Shown one piece after another: positions 1-64,000 of a DNA stretch of 64,000 nt. The notes beneath the pieces are model-generated. The model was given only the letters and a program-made list of their open reading frames with translations, was not told the DNA's origin and searched no databases. A program made the translations under genes and the position numbers. Each line of letters starts with the position of its first letter. Positions within the stretch are counted from its first letter, which is position 1. This stretch comes from an uncultured delta proteobacterium (GTDB lineage Bacteria > Myxococcota_A > Polyangia > Fen-1088): contig CAWCMR010000025.1 of assembly GCA_963796685.1 (NCBI GenBank), positions 672,001 to 736,000 of the forward strand, in the 5' to 3' direction.

Positions 1-466
1 CTACACCAGCCTGATGAACGTCGCGGCCCGATTCGAAAAGGCCGGCGCCGGGGCCCTGATTCTCTTCAATCGTTTGTTCGAGCCCGACATCGACGTCGAC
101 GCCGTGGCCAAGAAGGCGGGTTTCCGCCCCAGCGAATCGCACGACTCGCTGGTGGCCCTGCGCTGGATCGGTCTTCTGGCCAAGCGGAGCAAGGCCGATT
201 TGGTGGGCAGCACCGGCGTGAGCAGCGGCAAGGACGTCGCGCGTCTCATTCTGGCCGGCGCCAACTCCGTGCAAGCGGTGAGCGTGCTGCTCAAGAACCA
301 CGGCGCGGGCGTGCAGAAGATCCTGGGCGAGCTCGACGCTTGGATGACCGAGCACAAGTTCGCCAACCTGGCTGCCTTCCGTGGCAAGCTGGCCGGCGGC
401 AAGGACAGCGATGCCTGGTCCTACGAGCGTGGCCAGTACATCAAGGCCATCGTCGGGATAGAGTAG
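1..466 (+). CDS. Dihydroorotate dehydrogenase-like protein, C-terminal part (runs in from the window edge)
   Basis: GALILFNR, LRWIG, GSTGVSSGKDV, LAGANSVQ and terminal YERGQY motifs of FMN-binding DHOD-like proteins. Confidence 0.8.
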   Translation, partial: YTSLMNVAARFEKAGAGALILFNRLFEPDIDVDAVAKKAGFRPSESHDSLVALRWIGLLAKRSKADLVGSTGVSSGKDVARLILAGANSVQAVSVLLKNHGAGVQKILGELDAWMTEHKFANLAAFRGKLAGGKDSDAWSYERGQYIKAIVGIE

Positions 467-502
467 AGGGGAGATCGGAATTCCCCGACCTCCGGCGCCG
501 AT

Positions 503-1804
503 CTACGGAATCGGCGCGGAGGAAATGCAACAGCCGCTGACACACGACGCGCCCGAGGGGCAGCTCACGATGGCGCCCTCGGCGCCGATTTGGCCACAAG
601 GATACGAGTCGACCGGGCACGTGAGGGTGGTGCAGCAGCCGTTCAGGCAGCTCTCACCCTCGAGGCAGGAGGCATACCCTCCCCCTTCGGCCATGCCCTC
701 GCCGCAAGTCGCGGTGTTGTCGGGGCAGGTGGGTGGCGGCGTCGTGTTCCCTCCGGCGCAGAACACGATGCACGCCTCACCGCAGTCGCCGCCGGACTTG
801 TTCTGATCGCCGTCGTGAACGATGACCTGCAGGCGATACGAGTGCCCCGGCTGGAAGGTCACCCCCCACTTCACCTCCGCGCTCCAGCCTTCGTCCTTGA
901 TTCCCGATGGAACCGGGTCATTGATGCCGAGGTTCCAGTCGTTCTTCGCCGGATCCGCGTCGGGTGTCACCGACACGATCGCCGGCGAGGCGGTCTTGTC
1001 GACGGTGCGAACCGCGGACTTCCAGGAGCCGTAGACGGCGTTCGGATTGATAGGCCGCCCCCCCATCTGCCAATCGCCGGCGCGGCTCTGTGGATTCTGG
1101 GTCACGTCGGTCACGTACAACACCGGCCACAGGGGGCGCAACGAAGGATCGAGTCCGGTGTTGTCACCGGTCAAGGCGTTGGTTCCCGTTTGCGGATTGA
1201 GCACGCTGCTGGGGCTGGCTGGCAACACGGACACCGGGTAATCGGTGCTGGTGCTCCCTGTCGCGGTCTGCACCACGACCTGGCGCACGCCCAGGGTCAT
1301 CGCGTGCTCGTCGTTGTAAAGCAGGGTGACGATCCCGCCGGCTGCATCGATGGAAGGTCGGATAGCGCGCAGGACCTCGCTCTCGTTGAACGCGACGCTG
1401 GTAAGGGCAACGTCGCTGGCATAGGGATAGCCGCACCCCGTGACGATGGCACCGACCACGCCCGGCGCGCAGGTCACGCTGGCGCCGCCATCGCTGCCGC
1501 TGCCGGCTGCCGCGCCGCCACTGCCGCCCGCGCCGTTCTTTCCGGGGCCTCCGGGTCCACCCGGACCACCGGGACCGGCAGCCCCGCCATCGCCGGTGAC
1601 CACCCAGGTTCCTCCTTGGTCGCCGCCGAAACCTCCAAGGGTCCCGACTTGGACGTCCCCACCGCTTCCAAGAACCCCCCCGGCTCCGATGAAGACACCG
1701 GTTCCTCCCCCGCCGGGGGTCCCTCCGTCGCCAACGCTGCCCGAGCTGCAGGCGCACGCGAGTACCAAGTTGATCCCGATGAGCAGCTTGCTGATCTTCG
1801 ACAT
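503..1804 (-). CDS. Putative lipoprotein: Gly/Pro-rich linker, unknown core domain, Cys-rich tail
   Basis: Start MSKISKLLIG with lipobox-like LACAC; GGPGGP linker; core ending VHDGDQNKSGGD; two CxxxxxCxxGCC units at the C-terminus. Confidence 0.75.
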   Translation of the reverse strand: MSKISKLLIGINLVLACACSSGSVGDGGTPGGGGTGVFIGAGGVLGSGGDVQVGTLGGFGGDQGGTWVVTGDGGAAGPGGPGGPGGPGKNGAGGSGGAAAGSGSDGGASVTCAPGVVGAIVTGCGYPYASDVALTSVAFNESEVLRAIRPSIDAAGGIVTLLYNDEHAMTLGVRQVVVQTATGSTSTDYPVSVLPASPSSVLNPQTGTNALTGDNTGLDPSLRPLWPVLYVTDVTQNPQSRAGDWQMGGRPINPNAVYGSWKSAVRTVDKTASPAIVSVTPDADPAKNDWNLGINDPVPSGIKDEGWSAEVKWGVTFQPGHSYRLQVIVHDGDQNKSGGDCGEACIVFCAGGNTTPPPTCPDNTATCGEGMAEGGGYASCLEGESCLNGCCTTLTCPVDSYPCGQIGAEGAIVSCPSGASCVSGCCISSAPIP

Positions 1805-1919
1805 GACGATTCCCCTTCTGTCCATGTAGTGGCAAGGAGGATCGAAAAAGTAAGGTGAGCCGGCGCGTGCTCGCGCCCTGGCCAACTTGACAAATCGCGC
1901 CAGCACGAAGCGGAGTACC

Positions 1920-2882
1920 ATGGAACCTTCGATGCCTTTTCGTTCAGGTTGGGTGGCGATCCTCTGCGCGCTCGCTGGCTCGGCACAGGGTGCCACCTTG
2001 CGCGTGTCGGCCGAGCCGCCTCTTTCGGGAGAGCGCTTGGGCGATGCTTTGCGCAGCTATCTCGATGGCGCGGAGGTGACAGTCGAGCCACCGCCGGGTG
2101 CCACGGATGGCGCAAGCGCCGGGTCGCTCCAGCCCACGGCGCTGCTCATCACGTTGCGAAGAAGCCCCGGGGCCGGGGAAGACGCCGAGGTGGTGCTGGT
2201 CGACGGCGAGGAGACCATTGTCGCGCGTTTGCCGGGCGCGCTTCGCACCGAGGATCTCTACCGCGCGGCCGCCTTGAAGGTGCAGGCGCTCTTGCAACGA
2301 CGGAATGCGGCCATCCCTCGTGCAACGACGATGGGCGCGCTCGACGCGCGAGCCGAGCCTCAACCGTCATCGGACAGGACGCCTCTCTTGCTCGACGCGG
2401 ATCTCGCCGTGATGGCACCCAGCAGCGGCCCGTCACGCGAAGCCCTGCGCCTCGGGGCCGGTCTTCAGCTCGGCGAACGCTGGCGCCTGGGTCTCGGCGC
2501 CTACTTGGAGCCCCGGCAGTCCTCCGATTCCCAAGGAATCCACGTGACCTCATGGGAGATGCCCGTGTCCTTGTCATTGGGTTACGCCTGGCACGCCGGT
2601 ACCTGGCAAGGTTGGCTGGAGGCGGTGGGACACGTCGCGATTCGCAGGTTTTCCGCCGATGCCGCGGAAGTCGTTTCCACCACTGACACCACCTTGGTAC
2701 CCAGGGCAGGGGCGGCGTTGGCCGCCGCGGTCTCCATCGCGCCGGGTTTGCGTGCCCTCGCGCGGGCATCGGTGCTGGCCGTGCTCTCCGACGAGCGCTA
2801 CCACGTCGACGGCCAGGTGGTGTGGCCGGTCGCGCGCGCGCTCGTGCTGGTCGAGCTGGGACTTCAATACGGAGGCCGCTAG
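1920..2882 (+). CDS. Hypothetical exported protein, first gene of the ECF operon
   Basis: GGAG before ATG 1920; signal-peptide-like N-terminus; alternating beta-strand pattern ending ELGLQY; stop overlaps the next start. Confidence 0.7.
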   Translation: MEPSMPFRSGWVAILCALAGSAQGATLRVSAEPPLSGERLGDALRSYLDGAEVTVEPPPGATDGASAGSLQPTALLITLRRSPGAGEDAEVVLVDGEETIVARLPGALRTEDLYRAAALKVQALLQRRNAAIPRATTMGALDARAEPQPSSDRTPLLLDADLAVMAPSSGPSREALRLGAGLQLGERWRLGLGAYLEPRQSSDSQGIHVTSWEMPVSLSLGYAWHAGTWQGWLEAVGHVAIRRFSADAAEVVSTTDTTLVPRAGAALAAAVSIAPGLRALARASVLAVLSDERYHVDGQVVWPVARALVLVELGLQYGGR

Positions 2883-3559
2883 TGCCGCGAATTCCCGGTT
2901 TCTTGCCTGGCGACCTTACCTTTGCGGCTGACCTGTCCACATTACCGTATGTGGAGCCCCAGATGGACTTTCACGCCACCGGAGGCGAGGATGATCCGAG
3001 CGCTGCCCACGTGCGCCTGGCGCAGGCCGGAGATGCAGAGGGCTACAAGCAGCTCTTTCGCCTGCACGTGCGGCGGTTGCATCGTCTGGTGGCCCGCCTG
3101 GCTGGTCCTGGTTGCGATGTGGAGGATCTGGTGCAGACCATCTTCGTCGAGGCTTTTGCAGCGCTTCCCGGCTTTCGCAGCGATTCGTCTTTCTTCACCT
3201 GGCTCGGGCGCATCGCCATCCGCATCACGCTGCGCCTCTCCAAGCAATCGCGCTATCGGCCCTTGCCAGTCGATGACGGACGGGATGCCGTCGTGGGGAT
3301 TTCGCCAGAGGGCGCCTCCGACGCGCGGCGCGCGCTGGCGCGCTTCGACGCTATTCTCGACTCGCTCTCGGACAAGCGGCGCGCGGCTTTCGTGCTGCAC
3401 GTTCTGCAAGGCCATAGCCTGGAGGAAGTGGCCGCACTGCTCGATGCCAAGGTCGGCGCCATCAAGGTTCGCGTGCATGATGCGCGCGTGGAAATCGAAC
3501 GCCAGGCGAGGCGCGATCCCTACCTTGCGCGCTACCTGCAATGGGAGATCAGACCATGA
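2882..3559 (+). CDS. ECF RNA polymerase sigma factor
   Basis: Region 2 (DVEDLVQTIF, FFTWLGRIA) and region 4 (AFVLHVLQGHSLEEVA, IKVRVHDAR); GTG 2882 preceded by GGAGG; start uncertain. Confidence 0.9.
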   Translation: MPRIPGFLPGDLTFAADLSTLPYVEPQMDFHATGGEDDPSAAHVRLAQAGDAEGYKQLFRLHVRRLHRLVARLAGPGCDVEDLVQTIFVEAFAALPGFRSDSSFFTWLGRIAIRITLRLSKQSRYRPLPVDDGRDAVVGISPEGASDARRALARFDAILDSLSDKRRAAFVLHVLQGHSLEEVAALLDAKVGAIKVRVHDARVEIERQARRDPYLARYLQWEIRP

Positions 3560-4902
3560 ATGCGTGTAAGAAGACGCAGTCCTTGCTGTTCGAGAAAGCC
3601 GACGGCCGGCTTTCGGCGGACGTGTGCGCCGAGATGGAGTCCCACCTGGCCATCTGTCCCCACTGCAAGCAAACCTTCGCGGCGTGGACCTCTGCCCTGC
3701 CGCGTCTGCGTAGCCTGGACGCCGAGGAGATCTCCGCCGTCAGCCTGCGCCGCATGGAGAGCGAGATCTTGCGCGATCTGCACGGCAGCGTCCGGCCCCG
3801 TTCGCGCCGCAGGCTGGTTTTCGCGCTGGCTGCCGCCCTGATCCTGGCCGCAGGCGCCGGGCTGCTGGCGATCCGATCCGCGCCGCCGCAGCCGTTCGCA
3901 CGCATTCAGAGCCTGTGGGGCAAGGTCACGCTTTCGGGCGTAGCCATGAGCAAGGGCGCGACCGTGGGGCCAGGTGGGGTGCTCGAAATCACCTCGGAGG
4001 GCGAGGCCGACTTCCTCATCGGCCGGGGCGCGGAAGCGCGACTGATGGGACCTGGGCGCGTGGCCTTCGACGGCACGACCAAGGCTCCTCGGCTTCGTCT
4101 CGACAGCGGTCGCGTCTTCGTGCAAGTGGCCCATCGGCAACCGGATGAGAGTTTCCGCGTGACCACCGCGGATGGCCGGGTGGAGGTGACCGGCACGCGC
4201 TTCGTGGTGGGGTACGACGCGCAGGGATCCTACGTCCACGTGGACGAGGGCCAGGTGCTGGCCTATCGCCAGGGCGAGCCCGAGCCATGGCCAGTCGGAT
4301 CCGGCTCGACCTTCTCGCTCAAAGCCGAAAAACCGCCGGGGGGGAACCCGCTGCCCGCCGTGGAGCCGGTGCCCGACGCGCGGGCATGCGCGGGGTCGGC
4401 CTGCGCCGAGGAGGGCGCGCGCGCGCGCAAGGCCATGCGCGCGGGCAATCCCTTGCGCGCGGTCAACATCGTGGACGAGACGCTGGCCAAGCTCGAAGAC
4501 TGCTCGCCGGCGTCGCGCTGTCTCGACGAGCTTGGCTATCTGCGTGCCGAGGCCTTGCGCCAGGCCGGCCGCCTGGACGGCGCGATCGCGGCCTACAAAT
4601 CGCTCAATCGCGCCGGGGCAACGCGAGCCATGCGACAGAACGCGCTCTACGCCGCGGCCCAGTTGGAGCGCAAGCTCGGCCGGAACGAGGACGCGCGACA
4701 AAGCCTGGAACGCGCCTACACCGCCTATCCTGACGGCGCGCTTTCCGAGGAGGCCCTGGCCGGGCTCTTGGATGTGCAGCAAGCCACGGGCGCGGGCGCG
4801 CGGGCCGCCGCCGAGCGATACCTGGCTCGCTTTCCGCAGGGGATCTCGGCGGCCCGGGCTCGGCGTATCCTGTCGGGTGCGCCATCGGCTCGGCCCCGCT
4901 GA
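3556..4902 (+). CDS. Anti-sigma factor: zinc-finger, TM helix, FecR domain, TPR-like C-terminus
   Basis: HLAICPHC zinc motif, hydrophobic helix, FecR motif VEVTGTRFVV...VDEGQV; ATGA overlap with the sigma stop. Confidence 0.85.
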   Translation: MNACKKTQSLLFEKADGRLSADVCAEMESHLAICPHCKQTFAAWTSALPRLRSLDAEEISAVSLRRMESEILRDLHGSVRPRSRRRLVFALAAALILAAGAGLLAIRSAPPQPFARIQSLWGKVTLSGVAMSKGATVGPGGVLEITSEGEADFLIGRGAEARLMGPGRVAFDGTTKAPRLRLDSGRVFVQVAHRQPDESFRVTTADGRVEVTGTRFVVGYDAQGSYVHVDEGQVLAYRQGEPEPWPVGSGSTFSLKAEKPPGGNPLPAVEPVPDARACAGSACAEEGARARKAMRAGNPLRAVNIVDETLAKLEDCSPASRCLDELGYLRAEALRQAGRLDGAIAAYKSLNRAGATRAMRQNALYAAAQLERKLGRNEDARQSLERAYTAYPDGALSEEALAGLLDVQQATGAGARAAAERYLARFPQGISAARARRILSGAPSARPR

Positions 4903-6083
4903 TGTCCTCCTGCTCGTCCTTTCGAGTCGTCGCTTCCGGCGCGCACAGCGCGACGATCTTCGCGCTGTTGGCCGGGCTCGTGGCCCCCACGGGTTGCGTT
5001 CGCGACGTGGAGCTGGCGAGCGCGCCCGTGCTCGTCCATTGCGCAGGCGACGGTGAGACCTGCGCAAGCGACGACCTGTGCTGCTCGGGCACCTGTGCGG
5101 CGGGGGCCTGTGCTCACACGCTTTGCCTCGACGAGGGCTTGGCCTGCCAGCGCCCCGAAGACTGCTGCTCGTACCTTTGTCAGCAGGACGGCAGCGGGCA
5201 GCTTTCCTGCGCCTCGGACCTGGGCTGCGCCGGCCCGGCAATGCCGTGCGGCCGGGCAGCGGCATGCTGTGGCCTCGGCTGCGCCGAGACCGGCACCTGC
5301 GGAGGAACCCTCTGTGCCGAAAGCGGCGCGGCCTGCACCGTGGCCAGCGATTGCTGTGGTGGACGCTGCGACGCCGGCAAGTGCGCGGCGCCCGGGCCAG
5401 GCTGTCATGTGGCGGGCGAAGCCTGTGCCAGCGGGGATGAGTGTTGTGGCGGCCAATGTGGATCGGTCCTCGAGGGCGTCAGCGGATGTCTTCTCTTGAC
5501 CGGTTGTCGGGTGGCCGGCGAAACCTGCGGCAACGCCACCGATTGCTGCTCGGGATTGTGCCAAGTGGGCGCCGATGGTGCGGCCAACTGCAAGGCCCTC
5601 CCTGGTTGCAAAATCATCTCAGAGCGATGCGCGACGGCCAAGGACTGCTGTTCGGGCGCGTGCGGAACGGACGGGCGCTGCCAGGGCGCCGGCGGATGTT
5701 TTCCAAAGGACGAGCGCTGCCAATCCAACGACGATTGCTGCTCGGGTGCCTGCCACACGGTCCCTGAAGGCGTTCTCCGCTGCGCGGACGTCCCGGGTTG
5801 CAAGGCCGCCGGGGTATCGTGCAAGAAATCCGCCGAGTGCTGCGATACCGCTGCCGTGTGCAATGGCGACGGGCGTTGCCAGGTGACCAGCGTCTGTCGA
5901 GCCGGAGAGCGACCGTGCTCCCTGCCCGCCGATTGTTGCTCGGGCGTGTGCACGCCCAGCCTCACGGGCAAGCTGGCCTGCCGCGACTCATGCGCCCCCG
6001 CGGGCGCCCCGTGTACGGGCGCGGCCGACTGCTGCACGGGAAGCTGCGGCGGCTTTCCGGCGCGCTGCCTGCCGGTTCCGTAG
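4902..6083 (+). CDS. Cys-rich repeat lipoprotein
   Basis: Lipobox-like PTGC followed by about ten repeats of C-x3-G-x2-C-x5-CC-x3-C; TGATG coupling. Confidence 0.85.
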   Translation: MSSCSSFRVVASGAHSATIFALLAGLVAPTGCVRDVELASAPVLVHCAGDGETCASDDLCCSGTCAAGACAHTLCLDEGLACQRPEDCCSYLCQQDGSGQLSCASDLGCAGPAMPCGRAAACCGLGCAETGTCGGTLCAESGAACTVASDCCGGRCDAGKCAAPGPGCHVAGEACASGDECCGGQCGSVLEGVSGCLLLTGCRVAGETCGNATDCCSGLCQVGADGAANCKALPGCKIISERCATAKDCCSGACGTDGRCQGAGGCFPKDERCQSNDDCCSGACHTVPEGVLRCADVPGCKAAGVSCKKSAECCDTAAVCNGDGRCQVTSVCRAGERPCSLPADCCSGVCTPSLTGKLACRDSCAPAGAPCTGAADCCTGSCGGFPARCLPVP

Positions 6084-6106
6084 CGATTCTAGGTGGCAGC
6101 CAATCT
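5141..6106 (+). repeat. Copy 1 of a ~960 bp imperfect direct repeat (3' part of the Cys-rich gene plus the last codons of malQ)
   Basis: Aligns to 13841-14797 at offset 8700 then 8691; both copies end tagcgattctaggtggcagccaatct. Confidence 0.95.
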
Positions 6107-6514
6107 GCCGACCAGTTGACACTCGACCATCTGGCCAATGCCTCCGTGCAAGGCCTGGTCGCGACGGGGCCGCGCCGAGGCCGCCGCGTGTTGCGTCTGG
6201 GAGGTCGCGGCGAGGATGCCGAGGCCGCAATCATAGGCAAGCGATGCGCGGAGGTCGCGGGTTTCAATGTGCACGCGAACGTACGCGTGGGTGCCAACGA
6301 TCGCGACGGCCTCGAACACTTGTGTCGCTACCTTGCCAGGCCGCCCATTGCCAACGACCGCCTACAAGAACTGCCCGACGGCCGGCTTGCCTTGCGCTTC
6401 AAGCGAGTTTGGCGGAACGGCACGACGCAGATCGTATTCACGCCGCACGAGCTGATAGAGAAGCTGATCCCGTTGATTCCCCGACCTCGTTGCCATCTTG
6501 TCCGATAACACGGG
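6107..6514 (+). pseudogene. IS91/ISCR-type rolling-circle transposase, internal fragment
   Basis: GFNVHANVRV...DRDGLEHLCRYLARPP...FTPHELIEKL...PRPRCHLVR*HG; no 5' half; the expected RYHG has TAA at the Tyr and is followed by the RIT end. Confidence 0.88.
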
Positions 6515-6646
6515 TTATGCAGAGCACCGCATAAGCCATGTTATGCGGAGCGCTCGATTATGCGGAGTGCCGCGATGTGCCCGTCACGATCCCTGCGTGT
6601 CGGCGGGTAGTTGACCGCGTGGCGCGCCCTAGACGGCTCAGCATAA
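6515..6646. repeat. Left end of the outer RIT element
   Basis: Palindrome TTATGC-agagcacc-GCATAA at 6515-6534; TTATGCGGAG at 6541 and 6558 (17 bp period); inverted CTCAGCATAA at 6637-6646. Confidence 0.85.
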
Positions 6647-6705
6647 CGGAGGTGTCCTCCTCTCAGGGCCGGGATGATCCCGACCCGTCCACCGAGGAGG
6701 AAACA

Positions 6706-7947
6706 ATGTTGGAGTACTTTCTGCGATCGGCGTACTGGCTCGCGCGAGCTCGATCGAGTCCCGTTGGGTCGTATCTCGACGGCTTCGCCACTGCTCTACG
6801 CGAGATCGGCTACTGCAAGCGGATTGGCACATGGTGCATCACCTACGCCGTGCATCTCGGCATTTGGGCCACTGCTGAGGACGTGCGAATCGGGGATTTG
6901 GACGAGGAAACTTTGAGCGCATTCTTGGCGCACCTGTCTCGATGCCGTTGCCCCGGAAACCGCGCCGGTTTTCATGCAGTCGCCCGTCCGCGCACGTGGG
7001 TCTTCGTGCAGTACTTGCGCACAGTGGGGGTCGTTGCGGTTCCGGGGCAGCAGGCGATAGCAACACCGGATCTGGTGACGGGGTTTTGCGAGTGGATGCG
7101 GCGCCAGCGTGGCGCCACAGATACGACCTTGCGCCACTACAGGCGCGTTGCCATCGCACTCCTGGAACACCTCGGTGACGACCCCGCTCGCTACGGGGCG
7201 GGCGTGCTTCGAGCGGCGGTGCGTGAGGTAGTCGGTGGACATGGCGCCGCAACGGCGAAGCAAGTTACGACCGTCGCACGCGCATTTCTGCGCTACCTCG
7301 CACTGGAGGGACGGTGCCGACCTGGTCTTGATGCGGCCGTCCTGCCAGTGGCGAGTTGGAGTTTGGATTCGCTGCCGAGGTACGTGTCCGCCGAAGTCGT
7401 GCAGCGGATCATCGACGCGTGCGATTCGAGTCGACCGGACGGTGCGCGCGACCGCGCCATCCTGCTGCTCCTCGCCCGGCTCGGACTACGGGGCGGCGAC
7501 ATCGTCCGGATGCGCCTAAGCGACATCGACTGGGCAAACGCTCGCGTGCAGGTCGCGGGCAAGGGGCGCCGCGAGGTGCGGCTGCCGCTCCCCCAGGAAG
7601 TCGGAGATGCGATCCTCGCCTACTTGCGCGCCCGGCGCGCTGTTGTCGGATGTGACCGGGTTTTTCTGAGATCCCGTGCACCGTGGCGGCCGTTGGCGGA
7701 AAGTTCCTGCGTTTCCTGCATCGTCAAGCGCGCCATCGCCCGTGCGGGCGCATCCACCCCGACCCGGGGCGCTCATCTACTGCGTCACTCTGCCGCGACG
7801 GCGATGCTACGTGAAGGCATCTCCCTTCCTTCGATCGGAATAGTGCTCCGGCACCGATCTGTCGAGACGACCTCCCACTACGCCAAGGTCGATGTGGAGC
7901 TTCTGCGTTCAGTGGCGCAGCCGTGGATCGGAGGGGCGTCATGCTGA
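6706..7947 (+). CDS. Tyrosine recombinase, RitA-type (outer RIT)
   Basis: RDRAILLLLARLGLR, GKGRR, HLLRHS, LRH...TTSHYAKVD; GAGGAGG ribosome-binding site. Confidence 0.92.
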   Translation: MLEYFLRSAYWLARARSSPVGSYLDGFATALREIGYCKRIGTWCITYAVHLGIWATAEDVRIGDLDEETLSAFLAHLSRCRCPGNRAGFHAVARPRTWVFVQYLRTVGVVAVPGQQAIATPDLVTGFCEWMRRQRGATDTTLRHYRRVAIALLEHLGDDPARYGAGVLRAAVREVVGGHGAATAKQVTTVARAFLRYLALEGRCRPGLDAAVLPVASWSLDSLPRYVSAEVVQRIIDACDSSRPDGARDRAILLLLARLGLRGGDIVRMRLSDIDWANARVQVAGKGRREVRLPLPQEVGDAILAYLRARRAVVGCDRVFLRSRAPWRPLAESSCVSCIVKRAIARAGASTPTRGAHLLRHSAATAMLREGISLPSIGIVLRHRSVETTSHYAKVDVELLRSVAQPWIGGASC

Positions 7948-8660
7948 TGACACTCATCGATACCTGGCTGGCCACGCGGCGAGCAAGCGGTTTCGCGCTC
8001 AGAAAATACGAGCGGCACCTGCGTCGATTCGCCGAGTTCGCCGCCGCCCGCGGCGAGGACCACGTTCGCGCCGAAACCGCCCTCGCGTGGGCATCGCACG
8101 CGGCCACACCTGGCCAGCGGTGCCGGCTCTTCCAGCGGGTCGTTCAACTCGCCCGCTATCTCCACGCCGAAGACCCCCGCCACGAGATTCCCCCGGATCG
8201 CCACTTCTCGGGAAAGCGGCATCGGCCGGTTCCGTACATCTACACCCCGGACGAAACGCGCCGGCTCGTCGAGGTCGCAGCGCGGCTCGGACCAGCAAAG
8301 TCGCTCCGGCCGCTCACCGTGAGCACGATGCTGGCGCTGCTCTTTGCGACAGGGCTACGCATCTCAGAAGCACTCGCCTTGCGCATGGCTGACGTGACAT
8401 CGGACGGCCTGGTCATCCGCAAGACCAAGTTCGGCAAGACGCGTCTGGTCCCGCTCCATCCCTCGGCGCAGAGCGGGATCAAGCAGTATCTGGACCGCCG
8501 ACGTGCAGTGGCCGGCAGCGACGACCACGTGTTCGTGAGCATCAAAGGCACGCGTCTTTCCTACGGCGGCTTTCGCAAGGCATGGCTCACGGTGCTCCGG
8601 AAAGCTGGCCTGCCGGCGCGGTCGGGAGGACGCAAACCGCGCGTGCACGACATCCGGCAT
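7941..8660 (+). pseudogene. Tyrosine recombinase, RitB-type, truncated at HDIRH by the inner RIT
   Basis: PYIYT, TGLRISEAL, KTKFGKTRLVPLH; homology stops at CGG CAT (8655-8660), where the inner inverted repeat begins. Confidence 0.9.
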
Positions 8661-8687
8661 TATGCCGAGTCCCCGGTTATGCCGAGT
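8655..8687 (+). repeat. Inner RIT left inverted repeat (33 bp)
   Basis: cggcattatgccgagtccccggttatgccgagt, the exact reverse complement of 12026-12058. Confidence 0.95.
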
Positions 8688-8800
8688 GAGCCTCTCGATC
8701 TGGCGCGATCAACGGCGATTTCCTCGGCAGGTGGGCTTGCGGACTCGGCATAACCAGGGCGTCGTCGTCTCCTTCTGGCCACCGGGCCGAAGGAGGACAC

Positions 8801-10033
8801 ATGCCCCGGATGCACGACGATTTTCTGAAATGGCAACGACTGCGCGCTGGCCCCTTGGGTCCGCACCTCGACACGTTTGCAAAAACGCTCACTGAGAGGG
8901 GATATCCGCCTGCGACCGTGGCGTGCAAGGTGCGCCTGGCAGCGAAGTTCGGAGACTGGCTTGGACGGCGAGGACTGACTGTCGAGGAGGTCGACGAGCA
9001 GGCCGTAGCCCGCTTTGTCCGGCGCCATCCCTGCGTACCCCGGCGTGGAGACGCAGCGACATTGCGTGATGTCCTTGAACGGGTCCGTTCCGCCGGTCTT
9101 GCGCCGCCAGCGCCCGTCAAGGTCGATGACACTGCGATCGGGCGGATCGTGAGTGAGTTCGGCCGGTATCTGTTGGTGGACCGCGGCTTGTCCGTCTTGA
9201 CTCAGATCAACTACCTGCCCATTGTCCGCTCGTTCCTCCTGGAGCGGTTCGACGGCAGGAGGGTGCACCTCAATGCGCTCGGGCCCCAGGATGCGGGTGA
9301 ATTTCTGGTCCGGCATGTTCACGTGGTCCATCCAAAGAGAGCCGCTCTGATGGTTACCGCCCTACGCGGTTTTCTGCGGTGGGTGCACGTGAAAAGAGCC
9401 CTGGCTGCAGACCTCGCGGCCACGGTTCCCGCGGTCGCCTGCTGGCGTTTCTCAACGGTGCCGAAATCGATCCCCGCGCGCGACGTCGAGCATCTGTTGC
9501 GCCGCTGTCGACGAAGAAACTCCGAAGCCGGCCTGCGCGACCACGCGGTCATTATGCTGATGGCACGACTCGGCCTCCGCGGTGGAGAAGTCGTGAGCCT
9601 GGATCTGGCAGACTTCGACTGGGCCGCAGGCACGTTGCGGGTCCACGGCAAGGGTGGGCGGCAAGACGTCCTCCCGTTGCCGTCCGATGTCGGCAAGGCC
9701 GTCGCCCGGTACTTGCGCCATGGCCGCCCAGCATGCTCGTGCCGGAGAGTCTTCGTCCGCGCGAGAGCGCCGCGGCGTGGCTTCGCAACCACGGGCGCGG
9801 TCTGTACGATCGTGAAGCGAGCGCTGGAACGCGCCGAACTGGACCCACCACGCAAAGGCGGGCACATCCTCCGCCATGCGCTCGCCTGCTCGATGCTGCG
9901 CCGAGGAGCGACCCTTACCGAGATCGGGCAGGTCCTGCGACACCGTCGAGCCGATACGACGACGATTTACGCGAAGGTAGACTTCCATGCGCTACGTGCG
10001 CTCGCTCCTGCATGGCCAGGAGGCAGGCGATGA
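8801..10033 (+). CDS. Tyrosine recombinase RitA (inner RIT)
   Basis: RDHAVIMLMARLGLR, HILRHA, TTTIYAKVD; AGGAGG ribosome-binding site. Confidence 0.93.
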   Translation: MPRMHDDFLKWQRLRAGPLGPHLDTFAKTLTERGYPPATVACKVRLAAKFGDWLGRRGLTVEEVDEQAVARFVRRHPCVPRRGDAATLRDVLERVRSAGLAPPAPVKVDDTAIGRIVSEFGRYLLVDRGLSVLTQINYLPIVRSFLLERFDGRRVHLNALGPQDAGEFLVRHVHVVHPKRAALMVTALRGFLRWVHVKRALAADLAATVPAVACWRFSTVPKSIPARDVEHLLRRCRRRNSEAGLRDHAVIMLMARLGLRGGEVVSLDLADFDWAAGTLRVHGKGGRQDVLPLPSDVGKAVARYLRHGRPACSCRRVFVRARAPRRGFATTGAVCTIVKRALERAELDPPRKGGHILRHALACSMLRRGATLTEIGQVLRHRRADTTTIYAKVDFHALRALAPAWPGGRR

Positions 10034-10965
10034 ATACGCTCCGCGAGGGCGCCGAGGAGTACCTGTCGCTGCGACGCCGTCTGGGCTACAAGCTCGACCG
10101 CTCGGGGCGGTTACTGCTGCAATTTGTGTCCTTCATGGAGCAGCGGAAGGCTCCGTTCATTACCAACGATCTGGTCGTCGAATGGGCCGTGCGGCCGACC
10201 AAGACCCAGCCCGTGTATTGGGCCAGCCGGCTATCGGCGGTCCGGCTCTTTGCACAGTATTGGCGCGCCACCGATTCTCGCACCGAGGTCCCTGCCCTCG
10301 GGCTCCTCCGGGCTCGGTATCAACGCAAGCGCCCCTACATATACAGCGAGGACGAGATCATGCGGCTGATGGATGCGGCGGCACGGCTCCCATCGCAGAC
10401 GGGGCTTCGTGCTCAGACCTACGTCACGCTGCTTGGCCTGCTCACCGTGGCCGGTCTGAGGATCAGCGAGGCGATCGCTCTCGACCGCGAGGATGTTGAC
10501 CTCGAAGGCGGGATCCTGACAATCCGCCGGACCAAATTCGGGAAGACCCGGCTGGTGCCCATTCATCGATCGACGAAACTGGCACTTTGCCGGTACGCAC
10601 GCTTCCGTGATCGCGTTCATCCAACACCACGGACGAGAAGCTTCTTCGTCGGCGAGACAGGTGCCCGGGTGGTGAAGAACACTGCAGAAGACACCTTCGT
10701 CCATCTGTCTCGCCGGATTGGGCTTCGTGGTCCTGAAGGTCGTCACGGTCATGGGCCGCGTCTGCATGACCTTCGGCATCGGTGGGCCGTGGACACCATG
10801 CTGCGCTGGTACCGGGCAGGAGTCGATGTGGAGCGGCACCTGCCGCAGCCGTCGACCTACCTCGGGCACACCCACGTCAGTGATACCTACTGGTACCTGA
10901 CCGCAGTGCCCGAGTTGATGAGCCTCGCCATGTCGCTCCTGGAGCGAGATAGGACGTCGCCGTGA
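10030..10965 (+). CDS. Tyrosine recombinase RitB (inner RIT)
   Basis: PYIYS, GLRISEA, TKFGKTRLVP, HDLRH, STYLGH...TYWYL; ATGA overlap. Confidence 0.93.
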   Translation: MNTLREGAEEYLSLRRRLGYKLDRSGRLLLQFVSFMEQRKAPFITNDLVVEWAVRPTKTQPVYWASRLSAVRLFAQYWRATDSRTEVPALGLLRARYQRKRPYIYSEDEIMRLMDAAARLPSQTGLRAQTYVTLLGLLTVAGLRISEAIALDREDVDLEGGILTIRRTKFGKTRLVPIHRSTKLALCRYARFRDRVHPTPRTRSFFVGETGARVVKNTAEDTFVHLSRRIGLRGPEGRHGHGPRLHDLRHRWAVDTMLRWYRAGVDVERHLPQPSTYLGHTHVSDTYWYLTAVPELMSLAMSLLERDRTSP

Positions 10966-11960
10966 AGCCCTCCCACGGATTCCCTGCGCTGCTTGAGTCC
11001 TTCTTCGTGGACCATCTCCTGCGCCAGCGTCAAGCAAGTCCACATACAGTGCAGAGCTATCGCGATACCTTCCGCCTACTGCTGGCCTTCACGAAGCAGC
11101 ACCTGAAGAAGACTCCCTCGGCGCTCGCACTGGACGACCTCGACACACCAACGATTGGCGCGTTCCTGGATCACATCGAGAAGGACCGCGGCAACTCTCC
11201 GCGCACCCGCAACGCCAGGCTCGCGGCGATCCACTCCTTCTTCCAGTACGCCGCCCTCCAGGCGCCCGACTACAGCGCCGTCATCCAGAGGGTTCTGGCC
11301 ATGCAGGGCAAGAAATACGATCGCGAGCTCGTCCACTTCCTGTCCCGGCCCGAGATCGACGCACTCCTCGAAGCTCCCGACAAGGCCACATGGTCCGGCC
11401 GGCGCGATCGCGCCATGCTCCTTGTGGCCGTTCAGACCGGGCTGCGCGTATCCGAGCTGGCCGCGCTCAACGTGCAGGACGTGGTCCTCGGACCCGGCGC
11501 GTACGTTCACTGCCTCGGCAAGGGCCGCAAGGAACGTTGCACGCCCCTGCGCAAAGAGGCCGTCTCGGTCCTCCGGGCGTGGCTGCGCGAACGTGCCGCC
11601 ACCGGGACCGAGCCCCTCTTCCCCAACGCGCGGGGCGGTTTCCTCAGTCGCGACGGCGTCGAGTACCTGCTCGCGAAACACGTGCAGGTCGCTCGGATCC
11701 GCTGCCCCTCGCTGAGGGAGAAGCATGTGTCTCCGCACGTGCTGCGCCACTCGACGGCAATGGATCTCCTTCAAGCCGGTGTCGACAGCTCGGTGATCGC
11801 GCTCTGGCTTGGTCACGAGTCGGTCGAGACCACGCAGATCTACTTCGCTGCCAGTCTCCAGCTCAAAGAGCGAGCGCTGGCCAAGACAGCACCCTCGGCA
11901 GCGCGACCTGCTCGCTTCCACCCCGACGACAAGCTCCTCGCCTTCCTACAGAGCCTTTGA
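10962..11960 (+). CDS. Tyrosine recombinase RitC (inner RIT)
   Basis: SYRDTFRLLL, TRNARLAAI, GKGRKER, SPHVLRHS, LWLGHES..TTQIY; GTGA overlap. Confidence 0.93.
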   Translation: MKPSHGFPALLESFFVDHLLRQRQASPHTVQSYRDTFRLLLAFTKQHLKKTPSALALDDLDTPTIGAFLDHIEKDRGNSPRTRNARLAAIHSFFQYAALQAPDYSAVIQRVLAMQGKKYDRELVHFLSRPEIDALLEAPDKATWSGRRDRAMLLVAVQTGLRVSELAALNVQDVVLGPGAYVHCLGKGRKERCTPLRKEAVSVLRAWLRERAATGTEPLFPNARGGFLSRDGVEYLLAKHVQVARIRCPSLREKHVSPHVLRHSTAMDLLQAGVDSSVIALWLGHESVETTQIYFAASLQLKERALAKTAPSAARPARFHPDDKLLAFLQSL

Positions 11961-12025
11961 TTATGCCGAGTCGCGCACGTAAGCGAACCCGAAGTCCCCG
12001 TGATTCCTGCATGCAATGGCGGGCA

Positions 12026-12085
12026 ACTCGGCATAACCGGGGACTCGGCATAATGCCGCTTATGCCGAGCACGGCATAAGCGGCA
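12026..12085. repeat. Inner RIT right inverted repeat plus adjacent 32 bp palindrome
   Basis: Inverted repeat at 12026-12058; tgccgcttatgccg-agca-cggcataagcggca at 12054-12085. Confidence 0.93.
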
Positions 12086-12173
12086 CACATGCGCGTTGGA
12101 CACGCTCCGGGCCACCGGGGATCTCCGCAAGGTGTCGCTCTGGCTCGGACACACGAGCCAGTCGACCACCGAG
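12081..12173 (+). pseudogene. C-terminal remnant of a RitC-type recombinase (outer RIT)
   Basis: Reads RHTCALDTLRATGDLRKVSLWLGHTSQSTTE and breaks off before the catalytic Tyr. Confidence 0.85.
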
Positions 12174-12373
12174 AAGTTCTCAGGAACAGATAGGGAAATG
12201 AACGTCTTCTCGATTGCCGCCTCCCTCTTTGACGGCACAACGGCCTATATCTGGCTCTCCTGACATCTTCGTAAAGGGAGATCTCGTAGGTGCGACGCAC
12301 GTCGTCGACGGAGATGTGGGCGGCATGAGTTTCGGGTGAGGTGGAGACGAAGTGCGCACGGGCACCTGGGGGT

Positions 12374-12433
12374 GCCCGTGTATAGGGGATAGATCGAGGA
12401 GGCTGACGTGTGGGTCTTTGTAGTTGACGTAAG
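12374..12433 (+). repeat. ~60 bp direct repeat, copy 1
   Basis: 35 bp core gaggctgacgtgtgggtctttgtagttgacgtaag identical to 13620-13654. Confidence 0.92.
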
Positions 12434-12502
12434 AAATAGCGATTTGCGGGAGTCGAGCGGAGCCGGAGGCGGAGCTTGCATTCCCGCAAACATGAGTTGG
12501 AC
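12434..12502 (+). other. Imperfect hairpin with partial attC-like layout
   Basis: tttgcggga...tcccgcaaa arms, 5 nt spacer, then GTTGGAC (GTTRRRY); the left core reads AAT rather than AAC. Confidence 0.35.
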
Positions 12503-12746
12503 GGAGCCGCTTGCACGGCAGCTTGGCGGCTATGCGCCTATGCAATCGTCGTCCGGCTGCTGCGCCTGCGAGCAAAGCCGACGGTGACTTTTGAGAGGAT
12601 GCCGGACAAGGCAGTGAGCAAGATCTTGGTTGCGAAGATGGTGTAAATCGTCGGGACGCCACTGGTTGCACCAAGCACTGGCAGATGCGGACAGACGGGT
12701 GGCCACGACGTCACGAAGACGGGAGAGATCGTGCTGTTCAGGACGG

Positions 12747-13595
12747 TCATGCAGTACCAGCCTTGCGTGGGGGAGCGCGAGTTGGCGGTAGTAGTTGACG
12801 GACTATTGTGCGTTGCTGACAGCGAGGGCAGAGCAGGACATCTTTTCCCGTGAGCGCAAGCAGCAACTCTGGCCAGGGAAGATTTGGATCGACCCCGCCG
12901 ACGGATGCAAGACCGTCACCATCATCGTAGCCATCATGCTGAGCGTCGGCAGATGCGGTGGCGGGCACGAGGTCGGCAGCGTGCTTCAGCCTGGTGTTGA
13001 CGTTGCCGGAGGCCATGAGTCCGAAGTGGCGAATCTTTACGAATTGGTTGGGTAGGATGTGTTGAAGAAATCTCCCGATGAATTCGGTCGGCGACAATGA
13101 GGTGGTGTCGCTGCCGTGGGTACGGAAGACGACCGCCTGGTCGTCCACGCTGACCAGGCGAGCGTTGCTGATGGCCACGCGATGCGTATACCTGCCGAGA
13201 TAGCGAAACACTTGCTCGGGACCACCGAAGGGGCGCTTGGCGTAGACGACCCAGCTTGTCTTGTACAGGCGCTGCCTGCGGCGACGGGCAGCACGGTCTG
13301 GGACATCGTCGTGCAACTCGCCTTTGTCGAGCAGCTGTTGCAGGCCGGCCATGAACTTGCCCCGAAAGAGAGCGCCCACGACATGGACGGGAAATAGAAA
13401 GTCGCGTGGCGCCGGTACCCACTAGCTCTGGTCGCGCGCAAGACCGCCGCCGGTGACGATACAATGGACATGGGGATGAAACAGGAGGGCGAAGATCTTG
13501 GCTCTGTTGTTGCGGGCGAGACTGTGCAACTCGCTGGGAATGGTGAAGACGATGTGGAAGTAGTGGACTGGCAAGATGCGCTCAAGGCGACCCTC
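12747..13595 (-). pseudogene. IS91-family (IS801/IS1294-like) Y2 transposase, decayed
   Basis: ILPVHYFHIVFTIP, HPHVHCIVTGGG (HUH), WVVYAKRPF, RYLGRYTHRVAISN, KIRHFG; in-frame TAG at 13422-13424, internal deletion, 5' end cut by the 60 bp repeat. Confidence 0.92.
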
Positions 13596-13654
13596 GCCCG
13601 GGTATAGGGATAGATCGAAGAGGCTGACGTGTGGGTCTTTGTAGTTGACGTAAG
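13596..13654 (+). repeat. ~60 bp direct repeat, copy 2
   Basis: Matches 12374-12433 with about three differences in the first 25 nt. Confidence 0.92.
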
Positions 13655-13840
13655 CTTCTTACCGGACATTTACTCCGGATGCGTTTCGGTGAAGGAAAGA
13701 GAGGCGCTCAAAACAACTACGCTCATCCGAGCACGAGGCTGCTATCCCGCCCAACACGCCCGGACGGCTATTGTACCGATTACAAGCTTCTGCGGCGGCT
13801 CTACTTCAAGCACCGCAGCGGCGGCAGCTGGCGAGGACAC

Positions 13841-14797
13841 GGCCTGCCATCGTCCCGAGGACTGCTGCTCGTACCTTTGTCAGCAGGACGGCAGCGGACA
13901 ACTTTCCTGTGCCTCGGACCTGGGCTGCGCCAGCTCGGCGATGCCGTGTGGTCGCGCGGCGGCATGCTGTGACCTCGCGTGTGGCGGCACGGGGACGTGC
14001 GACGGGCCGATCTGCGCCCAAAGCGGCGCGGCCTGCACCGTGGCCAGCGATTGCTGTGGCGGACGCTGCAACGCCGGCAAGTGCGCGGCGCCCGGGCCAG
14101 GCTGCCATGTGGCGGGCGAAACCTGTGCCGGCGGGGATGAGTGTTGTGGCGGCCAATGTGGGTCGGTCCTCGATGGCGTCACTTCTCTTGACCGGTTGTC
14201 GGGGGCCGGCGAGACCTGTGGTAACGCCACCGATTGCTGCTCGGGATTGTGCCAAGTGGGCGCCGATGGTGCGGCCAACTGCAAGGCCCTCCCTGGTTGC
14301 AAAATCATCTCAGAGCGATGCGCGACGGCCAAGGACTGCTGTTCCGGTGTGTGCGGAACGGACGGGCGCTGCCAGGGCGCCGGCGGATGTTTTCCAAAGG
14401 ACGAACGCTGCCAATCCAACGACGATTGCTGCTCGGGTGCCTGCCACACCGTCCCTGAAGGCGTTCTTCGCTGCGCGGACGTCCCGGGTTGCAAGGCCGC
14501 CGGGGTATCGTGCAAGAAATCCGCCGAGTGCTGCGATGCCGCTGCCGTGTGCAATGGCGACGGGCGTTGCCAAGTGACCAGCGTCTGTCGAGCCGGAGAG
14601 CGACCGTGCTCCCTGCCCGCCGATTGTTGCTCGGGCGTGTGCACGCCCAGCCTCACGGGCAAGCTGGCCTGCCGCGAGTCATGCGCCCCCGCGGGCGCCC
14701 CGTGTACGGGCGCGTCCGACTGCTGCACGGGAAGCTGCGGCGGCTTTCCCGCGCGCTGCCTGCCGGTTCCGTAGCGATTCTAGGTGGCAGCCAATCT
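13841..14797 (+). pseudogene. Copy 2 of the direct repeat: 5'-truncated Cys-rich gene (stop 14774) running into the malQ 3' end
   Basis: No signal peptide; 8 bp and 1 bp deletions near 14181 and 14203 relative to copy 1. Confidence 0.88.
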
Positions 14798-16375
14798 CCG
14801 CGATTCCGCCGAGAGGCGGAACAGCCGCTCGCTCGTCGCCCGATCGGCGCACAGGGTGTCCACATCCATCGGCATGCGATAGGTCCAGTTGTGCTCGTTC
14901 ACCGAGCCGGGCACGTTGACCTGCTCGCGCGTGCCGAGCAAATCCTGGAGCGGTACCAGGCACAGATCCGACGCTGCCCCGAAGAGCACACGCAGAAGAG
15001 CATCGCGAACGCCATCGTCGAAGCCACGGTTCACGTCGAGGCCTTCGAGGCCCGGAATACGCGCGAGGTAGCCGCGATGCTCGGGCGAGAGACCGTCATA
15101 CCACACCGCCTGCGTTTCGGTGTCGTGGGTGCCCGAAGTCGCCACGGAGATCTCCGGCCACTTGGCGGGATCGCGAAAGAACTGTTGCATGTGTCCGTCG
15201 CGCCACAGGTCCTCCTTCTCCCAACGCAACACCCGGTAACCGGGCAAGCGCAGGCGCGCCAGCGAGGGACGCAGGAATTCCGGCACCATGCCGAGGTCCT
15301 CGGCGATGACCTCGCCGTACTCGTCCATGATGGCAAGCAGGGTTTCGCCCAGGCGAATCTGCGCATCTTCGTCGGAGGGCGAGAATCCGGACTTCTTGCC
15401 GTCGGCCGAGCGATAGTAGGTGCGGTACATGCCGATGACGTGGTCCACACGGTACAGGCCAAACAGACGGCCATTGCGCTCGGCACGCCTGCGCATCCAT
15501 TCGAAGTCGGTCCGCTCCATGGCGCGCCAGTCGAAAAGGGGCAGCCCCCAATCCTGGCCTTCGGCGCACAGGGCGTCCGGCGGTGCGCCCACGCGCAGTC
15601 CAGGGCGAAACAGCTTACGCTGTTTCCACACGTCGGCCGAATCCTCGGCCACGACGAAAGGCAGATCGCCCATCAAGTCCACGCCCAGCGCCGCGGCCTC
15701 GGCACGCGCCGCCCGCCACTGCTCGTCGAGCTGCCACTGCTGCCAGGTGACGAAAAGGATCTCCTGGGCGTGTTCCTTCACCGCGCGGGCCAGGGCGGCC
15801 GGGCGGCGATCCGCGAGACCATCGGGCCACTTGCGCCAGTGCCTGGCGAACTGGTCATGCAAGACCGCGAACAAGGCGTAGTCCTCGAGCCAGTCGCGGT
15901 TCTCTTCGTGGAATCGGGTCAGCTGCCGCGCGCGCTTGCTCCGTCGGCGCCAGTCGTGGTTGCGAAACCGGGCGAACGCCAGGCGCATCCCGCGTTCCTT
16001 GAGCGGCCGCAATCGGTTCCACGGCACGCTCGGCGCGGCGGAGACGTCCCCGAGCAGCCTACGATCCGCGTCCGACAACGCATCGCGCCCTCCGGCGGCC
16101 ACAAAATCCTCGCAGGCGTCCAGGCCGAGGTACACGGGATCGATCGCGAAGGCCGTCGAAGCCGAGTAGGGGCTGGTCTCGCCGCCGCTGACCGCGCACA
16201 CCGGCAGCATCTGGATCACGCGAATCCCGGCCTGTGCCGCCCACTTGGCCATGGCCGCCACATCAGGGATCTCGCCCAGCCCCCATCCCGCCTTCGTGCG
16301 CACCGAAAAAAGCGGGATCAGCACGCCGGCGCGTCGCCGTCGCAGTCGCGGTCTTGGCCTGTTCTTGTCAGGCAT
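14780..16375 (-). CDS. malQ: 4-alpha-glucanotransferase (GH77)
   Basis: AGVLIPLFS, SPYS, LMGDLPF, GAPPD...GQDWGLP, YRVDHVIG, IAEDLG, SGTHDT, VNVPG...NW. Confidence 0.95.
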   Translation of the reverse strand: MPDKNRPRPRLRRRRAGVLIPLFSVRTKAGWGLGEIPDVAAMAKWAAQAGIRVIQMLPVCAVSGGETSPYSASTAFAIDPVYLGLDACEDFVAAGGRDALSDADRRLLGDVSAAPSVPWNRLRPLKERGMRLAFARFRNHDWRRRSKRARQLTRFHEENRDWLEDYALFAVLHDQFARHWRKWPDGLADRRPAALARAVKEHAQEILFVTWQQWQLDEQWRAARAEAAALGVDLMGDLPFVVAEDSADVWKQRKLFRPGLRVGAPPDALCAEGQDWGLPLFDWRAMERTDFEWMRRRAERNGRLFGLYRVDHVIGMYRTYYRSADGKKSGFSPSDEDAQIRLGETLLAIMDEYGEVIAEDLGMVPEFLRPSLARLRLPGYRVLRWEKEDLWRDGHMQQFFRDPAKWPEISVATSGTHDTETQAVWYDGLSPEHRGYLARIPGLEGLDVNRGFDDGVRDALLRVLFGAASDLCLVPLQDLLGTREQVNVPGSVNEHNWTYRMPMDVDTLCADRATSERLFRLSAESRRLAAT

Positions 16376-16414
16376 CGAATACCAGTTCGGTTATGATACG
16401 GCGTCTTGTCACCC

Positions 16415-17401
<987 letters not shown>

Positions 17402-17410
17402 GATGGAAGC

Positions 17411-18367
17411 ATGAGCGAGATCGTCCTGCGCGCCGACGAGCTGGCCAAGACGTTCCATCTGGGCTTCTTCCGCAAACGCGTCGAAGCGGTGAAGCATGCC
17501 ACGTTCGACGTTCGGCGTGGCGAGGTGTTCGGCTATCTCGGACCCAATGGCTCGGGCAAGACCACGACGCTGAAGATGCTGATGGGTTTGGTCTTCCCGA
17601 CGCGCGGACACGCCGAGGTGCTGGGCCGGGCCGTGCCGAATCGCGAGGCCAAGCGTCGCCTCGGTTACTTGCCCGAGAGCCCCTATTTCTACGAGTACCT
17701 CTCGCCCGAGGAGTTCCTGGATCTCGTGGGCTCGCTGTGCGACGTGCCCCGCGCCGAGCGGCGGGCGCGTGCCCGCCGGCTCATCACCCGGGTGGGGTTG
17801 GACCACGCGCGCGGCCGGCCCCTGCGCAAGTTCTCCAAGGGCATGCTCCAGCGCATCGGCATCGCGCAGGCCCTGATGGGCGACCCCGAGCTGGTGGTCC
17901 TCGACGAGCCCATGACCGGGCTCGATCCCATCGGGCGCAAGGAGATCCGCGACCTCATGCTCGAGCTCAAGCGCGAGGGACGCACCGTACTATACTCGAC
18001 GCACATTCTGCCTGACGTGGAGATGACCTGCGATCGGGTGGCCATGATCTTCGCGGGCAGCATTCGCAACGTGGGGCCGCTTTCCGAGCTGCTCACCGCG
18101 CGTCTGCTGTCCACCGAGGTTTGCCTGCGCCACGACGTGGGCGAGATTCCCTCCCTACCCGAGGGCGCCAAGGTTCGCCGTACCCCGGACGGCATGCTGG
18201 TGGACCTGCCCGAGGGCGCGGATGTGGACGCCTTCCTGCGCGCGGCCCTCGGCGCCAAGGCCAGCGTCATTTCCGTCACGCCACGGCGCGAATCGCTGGA
18301 GGATCTCTTCGTGCGCGAGGCCGGCCAGACGGAATCCACGGGCACCTCGCAAAAGGGGGCGGCATGA
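17411..18367 (+). CDS. ABC transporter ATP-binding protein (myxobacterial PilH-like)
   Basis: GPNGSGKTT, FSKGMLQR, VVLDEP, STH. Confidence 0.92.
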   Translation: MSEIVLRADELAKTFHLGFFRKRVEAVKHATFDVRRGEVFGYLGPNGSGKTTTLKMLMGLVFPTRGHAEVLGRAVPNREAKRRLGYLPESPYFYEYLSPEEFLDLVGSLCDVPRAERRARARRLITRVGLDHARGRPLRKFSKGMLQRIGIAQALMGDPELVVLDEPMTGLDPIGRKEIRDLMLELKREGRTVLYSTHILPDVEMTCDRVAMIFAGSIRNVGPLSELLTARLLSTEVCLRHDVGEIPSLPEGAKVRRTPDGMLVDLPEGADVDAFLRAALGAKASVISVTPRRESLEDLFVREAGQTESTGTSQKGAA

Positions 18368-19149
18368 ATCGCATCACCGCCATCGCCTGGAACACCTTTC
18401 GCGAGGCCGTGCGCAACAAGATCCTCTACAGCCTGCTCTTCTTCGCCGTGCTGATCATCCTATCGGCACTGGCCATCGGCAACCTCACCCTGCATGAAGA
18501 GGTCCGCACCGTCCGCGACGTCGGCTTGTTCGGCATCGACATCTTCGGCGTCATCATCGCCATCTTCGTGGGCGTGAACCTGCTCTACAAAGAGCTCGAC
18601 CTCAAGACCGTGTACACCATCCTGCCCAAGCCGCTGTGGCGCTGGGAGTTCGTGCTCGGCAAGTGGCTGGGCATGCTGCTGACCTTGGCCGTGCAGATGG
18701 CGGTGATGGGCGCGGTGTTGGCCCTGGTGCTGGCCAGCCAGGACGCGCACTTCGACGTGCCCATGGTCAAGGCGGTGTGGTTGCTCTTCGTCAACGTGAT
18801 GCTGGTGACCTCCATCGCCGTGTTCTTCTCGGCCTTCTCCAGCCCGTTCTTGTCCGGGTTCTTCGCCCTCGGCTGTTTCGTGGTCGGTCGCTCGGTCCCC
18901 GACATCCGCGCCCTCGGCGAAAAGATGGGACCAGGCGCCAAGGCCACCCTCGATCTCTTCTGCAACCTGGTGCCGAATCTGCATCTCTTCTATCCCTCTG
19001 GCGCCATCGTCGGCGCCGAGGAGCTCTCCGTGCACCGCCAATTCGTGGGCGCCGACTACATCCTCTCGGCCACGGGCTACGGAATCGCCTACTCGCTGGT
19101 CGTGCTCGTGCTGGCCATGCTGATCTTCCGCAAGCGGGATTTCGTGTAA
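18364..19149 (+). CDS. ABC-2 type permease (PilI-like)
   Basis: IAWNTFREAVRNKILY, about six TM helices, FRKRDF C-terminus; ATGA overlap. Confidence 0.9.
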   Translation: MNRITAIAWNTFREAVRNKILYSLLFFAVLIILSALAIGNLTLHEEVRTVRDVGLFGIDIFGVIIAIFVGVNLLYKELDLKTVYTILPKPLWRWEFVLGKWLGMLLTLAVQMAVMGAVLALVLASQDAHFDVPMVKAVWLLFVNVMLVTSIAVFFSAFSSPFLSGFFALGCFVVGRSVPDIRALGEKMGPGAKATLDLFCNLVPNLHLFYPSGAIVGAEELSVHRQFVGADYILSATGYGIAYSLVVLVLAMLIFRKRDFV

Positions 19150-19793
19150 TGCGAGGGATCCGGCGCCAGGTGGTCATCGTCCTCCTGGGCCTCGCCGCGG
19201 CCCTGGCGGTGATCGTCGTGCGCCTTCTCCTCGACGCGCGTAGCGCCTATCGCAACGGCGTCGCGGCGGAAGAGCGCGGCGAAACCAGCGAGGCCATCCG
19301 CTGCTTCCTCGAGGCGGGGCGCCTGTACGTGCCCGGCAGCCCCTTTACCCGCAACGCGCTCGACCGACTGGACGCTATCGGAGTTTCCCAGGTCACCAAG
19401 GGCGACTACGCCACCGCGCGCGCGGCCTTCGAGGCGGAACGCGCCGCCCTGCTCGGCACGCGCTCGTTCTACACGCCCTACGCCGAACGCCTGCCCAATC
19501 TCGAACGTCGGCTATCGCGCTTGTTGGCGGCAGCGGAAGATCGCGCCTCGATGGCAACCTTCGAGGAGCGCGCCAAGTGGCACGCCGAGCGGCTCGCCGA
19601 GCGACCACGACCGAAAACCTCCATGGTTTTGCTCGCCTTACTCGGCCTTTCCCTGTGGGTGGCATCGGCGGTGACGTTCTTTCGCAAGGGTGTGGACATG
19701 AATCTTGTGCTCAAGCGGACACCTGCCATGCTTGCAGGCGCGGGATTCCTGGTCGGATTGGCACTCTTCTTGATTTGCCTTCGCCTGGCATAG
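19149..19793 (+). CDS. Hypothetical membrane protein with TPR-like middle
   Basis: TAATG coupling; one N-terminal and two C-terminal hydrophobic helices. Confidence 0.75.
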   Translation: MRGIRRQVVIVLLGLAAALAVIVVRLLLDARSAYRNGVAAEERGETSEAIRCFLEAGRLYVPGSPFTRNALDRLDAIGVSQVTKGDYATARAAFEAERAALLGTRSFYTPYAERLPNLERRLSRLLAAAEDRASMATFEERAKWHAERLAERPRPKTSMVLLALLGLSLWVASAVTFFRKGVDMNLVLKRTPAMLAGAGFLVGLALFLICLRLA

Positions 19794-19869
19794 CGAGGTG
19801 GATTTCGGGTACAGTCGATGCTTGCGCTCCGGCAAGGAGTGCTAAGAATAAATCCTTAGGCTAATTGCG

Positions 19870-21183
19870 ATGGATGTTCGTTGCGAACGCTGCCAATCGG
19901 AATACCAAGTCGAGGACGCAAAGGTCAGCGACCGCGGCACGGAAGTGCAATGCAGCGACTGCGGTCATCTATTCGTGGTCAAGCGGCCTGGTAACGCGGC
20001 GAGCCTGACGGAAGCTGGCGGCGGGAACGCGGGCGAGAACATGGGCACATGGATCGTGGAGACCACGCAGGGCAAATCGCTGCGCTTGCGCGACATGACC
20101 GCGCTGCACAAATGGATCATCGAGCGGCGGGTGAGGCGCGAAGACCGTCTTTCACGCGATGGCGCACCTTGGCAGCGTTTGGGCGACATGGGCGAGTTGA
20201 CCGTCTTTTTCGATATCGTGGATAGCGCCGAGCGGGCACGCACCGCGGACACGCCGATGCCCGCCCCTCTGCCGGCGCCGCTTGCGGTCCCGGCGCTCAC
20301 GCCACCCGTGCCCGCTCCCCAGCCCTCTTCGCCCGGCCCAAGCGGTTTCGAGTCGACCATCGTTCCCGCATCTTCGGCGCAGCCGTTGCTGGCCTCCATG
20401 AAAGCCCAGAGCAAAGCCCAGAACCGCGTGGCCACCGCGGCCCTCCCCTCTTCCTTGTACGACACGGATGCGGACGAAACCGTGATCGTCAGCCTGGAGC
20501 CTGCCAAGAAGCGTGGCTTCTTGAAGTTGGGCATCATGGTGTTGGTGGCTGGCGTGGTGGCCTGCGCGGGCATCCTTTGGCAGCACCATCGCCTCGGCTC
20601 GACTCCAAGCTCTTTCTCGACGACCAGCGAAAGCGCGAGAGCCCCTCATGCACCCGCCGTGGGGGTGCCTGCTCCCGCTCCCGTGTTGGGCCAGAAGGAC
20701 CACGCCGCCGAAGAATCAGAAGAAGAAGGGCGCGCGAAGGCGGGCAATCCGGTGGTCGGGCCTATTGGCGGCAGCGATTCGTTGGAGGACGTCCAGCTTT
20801 TGGGCAAGGGTTCGAGGCACGCCTCCGCGGTCCGGCCCGCCGCCGGCCGCAGGGCAAAGCTACCGTCCCCGGCGAGCGAGCGAGCGCATCGAAGCCGCGC
20901 GAACGCGGCCAAGCCCAACGCACCCCAGTCCCTGGCCGCTCAAGGGTACGTGGCCTTGGACCATCGTCAGCCCTCGCGCGCCATCTCGCTGTTCAAGCGG
21001 GCGTTGGCCGGCACCCCGAACAACGGCACCGCGCTCTTCGGTTTGGCCGAAGCCCATCGCGAGGCCGGCCAAAGCGCCCTCGCACTGCAGGCCTACCGCC
21101 GCTACGTCGAGCTCCTGCCCAGCGGCCCCGACGCCGGCTCCGCCCGCCACCACATCCGCGTCCTCGAAAGCAAGAGGCGCTAG
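19870..21183 (+). CDS. Zinc-ribbon (MJ0042-type), TM and TPR protein
   Basis: MDVRCERC...VQCSDCGHLF; Pro-rich linker; TM helix; C-terminal TPR ending YRRYVELLPSG. Confidence 0.85.
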   Translation: MDVRCERCQSEYQVEDAKVSDRGTEVQCSDCGHLFVVKRPGNAASLTEAGGGNAGENMGTWIVETTQGKSLRLRDMTALHKWIIERRVRREDRLSRDGAPWQRLGDMGELTVFFDIVDSAERARTADTPMPAPLPAPLAVPALTPPVPAPQPSSPGPSGFESTIVPASSAQPLLASMKAQSKAQNRVATAALPSSLYDTDADETVIVSLEPAKKRGFLKLGIMVLVAGVVACAGILWQHHRLGSTPSSFSTTSESARAPHAPAVGVPAPAPVLGQKDHAAEESEEEGRAKAGNPVVGPIGGSDSLEDVQLLGKGSRHASAVRPAAGRRAKLPSPASERAHRSRANAAKPNAPQSLAAQGYVALDHRQPSRAISLFKRALAGTPNNGTALFGLAEAHREAGQSALALQAYRRYVELLPSGPDAGSARHHIRVLESKRR

Positions 21184-21187
21184 CCGA

Positions 21188-21898
21188 TCATCCAACCGGC
21201 GTGGCGCGCGCTTGGGCGTCGATCATCATTTCTCGTGCGACCGCCTCCGCGATCTTCAGGACGAGATTGCGCATGCGCCTCCCCTTGACCTTGACCTGCA
21301 CCCCCTGCAACGCAGCCATGATCGCACCGATGCGGGCAGCGTAGCCATGCTCGCGCGTTCCTCCGTTGTAGCTTTGAAGATTCCTCTTGGTGGCAAGGAT
21401 CGCGGTTCCCACCGCGATGTTCGTCATTGGTTCCTGCAATCGTGCGACCGTGAATCCGCGTGCATGTCCATTGAGGCACTTGCAACGGTCGGAGGTTATG
21501 CAGCGAATGCCCATGAGACCGATATCGAATGCCCGTGCGCTTTCCGGCCACGCACGATCGTGGCGCGTGGAATGTGATTTGCCTGATTTGCCGTGGACGT
21601 TCCCACCCGGTCGTCGAGTGGGACGGGCCTCGGCCGAAATCACCCTGGGCCGAAGATCGGATTCATTAATGGCGATGGCCATCGTAAGGAGTGGATTCGG
21701 CGCGCGGTTGAACGCGTCCGCCAGGCGCTCGCAAGTGGCTCTCGACCACGCACCTTCGCGCCAACGAATGGCATTCTGCACCGTGCAAACAAGCCCTGCA
21801 GTGACTGTCTGGGGCCTCGCGACGCCGACAGCCTGGAGCTGGGCAGCATGCTGGGTGTAGGGAAGCAACCAAGCAAGGAAGAGAAGATTTGGATTCAT
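21188..21898 (-). CDS. Putative lytic transglycosylase (SLT/lysozyme-like)
   Basis: AIAINES (candidate catalytic Glu), DIGLMGI, EPMTNIAVG, SYNGG and YAARI in SLT order; signal-like N-terminus. Confidence 0.65.
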   Translation of the reverse strand: MNPNLLFLAWLLPYTQHAAQLQAVGVARPQTVTAGLVCTVQNAIRWREGAWSRATCERLADAFNRAPNPLLTMAIAINESDLRPRVISAEARPTRRPGGNVHGKSGKSHSTRHDRAWPESARAFDIGLMGIRCITSDRCKCLNGHARGFTVARLQEPMTNIAVGTAILATKRNLQSYNGGTREHGYAARIGAIMAALQGVQVKVKGRRMRNLVLKIAEAVAREMMIDAQARATPVG

Positions 21899-22209
21899 CG
21901 TCTTTTTCCGGGGATTGTGTTCCACGCAGATCTCTCGACCAACCCCGTGGGTCTGCATCCGCACAGTGCAGATTCAACAATGTCAGCGAGCCACCTGCTG
22001 AATCTATTGTCTGGAATCGAGGCGACGATCCCAGGTACCTCTCGAATATGAGACGTCAGCCTCTTGGTATCCGGAAGGATGCTTGGAAACCACGAAAGGT
22101 CACATGGATGATCTTCGGGGTACCCGTTCAGGCGCCCTACCGCACGAAGCCGAACCGCTCGGCGTGGCTGTCCCGGCCCTGGCAACTCGGCGGATCGGGC
22201 GGGGCTCGT

Positions 22210-24723
22210 CTACCGCAAACACACGGCCAGCACCTGCTTGAGGTCCGTCTTGCCGGCGATGGCTTTCTCGATGCCATCTTGAAGCAGGGTCGTCATGCCA
22301 CCGGCCACGGCCTGCCTACGGATCTCCTCGACCGGAGCGCGCTTGGCCACGGCACGCTTGATGGGCTCGTCGGCAACGAGCAGCTCGTGCAGCGCGATCC
22401 GCCCCTTGTAACCGGTCTTGCTGCACATCTCGCAACCGGACGCGCGCCACAATTTGAAATCGCCCCGGTCGATCCCGCGAGAGGCCGCAGCCTCTTCGCC
22501 GAAGGCCTGAACGATCTCGGCCACCTCGTCCTTGTCCGCCACGTATTGCTCGCGGCACTTCTGGCAAAGCCCGCGCGCCAAACGCTGTGCCAGCACCCCC
22601 AGCAGGGCGTCGGCGAAGGTGAAGGGGTCGAGGCCCATATCCACCATGCGGGTGATGGTCTCGGGCGCACTGTTGGTGTGCAAGGTCGAGAACACCAAGT
22701 GACCGGTGAGCGACGCCTCCACGCCCGTGCTGGCGGTCTCCTTGTCACGCATTTCACCGACCATGATGACGTCGGGGTCGGCACGCAGGAAGGAACGCAT
22801 CGCCGCGGCGAAATCGAATCCGATCTTGGGCTGCACCTGTACCTGGCGCAGACCGGGTTGCGTGATTTCGACCGGATCCTCGGCCGTCCAGATTTTCATG
22901 TCGGTGGTGTTGATAGAGCCCAGCGCCGAGTGCAACGTGGTGGTCTTGCCCGACCCGGTCGGTCCCACGCAAAGAATCAGACCGTAGGGTTTGGCGATGA
23001 TGGCGCGCATCTCGCGCAAGTTGCGTTCGCTCATGCCCATTCCATCGAGGGGAATGGGCTTGGACGCGGCCAGGATGCGCATGACCACATCCTCGTTGCT
23101 GTTTACGGTGGGCAAGGTGGCGACGCGCAGCTCGATGGTCCGGTCGCGCATGCGGAATTTGATCTTGCCGTCCTGGGGCTTGCGCTTTTCCGAGATATCG
23201 AGGCGGGCCATGATTTTGAACCTGGCCACGAGCGGGTTGCGAAAGATCGCGGGAATCTCCTGGTAGGCAATGCAATCGCCGTCGATGCGGAAGCGGATAC
23301 GCGTGTTCTCTTCCTTGCCATAGGGTTCGATGTGAATGTCGGAGGCGCCACGCTGGAAGGCATCGATGATGACCTGGTTGGCGAGCTTGATGATGGCGCT
23401 GTCGGATTCCTCTTCCTCGCCGGCCTCGTCGTCGTCGCCCGCGTCCTCCACGGCGCCCGTGCTCTCGTCGGCGGACAGCTCTTTGATGAGGACGTTGACG
23501 TCGGACTTGAGCCCATAGGAATGCTCGATGCATGCCATGATCTCGTCGCGGAAACCGACGTGAATGGCGATCTCGCGATCGGTCTCTACCGAGCGGAGGG
23601 CATCGGCGCGCTGGATGTCGTGGGGATCGTCGATGACGACGACAAGTCGCGGCCCGCGGCGCTCGATCGGTACCGCGCCGATGCGGCGCAGGAATTCCAC
23701 GCGCAGACGCTGGCGGAGATCGTCCGGAATCGACTGCTGGGGCGTGAAGCGATAAAAGGGCACGCCATAGTAGGCGGATATGGCCTTCTCCACGTCGGTG
23801 CGGGCGATGCCGACTTTTTCGATGAGGAAGCGGCCTGGATCGATGGTCAACGACTCGGCCGAGGCCAGCGACCTGGCGAGCTGTTCGGGCTGCATGATCC
23901 CGGCCTGCACCAGATGGTCCCACTTGCTCGCGGGCCGCGACGACGGCCGTTCTTTCGTGGCATCGCGACCGGTGGCGGGTCCGGACGTCGCCGGCCGTGA
24001 GCCCACCTGCGGGGGCGGCGTGGCCGGCCGATTCGAGGTCGGGGTCGGCAACGTGGAAACGGACTCCTGCGAGGTGGAGAGACGACTGGCTGGCTCGGGG
24101 GCGAGCCTGGCAACGACCGGAACGGGCGCGGGCTCGACCGAGGTGCGCAGACCGAGCTGGGCGGCCAGGCTGCCCGCGACGACCTTGGCCACCTCGCCAG
24201 CATAGGCCACGTCCCGCGCCGGAAAGACGCTGGGCTCGTCGGTGCGATTGGCCACCAGAAGCACGCCCACTTCGTGCTCGCGGTCGAAGAGCGGCGCCAT
24301 GATCGCCGAGCGTAGGCGCAGGCCTAGCCACTGGTCGAGGCGATCGTCCGGACGCAGGCGGGGATGCAATCGCACCAGCTCGGCCAGATCCCACACATTG
24401 CGGATGCTGGCAGGCGCGCGCGCGGCCGCGGCCCAACCCACGAGGTTTGCGGGATCGCGCGGCAGGCGCAGCTCGCGTACGGAGTCGGCGACCCACGCCA
24501 CGGCCCGGAGGTGATTGTCGAGATCGGGGATGAAGACCGCCGCACGCTCCGCGGTGAAGAAGGCCGCCACGCGCTCCATTCCCTCGAAGAGCAGACTGTC
24601 GAGGGAGTCCAGCCCGGCCAGCGCGTTGCACAGTCCGGACAGCTGCGTGCGCTTCTCCGCCTGTGCGGATTCACCGCCAACCTGGCGCAACCACGTCGCG
24701 GCGTCCATGCTCCAATTCTCCAT
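22210..24723 (-). CDS. GspE/PilB-family secretion ATPase with N-terminal GAF domain
   Basis: ASDIHIEP, RKPQDGKI, GPTGSGKTTTL, TAEDPVE, RADPDVIMVGEMRD, TGHLVFSTLHTN; GAF-like N-terminus. Confidence 0.93.
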   Translation of the reverse strand: MENWSMDAATWLRQVGGESAQAEKRTQLSGLCNALAGLDSLDSLLFEGMERVAAFFTAERAAVFIPDLDNHLRAVAWVADSVRELRLPRDPANLVGWAAAARAPASIRNVWDLAELVRLHPRLRPDDRLDQWLGLRLRSAIMAPLFDREHEVGVLLVANRTDEPSVFPARDVAYAGEVAKVVAGSLAAQLGLRTSVEPAPVPVVARLAPEPASRLSTSQESVSTLPTPTSNRPATPPPQVGSRPATSGPATGRDATKERPSSRPASKWDHLVQAGIMQPEQLARSLASAESLTIDPGRFLIEKVGIARTDVEKAISAYYGVPFYRFTPQQSIPDDLRQRLRVEFLRRIGAVPIERRGPRLVVVIDDPHDIQRADALRSVETDREIAIHVGFRDEIMACIEHSYGLKSDVNVLIKELSADESTGAVEDAGDDDEAGEEEESDSAIIKLANQVIIDAFQRGASDIHIEPYGKEENTRIRFRIDGDCIAYQEIPAIFRNPLVARFKIMARLDISEKRKPQDGKIKFRMRDRTIELRVATLPTVNSNEDVVMRILAASKPIPLDGMGMSERNLREMRAIIAKPYGLILCVGPTGSGKTTTLHSALGSINTTDMKIWTAEDPVEITQPGLRQVQVQPKIGFDFAAAMRSFLRADPDVIMVGEMRDKETASTGVEASLTGHLVFSTLHTNSAPETITRMVDMGLDPFTFADALLGVLAQRLARGLCQKCREQYVADKDEVAEIVQAFGEEAAASRGIDRGDFKLWRASGCEMCSKTGYKGRIALHELLVADEPIKRAVAKRAPVEEIRRQAVAGGMTTLLQDGIEKAIAGKTDLKQVLAVCLR

Positions 24724-24894
24724 CGGTAACCTGAGGGTGAAACTGAAGGCCGCGTCGTTAGCGCATATGCAACAACCATCTGACGCAGGCCTACACTGGC
24801 AAGCCGGCGTAGGTTTTCCCTCGCATGCGTTGTCCCGCGACCACGGCCCGTTGTAGACTTCCCCGCCACTCCGGGTGAAAGGGAGCCACGGCCG

Positions 24895-26127
24895 ATGTCA
24901 GGAGAGACCATACTCGTCGTCGACGACAGCCCGACCATTTGCAAGCTCGTGGAGCTGTCGTTGACCAAGGCCGGCTTCCGCGTGGAAACCGCACGCACCG
25001 GGGAAGGCGGTATCGAGGCCGCGCAAGCCCACCCACCGGACCTCATCTTGCTCGACTTCCTGCTGCCGGACTTGAAAGGCGACGACGTGTGCCGCGCCAT
25101 CTCGGCCAACATGACCCTGGAAAAGATACCCGTGGTCGTGATGAGCGCCAAAGGCGAGGACATCGGCGAGTGCTTCGCGGTCATGACCAACGTCAAGAAC
25201 ATCATCTCGAAGCCTTTCTCGCCCGAGGCTCTCTTGGCAGTGGTCGGCCACACCCTGGAGAAGGTCGTCAAGAAACCGGATTCGTCCGAGGTCGAGACCG
25301 GTTCGGACAGCCGCATCGATCTGGCGACGTTGATCCCGGGGGAAGCCAAGGACGAGAGCCCGCCGCGCGCGCAACCGGATTTTGCCGCCGCCCTGGCCGG
25401 CGATCTCGCCATCGTTTCCGTCGCCGACGTGCTCCTCCTGCTGCAAGACCGCGGCTACACCGGCAGTGTGAATCTTTCGCACGGCCGTGCCCGCATGGAC
25501 ATCTACCTTGGCCAAGGTCGCGTGGACTTCGCCGGCGCCCAGGGTGTCGCCGAAGAATTCCTGCTCGGTCGCTTCCTGGTCAGCGGCGGGCACTTGGCGC
25601 CGGAGACGCTGGCGCAGGTCATCGAGGACAGGCGGCGCGACGGCAACACGCAGCTCCTGGGCGCCTACCTGTGCTCGCGCGGGCTGCTCGCGACCATGGG
25701 CTTGCGCAAGGCCATGGCCAAACAGACTGCGGCGCTGGTCTTCGAAAGCCTGCGCTGGGGCAGCGGCCGGTTCGCCTTCCGCCCCTTGACCGATCTGCCC
25801 GCGCAAGCGCGCGAAGCCGCCCTGTCGCTGCCGGTGGACGGCCTGATTCTCGAGGGCTTGCGCCGCGTGGAGGAATGGCGGGTCATCGAGCAGGAGATCG
25901 GCGACTTCGACATGACCTTCGTTCGTAACGAAGACAAGCTGGCGAGCTTCGGCCGCGGGCAACTGCTGCGCGAGGAAGCTGCCATCGCCGATCTGGTCAA
26001 CGGCCGCAACACCGTCCGCGACGTCATCCAGATTTCGAAACTGGGATCCTACGACGTCACCCAAGTGCTGTTCCGCCTGCTGCGTAGCAAGCTCATTCGC
26101 CGTCGGGTAGCGCCCATGGTCGTGTGA
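24895..26127 (+). CDS. Response regulator: REC plus DUF4388 (PatA-like)
   Basis: ILVVDDS, LILLDF, KPF; then LAGDL...VADVLLLL...LRWGSGRFAF...LILEGLRRVEE. Confidence 0.9.
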   Translation: MSGETILVVDDSPTICKLVELSLTKAGFRVETARTGEGGIEAAQAHPPDLILLDFLLPDLKGDDVCRAISANMTLEKIPVVVMSAKGEDIGECFAVMTNVKNIISKPFSPEALLAVVGHTLEKVVKKPDSSEVETGSDSRIDLATLIPGEAKDESPPRAQPDFAAALAGDLAIVSVADVLLLLQDRGYTGSVNLSHGRARMDIYLGQGRVDFAGAQGVAEEFLLGRFLVSGGHLAPETLAQVIEDRRRDGNTQLLGAYLCSRGLLATMGLRKAMAKQTAALVFESLRWGSGRFAFRPLTDLPAQAREAALSLPVDGLILEGLRRVEEWRVIEQEIGDFDMTFVRNEDKLASFGRGQLLREEAAIADLVNGRNTVRDVIQISKLGSYDVTQVLFRLLRSKLIRRRVAPMVV

Positions 26128-26131
26128 CCCG

Positions 26132-26620
26132 ATGGCGATGGCTGCCCCCCTCGACGTGGTCTTTTTCGAGCTGCGCGGCTTGCGTTGCGCGCTCCCGCTG
26201 GGGGTCGTGCGCAAGGTGCTGCCCATGCGTGGTGTGACGCCCGTGCCGCTGGCCCCGGCCGTGGTGCGCGGGATTGCCCCGTTGCAGGGGTTCATCATGC
26301 CCGTGCTGGATCTCGCCGTGTGCTTTCAGCCCGCTGGCGACGAAATGGCCGAAGGTTCGGCCTATCGTTTTCCCAAGGACAAGCTGCTGCTCGTCGAGAC
26401 CGCGCCGGATGCGGGCCGGGAGGCCGTGCGCGTGGCCCTCGCCGTCGAACGCGTGGTGAGCATCGGCACCGTGGACGAGCAGCACAGCCGCGTCCCGCCG
26501 CCGCGTCCGACATTCCTATCGGCCACCGTGCTCGACGCCAACGGCCCGGCGCTCCTGCTCGACATGGAGCGCACCATCGATTATGTGCGCGATGCCATCA
26601 GCGCGGTCATTGAATCATGA
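26132..26620 (+). CDS. cheW: CheW-like coupling protein
   Basis: TPVPLAP.VVRGI...IMPVLDL; lies between the response regulator and the MCP. Confidence 0.85.
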   Translation: MAMAAPLDVVFFELRGLRCALPLGVVRKVLPMRGVTPVPLAPAVVRGIAPLQGFIMPVLDLAVCFQPAGDEMAEGSAYRFPKDKLLLVETAPDAGREAVRVALAVERVVSIGTVDEQHSRVPPPRPTFLSATVLDANGPALLLDMERTIDYVRDAISAVIES

Positions 26621-27441
26621 ACGAAAACGAAGAACTCAAGGAATTGCTCGCGACCCTGCGAGCGGCGGAGCAAGGCGATCTCACCGTCCGGGTCAAGCCG
26701 GGCACGGGCGCTCTTGGTGACATCGCGCAAGCGATCAACGGTCTTCTGACCAGCTTGGAAGCGCGGGCCATGCGGATTTCGTTCGCGTCGACCTCGATCA
26801 TGCTGTCGGCGGAGGCCGCGGGCGACGCCCTGCCCGAAATCTCCGAGGGCATGTCCCGACAACAGGCTGCCGTCGCGGAGATCGCCCGCAAGCTGAAGTC
26901 GCTCGAGGCGCGTTCGGAAGAGGTCGGTCAGATCGTCGAGATGCTCGACGATGTCACCTCGGAAACCAACATCCTGTCGCTCAACGCGGCCATCGAGGCT
27001 TCGCGCGCGGGCGCGCAAGGCAAGGGCTTCGGCCTGGTGGCCGAGGAGGTGCGCAAGATGGCCGAGCGCGCGGCCACGGCCACCAAGGACATCGGCGCCT
27101 ATCTCGAAACCATCGCCACCGCCACCGGCGACGCGACCCGGGCCATCGAGAGCGTGCGCACCATTGCGGACCAACTCGCCACGCTTTCCGCGCGGGCCAA
27201 CAGCGAGGCAGGCGCGCGCGCGGAAATGCGCAGCATGCTCACCGACGCCCTTACACAGTTTCGCTTCGCCGCGCAGGGCGAGGCCGAGATCACCCGCATC
27301 CTGCACGAGCGGCGCGGTGAGCTTGCACGCGCGCTCGCGCCCTTCGCCCCCCTGCTGGCCAGCACCAGCTCGCCTCTCGGCGAGTCGTTGCGAACCGTGC
27401 TGACCGCCCTGGGTGAGAAACCGGCCGGGACGAAGGCGTAG
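26617..27441 (+). CDS. Short cytoplasmic methyl-accepting chemotaxis protein
   Basis: TNILSLNAAIEASRAG..GKGFGLVAEEVRKMAER; no TM segment. Confidence 0.9.
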   Translation: MNENEELKELLATLRAAEQGDLTVRVKPGTGALGDIAQAINGLLTSLEARAMRISFASTSIMLSAEAAGDALPEISEGMSRQQAAVAEIARKLKSLEARSEEVGQIVEMLDDVTSETNILSLNAAIEASRAGAQGKGFGLVAEEVRKMAERAATATKDIGAYLETIATATGDATRAIESVRTIADQLATLSARANSEAGARAEMRSMLTDALTQFRFAAQGEAEITRILHERRGELARALAPFAPLLASTSSPLGESLRTVLTALGEKPAGTKA

Positions 27442-27453
27442 GATCCTTCCGCC

Positions 27454-29742
27454 ATGGCGGTGAAATCCGATAATGGCGAGGGCAGCGGCGAGCATGGGGC
27501 GCTGCCCGAGTGGAACTCGGGCGAAACCGAGATGCTGCGCAGCCTCTTTCTCGAGGAAGCCGAAAAACACCTGGGTCGCATCACCGACGCGCAGAAATCG
27601 CTGGCGCGCGCATCCTCGACCACCCTCGACATTTCGCCCGACGTGGTGGACGTGCTGTTCCGCCACCTGCACACGCTCAAGGGCTCGGCCGGCTCGGTCG
27701 GCTTCGACGCCGTGGCCCGCGCAGCGCACGAGCTGGAGGAGCTGTGCATCGAGATCAGGCGTGGCCAGCTCGCGCCCACCTTCGGCATTCTCGAACGCAT
27801 CGACGAAGGCGTGGCCGAGATCCGCGCCTTGTTGAGCAGCGCACGCCTGGCCGTGCCCCCGCCTCGGCCGAGCGGTCCACCCGAGACCGCGACCGTGCCG
27901 CGCGAACCGATGGACCGCCGCCGCCCCACGGACCGCCGTGCCGTGGCGGATCGGCGCACGGGCGGCGAAGGCATGCTGCGTGTCGAGGTCGAGCGTCTGG
28001 ACGCCCTGCTCGAGAGCGTCGGCGATCTCGTGATCCTGCGCACGCGTCTAGACCGTCGCGTGCACGAGATGCGCAGCGTGCTACGCGATTTGGGCTCGAC
28101 CCGGCATGGCCTGCGCGCGGCCCAGGGCGCCCTGGCCGCCGATCTGCCCGCGCCCGCACGGCTGGAGGAGCTCGCCCGTCTGCTCGATCGGCTGGGCGAG
28201 ATCGACGTGGAGTTCACCGACGCGTTGTCGTTTCTCGACCGCACGGCACGCCGGTTGGCGGAGGACGCCGATTCCATGCGCACGACCTCGGAGTACATCG
28301 AGGAGCAGATCCGCCAGGCGCGGCTCGTCCCCCTCGAATGGGCGTTCTCGCGTCTGGGCTCGGCCCTGCGCGAGCTGGAGCGCAGCTGTCACCGGCAAGC
28401 CGACCTGACGGTGCAAGGCGGGGAGGTCGAGCTCGACAAGGCCATCGTGGATCAGCTCGTGGATCCGCTGTTGCATCTTCTGCGCAACGCCATGGCCCAT
28501 GGAATCGAACCCGCCTCCGTGCGCGCCGAGCGAGGCAAGCCGGCGCGCGGGCGCATCACCATTCGCGCGGCCCAGGAGGCGGACTTCGTGTACCTCACCT
28601 TCGAGGACGACGGAGGCGGCCTCGATCGCACGGCCATCCGCCGTGCCCTGCAGGCCTCGGGACAGCTCGACACGGGTGGCGAAGGCAGCGACGAGGATCT
28701 GACGAATGCCATCTTCGAGGCCGGTTTCTCGACGCGGGCCCAGTCGGATGCGCTGGCCGGACGCGGGATGGGCATGAACATCGTCAAGCGCGCGGTGGTG
28801 CGTATGGGCGGCGAGGTCAAGGTCGAGTCGCAGGCGGGTGCGTTCACGCGCTTCAAGCTGACCTTGCCCCTCGCTGGCGCCATCACCCAGGGGCTGCTCT
28901 TCAAGATCGGTGGGCAGGTGTACGCCGTGCCCGCGGCCCACGTCATCGAGGTCCTGCCCATCGGACACAATGTTCTTGCCAGCACGACCCCGCCGGCCTC
29001 GAACTCCAGCGGCGAGTTGCCCGCCATCGGCGGCGTCAGCGTGCCCATCCTCAGACTGCACGCCCTGCTCGGGCTGGAGCTGCCGCCCGGCCGCCACGCC
29101 GCCGCCTTGCACGTACGCTACGCCGGCCGCAACTTCCTCATCACCTGCGACAAGGTGATTGGCCCGCGCACCATCGTGGTCAGGCCGCCGGGACCGCTCA
29201 TCGGTCTGATTCCCTTCTATTCCGGCGTCACGGCCTCGGGCGCGGGCAAGGCCCAGCTTGTCCTCGATCTCGGTGCCCTGGCCGACGTGGCCTATGCCGC
29301 CGAAGTGCCCACCCCGGCCGGCCCGCGCCGCGGCCAGCCCCGCGTCCTGGTGGTCGACGATTCCCGCCTGTCCCGCGATGCCGGGGTGCGCCTGCTCGCC
29401 ACCGCTGGCTACCAATCGGTGGCCGCCGAAGACGGATGGGAAGCCTGGGAGGTCCTGAGCGAGCGCCGCTTCGACGCCGTGGTCACCGCGCTCGAGATGC
29501 CGCGGCTCGATGGCTTTCAGCTCATCGCCCGCATCCGTCGCGAAGCCACCCTGCGCGGCCTGCCCATCATCGTGCTCTCGTCGCGCACCTCGCAAGCCGT
29601 GCGCGAGCGCGCCCTGGCCGCGGGCGCCAACGTGTTTCTGCCGAAAAGCCGGCACCGCCGCAGCCTGGTCGCCGCCGTGGCCGCCTGCCTGCAAGAGCAC
29701 GAGGAGGGCGGACCGACGGCCAGCGAGGACGGACAGGGATAA
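27454..29742 (+). CDS. cheA: CheA-type kinase with C-terminal receiver-like domain
   Basis: Hpt HTLKGSA, LHLLRNAMAHGIE, EDDGGG, GFST...GRGMGM, CheW domain, VLVVDDS. Confidence 0.93.
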   Translation: MAVKSDNGEGSGEHGALPEWNSGETEMLRSLFLEEAEKHLGRITDAQKSLARASSTTLDISPDVVDVLFRHLHTLKGSAGSVGFDAVARAAHELEELCIEIRRGQLAPTFGILERIDEGVAEIRALLSSARLAVPPPRPSGPPETATVPREPMDRRRPTDRRAVADRRTGGEGMLRVEVERLDALLESVGDLVILRTRLDRRVHEMRSVLRDLGSTRHGLRAAQGALAADLPAPARLEELARLLDRLGEIDVEFTDALSFLDRTARRLAEDADSMRTTSEYIEEQIRQARLVPLEWAFSRLGSALRELERSCHRQADLTVQGGEVELDKAIVDQLVDPLLHLLRNAMAHGIEPASVRAERGKPARGRITIRAAQEADFVYLTFEDDGGGLDRTAIRRALQASGQLDTGGEGSDEDLTNAIFEAGFSTRAQSDALAGRGMGMNIVKRAVVRMGGEVKVESQAGAFTRFKLTLPLAGAITQGLLFKIGGQVYAVPAAHVIEVLPIGHNVLASTTPPASNSSGELPAIGGVSVPILRLHALLGLELPPGRHAAALHVRYAGRNFLITCDKVIGPRTIVVRPPGPLIGLIPFYSGVTASGAGKAQLVLDLGALADVAYAAEVPTPAGPRRGQPRVLVVDDSRLSRDAGVRLLATAGYQSVAAEDGWEAWEVLSERRFDAVVTALEMPRLDGFQLIARIRREATLRGLPIIVLSSRTSQAVRERALAAGANVFLPKSRHRRSLVAAVAACLQEHEEGGPTASEDGQG

Positions 29743-29789
29743 AGACTCCTCCTCGACACGACCTCGAAATCCTGACAGGCTGCTCCGTC

Positions 29790-32090
29790 GTGAAGAAAAT
29801 ATCGTTGGCATTTGCCTTACTGATTGGGGTTTCGGCCAATGGCTTGGCCTGGGCAGAGACCATCGAGATTCCCGAGGGCGGCGCGTCCGTGCCCCTGGGA
29901 AGAAATCGCGTGCTGTGCGGCACCCTACCGCAGGGATGGACGACCGACGGCGCCCGCAAGACCATTCGACCGCCCGCCAACGCCGGCGAGGCCGACCGCC
30001 GCGCCGACATTTCCGTGGCGGAAGACACTGGGGCCTGCGCGCACGCCGCGACCCCGCTCACGGTCATCGTGACCGCCGTCTGGCCCGAGATCGATCCCGC
30101 CAGCGTCACCTGGTACCCCGACGAAGGACGTATCGAATACAAGGGCCGTCGGCTCGACCAAAGCCAGGTCGCCTGGCAGTCGGACAAGCTCAGTGGACAG
30201 GAGAGCTGCCTCGCGCCCACGGTGGTCGGAAAGACCGAGTCGTGCACGGTCCCCATCCATCGCAACCTGCCCGCAGACACGGTCCTGCGCTTGTTGCCCG
30301 CAGGTGCGAGCGCGGACAGCGACGTCATCAGCTACGACGTGCACGGCCAGCGCGTGGACACAGCGGCCTCCATCCTGCATCCCGCAAGCATCGTGCTCGG
30401 ACAGGTCTTCCCCGCGACGGACACCTTGGACGTGTCGCAAGGAACGGGAACCATACCCATCCCGCATCCAGGCAGTCTCTCGAGCGTCGATTGCGGCCTC
30501 GCCCGCTGCGAGCTCGGAGATGCGGAGATCGTCGTGCGTAGCGTCCCCTCGTTTGCCAAACAGCTCACCATCACCGCCCATCTCGCGCCTCGCTTCAGCT
30601 TCGTGCACGGCGGGAAGATCGAAAGCGGCGCCAGCGCCAGCTTCGCTCTTCTGCGTTGCCCGCTGTCGGTGGTATCGGGACCCCCGGTGCGCGAGAGCGA
30701 CGAATCCCAGATCCTGGTGAAGATGGATTTGCGCTGCCGGGGCACAACCAAGGTGCGCTGGTTGGTCGGGCTCGAGCCCGCCGAGGTGGTGCGCGAGGTC
30801 CTCAAGGACGACGGAAATTACGTCCTCCTGCGCACCGGCGAGCTCCCGGGCGGAAATATCCCCATCACCGTTTCACGCGCGGATTCCCTGGGATCGGTCC
30901 TCGGCACCGTGATCACGCCCACCGCCGCCCCGGTCCGTCCCCAGTCCACGCTGGAGCTTCCCGGCCACGGCGCGATCAACTTCATCCCCACCAACCGCGA
31001 GGCCATCTGGTCCGTGGCCGGGGTTCCCCACGCGCGCCTCGTGCCGCTCGACCTGCCCGGCGCCTACACCGTACGGACCGAGAACGGAACCACCTTCGTG
31101 AAGGGAGACAAGAATGGCGGCGGGTTCGTCAGCCTTCGCTACGGCTACCGCCGAATCGACATGCCCAAGGAGTTTGCCAATGTGAACTTGGCGATCATCA
31201 CCGAATCGGTACAGCGACCCCTGCGCGAAGCCAGCGTTCCGGTGCCCTTCACGGCGACCGCCGAGCACAAACAACCACTTGCGGAATTCATCTGCGCGAA
31301 CGCCGCCGGTGTGCCCCACGCCATTCCCCCGGGCCATCCCGTGCGCATCCCGTTCTCGGCCCGCGCCACCTGTCACGTCGTCATCGAGCAACAGCACCTG
31401 AGCCCCGAAGACGGACAGCAAGAGATCGTCCTCGAAGTCGAGGTGACCAAGGCGGACGGGTCCAAGCGAAGCGATGCCAGCATCAACGAACGCATGATTC
31501 TGCACCCAGGGGGGGAGGCGCGCAGCTTCTATCTTAAAGATGTCACGGGGCAGTTCGACCAGATCACGGTTCGCATCTCCCATGTGGCGGACGAGGCCCG
31601 GTATGTTCTGAGCGCCTTGTCGAAACAAGGACCGCCCTCCGTGCAATGGTCGGCCATCCTGGAAGGTGGCTGGGTGCGCCTCTCGGTCAGCCTGACCATC
31701 CCGGCCGGCCTGTATCGCATGAACGACCCCGTGGCATCCATGACCTTGAACTTCGGCGTGCTCGGCCGACTCACCTGGCTCGATCGCCAGGGCAAGGAGG
31801 GTCTGTTCGGACTCGAGCTCGGTGTCCTGGGCGCGAGCCTCATCCCGCAGCAGGACAACGGCAACGCGGCCTTTCCACGCACCCTGGAAACCCTGGCGGG
31901 CGTTGGCCTGCGCGTGGACATCGGCCAAGGCGCGGCCGTGGGCGTGCACCTGTGGGGAGCCTATGAATTCCGGAACGAATACGCGTACGCTCCGGATCCG
32001 AATTCACCCACCGTTTTCCGCAACGCAACCCACTGGTCCCTCATTTTCGGCCCCAGCCTTTCCATCGGCAACGTGGGCACGAACCTTTGA
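29790..32090 (+). CDS. Large hypothetical exported protein
   Basis: GTG start with signal peptide KKISLAFALLIG...AWA; beta-rich; the upstream part of the 1526 aa ORF is a shadow of cheA. Confidence 0.75.
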   Translation: MKKISLAFALLIGVSANGLAWAETIEIPEGGASVPLGRNRVLCGTLPQGWTTDGARKTIRPPANAGEADRRADISVAEDTGACAHAATPLTVIVTAVWPEIDPASVTWYPDEGRIEYKGRRLDQSQVAWQSDKLSGQESCLAPTVVGKTESCTVPIHRNLPADTVLRLLPAGASADSDVISYDVHGQRVDTAASILHPASIVLGQVFPATDTLDVSQGTGTIPIPHPGSLSSVDCGLARCELGDAEIVVRSVPSFAKQLTITAHLAPRFSFVHGGKIESGASASFALLRCPLSVVSGPPVRESDESQILVKMDLRCRGTTKVRWLVGLEPAEVVREVLKDDGNYVLLRTGELPGGNIPITVSRADSLGSVLGTVITPTAAPVRPQSTLELPGHGAINFIPTNREAIWSVAGVPHARLVPLDLPGAYTVRTENGTTFVKGDKNGGGFVSLRYGYRRIDMPKEFANVNLAIITESVQRPLREASVPVPFTATAEHKQPLAEFICANAAGVPHAIPPGHPVRIPFSARATCHVVIEQQHLSPEDGQQEIVLEVEVTKADGSKRSDASINERMILHPGGEARSFYLKDVTGQFDQITVRISHVADEARYVLSALSKQGPPSVQWSAILEGGWVRLSVSLTIPAGLYRMNDPVASMTLNFGVLGRLTWLDRQGKEGLFGLELGVLGASLIPQQDNGNAAFPRTLETLAGVGLRVDIGQGAAVGVHLWGAYEFRNEYAYAPDPNSPTVFRNATHWSLIFGPSLSIGNVGTNL

Positions 32091-32158
32091 GCCGTCTACG
32101 TCCACGGCCACCCGTCATCGCTTGCGCGGGCTAGCGAACTGGCCGATGATCCTCGGCC

Positions 32159-34093
32159 ATGAGAAGTCGCGCCTTGCTCGCCCTCTGCCTTGCCCCGCTT
32201 TTTGCCTCGTCCTGTGCCACCTCGCCGCCGGTCGAGGTCGATTCCCTGGCGCTCAAGCGCGTGGTGATCTACCGCAACGGCGTGGCCTATTTCGAACGCG
32301 AGGGTCGGGTCTCCGGCAGCAAGGTCAGCTTCCGTGTGCGTGGCGACGAGGTCGGCGACTTCTTGGCCAGCTTCGCGGTCATGGAAAAGGGCGGCAGCTC
32401 GGTGCGGGCCGCGTCCTTTCCATTGCACCGGGAGGACGATGCCGGGCCCGCGCCCGACGGCGAGACGAAGAGGAATGCCCTGCCCAAGGATCCCAAGCAG
32501 CGCCTCGAAAAGGTGGTCATGGAGCTCGACGGCGGCGAGCACGAGCTGACCGTGGGGTACATCGCCGAGGCACCCGTGTGGCGACCGTCGTACCGCCTGG
32601 TCTTGGAAAAAGAGAAAGTGCACCTGCAGGTGTGGGGCATCGTGCAGAACTTGTCGGGCGAGGATTGGAGACACACACGTCTGACCGTCATCGCGGACGC
32701 ACCGCTGGCCCTGCAGACGCAATTGGAGAAGCCCGTCATCCCCGCCCGGCCCGTTCTGGTGGAAGGCAACGAGGTGATGGCCGTGGTGCCGCAATCGGAA
32801 ACCAGCCTAGCCGAAGCGCCCCTACCGCCCCCACCGGCCGCGGCACCGCCCATGGAAATGGAGGAAGCCAGGCAGGCCCCCGAAGGGTTCGGGCGTTCCT
32901 CGCAATCGAAGGCCGGAGGTGGACTTGCGAATGCGCACAATGCCAAGAGGGAAAGCGCAAAAGCAGGCGTGAAGAAGTTTCTCGGTCCGCAGGGTAATGC
33001 CATGGCCAACCTGTTCGGCAACGACATGGCAGCGGCGCGCCCGGCCGCCACGCCCTCGCGCGCCCGAAACCTGGCCGCCCTCGCCGCCGTGGCGGTGACC
33101 GGAGGCGCGACCCGCTACGAGCTGCCCGAACCCGTGACCGTGCCGAACGGCAGCGCCACCATGCTCCTTCTGCTCGACAGGGAAGTGGCGGGCGAGTCCT
33201 CTTTTCTCTTCGCGCCCGACCCCGGCCTTCCCGAGTCGGCTGCGCACCCGTTCCGCGTGGCCCGCTTCACCAACCAGACCGGCGGCCTGCTCGAACGCGG
33301 GCCGCTGGCCTTTTTCGGCGAGGGCGGTTTTCTTGGCCAGGGCGTGATCGACGGCCTCCCCGCGGGCGCCAGCGCCACCGTGCCCTTCGCGCTCGAACAA
33401 AGCCTCGCGGTGGAGCGCAACACCGAGTACATCCAGGAAGGCTCGACCCTTTATCAGATCGAGATGGGCCAGCTCATCGTCAAGCGCCAGGTCGGGCCGC
33501 GCACCCGCTACACCATCAAGAGCGGGAGCTCCCGCGCCGCCAAGCTGTGGATCAAGCACCCGCGCCAGGCCGGCAGCAAGCTGCTCAATCCGCCCAAGGA
33601 TACCGAGGACAATCTCGGTACCGGCAGCGCGCTCGTGCCCGTTCAGGTCGCGCCGCAGGCCACCGCCACGCTCGTCCTCGACGAACGGCAAGGGCAGCAG
33701 ACGGCGGTGGATTGGCTGTCGCCCTTGGCCGAGGAAGCGGTCAAGGGCTACTTGAACGCCCCGGATTCGGACAAGGCCAGCGCCGCGGCCCTCAGGACCG
33801 CCTTCGGCCTGCGTAACGACTGGAAGAAGCTCAGCGACGAAACCAGCCGCCTGCGCACCGAGCAGGAGGACTTGGAGCGCTCCACCGAGGAGACCCGCGA
33901 CAACATCAAGGCCATCGAGAAGAACAAGGCCGCCGAGGATCTGCGCAAGACCCTGACCACCCGTCTGGCCAAGGCGTCGGCCCGCCTCGACGTGGTGGTG
34001 AAGCGGCTCATCGAGGTCGATCTGCAGGTCAAGGAAGTGGAGCTGCGCTTCCACGAGGCCATCAAGGACGTGCACATCCCCGCCCGCTCGTAA
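32159..34093 (+). CDS. DUF4139-like lipoprotein
   Basis: Lipobox ASSC; LKRVVIYRNGVAYFEREG; PVWRPSYRL; VQNLSGEDW; coiled-coil C-terminus. Confidence 0.8.
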   Translation: MRSRALLALCLAPLFASSCATSPPVEVDSLALKRVVIYRNGVAYFEREGRVSGSKVSFRVRGDEVGDFLASFAVMEKGGSSVRAASFPLHREDDAGPAPDGETKRNALPKDPKQRLEKVVMELDGGEHELTVGYIAEAPVWRPSYRLVLEKEKVHLQVWGIVQNLSGEDWRHTRLTVIADAPLALQTQLEKPVIPARPVLVEGNEVMAVVPQSETSLAEAPLPPPPAAAPPMEMEEARQAPEGFGRSSQSKAGGGLANAHNAKRESAKAGVKKFLGPQGNAMANLFGNDMAAARPAATPSRARNLAALAAVAVTGGATRYELPEPVTVPNGSATMLLLLDREVAGESSFLFAPDPGLPESAAHPFRVARFTNQTGGLLERGPLAFFGEGGFLGQGVIDGLPAGASATVPFALEQSLAVERNTEYIQEGSTLYQIEMGQLIVKRQVGPRTRYTIKSGSSRAAKLWIKHPRQAGSKLLNPPKDTEDNLGTGSALVPVQVAPQATATLVLDERQGQQTAVDWLSPLAEEAVKGYLNAPDSDKASAAALRTAFGLRNDWKKLSDETSRLRTEQEDLERSTEETRDNIKAIEKNKAAEDLRKTLTTRLAKASARLDVVVKRLIEVDLQVKEVELRFHEAIKDVHIPARS

Positions 34094-34143
34094 TTGCCCC
34101 CGCGTGCGGGAGCCTACCCGCCGCTGGCACCCGGGGACAGATG

Positions 34144-34297
34144 CTCACCCGCCTCGCTGCGCTCGGCGACCTCGCCCCGCTCCGCTCCGCTACGCGGGGC
34201 GAGGTGTTTCAGGTCAGGGTTCCCATCACCGCGTTGGCGGAGCCGGGCTTTGCCCGGCGGAGCCAGAGCGCGCGAGGCCGAGCGCAGCGAGCGGGGT
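34144..34297. repeat. REP-like palindromic intergenic element
   Basis: 12 bp stem acctcgccccgc/gcggggcgaggt (34169-34205) nested within ctcgctgcgctcggc...gccgagcgcagcgag; lies between convergent genes. Confidence 0.65.
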
Positions 34298-34410
34298 GGT
34301 GGGTGGCGGGTAGGGGCCGAGGGTTTGGCGAGGCCGCGCGAAGCGCGGGGGTGGCAGGGCGGGTTGGCAGGTGCCGAGTGCAGAGCTGAACCCTCCCAGG
34401 GTTCCCATCC

Positions 34411-35046
34411 TCAAGAAAATCGCGCCACGCTGGAAACGCGGTGGCCGCTTTGCCAGAGCGCCTCCACCATGGCGGGCACCTCTTGATCGATGCGAAGGAT
34501 GGCCACGTGGTGCCCATCGTGCTCGAAGGTGGTCACGTTGCGCACGCGCGCCTCGTGCTTGGCGGCGAGCGCGCTCACCAGCGCGAAGACATCCTCGCTC
34601 TCCGCGACGTCGAAGGTAATGCGCACGCCCGGCGTTCCCGCGCCCAGCGCCGCCAGCAGTGCGCGCGAGATGTCCGAGCCGGTCAGGATACCGGCGAGGC
34701 GCAGGTTCGCGACCACCGGCAGGGCGTTGATGCGACGGTCGATGAGCTGGTGCGCCGCCTCTTCCAAAGGCGAATCCGGCCTGGCCGTAACCACCTCGGT
34801 GGTCATGATGTCGCGAATCGGCCGCGCCAGCTCGGTGGCCACCCTTCCAATCAACGAGAACGGGTTCAGATCGGGCGGGCAGGCTCGCAGGAGGTCGCTC
34901 TTGGTCAGAAGCCCCACCAAGCAGTCGCCTTCCACCACCGGCACTTGGCGAATACGCCGCTTGCCCAGAATACGGGCCGCGGTCGAAATCATGTCGCCAG
35001 GCGCAACAGCCACGACGTCTCGGGTCATCCACTCCGCGACCAACAT
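34411..35046 (-). CDS. CBS-pair protein with ACT-like tail (AcuB-like)
   Basis: MTRDVV...IRQVPVV...LVGLLT; IMTTEVVT...INALPVV...GILT. Confidence 0.85.
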   Translation of the reverse strand: MLVAEWMTRDVVAVAPGDMISTAARILGKRRIRQVPVVEGDCLVGLLTKSDLLRACPPDLNPFSLIGRVATELARPIRDIMTTEVVTARPDSPLEEAAHQLIDRRINALPVVANLRLAGILTGSDISRALLAALGAGTPGVRITFDVAESEDVFALVSALAAKHEARVRNVTTFEHDGHHVAILRIDQEVPAMVEALWQSGHRVSSVARFS

Positions 35047-35298
35047 GTGCCCAGCATGGGCCGAACCCTCGGGGTCTTACAAGGGGCGTGTTGCCGTTTC
35101 GGTCCGGAATTGCCAGAAATTACAGGCTTGAGCAGCTTGCGCGGCGGCCGAGATGGACGGCCAGAGGATGCGCAGAAACCGCATCGCTTTGCCCCGCGTG
35201 TACGCCTGTGACGGACATGGCCGGATAGGCGTCATTCCTCGCCACAGGCATGCTTTTCTCGGCCGAGCAGGCATAGGGGTTATATGCTTGGGGCACCC

Positions 35299-38200
35299 AT
35301 GAAGCGTAATGGCTGGAAATACGTGCGCGTCGTGTTGGTCGCGGTGGGCTTTGTCGGCGCGCTGATAAGTTGCAACTCGCACGTCTTGCTCGAGTCGGGC
35401 AAGCCCACCGTGGTGATCATCAATCCGCCGCCCGTCAAAGGTCCGCCCCCGCCGCCGGACGCGGGTTTGACGAACACCAATCCTTTCGGGAATCCTGTCA
35501 ACCTTACCCCCCTTCCCGACGCCGCGCCTTCGGACGATCCGCCACCCGTTCAGCCCCCCCAAGGCGACGCAGCGGTCGCGCCTCCCGACGCGGCCAAGAC
35601 TCCGGATGCGGCACCAGACTCGGCGCCCGATCTGCCACCGCCCACGGAAAACCTCAAATGCCCTGCCGGGGAGGTTCGCGTTCACGTGCGCGACGTGTGG
35701 TCGACCGCGGTCGATCCGCCGAGCATGAAGACCCTGACCGCCCCCCCTTCGGGGGTGCAGATTATCGACCCCGTCAACAACTACATCACCTACGGCGCCC
35801 GCATCGACGGGGCGAATTGCACTTACTATTCGGTTTGCTTGCCGACCACCGTCACCAAGATCCAAATCAAGCCCATCGGCGCGGATTCGTGTGCCACAGG
35901 CAGTCAGTCGGGCAATTTCGACATCTCGTCGTACACCAAGAACAGCGATGTCTGGATCGAGTACACCGGGACCGACAGCACCATCCAGGCCGACTACACT
36001 GCCTATCCGACCGCCGCGGTCGGCACGAACAAGTTCCATATCACCTCCGACAGCGCCACCCTGACCTACCCGGCCTGCAAGATCGGGACTCCGCCCGACG
36101 AGACCACGCCGGCCGGCTATACCAAGATTCATTTCCGCTGGCCGTGGAACGATCCCACGAATCCGGCGACGCCCTATCCCGGCTCGGGCTGCCCGCTCGA
36201 TTTCGCCGCCACGCTCGGCTTCTCGGTTCCGCCCTATCCGTCGAGCCTCAAGGTCACCGGCCTGAGCTGCGACATGGTGGCGGTCCTGGAGTTCCAGGAC
36301 GGCTCTTGCCCCTGGTACTACGTGCTCGTCCCCAACAGTGCCTGGCCTACCAGTGGCACCACTTCGAAGATCGTGTTCCGGTACCCGGACGACTCCAAGA
36401 ACCTCTACACGAACGGCATCCAGCTTCCGGCGCGAACCGCCAACGAGTACTGGATCGCCTACGCTGGTGCCCCCGACAACACCATCGCGTCCACCACGAA
36501 GTGCCAGGACTGGTCGTTGCAGACCAATTCCTACTTCATCTACACCTCGAATCCTGGGCCCGGCTACGCCAGTTGTGGTGGCAGCGTGACCCCGCCCGAC
36601 CCGTGCAGCCCGCTGCAACCGAGCGGCTACCATACGGTCCACTTCCGCTACCTGTGGGCCGGCCAGAAGACCTTCACCTTCTTCCCCAAGCCGGAGTTCA
36701 TGCCCAAGTGGATCGAGCTCGAGGTGAACGGCACCGGCAGCGCCCTCAAGGTGATCTGCCAGCGCGAGCAGGATCGGCCGTGGTTCGAATGTCCAGTCCC
36801 CGACTCCTCGTTCGGGCCGAACACCACCTGGCGCGCGGTGGACAAGCTGCACAGCCCGGAGTGGAACACGGTCCAACCGTGGCCGCTGCCCGCGACGCCC
36901 AAGGAATACTGGATCCGCTGGTACTACGGCAAGCCCGACATCCCACGCTCGGTGGACCCGCCTAACTTCAAGGTCTACGACTACTACCCCGATGGCAGCA
37001 ACGGCGACTGGTCGGCCACCGGGGTGTGGAACGACGGCATGTGCGCGCCCAAGCCACCCGCCACGCCGGTGACGGTAGGCTTCGGCAACGGGGCCTGGTT
37101 CCCGTACAAGAAGACCCACTACCTTTATCCCTACGGCGGATCGCTGGCCTATGTGTATCCCGACTCGTCCACGGTTCAGGATCTGTTCGACGCCTTCGTG
37201 TGGGAGCGCTACCAGCTCTGGAAACAGAACTGGGTCAAGTACGACGCCGACGCCTGCGGCACAGGAACCGCCATGGTCTGGAGCGACAATCCCAAGGGAA
37301 CGGTCAGCGAAGGCCTGGGCTATGGCATGGCCATCACCACCGCCATCGGCGACGAGGATCTGGCTGGCAAGCTTTGGCTGTTCATTCGTCACTACCTGTC
37401 CCAGAGCGCGAAGAAGTACTGCGGCGGTCTCATGGGCTGGATGTGGTCATCCCCCAGCGATTGTCGTCCCCTCGACAAGCCGTGCGACATCAGCACCGAG
37501 ACCTGCTCCGGAAACGGCGACAGCGCTTTCGATGGCGATGTGGATATCGCCATCGGGCTCGTCTACGCGGCCCTGCAGTGGCCGAACGACAACCCGCCGC
37601 AGTCCACCAGCACCTGGCAGCAAGCCGCCATCGATTGGCTGACCAAGATGGAGTGCGAGATCGATACCAACTACGACAGCCAATGGAACTACCCGTCGAC
37701 CGGCGACACCGATACCAAGAACTGCCAAGACTACCCCAACAAACCCTGTTCCTACCCCGTGGGATCCCCCAACACGGTTCGCTTGGATTACTATCCGCCG
37801 GGATATTTCAGGGTGTTCGGCGACTTCCTGGCCGCAAAGCTGGGCAGCGATCAAAAGGCGGCCAATGGCCAGACCCACCACGACTTCTGGTACAAGACGG
37901 CCGAGACGGTCTACGAGATGGAGGAAAAGTGCTACGACTCCGCGGTTCCACCGGCGCTGGTGGGCGCCAGGGGAATGGCCGACAAGCCGTGCGCGTCCCC
38001 AACCGAGGGCACGTACGAGGAGTTGCGCGGACTTTGGCGCGTGGGCATCGACGGCGCGTGGTTCGGCAACAATACCTCCCTGCCCGAAAACGTGACCAAT
38101 TCGTCGACCCACTATGGGCAGAAGTCGCGCATGCAAGCCAAGATCGACAACCAGCAGGACTTCTTCACCAACTTCTACAAGAAGAACCCGGTCGAGACCA

Positions 38201-38493
38201 ACACCAACCGCTTCTCCTCGCTTTGCGACCGACTCGACGGCACGGGGACGATCACCAACTGCGACTCGGCCTACGGGCACAATGCCTACACCGTCAACAT
38301 GGCCATGAGCAGCTACGTCAGCATGTTCGACGATGGTGGGGTCACGACCAATGACATCCGGCGTGAGGCGATCGAAGAGGCAATCTCCGCAACGGTCCAA
38401 GACGACCACTACTTCCAAGAATCGCTCGGTGTGTACTCGATCTTGTTCCTGACCGGCAACTTCCCCAACCCGATGGTGGTGCCGTCGAACTGA
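35299..38493 (+). CDS. Lipoprotein with repeated N-terminal modules and C-terminal GH8 domain
   Basis: Lipobox LISC; TVSEGLGYGM and SAFDGDVDIA match GH8 catalytic motifs; YYPPGYFRVF. Confidence 0.82.
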   Translation: MKRNGWKYVRVVLVAVGFVGALISCNSHVLLESGKPTVVIINPPPVKGPPPPPDAGLTNTNPFGNPVNLTPLPDAAPSDDPPPVQPPQGDAAVAPPDAAKTPDAAPDSAPDLPPPTENLKCPAGEVRVHVRDVWSTAVDPPSMKTLTAPPSGVQIIDPVNNYITYGARIDGANCTYYSVCLPTTVTKIQIKPIGADSCATGSQSGNFDISSYTKNSDVWIEYTGTDSTIQADYTAYPTAAVGTNKFHITSDSATLTYPACKIGTPPDETTPAGYTKIHFRWPWNDPTNPATPYPGSGCPLDFAATLGFSVPPYPSSLKVTGLSCDMVAVLEFQDGSCPWYYVLVPNSAWPTSGTTSKIVFRYPDDSKNLYTNGIQLPARTANEYWIAYAGAPDNTIASTTKCQDWSLQTNSYFIYTSNPGPGYASCGGSVTPPDPCSPLQPSGYHTVHFRYLWAGQKTFTFFPKPEFMPKWIELEVNGTGSALKVICQREQDRPWFECPVPDSSFGPNTTWRAVDKLHSPEWNTVQPWPLPATPKEYWIRWYYGKPDIPRSVDPPNFKVYDYYPDGSNGDWSATGVWNDGMCAPKPPATPVTVGFGNGAWFPYKKTHYLYPYGGSLAYVYPDSSTVQDLFDAFVWERYQLWKQNWVKYDADACGTGTAMVWSDNPKGTVSEGLGYGMAITTAIGDEDLAGKLWLFIRHYLSQSAKKYCGGLMGWMWSSPSDCRPLDKPCDISTETCSGNGDSAFDGDVDIAIGLVYAALQWPNDNPPQSTSTWQQAAIDWLTKMECEIDTNYDSQWNYPSTGDTDTKNCQDYPNKPCSYPVGSPNTVRLDYYPPGYFRVFGDFLAAKLGSDQKAANGQTHHDFWYKTAETVYEMEEKCYDSAVPPALVGARGMADKPCASPTEGTYEELRGLWRVGIDGAWFGNNTSLPENVTNSSTHYGQKSRMQAKIDNQQDFFTNFYKKNPVETNTNRFSSLCDRLDGTGTITNCDSAYGHNAYTVNMAMSSYVSMFDDGGVTTNDIRREAIEEAISATVQDDHYFQESLGVYSILFLTGNFPNPMVVPSN

Positions 38494-38542
38494 GTGTCTT
38501 CAGGACAGGTGCAGCTTTGTCCGGTACAATGCCCTGCGCACC

Positions 38543-41050
<2,508 letters not shown>

Positions 41051-41108
41051 CGCATCCGTCGCTGCCCTGTAACGAGCCGCACAGGGGTCGGGCGTCCCTG
41101 CGCACCGG

Positions 41109-41732
41109 ATGTGGTATTCAGGAATCGAGTTGAAAGCTACGCACCCCCACGAGCACCGCCCGCGACGGTTCAAGATCTGGATGCCGGCCCTGGCCCTGCT
41201 TGGAGGCCTGTGGCTGTGGGGGTTGGTGTCGTTTGTCGCCGCCGACGGCCACTTCGAGCTCACGCTTCCCAGGTTACGCAATCCGCCCGCCGGCCTGCAC
41301 AACCTGTCGCTGTGGGATCTCGGCCCCACCATCCGCGCCAGCTCGTTCTACGGCGACTGGGGCTCGCACCACCATCCGGCCTTCCTGGTAGACGGTAGGG
41401 TCCATCCCGACATGGTCGAGAAGTGGGCGTCGGCCGAACGCGATCGACATCCTTGGGTGGAGATCACCTGGCGCGAAAAGCACGACCTCGAACGGGTGGT
41501 CATTCGTCACGCCGGCAGCGTCGAATCGTCGGACCTTACGGCCCATCGCTACACCCTCCGCTGCCTGGGCGGCAGCGAGCCAGCGCCCACGCTGGAAGTG
41601 ACGTCGAATCAGGATTCGGTGGCCACGCACCCGCTCGCCTGCTCACAGGTGCAGGGTATTCGCATCGACTTCGTCCCCAACGACAGCAAGGGCATCGTTC
41701 GCATCTACGAAGTGGAGACGTGGGGAAAGTGA
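41109..41732 (+). CDS. Membrane-anchored protein with discoidin-like domain
   Basis: TM helix then IRASS...LVDG...KWAS...PWVEI...RIYEVE; start uncertain. Confidence 0.65.
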   Translation: MWYSGIELKATHPHEHRPRRFKIWMPALALLGGLWLWGLVSFVAADGHFELTLPRLRNPPAGLHNLSLWDLGPTIRASSFYGDWGSHHHPAFLVDGRVHPDMVEKWASAERDRHPWVEITWREKHDLERVVIRHAGSVESSDLTAHRYTLRCLGGSEPAPTLEVTSNQDSVATHPLACSQVQGIRIDFVPNDSKGIVRIYEVETWGK

Positions 41733-43234
41733 GTCGACGCGGGGTCAATATCGCGCTCGGCACCATCGTTCTCCTCGGGCTCGTGCTGCGCGCTCTCGCC
41801 CTGCGCTATGAACCGGCCCATCACCCCGACGAGTTCTTCCAGTACCTCGAACCCGCCTGGGGCCGACTGACCGGTGCCAGCATCGAAACCTGGGAATGGC
41901 GCAGCGGCGTCCGCTCCTGGGTGCTGCCCGGCTATCACGGTGCCTGGATGGCAATCCTCATGAAGCTGGGTGTGCACGAAGGCAGCGTCATCGGCAAGAT
42001 CCTGCAGGCCCATTGGGCCTTGCTCAGCATGAGCCTGGTGTGGGCCGGATGGCGGGGAGGCATTCTGCTGACGAGGAGCTTGGCACACGGCCAAGGCCCA
42101 GCGGAAAGTTCCGCCGAAGCCGTCAGCGATCAGGCAGCGCCGGTGGGCTGGCAAGGCGGGCTCATGGGCGCACTCTTGTGCGCGGCCTTCCCGTTGCAGG
42201 TGAGGTTTTCCATCCACACCCTGAGCGAGGAGGCGTCGATCTTGTGCATGGTCTGCGCCCTGGTGCTGACGGCCGAGCTCGTCCACGCGCCAGGACCCAA
42301 GGATCGATGGCGGGCGGTGTGGATGGGCCTTCTGCTCGGGCTCGGGTTCTGCCTGCGCATTCAACACGGGCCGGTGCTTCTGTTGGCGATGCTATGGTTG
42401 CTCTTCGCCCGACGATTCGCGCTGGCGGCAGCGGCCTGCGCCGCGTTCCTCCTGCCCGTGCTGATGTTCGGGGTCGTGGATCGGCTGACCTGGGGCGGTT
42501 GGTTCGCTTCCTACATAAGCTACGTGAAATTCAACCTCATCGAAGGCGGCGCCTCGATGTTCGGCACCTTGCCGTGGAAGTGGTACTGGACGCAATTCTC
42601 CGGCCGTCTGCCCGTCGGGCTGCCTATCCTCGGCCTCTTGTGCCTGCTCGGCATCCGCCGCAACTGGCCATTCGTCGCTTCGGCCCTCGGGCTCGCGGTC
42701 CTGCTCAGCACACAGGCGCACAAGGAGGAGCGTTTTCTGATGCTCTTCTGGCCGCTCGTGCTGATCGCCGCCGCGGCGGGCGCGGGGACGTGGCTCGCGC
42801 GTAGACCGGCAGAGGTTCGCCTCGAGGGCAACCCAGCTCGGCCACGGCGTTGGCGCACGTGGGCCGTCCGCATCGCAATCCTTGCCGCCATCCCGGTCGT
42901 CCTCGCCGATGGCGCGCGCCATTGCCGAGGCAACGACTTCGGCGGTCTGTGGACCTCACGTTACGAGGCGCAGGCGTGGGCCGGAAAGCAACCCGACATG
43001 CGAGGATTGTTCCTGGATTTCTCGCTCTATACGGGCGGCTACATGTGGTTCAGCCGCAGCTTTCCCCAGCTTCACTTCGAAACGAAGCTGCTCGGCAATC
43101 CGCTGTTCAGCCACGTGCTGGCGCCGCGCGACTCCAGCGAGCGTCGCGAAGCCGAACGCGCGGGGTTCACGGAGGTCTTCAGCAAGGACGAGATGGTGGT
43201 GCTGCGCCGAAAGCCCCAGCCGACCGGCCCGTGA
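41729..43234 (+). CDS. GT-C membrane glycosyltransferase (GT22, Alg9/PIG-B-like)
   Basis: HPDEFFQYLEPA, TWEW..GVRSW and HKEERF motifs; many TM helices; GTGA overlap. Confidence 0.82.
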   Translation: MSRRGVNIALGTIVLLGLVLRALALRYEPAHHPDEFFQYLEPAWGRLTGASIETWEWRSGVRSWVLPGYHGAWMAILMKLGVHEGSVIGKILQAHWALLSMSLVWAGWRGGILLTRSLAHGQGPAESSAEAVSDQAAPVGWQGGLMGALLCAAFPLQVRFSIHTLSEEASILCMVCALVLTAELVHAPGPKDRWRAVWMGLLLGLGFCLRIQHGPVLLLAMLWLLFARRFALAAAACAAFLLPVLMFGVVDRLTWGGWFASYISYVKFNLIEGGASMFGTLPWKWYWTQFSGRLPVGLPILGLLCLLGIRRNWPFVASALGLAVLLSTQAHKEERFLMLFWPLVLIAAAAGAGTWLARRPAEVRLEGNPARPRRWRTWAVRIAILAAIPVVLADGARHCRGNDFGGLWTSRYEAQAWAGKQPDMRGLFLDFSLYTGGYMWFSRSFPQLHFETKLLGNPLFSHVLAPRDSSERREAERAGFTEVFSKDEMVVLRRKPQPTGP

Positions 43235-43236
43235 GG

Positions 43237-44982
43237 TCAGAACCGGCCTTGCGACAGCAGGCCCGGCAGAAGCTCGGCGGTGCCCATGGTCGATTGCACC
43301 GGCACGGCACCGGGCAGGGGAATGAACGACAAGGGCGCCAGATCGGACCTCGATTCGCGATGGCGATCGTAATTCATGGTGAGCAGCCAGCCAGCGACGA
43401 GGCCCAGGCCCGCGCCTACGAGAGAAAAGCGCGCCGTCCGGCTGTTGAGCGTAGCAGAGGTGTCGGCGCAGTGGGTGTTTTCAATTGTATTTCGGGTGCA
43501 GACCTCGATCGTGCTGGCGAATACAGCACCGGCAAATCCCGCCAGATCGACCATGATCACGCGTTGCCAGCTCGGACCATACACGCTCTGGTCTGGCAGA
43601 TAGGCCATGGCCAGCCCCGCGGCCAACCCCGTGTTGAGACCAACCAGCATGCCCCAGGCCAGGCGCTGCTTGATTCGGTTGCGGTAGTTGTTGTAGGCAT
43701 CGATCTCGCCCTGCGAGGAATTGCTTTGGACGCGTGAGGAACTGTCGTGCGGCGTCGCGACGGTAGCGGGATACTGCCCAATGGCGGACACGGCGATTGC
43801 GCCAGCCACGGTGCCGAGGAGCGCCGAGCTTTGGATGAGTGCCACCCGTCCGTAGTTCGGCGACAAATCATCCAGCCACCATCCTGCAAAGGCCCCTGCG
43901 GTCAGCCCGGCGGCACCGCCGAACCAGGTCGCTGTCCAACTTTGGCTAAGCCCCATGGCGAGAGTAGCGCCTTCAACGTCCCCAACCCACATTGATCCGA
44001 TACGAAACAGGGCCAAGTTGTCCCTAATGTAGCTCGGCACCAGCGGCGTCGTGGATGAGAGCACACCGAGCCCCAAGCCGCCCGCAAGCATCCCGGCACC
44101 GAAGAGCGAAATCGAAAGCGACGCATGAAGATTTCCCGGATCACCTTGCGTGAGTACCGCTAGCCCGCCGCCCACCGCGCCGATGCCGGTCCAAAAGCCG
44201 ATGAGCTCTGGCCGGCCGGAGCGCTGCACGTAGGTCAGGGGAAAGTCGACCATGCGCTCTTCGCCAGGCCCAAGCGTGATGGTCTCGCGCTTGGGTTGGT
44301 AATAGGCGGCCTCAGCGTAGATTTCGTAGTTCCCCGGGGGGACATCCTGTGCGTAGGGGTTCTGCGCGCGGTTGCCGCGCACGAACAGCGCCGCACCGGG
44401 CGGGTTCGTGTGGATGGTCAAGTGCGCGGGAATGGGTTCCAGCTTGAAGAACAACGGCTTGGTTTCGCCGACGTCGATGGACAGCTCGCGCGTTTCGCTG
44501 CCGAAGTTCGTCTTGGACACGGTCACGCGGTAGTGACCGCGTCGGATGCGGAATTCGTTGGGCGCCTGACCGGCGACGACCGTGCCCTGGCCTTCGATGC
44601 GTACGTCCACATCGTCGGGCACGGTGTTGATGACGAACACGCCGGGCCTGCGATTGATGGCCTCCAGGCGCAGGCGCGCCAGATCGGCCAAATCGCCCTC
44701 CTTCTGCTCGGCTAGGTAGGCCAGGTAGTGCTTGCGCGCGTTCACGAGCTGCCCCAGGTGGTACTCGCACTGGGCGATCATGAAGATGTTCTCTTTCTTG
44801 GGCGCGATCTCGTTGGCGAGCTGGAATTCCACCAGCGCCTGCTCCTTGTTGCCCGACTCGAAAAGGCTGACGCCCGCGTCGTAGTGTGCGTGCGCGCGTT
44901 CGAGGGCACTCGGCTCCTGCGCCGCCGGCGCAGGGCCTTGCAAGAGAAACAACAAGACGAGCGAGCTGACCAGAACGCGCAC
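43237..44982 (-). CDS. TPR plus PEGA-domain exported/membrane protein
   Basis: Signal peptide, TPR, two PEGA-like units (INTVPDDVDVRIEG; IHTNPPGAALFV), hydrophobic C-terminus. Confidence 0.8.
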   Translation of the reverse strand: MRVLVSSLVLLFLLQGPAPAAQEPSALERAHAHYDAGVSLFESGNKEQALVEFQLANEIAPKKENIFMIAQCEYHLGQLVNARKHYLAYLAEQKEGDLADLARLRLEAINRRPGVFVINTVPDDVDVRIEGQGTVVAGQAPNEFRIRRGHYRVTVSKTNFGSETRELSIDVGETKPLFFKLEPIPAHLTIHTNPPGAALFVRGNRAQNPYAQDVPPGNYEIYAEAAYYQPKRETITLGPGEERMVDFPLTYVQRSGRPELIGFWTGIGAVGGGLAVLTQGDPGNLHASLSISLFGAGMLAGGLGLGVLSSTTPLVPSYIRDNLALFRIGSMWVGDVEGATLAMGLSQSWTATWFGGAAGLTAGAFAGWWLDDLSPNYGRVALIQSSALLGTVAGAIAVSAIGQYPATVATPHDSSSRVQSNSSQGEIDAYNNYRNRIKQRLAWGMLVGLNTGLAAGLAMAYLPDQSVYGPSWQRVIMVDLAGFAGAVFASTIEVCTRNTIENTHCADTSATLNSRTARFSLVGAGLGLVAGWLLTMNYDRHRESRSDLAPLSFIPLPGAVPVQSTMGTAELLPGLLSQGRF

Positions 44983-46355
44983 TAGGGGATCCTGGGCGCA
45001 GTATAGGGCGAAGGCGCAATCTTGTCGTCCGCCTTGGTCTTCTTGGGCGAAGCCTCTTGCACGACCGCCGCCGGACGGGCCGGACGGCCCTTGATCGCGT
45101 GACGGATCCGCTCACTTGATGGGGCGACTGTCGGCGGTTCGATGGCGGGCCTTGTGAGCCCGGACACAGGCGGCGAGGGTGGGCTGACCTTGGGCGCGCG
45201 CGGGAGGGGCGCGGCCATGGCCTTGACCGCGGAAGGTGTCTTGCCACCACGGGCGAGCACGGCCGCGCTGCCGATGCCCAGCGCAAAGACCGCGGCCACG
45301 CCGAGGTGCCAGGGCCAGCGACGACGGGCGCGCGGCGCCGAGCCCGATTCGGCCCCCCCATCGAGGGTGATGTCCACGTCCCCGGCCAGAAGGCGCTCCA
45401 TGTCCTGCTCGAAGGCCGCCATGTGCTGGTAGCGTCGCGCGCGGTCCTTTTCCAGCCCGTGCATCACCATGCGGTCCACCGCCTCTGGAATACCGAGCTG
45501 GGGCGCAAGGCCGAGGGTGGTTGGATCTCCCTGTTCTGGATCTGCGCGATGACACCGAGGTAGTTGGTGCCGCGGAAGGGGGAGCTCGCCGGTCAGGCAC
45601 TCGTAGAGGATGAGCGCGGCGGCCCAGATGTCGGCGCGCGCGTCGATGTCCTCACTGCCACCCGCCTGCTCGGGCGACATGAAGAGCGGCGTGCCCAGCA
45701 CGGCGCCGGTGCGGGTGAGCCGCTGCCAATCGCTGCCTGCCTCCTCTTGGGTGCGCACGGCCTTGGACACGCCGAAATCCACGACCTTCACGAAGTCCAG
45801 GTCGCCGCGGCGGACGAGATAGACATTCTCGGGCTTCACGTCTCGGTGGACGATGCCCTTGGCGTGGGCAGCAGCGAGCGCGCTCGACACCTGTTTGACG
45901 ATGGCCAAGCTGCGTTCGACCGGCAGGGGCGCATCGCGCATGATGAGCTCGGACAGCGGCTCACCTTCGAGGAATTCCATCACCACGAAGGCGCGTCCGT
46001 CGCGCGTGGTGCCGAAGTCGGTGACATCGACGATGTTCTGGTGGCCGATGGAGCTGGCCAGCCGTGCCTCTTGCAGAAGGCGGGCGATGAATTCCTCGTT
46101 CTCGAGGAATTTTTCCAGCAGCACCTTGATGGCCACGCGCTTGCCGATGATGCTGTGCTTGGCCTCGTAGACCGCGCCCATGCCGCCCTCGCCGATGCGG
46201 CGAATGATTTCGTACCGCTCGGCCAGCGTGGTCCCCACCAGGGAATCGAACTTGGCCCCGACCGGCGCGGGCGCGGGCACAGGTGGACCTGCCGCTTCGG
46301 CGTGCGGCACGGTGTTCATCAGCGAGGGATCGGTCTCGGTCACGGTTTGGCGCAT
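44982..46355 (-). CDS. Membrane Ser/Thr protein kinase
   Basis: IGEGGMGAVY, VAIK, HRDVKPEN, DFG, GTPLFMSPEQ; local compensated frameshift at 45500-45582. Confidence 0.93.
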   Translation of the reverse strand: MRQTVTETDPSLMNTVPHAEAAGPPVPAPAPVGAKFDSLVGTTLAERYEIIRRIGEGGMGAVYEAKHSIIGKRVAIKVLLEKFLENEEFIARLLQEARLASSIGHQNIVDVTDFGTTRDGRAFVVMEFLEGEPLSELIMRDAPLPVERSLAIVKQVSSALAAAHAKGIVHRDVKPENVYLVRRGDLDFVKVVDFGVSKAVRTQEEAGSDWQRLTRTGAVLGTPLFMSPEQAGGSEDIDARADIWAAALILYECLTGELPLPRHQLPRCHRADPEQGDPTTLGLAPQLGIPEAVDRMVMHGLEKDRARRYQHMAAFEQDMERLLAGDVDITLDGGAESGSAPRARRRWPWHLGVAAVFALGIGSAAVLARGGKTPSAVKAMAAPLPRAPKVSPPSPPVSGLTRPAIEPPTVAPSSERIRHAIKGRPARPAAVVQEASPKKTKADDKIAPSPYTAPRIP

Positions 46356-46486
46356 TGTAGCGCCGAAACATCCCGGGGGCACGCGCGCAGATGCTGCCGA
46401 ATCCGCGGCGCGGGCTACGCCGTCGGGGCTTCCCTTGCCGCATGTCCACCGCTTGATTGCAGGGTCCACCGTGGTAGGAAGCTGCC

Positions 46487-48358
46487 ATGCCTCACTACCG
46501 ATCACGCACCTCGACCTTCGGCCGCAACATGGCTGGCGCGCGCGCCCTTTGGCGCGCCACCGGCATGAAAGACGGAGACTTCGGCAAGCCCATCATCGCC
46601 GTGGTGAACAGCTTCACCCAGTTCGTTCCCGGTCATGTCCATCTCAAGGATCTGGGACAAATGGTCGCGCGAGAGATCGAGGCCGCCGGTGGCGTGGCCA
46701 AGGAATTCGACACCATCGCCATCGACGACGGCATCGCCATGGGCCACGACGGCATGCTGTATTCGCTGCCCTCGCGCGAGCTCATCGCCGATAGCGTCGA
46801 GTACATGGTCAACGCCCACTGCGCCGACGCCATGGTGTGCATTTCCAACTGCGACAAGATCACGCCCGGCATGCTCATGGCGGCCCTGCGCTTGAACGTC
46901 CCGGCCGTGTTCGTGTCGGGCGGCCCCATGGAGGCGGGCAAGGTCAAGCCGCCGAGCCAGGCCGGCAAAGACGGAGGCAAGGAGGTTCACGTCGATCTGA
47001 TCGACGCTATGGTCAAGGCTGGCGATGCCTCGGTGTCCGACGCCGACGTGGCCGAATACGAGCGCTCGGCGTGCCCCACCTGCGGCTCGTGCTCGGGCAT
47101 GTTCACCGCCAATTCCATGAACTGTCTGACCGAGGCCCTCGGCCTGTCCTTGCCCGGCAACGGCACCTTGGTCGCCACGCACGCCGATCGCAAGGCGTTG
47201 TTCCTGCGCGCCGGGCGGGTCGCGGTCGAGCTGTGCAAGCGCTATTACGAGAAGGACGACGCGTCCGCTTTGCCCCGCTCCATCGCCACCTTCGAGGCGT
47301 TCCAAAACGCCATGTCGCTGGACGTGGCCATGGGCGGCTCGACCAACACCGTGCTGCACCTGCTTGCCTGCGCGCAGGAGGCCGAGGTGAAGTTCACCAT
47401 GGCCGACATCGACAAGATCTCGCGCAAGGTGCCCTGTCTGTGCAAAGTGGCGCCGTCGACGGCCAAGTACCACGTCGAGGACGTGCACCGTGCCGGCGGC
47501 GTGTTCGGAATTTTGGCCGAGCTCGACCGCGCCGGGCTGATTCATGGCCAAGTGCCCACCGTGCACAGCAAGACCATCGGCGAGGCGATCGCCGAGTGGG
47601 ATGCGGCCACCAGCAAGGATTTGTCGGTGCGCACCTTCTATTCCGCGTCGCCTGGCGGCATCCCGACCCAAGAGGCATTCAGCCAAGACCGTCGCTTCGA
47701 TACGCTCGATTTGGATCGAAAAGAGGGCTGCATCCGCGACAAGGCGCACGCCTATTCGCAAGATGGGGGCCTGGCCGTGCTCTACGGCAACCTGGCGGAG
47801 AAGGGCTGCATCGTAAAGACCGCGGGCGTCGACGAATCGATCTGGAAATTTTCGGGCAAGGCGCGCGTGTTCGAGAGCCAGGACGAATCGGTCGAGGCCA
47901 TCCTGGGCGGCAAGGTCGCGGCCGGCGACGTGGTGGTCATTCGCTACGAAGGCCCCAAGGGCGGTCCCGGCATGCAGGAGATGCTCTATCCCACGAGCTA
48001 TCTCAAGTCGCGCGGGCTCGGCAAGGCTTGCGCCCTACTCACCGACGGGCGTTTCTCGGGCGGCACGGCCGGTCTGTCCATCGGTCACGTCTCGCCCGAG
48101 GCAGCCTGTGGCGGCGCCATCGCGCTCATCGAAGAGGGCGACACCATCGACATCGACATTCCCAATCGGCGCATCCACCTGGCCATCGGCGAGCAAGACC
48201 TGCAAAGGCGTCGCGCCGCCATGGAGGATCGCAAGGCCATGGCGTGGAAACCCAAGGCCCGCAAGCGCCAGGTTTCAGCCGCCTTGCGCGCCTACGCTGC
48301 CATGACCACCAGCGCCGACACCGGAGCGGTCCGGGACATCTCCCAGTTGAAGAGCTAG
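46487..48358 (+). CDS. ilvD: Dihydroxy-acid dehydratase
   Basis: [58 protein letters not shown]. Confidence 0.97.
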
Positions 48359-48370
48359 AGCGGTCGAGAG

Positions 48371-48751
48371 CTAGCAGGCGGGCGCCGCCGCTTCGTCGGT
48401 GCGGAGGGCAGCGTTCATCAAGAGCAGGGCCGTGGGGGCGCCAATCTCGTCGGCGGCGGATGGAAGCTCCTCCTGGGTAAAGGCGAAGTACCCGCTCTCC
48501 CAGGACAAGAGCTCGTAGATGGCGGCTCGATTCACGCGACGCGAGCCTTCGATGCGTGCGGAGATGGCCTGACCGCCGCGAAGCCAAACCCGGCCCATCT
48601 TGCCGCCAGCCACAATGAGGAGCTGGCCAGAACGCCGCTCGAGGTCCAAGAAGCTCAAGATGGTTGCGAAACCGAACTGCTCGAGACGGCCGCGCAACCC
48701 AGCATCATGTCGGGTAGTGGTGGAGGTTTGCCGAAGCCTTGCCCGTGCCAT
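48371..48751 (-). CDS. Stand-alone DUF4388 protein
   Basis: LRGRLEQFGFATILSFL...SGQL...LLSWESGYFAF...LLMNAALRTDE. Confidence 0.85.
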   Translation of the reverse strand: MARARLRQTSTTTRHDAGLRGRLEQFGFATILSFLDLERRSGQLLIVAGGKMGRVWLRGGQAISARIEGSRRVNRAAIYELLSWESGYFAFTQEELPSAADEIGAPTALLLMNAALRTDEAAAPAC

Positions 48752-48850
48752 GCGGAGAGTTGACCCTACTCACGCGTCCACCGCAAATTAACGATGCCGC
48801 GGCGCATCCCTGCAACGAGCCGCGCGCCCCATGTCGGTGGCGCGCTCGAA

Positions 48851-50269
48851 TCATGGCCGAACGTCCGGCGTAGCCGTGAGCGGCTGCGGAGGCTGGCTGG
48901 CCTTGTGCTGCTCTTCACTGTAGGCCCAAGCCGAGGCTGTGCCGGTATCGGGAAGCTCGATCGCGGCAAACGAGAGGGGAGGGAAGGTGAAGGTCGGTGC
49001 TGCCGGCGTGCCCGTGACCTGGAACGTGAGCATGGCAGGGACGTCGTTCCAGTTTACGACGATGGCCTGGGTTCCAGTGTCCGTCTGGTTGCGGCTGGCG
49101 TAGGCGCGAATCCCATCGGGCATCGAAGTCACCGAAAGCAGCGTGGGCCCGAAGTGGGTCGCATACAGGTCGAGGGCCCAGTAGGAAGGCTGGGGCTGGC
49201 CGCCCGAGGACGCGAACAGGCCCAAGGTCCACCCCTCGCGGGTGCTCCAAAACACGGTTGCCCACAGGCCGTTTTGCAGTCCCTCGCCGAAGGTGTCCGC
49301 CGCCCACAGCCCCGCCGGGACCGTGCCTGGCGACGCGGGCAACGTGCTCTTGGCCGGGTCGCCATCCCAGGTGATGTTCGCCTCGGTGATGGCGAGTGGT
49401 TTGTCGCCCGCTCCGGCAAGCTGCATGATCCCGCGAACGTGGACGATGGTGTCGTTGAGGTTGGTTGCATCCACGGCGGCGTTCGCCACGCTCGTCTGGG
49501 TGGGATCGATGGGGTAGCGGTGGATCGTGACGACGTCGAAGAGCGCGCCACAGGTTTGCAGGATCGGCGTGAGCCAGTCGTTGGCGTTCGACTGGTATTT
49601 CCAGGAAAGCTCAGGTCCCAGGATCTGAATCGTGGGATCGACCGCTTTCATCGCGGTCACGTAAGCCGACGCCGAGGCACAGAAGGCCGCGGGCGTATAC
49701 CCCGGGATGCCCTTGGTCGTGCCCGTGGCGTCCGGGTAGAGATCCGGCTCGTTGCCAATCGAGAAGTACTTGATGCCGTACCCCATGGTCACGTTGGCAT
49801 AGGTCACCATGCCCGCCGCCGTGTCCGCGGATGCCGGGGTGCCAGATTTGTCGGCGGCGAGCAGTGGCACCTGCAGGATCGGTTCCGCCGAGATGGCATG
49901 GGCATAGGCCATGGCCAGGTCGATCTGCTTGTCGTCGAAAGTGTCGGGCGTGTTGGCGTCGTTGTTGTAGCCCCCGATGCGCATGACCCGGGGCGCCAGG
50001 GCAAGGACCTGCGCCTCGGTCCCGGCCACCAGGTTCCCCCAGGTGGGCGACCACTGCCAGTAGCTCGTGCCAAGCCCGGTGGTTGGTCGAGGCGTCCGCG
50101 TCGCAGTGGAGATCACGACGCTGCCTTGCATGGGCGGCGCAGCATCGGGAGCTCCCTCCGCTCTGCTGGCATCGTGAACCGCGGTCGGCGTCGCGGCGCA
50201 TCCAAGACCGCCAGCGCAGAAGGACAGAAAAAAGGAAAGCTCCAGCAATGAGCGAAACCACAGGGACAT
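48851..50269 (-). CDS. Clan GH-A glycoside hydrolase lipoprotein (GH44/GH79-like)
   Basis: Lipobox GLGC; MRIGG, FSIGNEPD, AMKAVDPTIQI.GP, TIHRYP, LAITE. Confidence 0.75.
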   Translation of the reverse strand: MSLWFRSLLELSFFLSFCAGGLGCAATPTAVHDASRAEGAPDAAPPMQGSVVISTATRTPRPTTGLGTSYWQWSPTWGNLVAGTEAQVLALAPRVMRIGGYNNDANTPDTFDDKQIDLAMAYAHAISAEPILQVPLLAADKSGTPASADTAAGMVTYANVTMGYGIKYFSIGNEPDLYPDATGTTKGIPGYTPAAFCASASAYVTAMKAVDPTIQILGPELSWKYQSNANDWLTPILQTCGALFDVVTIHRYPIDPTQTSVANAAVDATNLNDTIVHVRGIMQLAGAGDKPLAITEANITWDGDPAKSTLPASPGTVPAGLWAADTFGEGLQNGLWATVFWSTREGWTLGLFASSGGQPQPSYWALDLYATHFGPTLLSVTSMPDGIRAYASRNQTDTGTQAIVVNWNDVPAMLTFQVTGTPAAPTFTFPPLSFAAIELPDTGTASAWAYSEEQHKASQPPQPLTATPDVRP

Positions 50270-50395
50270 TCACCGAGTATGGCCTGCACGGCGTGGACAA
50301 ATCTTCGCATTTTGTGGGTCAGCCATCGCAAGTCTCGCTTGTCAGTGGCCACGGACGAGCGCCGAGGGCATGCTGCCCATGCTACGCTGGAGACC

Positions 50396-51244
50396 GTGTC
50401 GGGGGCGATCTACCAACCCTTTCCCATGGCGACCGCGGCCCGCGCGCAAATTTGGCGGCATGCCCCAGCGACACGACGCCCGCGCCACTTCCACGCCGAG
50501 CCGGAAATGAACCTGGTCGCGGCCGGGAGCGCAAGGTTTGGGGTGGGAGAGATGGTGCTCTCGGTGGTCGAGGGCGACCTGCTGTGGTGGCCGCCAGGAC
50601 AAGACCACGAGCTGCTCGAAGCCTCGCTCGATTTCGACCTGTTCGTCATCGGTGTCACGGCCGAGTTTTCGCTGCGCGTGCTCGCCAGTGGCAGGGAGGT
50701 CGCAACCACTGGTCCGGTGCACTTTCGTCTACCGCAAACCGCGCTCGCCGATTTTTGCGACATTTGCGCCGCACCCGTCAACCCGCTCGATATTCCGAGC
50801 ATCGAGCGACGCGTCGGGGATCTTTGGCGCGAGGCCCATGTGCTGAGGAGCTCCTCGAACACGATGCACACCCTGACCCGTCGAACGCTCTTGTCGCTCG
50901 CCGAACAGCCGGAGCTCGCCCGCGCCGACGTGGCCCACCTGGTTCGTGCCTACCCGAGTGAGATCAGTCGGCACTTCCACAAAGACATGGGCCTCACCCT
51001 CTCGGCCTACCGCACCCGACTGCGACTCATGCGCTTCATTCAAACAGTCGACGGCGGAGCCGAGAATCTCCTGGCCGCGGCGCTTGCCGCCGGATACGGC
51101 AGTTACTCGCAATGCCACCGGACCTTCCAGCAGAATTTCGGATGCACGCCGCGCGCGTTCTTTGGAACTGCACTGCGCACCCGGATGCAGGAAGCCTTTT
51201 CGCCGTGGGTCTCGCCGGAGCCATTGTCGCCAAGCACAGAATGA
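50396..51244 (+). CDS. AraC-family transcriptional regulator
   Basis: HFHAEPE cupin motif; SRHFHKDMG...YR...GYGSYSQCHRTF...GCTPR; start uncertain. Confidence 0.9.
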   Translation: MSGAIYQPFPMATAARAQIWRHAPATRRPRHFHAEPEMNLVAAGSARFGVGEMVLSVVEGDLLWWPPGQDHELLEASLDFDLFVIGVTAEFSLRVLASGREVATTGPVHFRLPQTALADFCDICAAPVNPLDIPSIERRVGDLWREAHVLRSSSNTMHTLTRRTLLSLAEQPELARADVAHLVRAYPSEISRHFHKDMGLTLSAYRTRLRLMRFIQTVDGGAENLLAAALAAGYGSYSQCHRTFQQNFGCTPRAFFGTALRTRMQEAFSPWVSPEPLSPSTE

Positions 51245-51348
51245 CCCACACGGGTCGCCGTGGAAGGTAAGTCGAATCCGTATTCGGACCTGTTTTGATG
51301 TAAATTGCCGGCTTCGGGTCCGAGCTTGGACTATTGCGAGGTCATAGT

Positions 51349-52452
51349 ATGAGAGCCATGGCGGCATTGTTCCTGTTCGCCGGATTGCTCGTGGGGCTGG
51401 CCTGGCCGGCGGAAATCGCGCACGCGGCGGATGCCGCCACCGAAGAGGCGCGCCAGCATTTTCTCAAGGGCCAGCAACTCTTCGACGTTGGTCGTTGGGA
51501 CGAGGCGGCCGAGGAGTTCGAGAAGGCCTATTCGCTGCGAGGCGATCCGTCCTTCATCTACAACATGGCGCAGGCATATCGTCGCAAGGGGGACGCCAAA
51601 CGCGCTCTGGATCTGTACAAGAACTACCTGATCAAGGCGCCCAAGAGCCCGCAACGCGCGGAAGTCGAGAATCGCGTTCAGGCTCTGCAGAAACAAATCG
51701 AGGAGGCCGAGTACCGGGTCGGACCGCCGACTCCGTCAGTCCCCAGCGCCACCTTGCCCACCCAAGCTCCGCCGGCTGCCGCGCCCCCGCCCGCGCCGAC
51801 CTCCCCTGCGGCGCCGGTCGCCGCGCCCCCACCCGCACCGACCTCCACTATGGCACCGGCCGCCGCGCCCCCACCCGCACCGGTCCCCGCAGTGCCCGTG
51901 CCCGCACCGCAGCTGACACCTCAACCCGCCGCAGCCGTGGCACCGGCGCCCGCACCCGAGCGAGCCGTCTACGCACCGGTCGCGCAACCCGTGCAGGGCG
52001 GCTATCCGGCGCCCGCGTCAGTGCCGGGGAGCGGGTATTCCTATCCATCGGCTGTCGCGCCCATCGCGCCGCGCGCGCAGCCCGGTTTCGTCCAGGTCGA
52101 GGCGACGCCGGTGCCCGAGACCGAAGGTGCTGGTCACGGACTGCGCGTGGGCGGTATCGTTTGCGGCTCCGCAGGCGTGGCCGCGATCGGCGCCGGCATT
52201 TTTTTCGGAGCGGAGGCCAGCGCTTACTCCAGGTCCGTCGAAAGCGGGTCCGTCTTCAACCCGAATTTCGACAGTAGGGGCAAGCTCTACGAAACCTTGC
52301 AGTGGGTGGGCTACGGCATCGGTGCGGGCCTGATTGCAACGGGCGCCACGCTTTACATCATCGGGGCGGTTTCGGCCAATTCACGGAAGGTCGCGCTCGC
52401 GCCCACCGTTTTTCCGGGTGGGGCCGGTCTTGGCGCACGAGGGGAATTCTGA
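51349..52452 (+). CDS. Exported TPR protein with Pro/Ala-rich linker
   Basis: Signal peptide, TPR (FEKAY...YNMAQAYR), AAPPPAP repeats, two hydrophobic helices. Confidence 0.85.
   Translation: MRAMAALFLFAGLLVGLAWPAEIAHAADAATEEARQHFLKGQQLFDVGRWDEAAEEFEKAYSLRGDPSFIYNMAQAYRRKGDAKRALDLYKNYLIKAPKSPQRAEVENRVQALQKQIEEAEYRVGPPTPSVPSATLPTQAPPAAAPPPAPTSPAAPVAAPPPAPTSTMAPAAAPPPAPVPAVPVPAPQLTPQPAAAVAPAPAPERAVYAPVAQPVQGGYPAPASVPGSGYSYPSAVAPIAPRAQPGFVQVEATPVPETEGAGHGLRVGGIVCGSAGVAAIGAGIFFGAEASAYSRSVESGSVFNPNFDSRGKLYETLQWVGYGIGAGLIATGATLYIIGAVSANSRKVALAPTVFPGGAGLGARGEF

Positions 52453-64000: not shown

Follow-up and report, generated by a model that had tools for sequence, protein, structure and literature searches.

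A RIT transposon on the Arg-His codons of another RIT and the 6-bp core that probably directs its landing

We have analysed a window of 64,000 nucleotides from the draft genome of an uncultured delta proteobacterium (26 contigs, 88.6% complete, 6.48% contamination), in which one RIT (recombinase-in-trio element) lies inside the remains of another. The inner RIT (3.4 kb, 8660-12079) is located between the 5' part of an outer ritB and the tail of an outer ritC. It carries three adjoining tyrosine recombinase genes on the forward strand, namely ritA (8801..10033, 410 aa), ritB (10030..10965, 311 aa) and ritC (10962..11960, 332 aa). Each gene has a Pfam Phage_integrase domain, and according to the ORF coordinates the overlaps are 4 bp each (ritA/ritB 10030-10033, ritB/ritC 10962-10965). 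The catalytic RH...Y residues are present in all three proteins, as HILRH...TTTIY, HDLRH...TYWY and HVLRH...TTQIY. RitA also shows SAM-like Pfam matches at 118-194 and, weakly, at 23-73; profiles specific to RitA, RitB or RitC exist in neither Pfam nor NCBIfam. The ORF list of the window has no fourth ORF between the ends of the element.

The inner RIT is bounded by a perfect 33-nt inverted repeat (8655-8687 and 12026-12058), which already includes CGGCA. At the left end (8660..8753), the 10-bp repeats TTATGCCGAG start at 8660 and 8677, with an inverted third copy at 8744, and at the right end (11961..12053) the third repeat stands at 11961 and the inverted repeats CTCGGCATAA at 12027 and 12044. 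Then follow, within 12054..12085, an inner core (TGCCGC, 12054-12059), a module (12060-12079) and the right junction core (GCGGCA, 12080-12085). The module is a 20-bp palindrome with the loop AGCA, placed after the right repeat and before the second CGGCA. Its sequence marks the inner RIT as an intact transposon of this kind, with ritA, ritB, ritC and three 10-bp putative recombinase-binding repeats per end.

In the outer RIT, ritA is intact (6706..7947, forward strand, 413 aa; Phage_integrase profile 3-169 of 172) and has three genome copies. What is left of ritB is its 5' part, the first 246 codons (7941..8660, forward strand; profile 4-134 of 172). This ORF closes with CAC GAC ATC CGG CAT at 8646-8660, i.e., H-D-I-R-H, the inner RIT supplying, with its first T, the last letter of the final codon. 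The left junction core CCGGCA (attL-like, with the 6-nt core geometry) occupies 8654..8659, and the identity of the window to the outer RIT copies in contigs C11 and C10 stops at 8659. On the right, CGG CAC (12081-12086) is followed by TCALDTLRATGDLRKVSLWLGHTSQSTTE as far as 12174. This stretch (12081..12174, forward strand; RH TCALD...STTE; Pfam profile 133-164) is a piece of the outer ritC tail that breaks off 4 nt short of the codon for the catalytic Tyr; in contigs of runs X2 and X4, the natural ritC continuation follows beyond 12174. The truncation point of the outer RIT is marked by a 120-bp fragment (12252..12371) from the end of an insertion sequence that is 1.41 kb long and multi-copy, given for context only.

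The outer RIT itself has landed in another mobile gene. Its left end (6509..6567) comprises the junction core CACGGG (6509-6514), a palindromic module (6515-6534) and the inner core GCCATG (6535-6540), followed at 6541-6567 by a direct pair of 10-bp repeats TTATGCGGAG, a layout equal to that of the module end of the inner RIT. The target is an IS91/ISCR-family (Y2) transposase gene, of which a fragment (6101..6508, forward strand; Pfam Y2_Tnp profile 77-171 of 183; NCBIfam ISCR/IS91) reads ...HLVR*HG up to the junction. In contig C11, the remainder of the IS91-type gene (ILGPAAKDRAKVVP...) adjoins the right end of the outer RIT.

The original prediction held that the inner RIT sits on the catalytic Arg-His codons and links outer ritB to ritC, that CGGCA occurs at both junctions, that the right flank is RitC-type and that roughly 1 kb was removed. 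All of this is borne out. The junctions show HDI-R-H on the left and the ritC tail on the right, with CGGCA at 8655-8659 and 12081-12085. When compared with the uninterrupted homologue in a relative's genome (G084), the right-flank tail matches the RitC tail at 28 of 31 residues and the RitB tail at 7 of 31, and it is also how the outer RIT's ritC ends in C10 and C11. It is not the natural continuation of ritB, which past RH reads TFAVRALESS...YLGHS in both sister outer RITs. By comparison with these two copies, where ritB is unbroken at ATC CGG CAC, the window lacks the 957 bp from the ritB RH codon to the ritC RH codon. A genome search has found the 951 nt between the cores only in C10 and C11, each time adjoining an inverted inner RIT, while one contig each in runs X2 and X4 links 8659 to 12080 by 950 other letters. 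The homologues of ritB and ritC in G084 are intact, and its ritC RH site uses CGT; the RH sites of outer ritB and ritC resemble each other (CGGCAC ACAT and CG(T)CAC ACAT). It had also been proposed that the insertion disabled the other RIT. It was not the end of the outer RIT, however, as a copy with the inner RIT in ritC occurs at two different sites.

The genome holds five copies of the inner RIT, 99.8-100% alike, two of them with ritA split by a frameshift. All five adjoin HxxRH Arg-His codons of ritA, ritB or ritC genes, namely HDI|RH of outer ritB (window), HVL|RH of a third RIT's ritA (C12 and C10) and HTL|RH of outer ritC (C11 and C10), which give four distinct junction classes. The third-RIT target gene in C12 and C10 is of RitA type; in C10 the flanks are chimeric, with the left part of this gene joined to the outer ritC tail. 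Empty RH sites with a good match also exist, three in all: outer ritB in C10, outer ritB in C11, and the third RIT's ritB. The recombinase regex is noisy (93 matches, most of them spurious) and was used only for RH codons of obvious recombinases.

Relatives of the inner RIT have been found at VYPHMLRH|CFATHMLETG in genome G043 and at HMLRH|CFATHMLEAG in a soil metagenome (run X3). Among 16 RIT ends from other phyla with Arg-codon cores, 10 are at RH codons, seven of which break a Pfam Phage_integrase match at profile 133-135, and the other 6 are elsewhere. In this survey, flank genes were named by Pfam on all adjacent frames of at least 60 aa, the longest stop-free frame being unreliable in GC-rich DNA. 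On plasmid pHG1, a trio sits at HTLRH of another RIT's ritC, whose Pfam match stops at 135 of 172. One close relative is inserted in a Sel1-repeat gene, at AGGCACAC. Overall, the proposal that active-site codons are targeted stands for the five copies, G043, run X3 and the 10 of 16 ends, but the specificity appears to be for a short DNA core rather than for the protein motif, because of the Sel1-repeat case. As for self-immunity, the inner RIT's own RH codons lack CG[GCT]CACAC, which proves nothing, since the run X3 target continues with TGC, not AC. A likeness of the target arms to the 10-bp repeats was too weak to keep, with agreement by eye at about 3-4 of 8-10 positions.

The putative crossover site consists of CGGCATAA, the 6-nt core and TTATGCCG, that is, inverted repeats around the core. 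It has the build of core-type tyrosine recombinase sites (lox, dif or att), where a pair of inverted binding repeats encloses a 6-8 bp overlap common to both partners; the comparison of inner RIT junctions with unbroken outer RITs reveals that the 6-nt core is also present in the targets. Across other genomes, 43 of 44 module ends show an 8-4-8 palindrome, a 6-nt core and then repeats, with one end offset by one base, and over these 44 ends the palindromy is 0.68-0.91 at the six core positions versus 0.14 at the next position. In the inner RIT, the core at the left repeats and the core' at the right repeats are exact reverse complements. The junction cores within one copy are unequal (CGCCA and CGGCA in C12, CGGCA and CGTCA in C11 and C10), and in each pair one is the inner RIT's own inner core and the other is target-type. 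Identical direct repeats of target DNA, as in the target-site duplication of DDE-type transposons, were not seen at the inner RIT ends, where the cores differ within a copy. Unequal cores within one copy point to conservative recombination rather than target duplication, as expected from an overlap-region heteroduplex.

Three copies have the module at the ritC end, whereas the two inverted ones have it at the ritA end. In all five copies it adjoins the tail side of the target gene, and its loop follows the orientation of the element. The same side rule is followed by the outer RIT at the YHG codons of IS91-type genes and by 10 of 10 RH-type ends from other phyla; in other genomes the module lies on the ritA side 13 times and on the ritC side 11 times.

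The anatomy of the inner RIT argues for conservative site-specific recombination, with the 6-bp core GCGGCA between inverted 10-bp repeats as the candidate crossover site. Since (N)CGG CA(C), the letters of the core, also encode the Arg-His pair of HxxRH, tyrosine recombinase genes, above all those of other RITs, would be the usual landing sites. We consider it likely that the inner RIT integrates conservatively by its tyrosine recombinases through this core, usually lands at recombinase RH codons and has here replaced 957 bp. The joined-end intermediate would read right repeats, core', module, core, left repeats. Crossover with the target could then use one or the other of the two cores, which point in opposite directions, and the choice of core may account for both insertion orientations and for the module switching between ends. 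No joined-end (circle) junction or excision product was seen, contigs of the metagenome runs included. One candidate (L097), in which right repeats run into the module and on into left repeats, was rejected as a circle junction, the repeats coming from two different tandem elements.

The replacement of 957 bp would have taken two recognition events at RH sites, either as a single insertion after which an element end recombined with the second RH site, or as two insertions whose copies then recombined; the deletion fits either course of events. A single insertion with a site-specific adjacent deletion is a serious possibility, though short of an even chance. The element would have entered ritC in direct orientation, its left junction then recombining with the empty ritB RH site 957 bp upstream and the intervening DNA being lost as a circle, or, in the mirror case, it would have entered ritB and its right junction recombined with the ritC site. 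It fits this route that the ritB and ritC RH sites are near-alike (CGGCAC ACAT / CG(T)CAC ACAT), that a 3119-bp perfect palindrome surrounds a trio on pHG1, and that mismatched flanks recur, in C10 as well as in L075/L076 and L072/L090, the latter two cases each linking the left parts of two different genes. Against it, the assembly holds no intermediate (ritC-left joined to the element in direct orientation, or the element joined to the ritB tail), and two insertions predict the identical junction sequence. These two insertions, independent and both in direct orientation, would have hit ritB and ritC, with homologous (RecA) recombination between the 3.4-kb copies thereafter, which is the first alternative of the original prediction. 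Five near-identical copies offer ample homology, and other repeat-mediated rearrangements are present in the genome. We find this course possible, if a little less probable than the single insertion. It requires that one outer RIT was hit twice at a distance of 957 bp although three sites of equal quality are empty, and no single-insertion relic is in the assembly.

Two further readings fare worse. The module could be a fixed accessory site at one end, the opposite arrangements arising from in-place inversion between the inverted cores, without excision. This is chemically plausible, core and core' being exact reverse complements, but it predicts a module orientation fixed to the target, whereas the AGCA loop tracks the element in all five copies, as do the asymmetric arms of the outer RIT module; we regard it as unlikely. 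Very unlikely is an assembly chimera, in which junctions from different copies would have been joined through the repeat by the assembler. The draft state of the genome (88.6% complete), the five copies of the repeat and the data of run X1, which matches best among the runs, would allow it: among the best 8 of its 19 pieces none bridges either junction, and the pairing across the 3.4-kb repeat rests on the assembly. However, the required partner junctions (module to ritB tail, and ritC-left to left repeat, direct) are absent from the assembly, and the 951-nt segment occurs only twice, both times attached to an inverted insertion; both junctions are at RH codons regardless, so the targeting claim stands. 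Landing by chance, or merely because CGGCAC is frequent where DNA is GC-rich (9307 occurrences in the genome), has practically no probability left, being contradicted by the counts, since of the 711 unoccupied CG[GCT]CACAC words only 5 fall on RH codons of real recombinases, and by the recurrence of the same codons of diverged genes in four junction classes, G043, run X3, other phyla and pHG1.

RITs as such are already known. Those of C. metallidurans CH34 and C. necator pHG1 have been described as three overlapping tyrosine recombinase genes on the same strand (Janssen 2010, PMC2864759; Van Houdt 2012, PMC3414803), with start/stop overlaps of 4-8 bp (Van Houdt 2012, PMC3414803). Published insertions there are in genes of other mobile elements (IS66 tnpA, Tn6049 tnpA and radC of an ICE), besides a pHG1 'maze' of truncated rit genes (PMC2864759, PMC3414803). 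According to Smyshlyaev 2021 (PMC8138268), the subfamilies come in the order RitA, RitB, RitC, with a second core-binding domain in RitA and an additional C-terminal helix in RitC. A raised mobilome coverage of RITs is reported by Nielsen et al. 2017 (PMC5737581), who could not determine circular junctions. Target specificity is entered as 'not tested' in Table 1 of PMC10214605, and no RIT target rule is stated in the excerpts of the RIT literature searched (PMC2864759, PMC3414803, PMC10214605; Ricker 2013 outside scope). What appears new here is a target defined, from sequence comparison, as a 6-bp core on Arg-His codons.

The CH34 and pHG1 RITs resemble the inner RIT in their 4-bp overlaps, their size of about 3.4 kb, terminal inverted repeats with an overlapping palindrome, and several identical copies, and pHG1 resembles the window in its trio at HTLRH codons of another RIT's ritC. 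The end repeats of the pHG1 RIT differ from the inner RIT's TTATGCCGAG, and relative to these papers the target is now a 6-bp core on Arg-His codons, and we take the palindrome for a putative second crossover site. Tn554, strand-biased circularizing elements (SE) and GInts (see also PMC5385486) are likewise site-specific transposons, with several tyrosine recombinases and a 6-bp sequence shared or carried from donor to new site, but they need an additional small protein (TnpC, Srap or GinD) and are without long inverted repeats (PMC10214605). In contrast, the inner RIT has three recombinases only, symmetric inverted-repeat ends and both insertion orientations. Integrases of Tn916 and CTnDOT type tolerate overlap-region heterology, in single-integrase conjugative elements with Xis and without inverted-repeat ends. 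The inner RIT is like them in its unequal junction cores within one insertion, as with coupling sequences or heteroduplex. Conserved active-site codons are also occupied by homing endonuclease genes, group I introns and inteins. They share with the inner RIT that the most conserved DNA of a gene family is hit and that sites recur across hosts, while the inner RIT differs from them wholly in its chemistry, with recombinase-mediated insertion, no splicing and hence a destroyed host gene.

To our knowledge, RIT movement has never been reproduced. With a regular target for the inner RIT, the way RITs move becomes testable. The window and its sister copies supply material for the bench (filled and empty sites, both orientations, mismatched cores) and a concrete candidate recombination site with 10-bp repeats, a 6-bp core and a second inverted core, from which a clear prediction follows. 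RIT-into-RIT landing at RH codons would also explain the so far unexplained pHG1 'maze' of truncated rit genes.

RIT targets in the sample are IS256-type transposase genes at Pfam position 255-257, reverse-transcriptase (RVT_1) genes, several of them broken at RYAD|D (by eye), RH and KFxK sites of tyrosine recombinases, and the YHG of IS91-type genes. Tentatively, RITs as a class may be homing elements in catalytic-motif codons of other mobile elements, with a lineage-specific 6-bp core and target, symmetric joined ends with two crossover sites, cores rewritable by the target and ends that act as site-specific rearrangers; we hold this as a possible rather than a probable reading. If it is true, a used core could be rewritten by target letters, which would let lineages drift to new targets. 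Recombination of RIT ends with free target-like sites would give deletions, as in the window, chimeric flanks like those of C10 and perfect palindromes such as the 3119-bp one on pHG1, and residents whose repeats are near-identical would still mobilize 'disabled' RITs in trans. In the window and its sister copies, mobile elements prey on one another's active-site codons. RITs are widespread, with RitB relatives on 606 plasmid records and the RIT end motif present in many phyla.

Mobile DNA is nested in mobile DNA at this locus. A fragment of an IS91/ISCR-type transposase gene (6101-6508, identified by profile matches) is interrupted at its ...RYHG codons by the outer RIT (recombinase in trio: ritA, ritB, ritC), and the outer RIT is interrupted by the inner one. 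The left end of the outer RIT is followed by its ritA (6706-7947) and by the first 246 codons of its ritB, whose Phage_integrase match ends at H-D-I-R-H (profile position 134 of 172), i.e., at the Arg-His (RH) codons of the active-site motif HxxRH of tyrosine recombinases. The inner RIT (8660-12079) is complete and is an ordinary RIT on all testable features: its ritA, ritB and ritC overlap by 4 bp each and encode 410, 311 and 332 aa, its terminal inverted repeat is 33 nt long and perfect, and the 10-bp repeat TTATGCCGAG occurs three times at each end. On its right side, the repeats are followed by TGCCGC, then by a 20-bp palindrome (TTATGCCG, AGCA, CGGCATAA), which we call the module, and then by GCGGCA, whose final five letters plus C encode Arg-His. 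The sequence 3' of this Arg-His is TCALDTLRATGDLRKVSLWLGHTSQSTTE, ending at 12174.

The origin of this right flank has become clear from two further copies of the outer RIT, on contigs C11 and C10 of the same genome. In both, ritB is intact through ATC CGG CAC and continues as TFAVRALESS...YLGHS, while the tail in the window is that of their ritC, with identity stopping at 12174. The stretch from RH of ritB to RH of ritC measures 957 bp, and the 951 nt separating the two cores (the probable 6-bp crossover sites) are found in C10 and C11 only, among the contigs of the genome. Uninterrupted homologues of RitB and RitC are encoded in G084, a genome of the same family; its RitC reads HSLRH TCALETLRATGDLRKVALWLGH, and the window tail agrees with this RitC at 28/31 residues versus 7/31 for the RitB tail. 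Moreover, one contig in each of the metagenome runs X2 and X4 links window position 8659 to 12080 via 950 other letters and extends beyond 12174 into the natural ritC continuation. The original prediction, that CGGCA stands at both junctions, that the right flank is of RitC type rather than the RitB tail, and that roughly 1 kb was lost from the outer RIT, agrees with these letters and alignments; in C10, C11 and G084 the right flank is not the natural continuation of this ritB. Since the uninterrupted copies and homologues show the missing ritB-ritC stretch, the window copy is an outer RIT in which 957 bp have been substituted by the inner RIT.

Two routes may have led to this substitution: an inner-RIT end recombined with a second RH site, or two inserted copies of the inner RIT recombined with one another. 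Both yield identical sequence. Mismatched flanks recur, namely in a chimera on C10, in the RIT-end loci L075/L076 and L072/L090, and at a palindrome of plasmid pHG1, which suggests that the ends of RITs readily recombine again. That the two junctions were wrongly joined in assembly is very improbable: the genome is a draft of 26 contigs, which leaves room for such an error, but the partner junctions that it requires are absent from the assembly. The targeting of RH codons is independent of this question.

Several other features surround the insertion. The outer ritC tail ends 4 nt short of the catalytic Tyr codon (STTE|IY; region 12172-12251), and is followed by 77 nt absent elsewhere in the genome and then by 120 bp from the end of an insertion sequence that is 1.41 kb long and has about 14 copies. 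A second IS91-family transposase fragment (12750-13379, minus strand, Y2_Tnp profile 51-178) has a 48-bp direct repeat (98% identical) on both sides, at 12386-12433 and 13607-13654. Two gene copies that share 93% identity and encode a Cys-rich repeat protein (4902-6083 and 13629-14774; 393 and 381 aa), with sub-threshold Pfam matches only, enclose the whole mobile-DNA cluster.

We have found five copies of the inner RIT in the genome, 99.8-100% alike, and all five lie at RH codons of recombinase genes. In the window copy, HDI|RH of the outer ritB is joined to the outer ritC tail. The C12 copy is a simple insertion at HVL|RH in ritA of a third RIT, with the tail of the same ritA on its right; this RitA is 36% identical to the inner RitA. 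A copy at 129 kb of C10 is the chimera, with the same left part of the third-RIT ritA and the outer ritC tail on the right. These three are in direct orientation, and the remaining two, on C11 and at 145 kb of C10, lie inverted between HTL|RH of the outer ritC and the outer ritC tail. Altogether there are four junction classes, every one on RH codons of diverged genes, against 5 of the 711 unoccupied CG[GCT]CACAC words of the genome that fall within real recombinase RH codons; chance landing is thereby excluded. Three RH sites with a good match remain empty. As minor observations, in 2/5 inner copies ritA carries a frameshift that splits it (C12 29924-31154 and C10 131097-132325), and the outer ritB of C11 (~8160) has a premature stop after YLGHS, while that of C10 continues to TYWY.

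Relatives of the inner RIT occur in 8 of 89 genomes of the order, both counts including the present genome. In one of them (G043), a copy 86-88% identical interrupts an Xer-like gene at VYPHMLRH|CFATHMLETG, and a close relative in the soil run X3 is flanked by ...HMLRH on the left and by CFATHMLEAG past the second core. A wider scan for RIT ends by a single end motif, the double 10-bp repeat, in one genome per species gave at least 145 loci with at least 149 ends. Among the ends listed, the core is an Arg codon plus CA in 16, and 10 of these lie at RH of a tyrosine recombinase gene, 7 assigned by a break of the Pfam match at profile 133-135, the remaining 3 by translation alone. Of the other six, two are the ends of one mini-element; one each lies in a Sel1-repeat gene at AGGCACAC and in an IS256-type gene, one lies shortly beyond an integrase domain, and one has a recombinase-like flank away from RH. 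The predicted targeting of active-site codons holds for 10/16 of the Arg-codon-cored ends listed and does not extend to 6/16. On the published plasmid pHG1 (L196), an annotated trio (131433-134607) lies in the ritC of another RIT, at the HTLRH codons, where the Pfam match ends at 135 of 172. This trio is enclosed by a 3119-bp perfect inverted duplication (3215-6333 and 9690-12808 of the locus) of ritA, ritB and the left part of ritC, an arrangement that looks like the 'maze' in the available parts of Janssen 2010 (PMC2864759) and Van Houdt 2012 (PMC3414803). An 18+18-nt perfect palindrome (12806-12841) lies at the outer RIT's end there, beside an IS66 transposase gene.

According to the available parts of earlier reports, single RIT insertions in mobile-element genes and the end palindrome are on record (PMC3414803, PMC2864759, PMC5737581), and target specificity is marked 'NT' in Table 1 of PMC10214605. 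We found no RIT target rule in the available parts of the published accounts covered (PMC3414803 section 11, PMC2864759, PMC5737581, PMC10214605).

Of the at least 149 ends listed, the 115 with an adjacent frame of at least 60 aa (243 frames) were searched with Pfam. Matches were obtained at 54, and 50 of these are to mobile-element genes: Transposase_mut (15 ends, 14 broken at profile 255-257), Phage_integrase (14 ends, 7 broken at RH, 133-135, and 5 at position 62/63), RVT_1 (8), TrwC (3), rve (2), AAA_22 (2) and six further families with one end each; the remaining four are Ank (2), Sel1 (1) and a DUF (1). Different lineages have different sites. One interrupts IS256-type transposase genes at a single place, profile 255-257 (...QRCxxH|), and in every locus listed the plain end lies 5' and the module end 3' (L033, L035, L041, L060, L067, L083, L109, L116, L119 and L154 versus L034, L070, L118 and L153). 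Another, with core GTCGGC or GTCCGC, lies next to the catalytic YADD motif of reverse-transcriptase genes (...RYAD|D, as read by eye); its flanks match RVT_1 in L055, L077, L107 and L127, and have no Pfam match in L066 and L100. A further lineage interrupts RitB-like recombinase genes at SKFxK codons, Phage_integrase position 62/63 (L072, L090, L140, L141, L150, L125). In L068, L044 and L085, two inverted RIT ends lie just ~300 bp apart, and these may be miniature gene-less RIT derivatives, similar to MITEs.

As to the mechanism, the inner RIT most likely integrates conservatively, by site-specific recombination at an overlap of 6 bp. Target duplication would give identical repeats, and is rejected, since the junction cores differ within a copy (CGCCA and CGGCA in C12; CGGCA and CGTCA in the C11 and C10 copies). 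In each unequal pair, one member is the element's own inner core, a second, inverted core; one element-type and one target-type core are what a heteroduplex in the overlap region gives. The ritC site of G084 reads CGT, which fits CGT as the original target letters at the C11/C10 junctions. In other genomes, 43 of the 44 module-bearing ends listed have an 8-4-8 palindrome, six letters and then the repeats, with one offset by one base, and the flank mirrors the six core letters (match 0.68-0.91) and not the seventh (0.14).

The module does not keep to one end of the element. The three direct copies of the inner RIT have it at the ritC end and the two inverted copies at the ritA end, so that it is on the target gene's tail side every time, while its loop stays in the element's orientation. 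In-place inversion of the element predicts the wrong loop orientation and is rejected. In other genomes, the ends listed have the module on the ritA side in 13 and on the ritC side in 11, and 10/10 RH-type ends keep the side rule. The simplest topology would be a joined-end intermediate (right repeats, core', module, core, left repeats), in which the joined ends would present two crossover sites of opposite orientation. We infer, with somewhat better than even confidence, that the element moves in this way. No such intermediate was seen among the pieces searched of the metagenome runs X1-X4, and circular RIT junctions could not be found by Nielsen 2017, in the available part of that paper (PMC5737581).

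The outer RIT, with core CACGGC, lies likewise in ...RYHG codons of IS91/ISCR-type transposase genes, which makes a nest of three levels (junction regions: window 6101-6567; C11 ~3470-3600 and 10340-10452; C10 144440-144560 and 151290-151420). Its module behaves like that of the inner RIT, which likewise points to conservative recombination: in two IS91-type paralogs, entered at YHG codons, the ritA end bears it in the window and in C11, and the ritC end bears it in C10, where the outer RIT is inverted; the asymmetric module arms move with the element. The paralogous genes that hold the C11 and C10 copies are 86-88% alike, the two copies have opposite orientations, and each contains the same inner RIT in ritC. 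Since two paralogous sites hold the same combination, the composite of outer and inner RIT moved, or was converted, after ritC had been interrupted.
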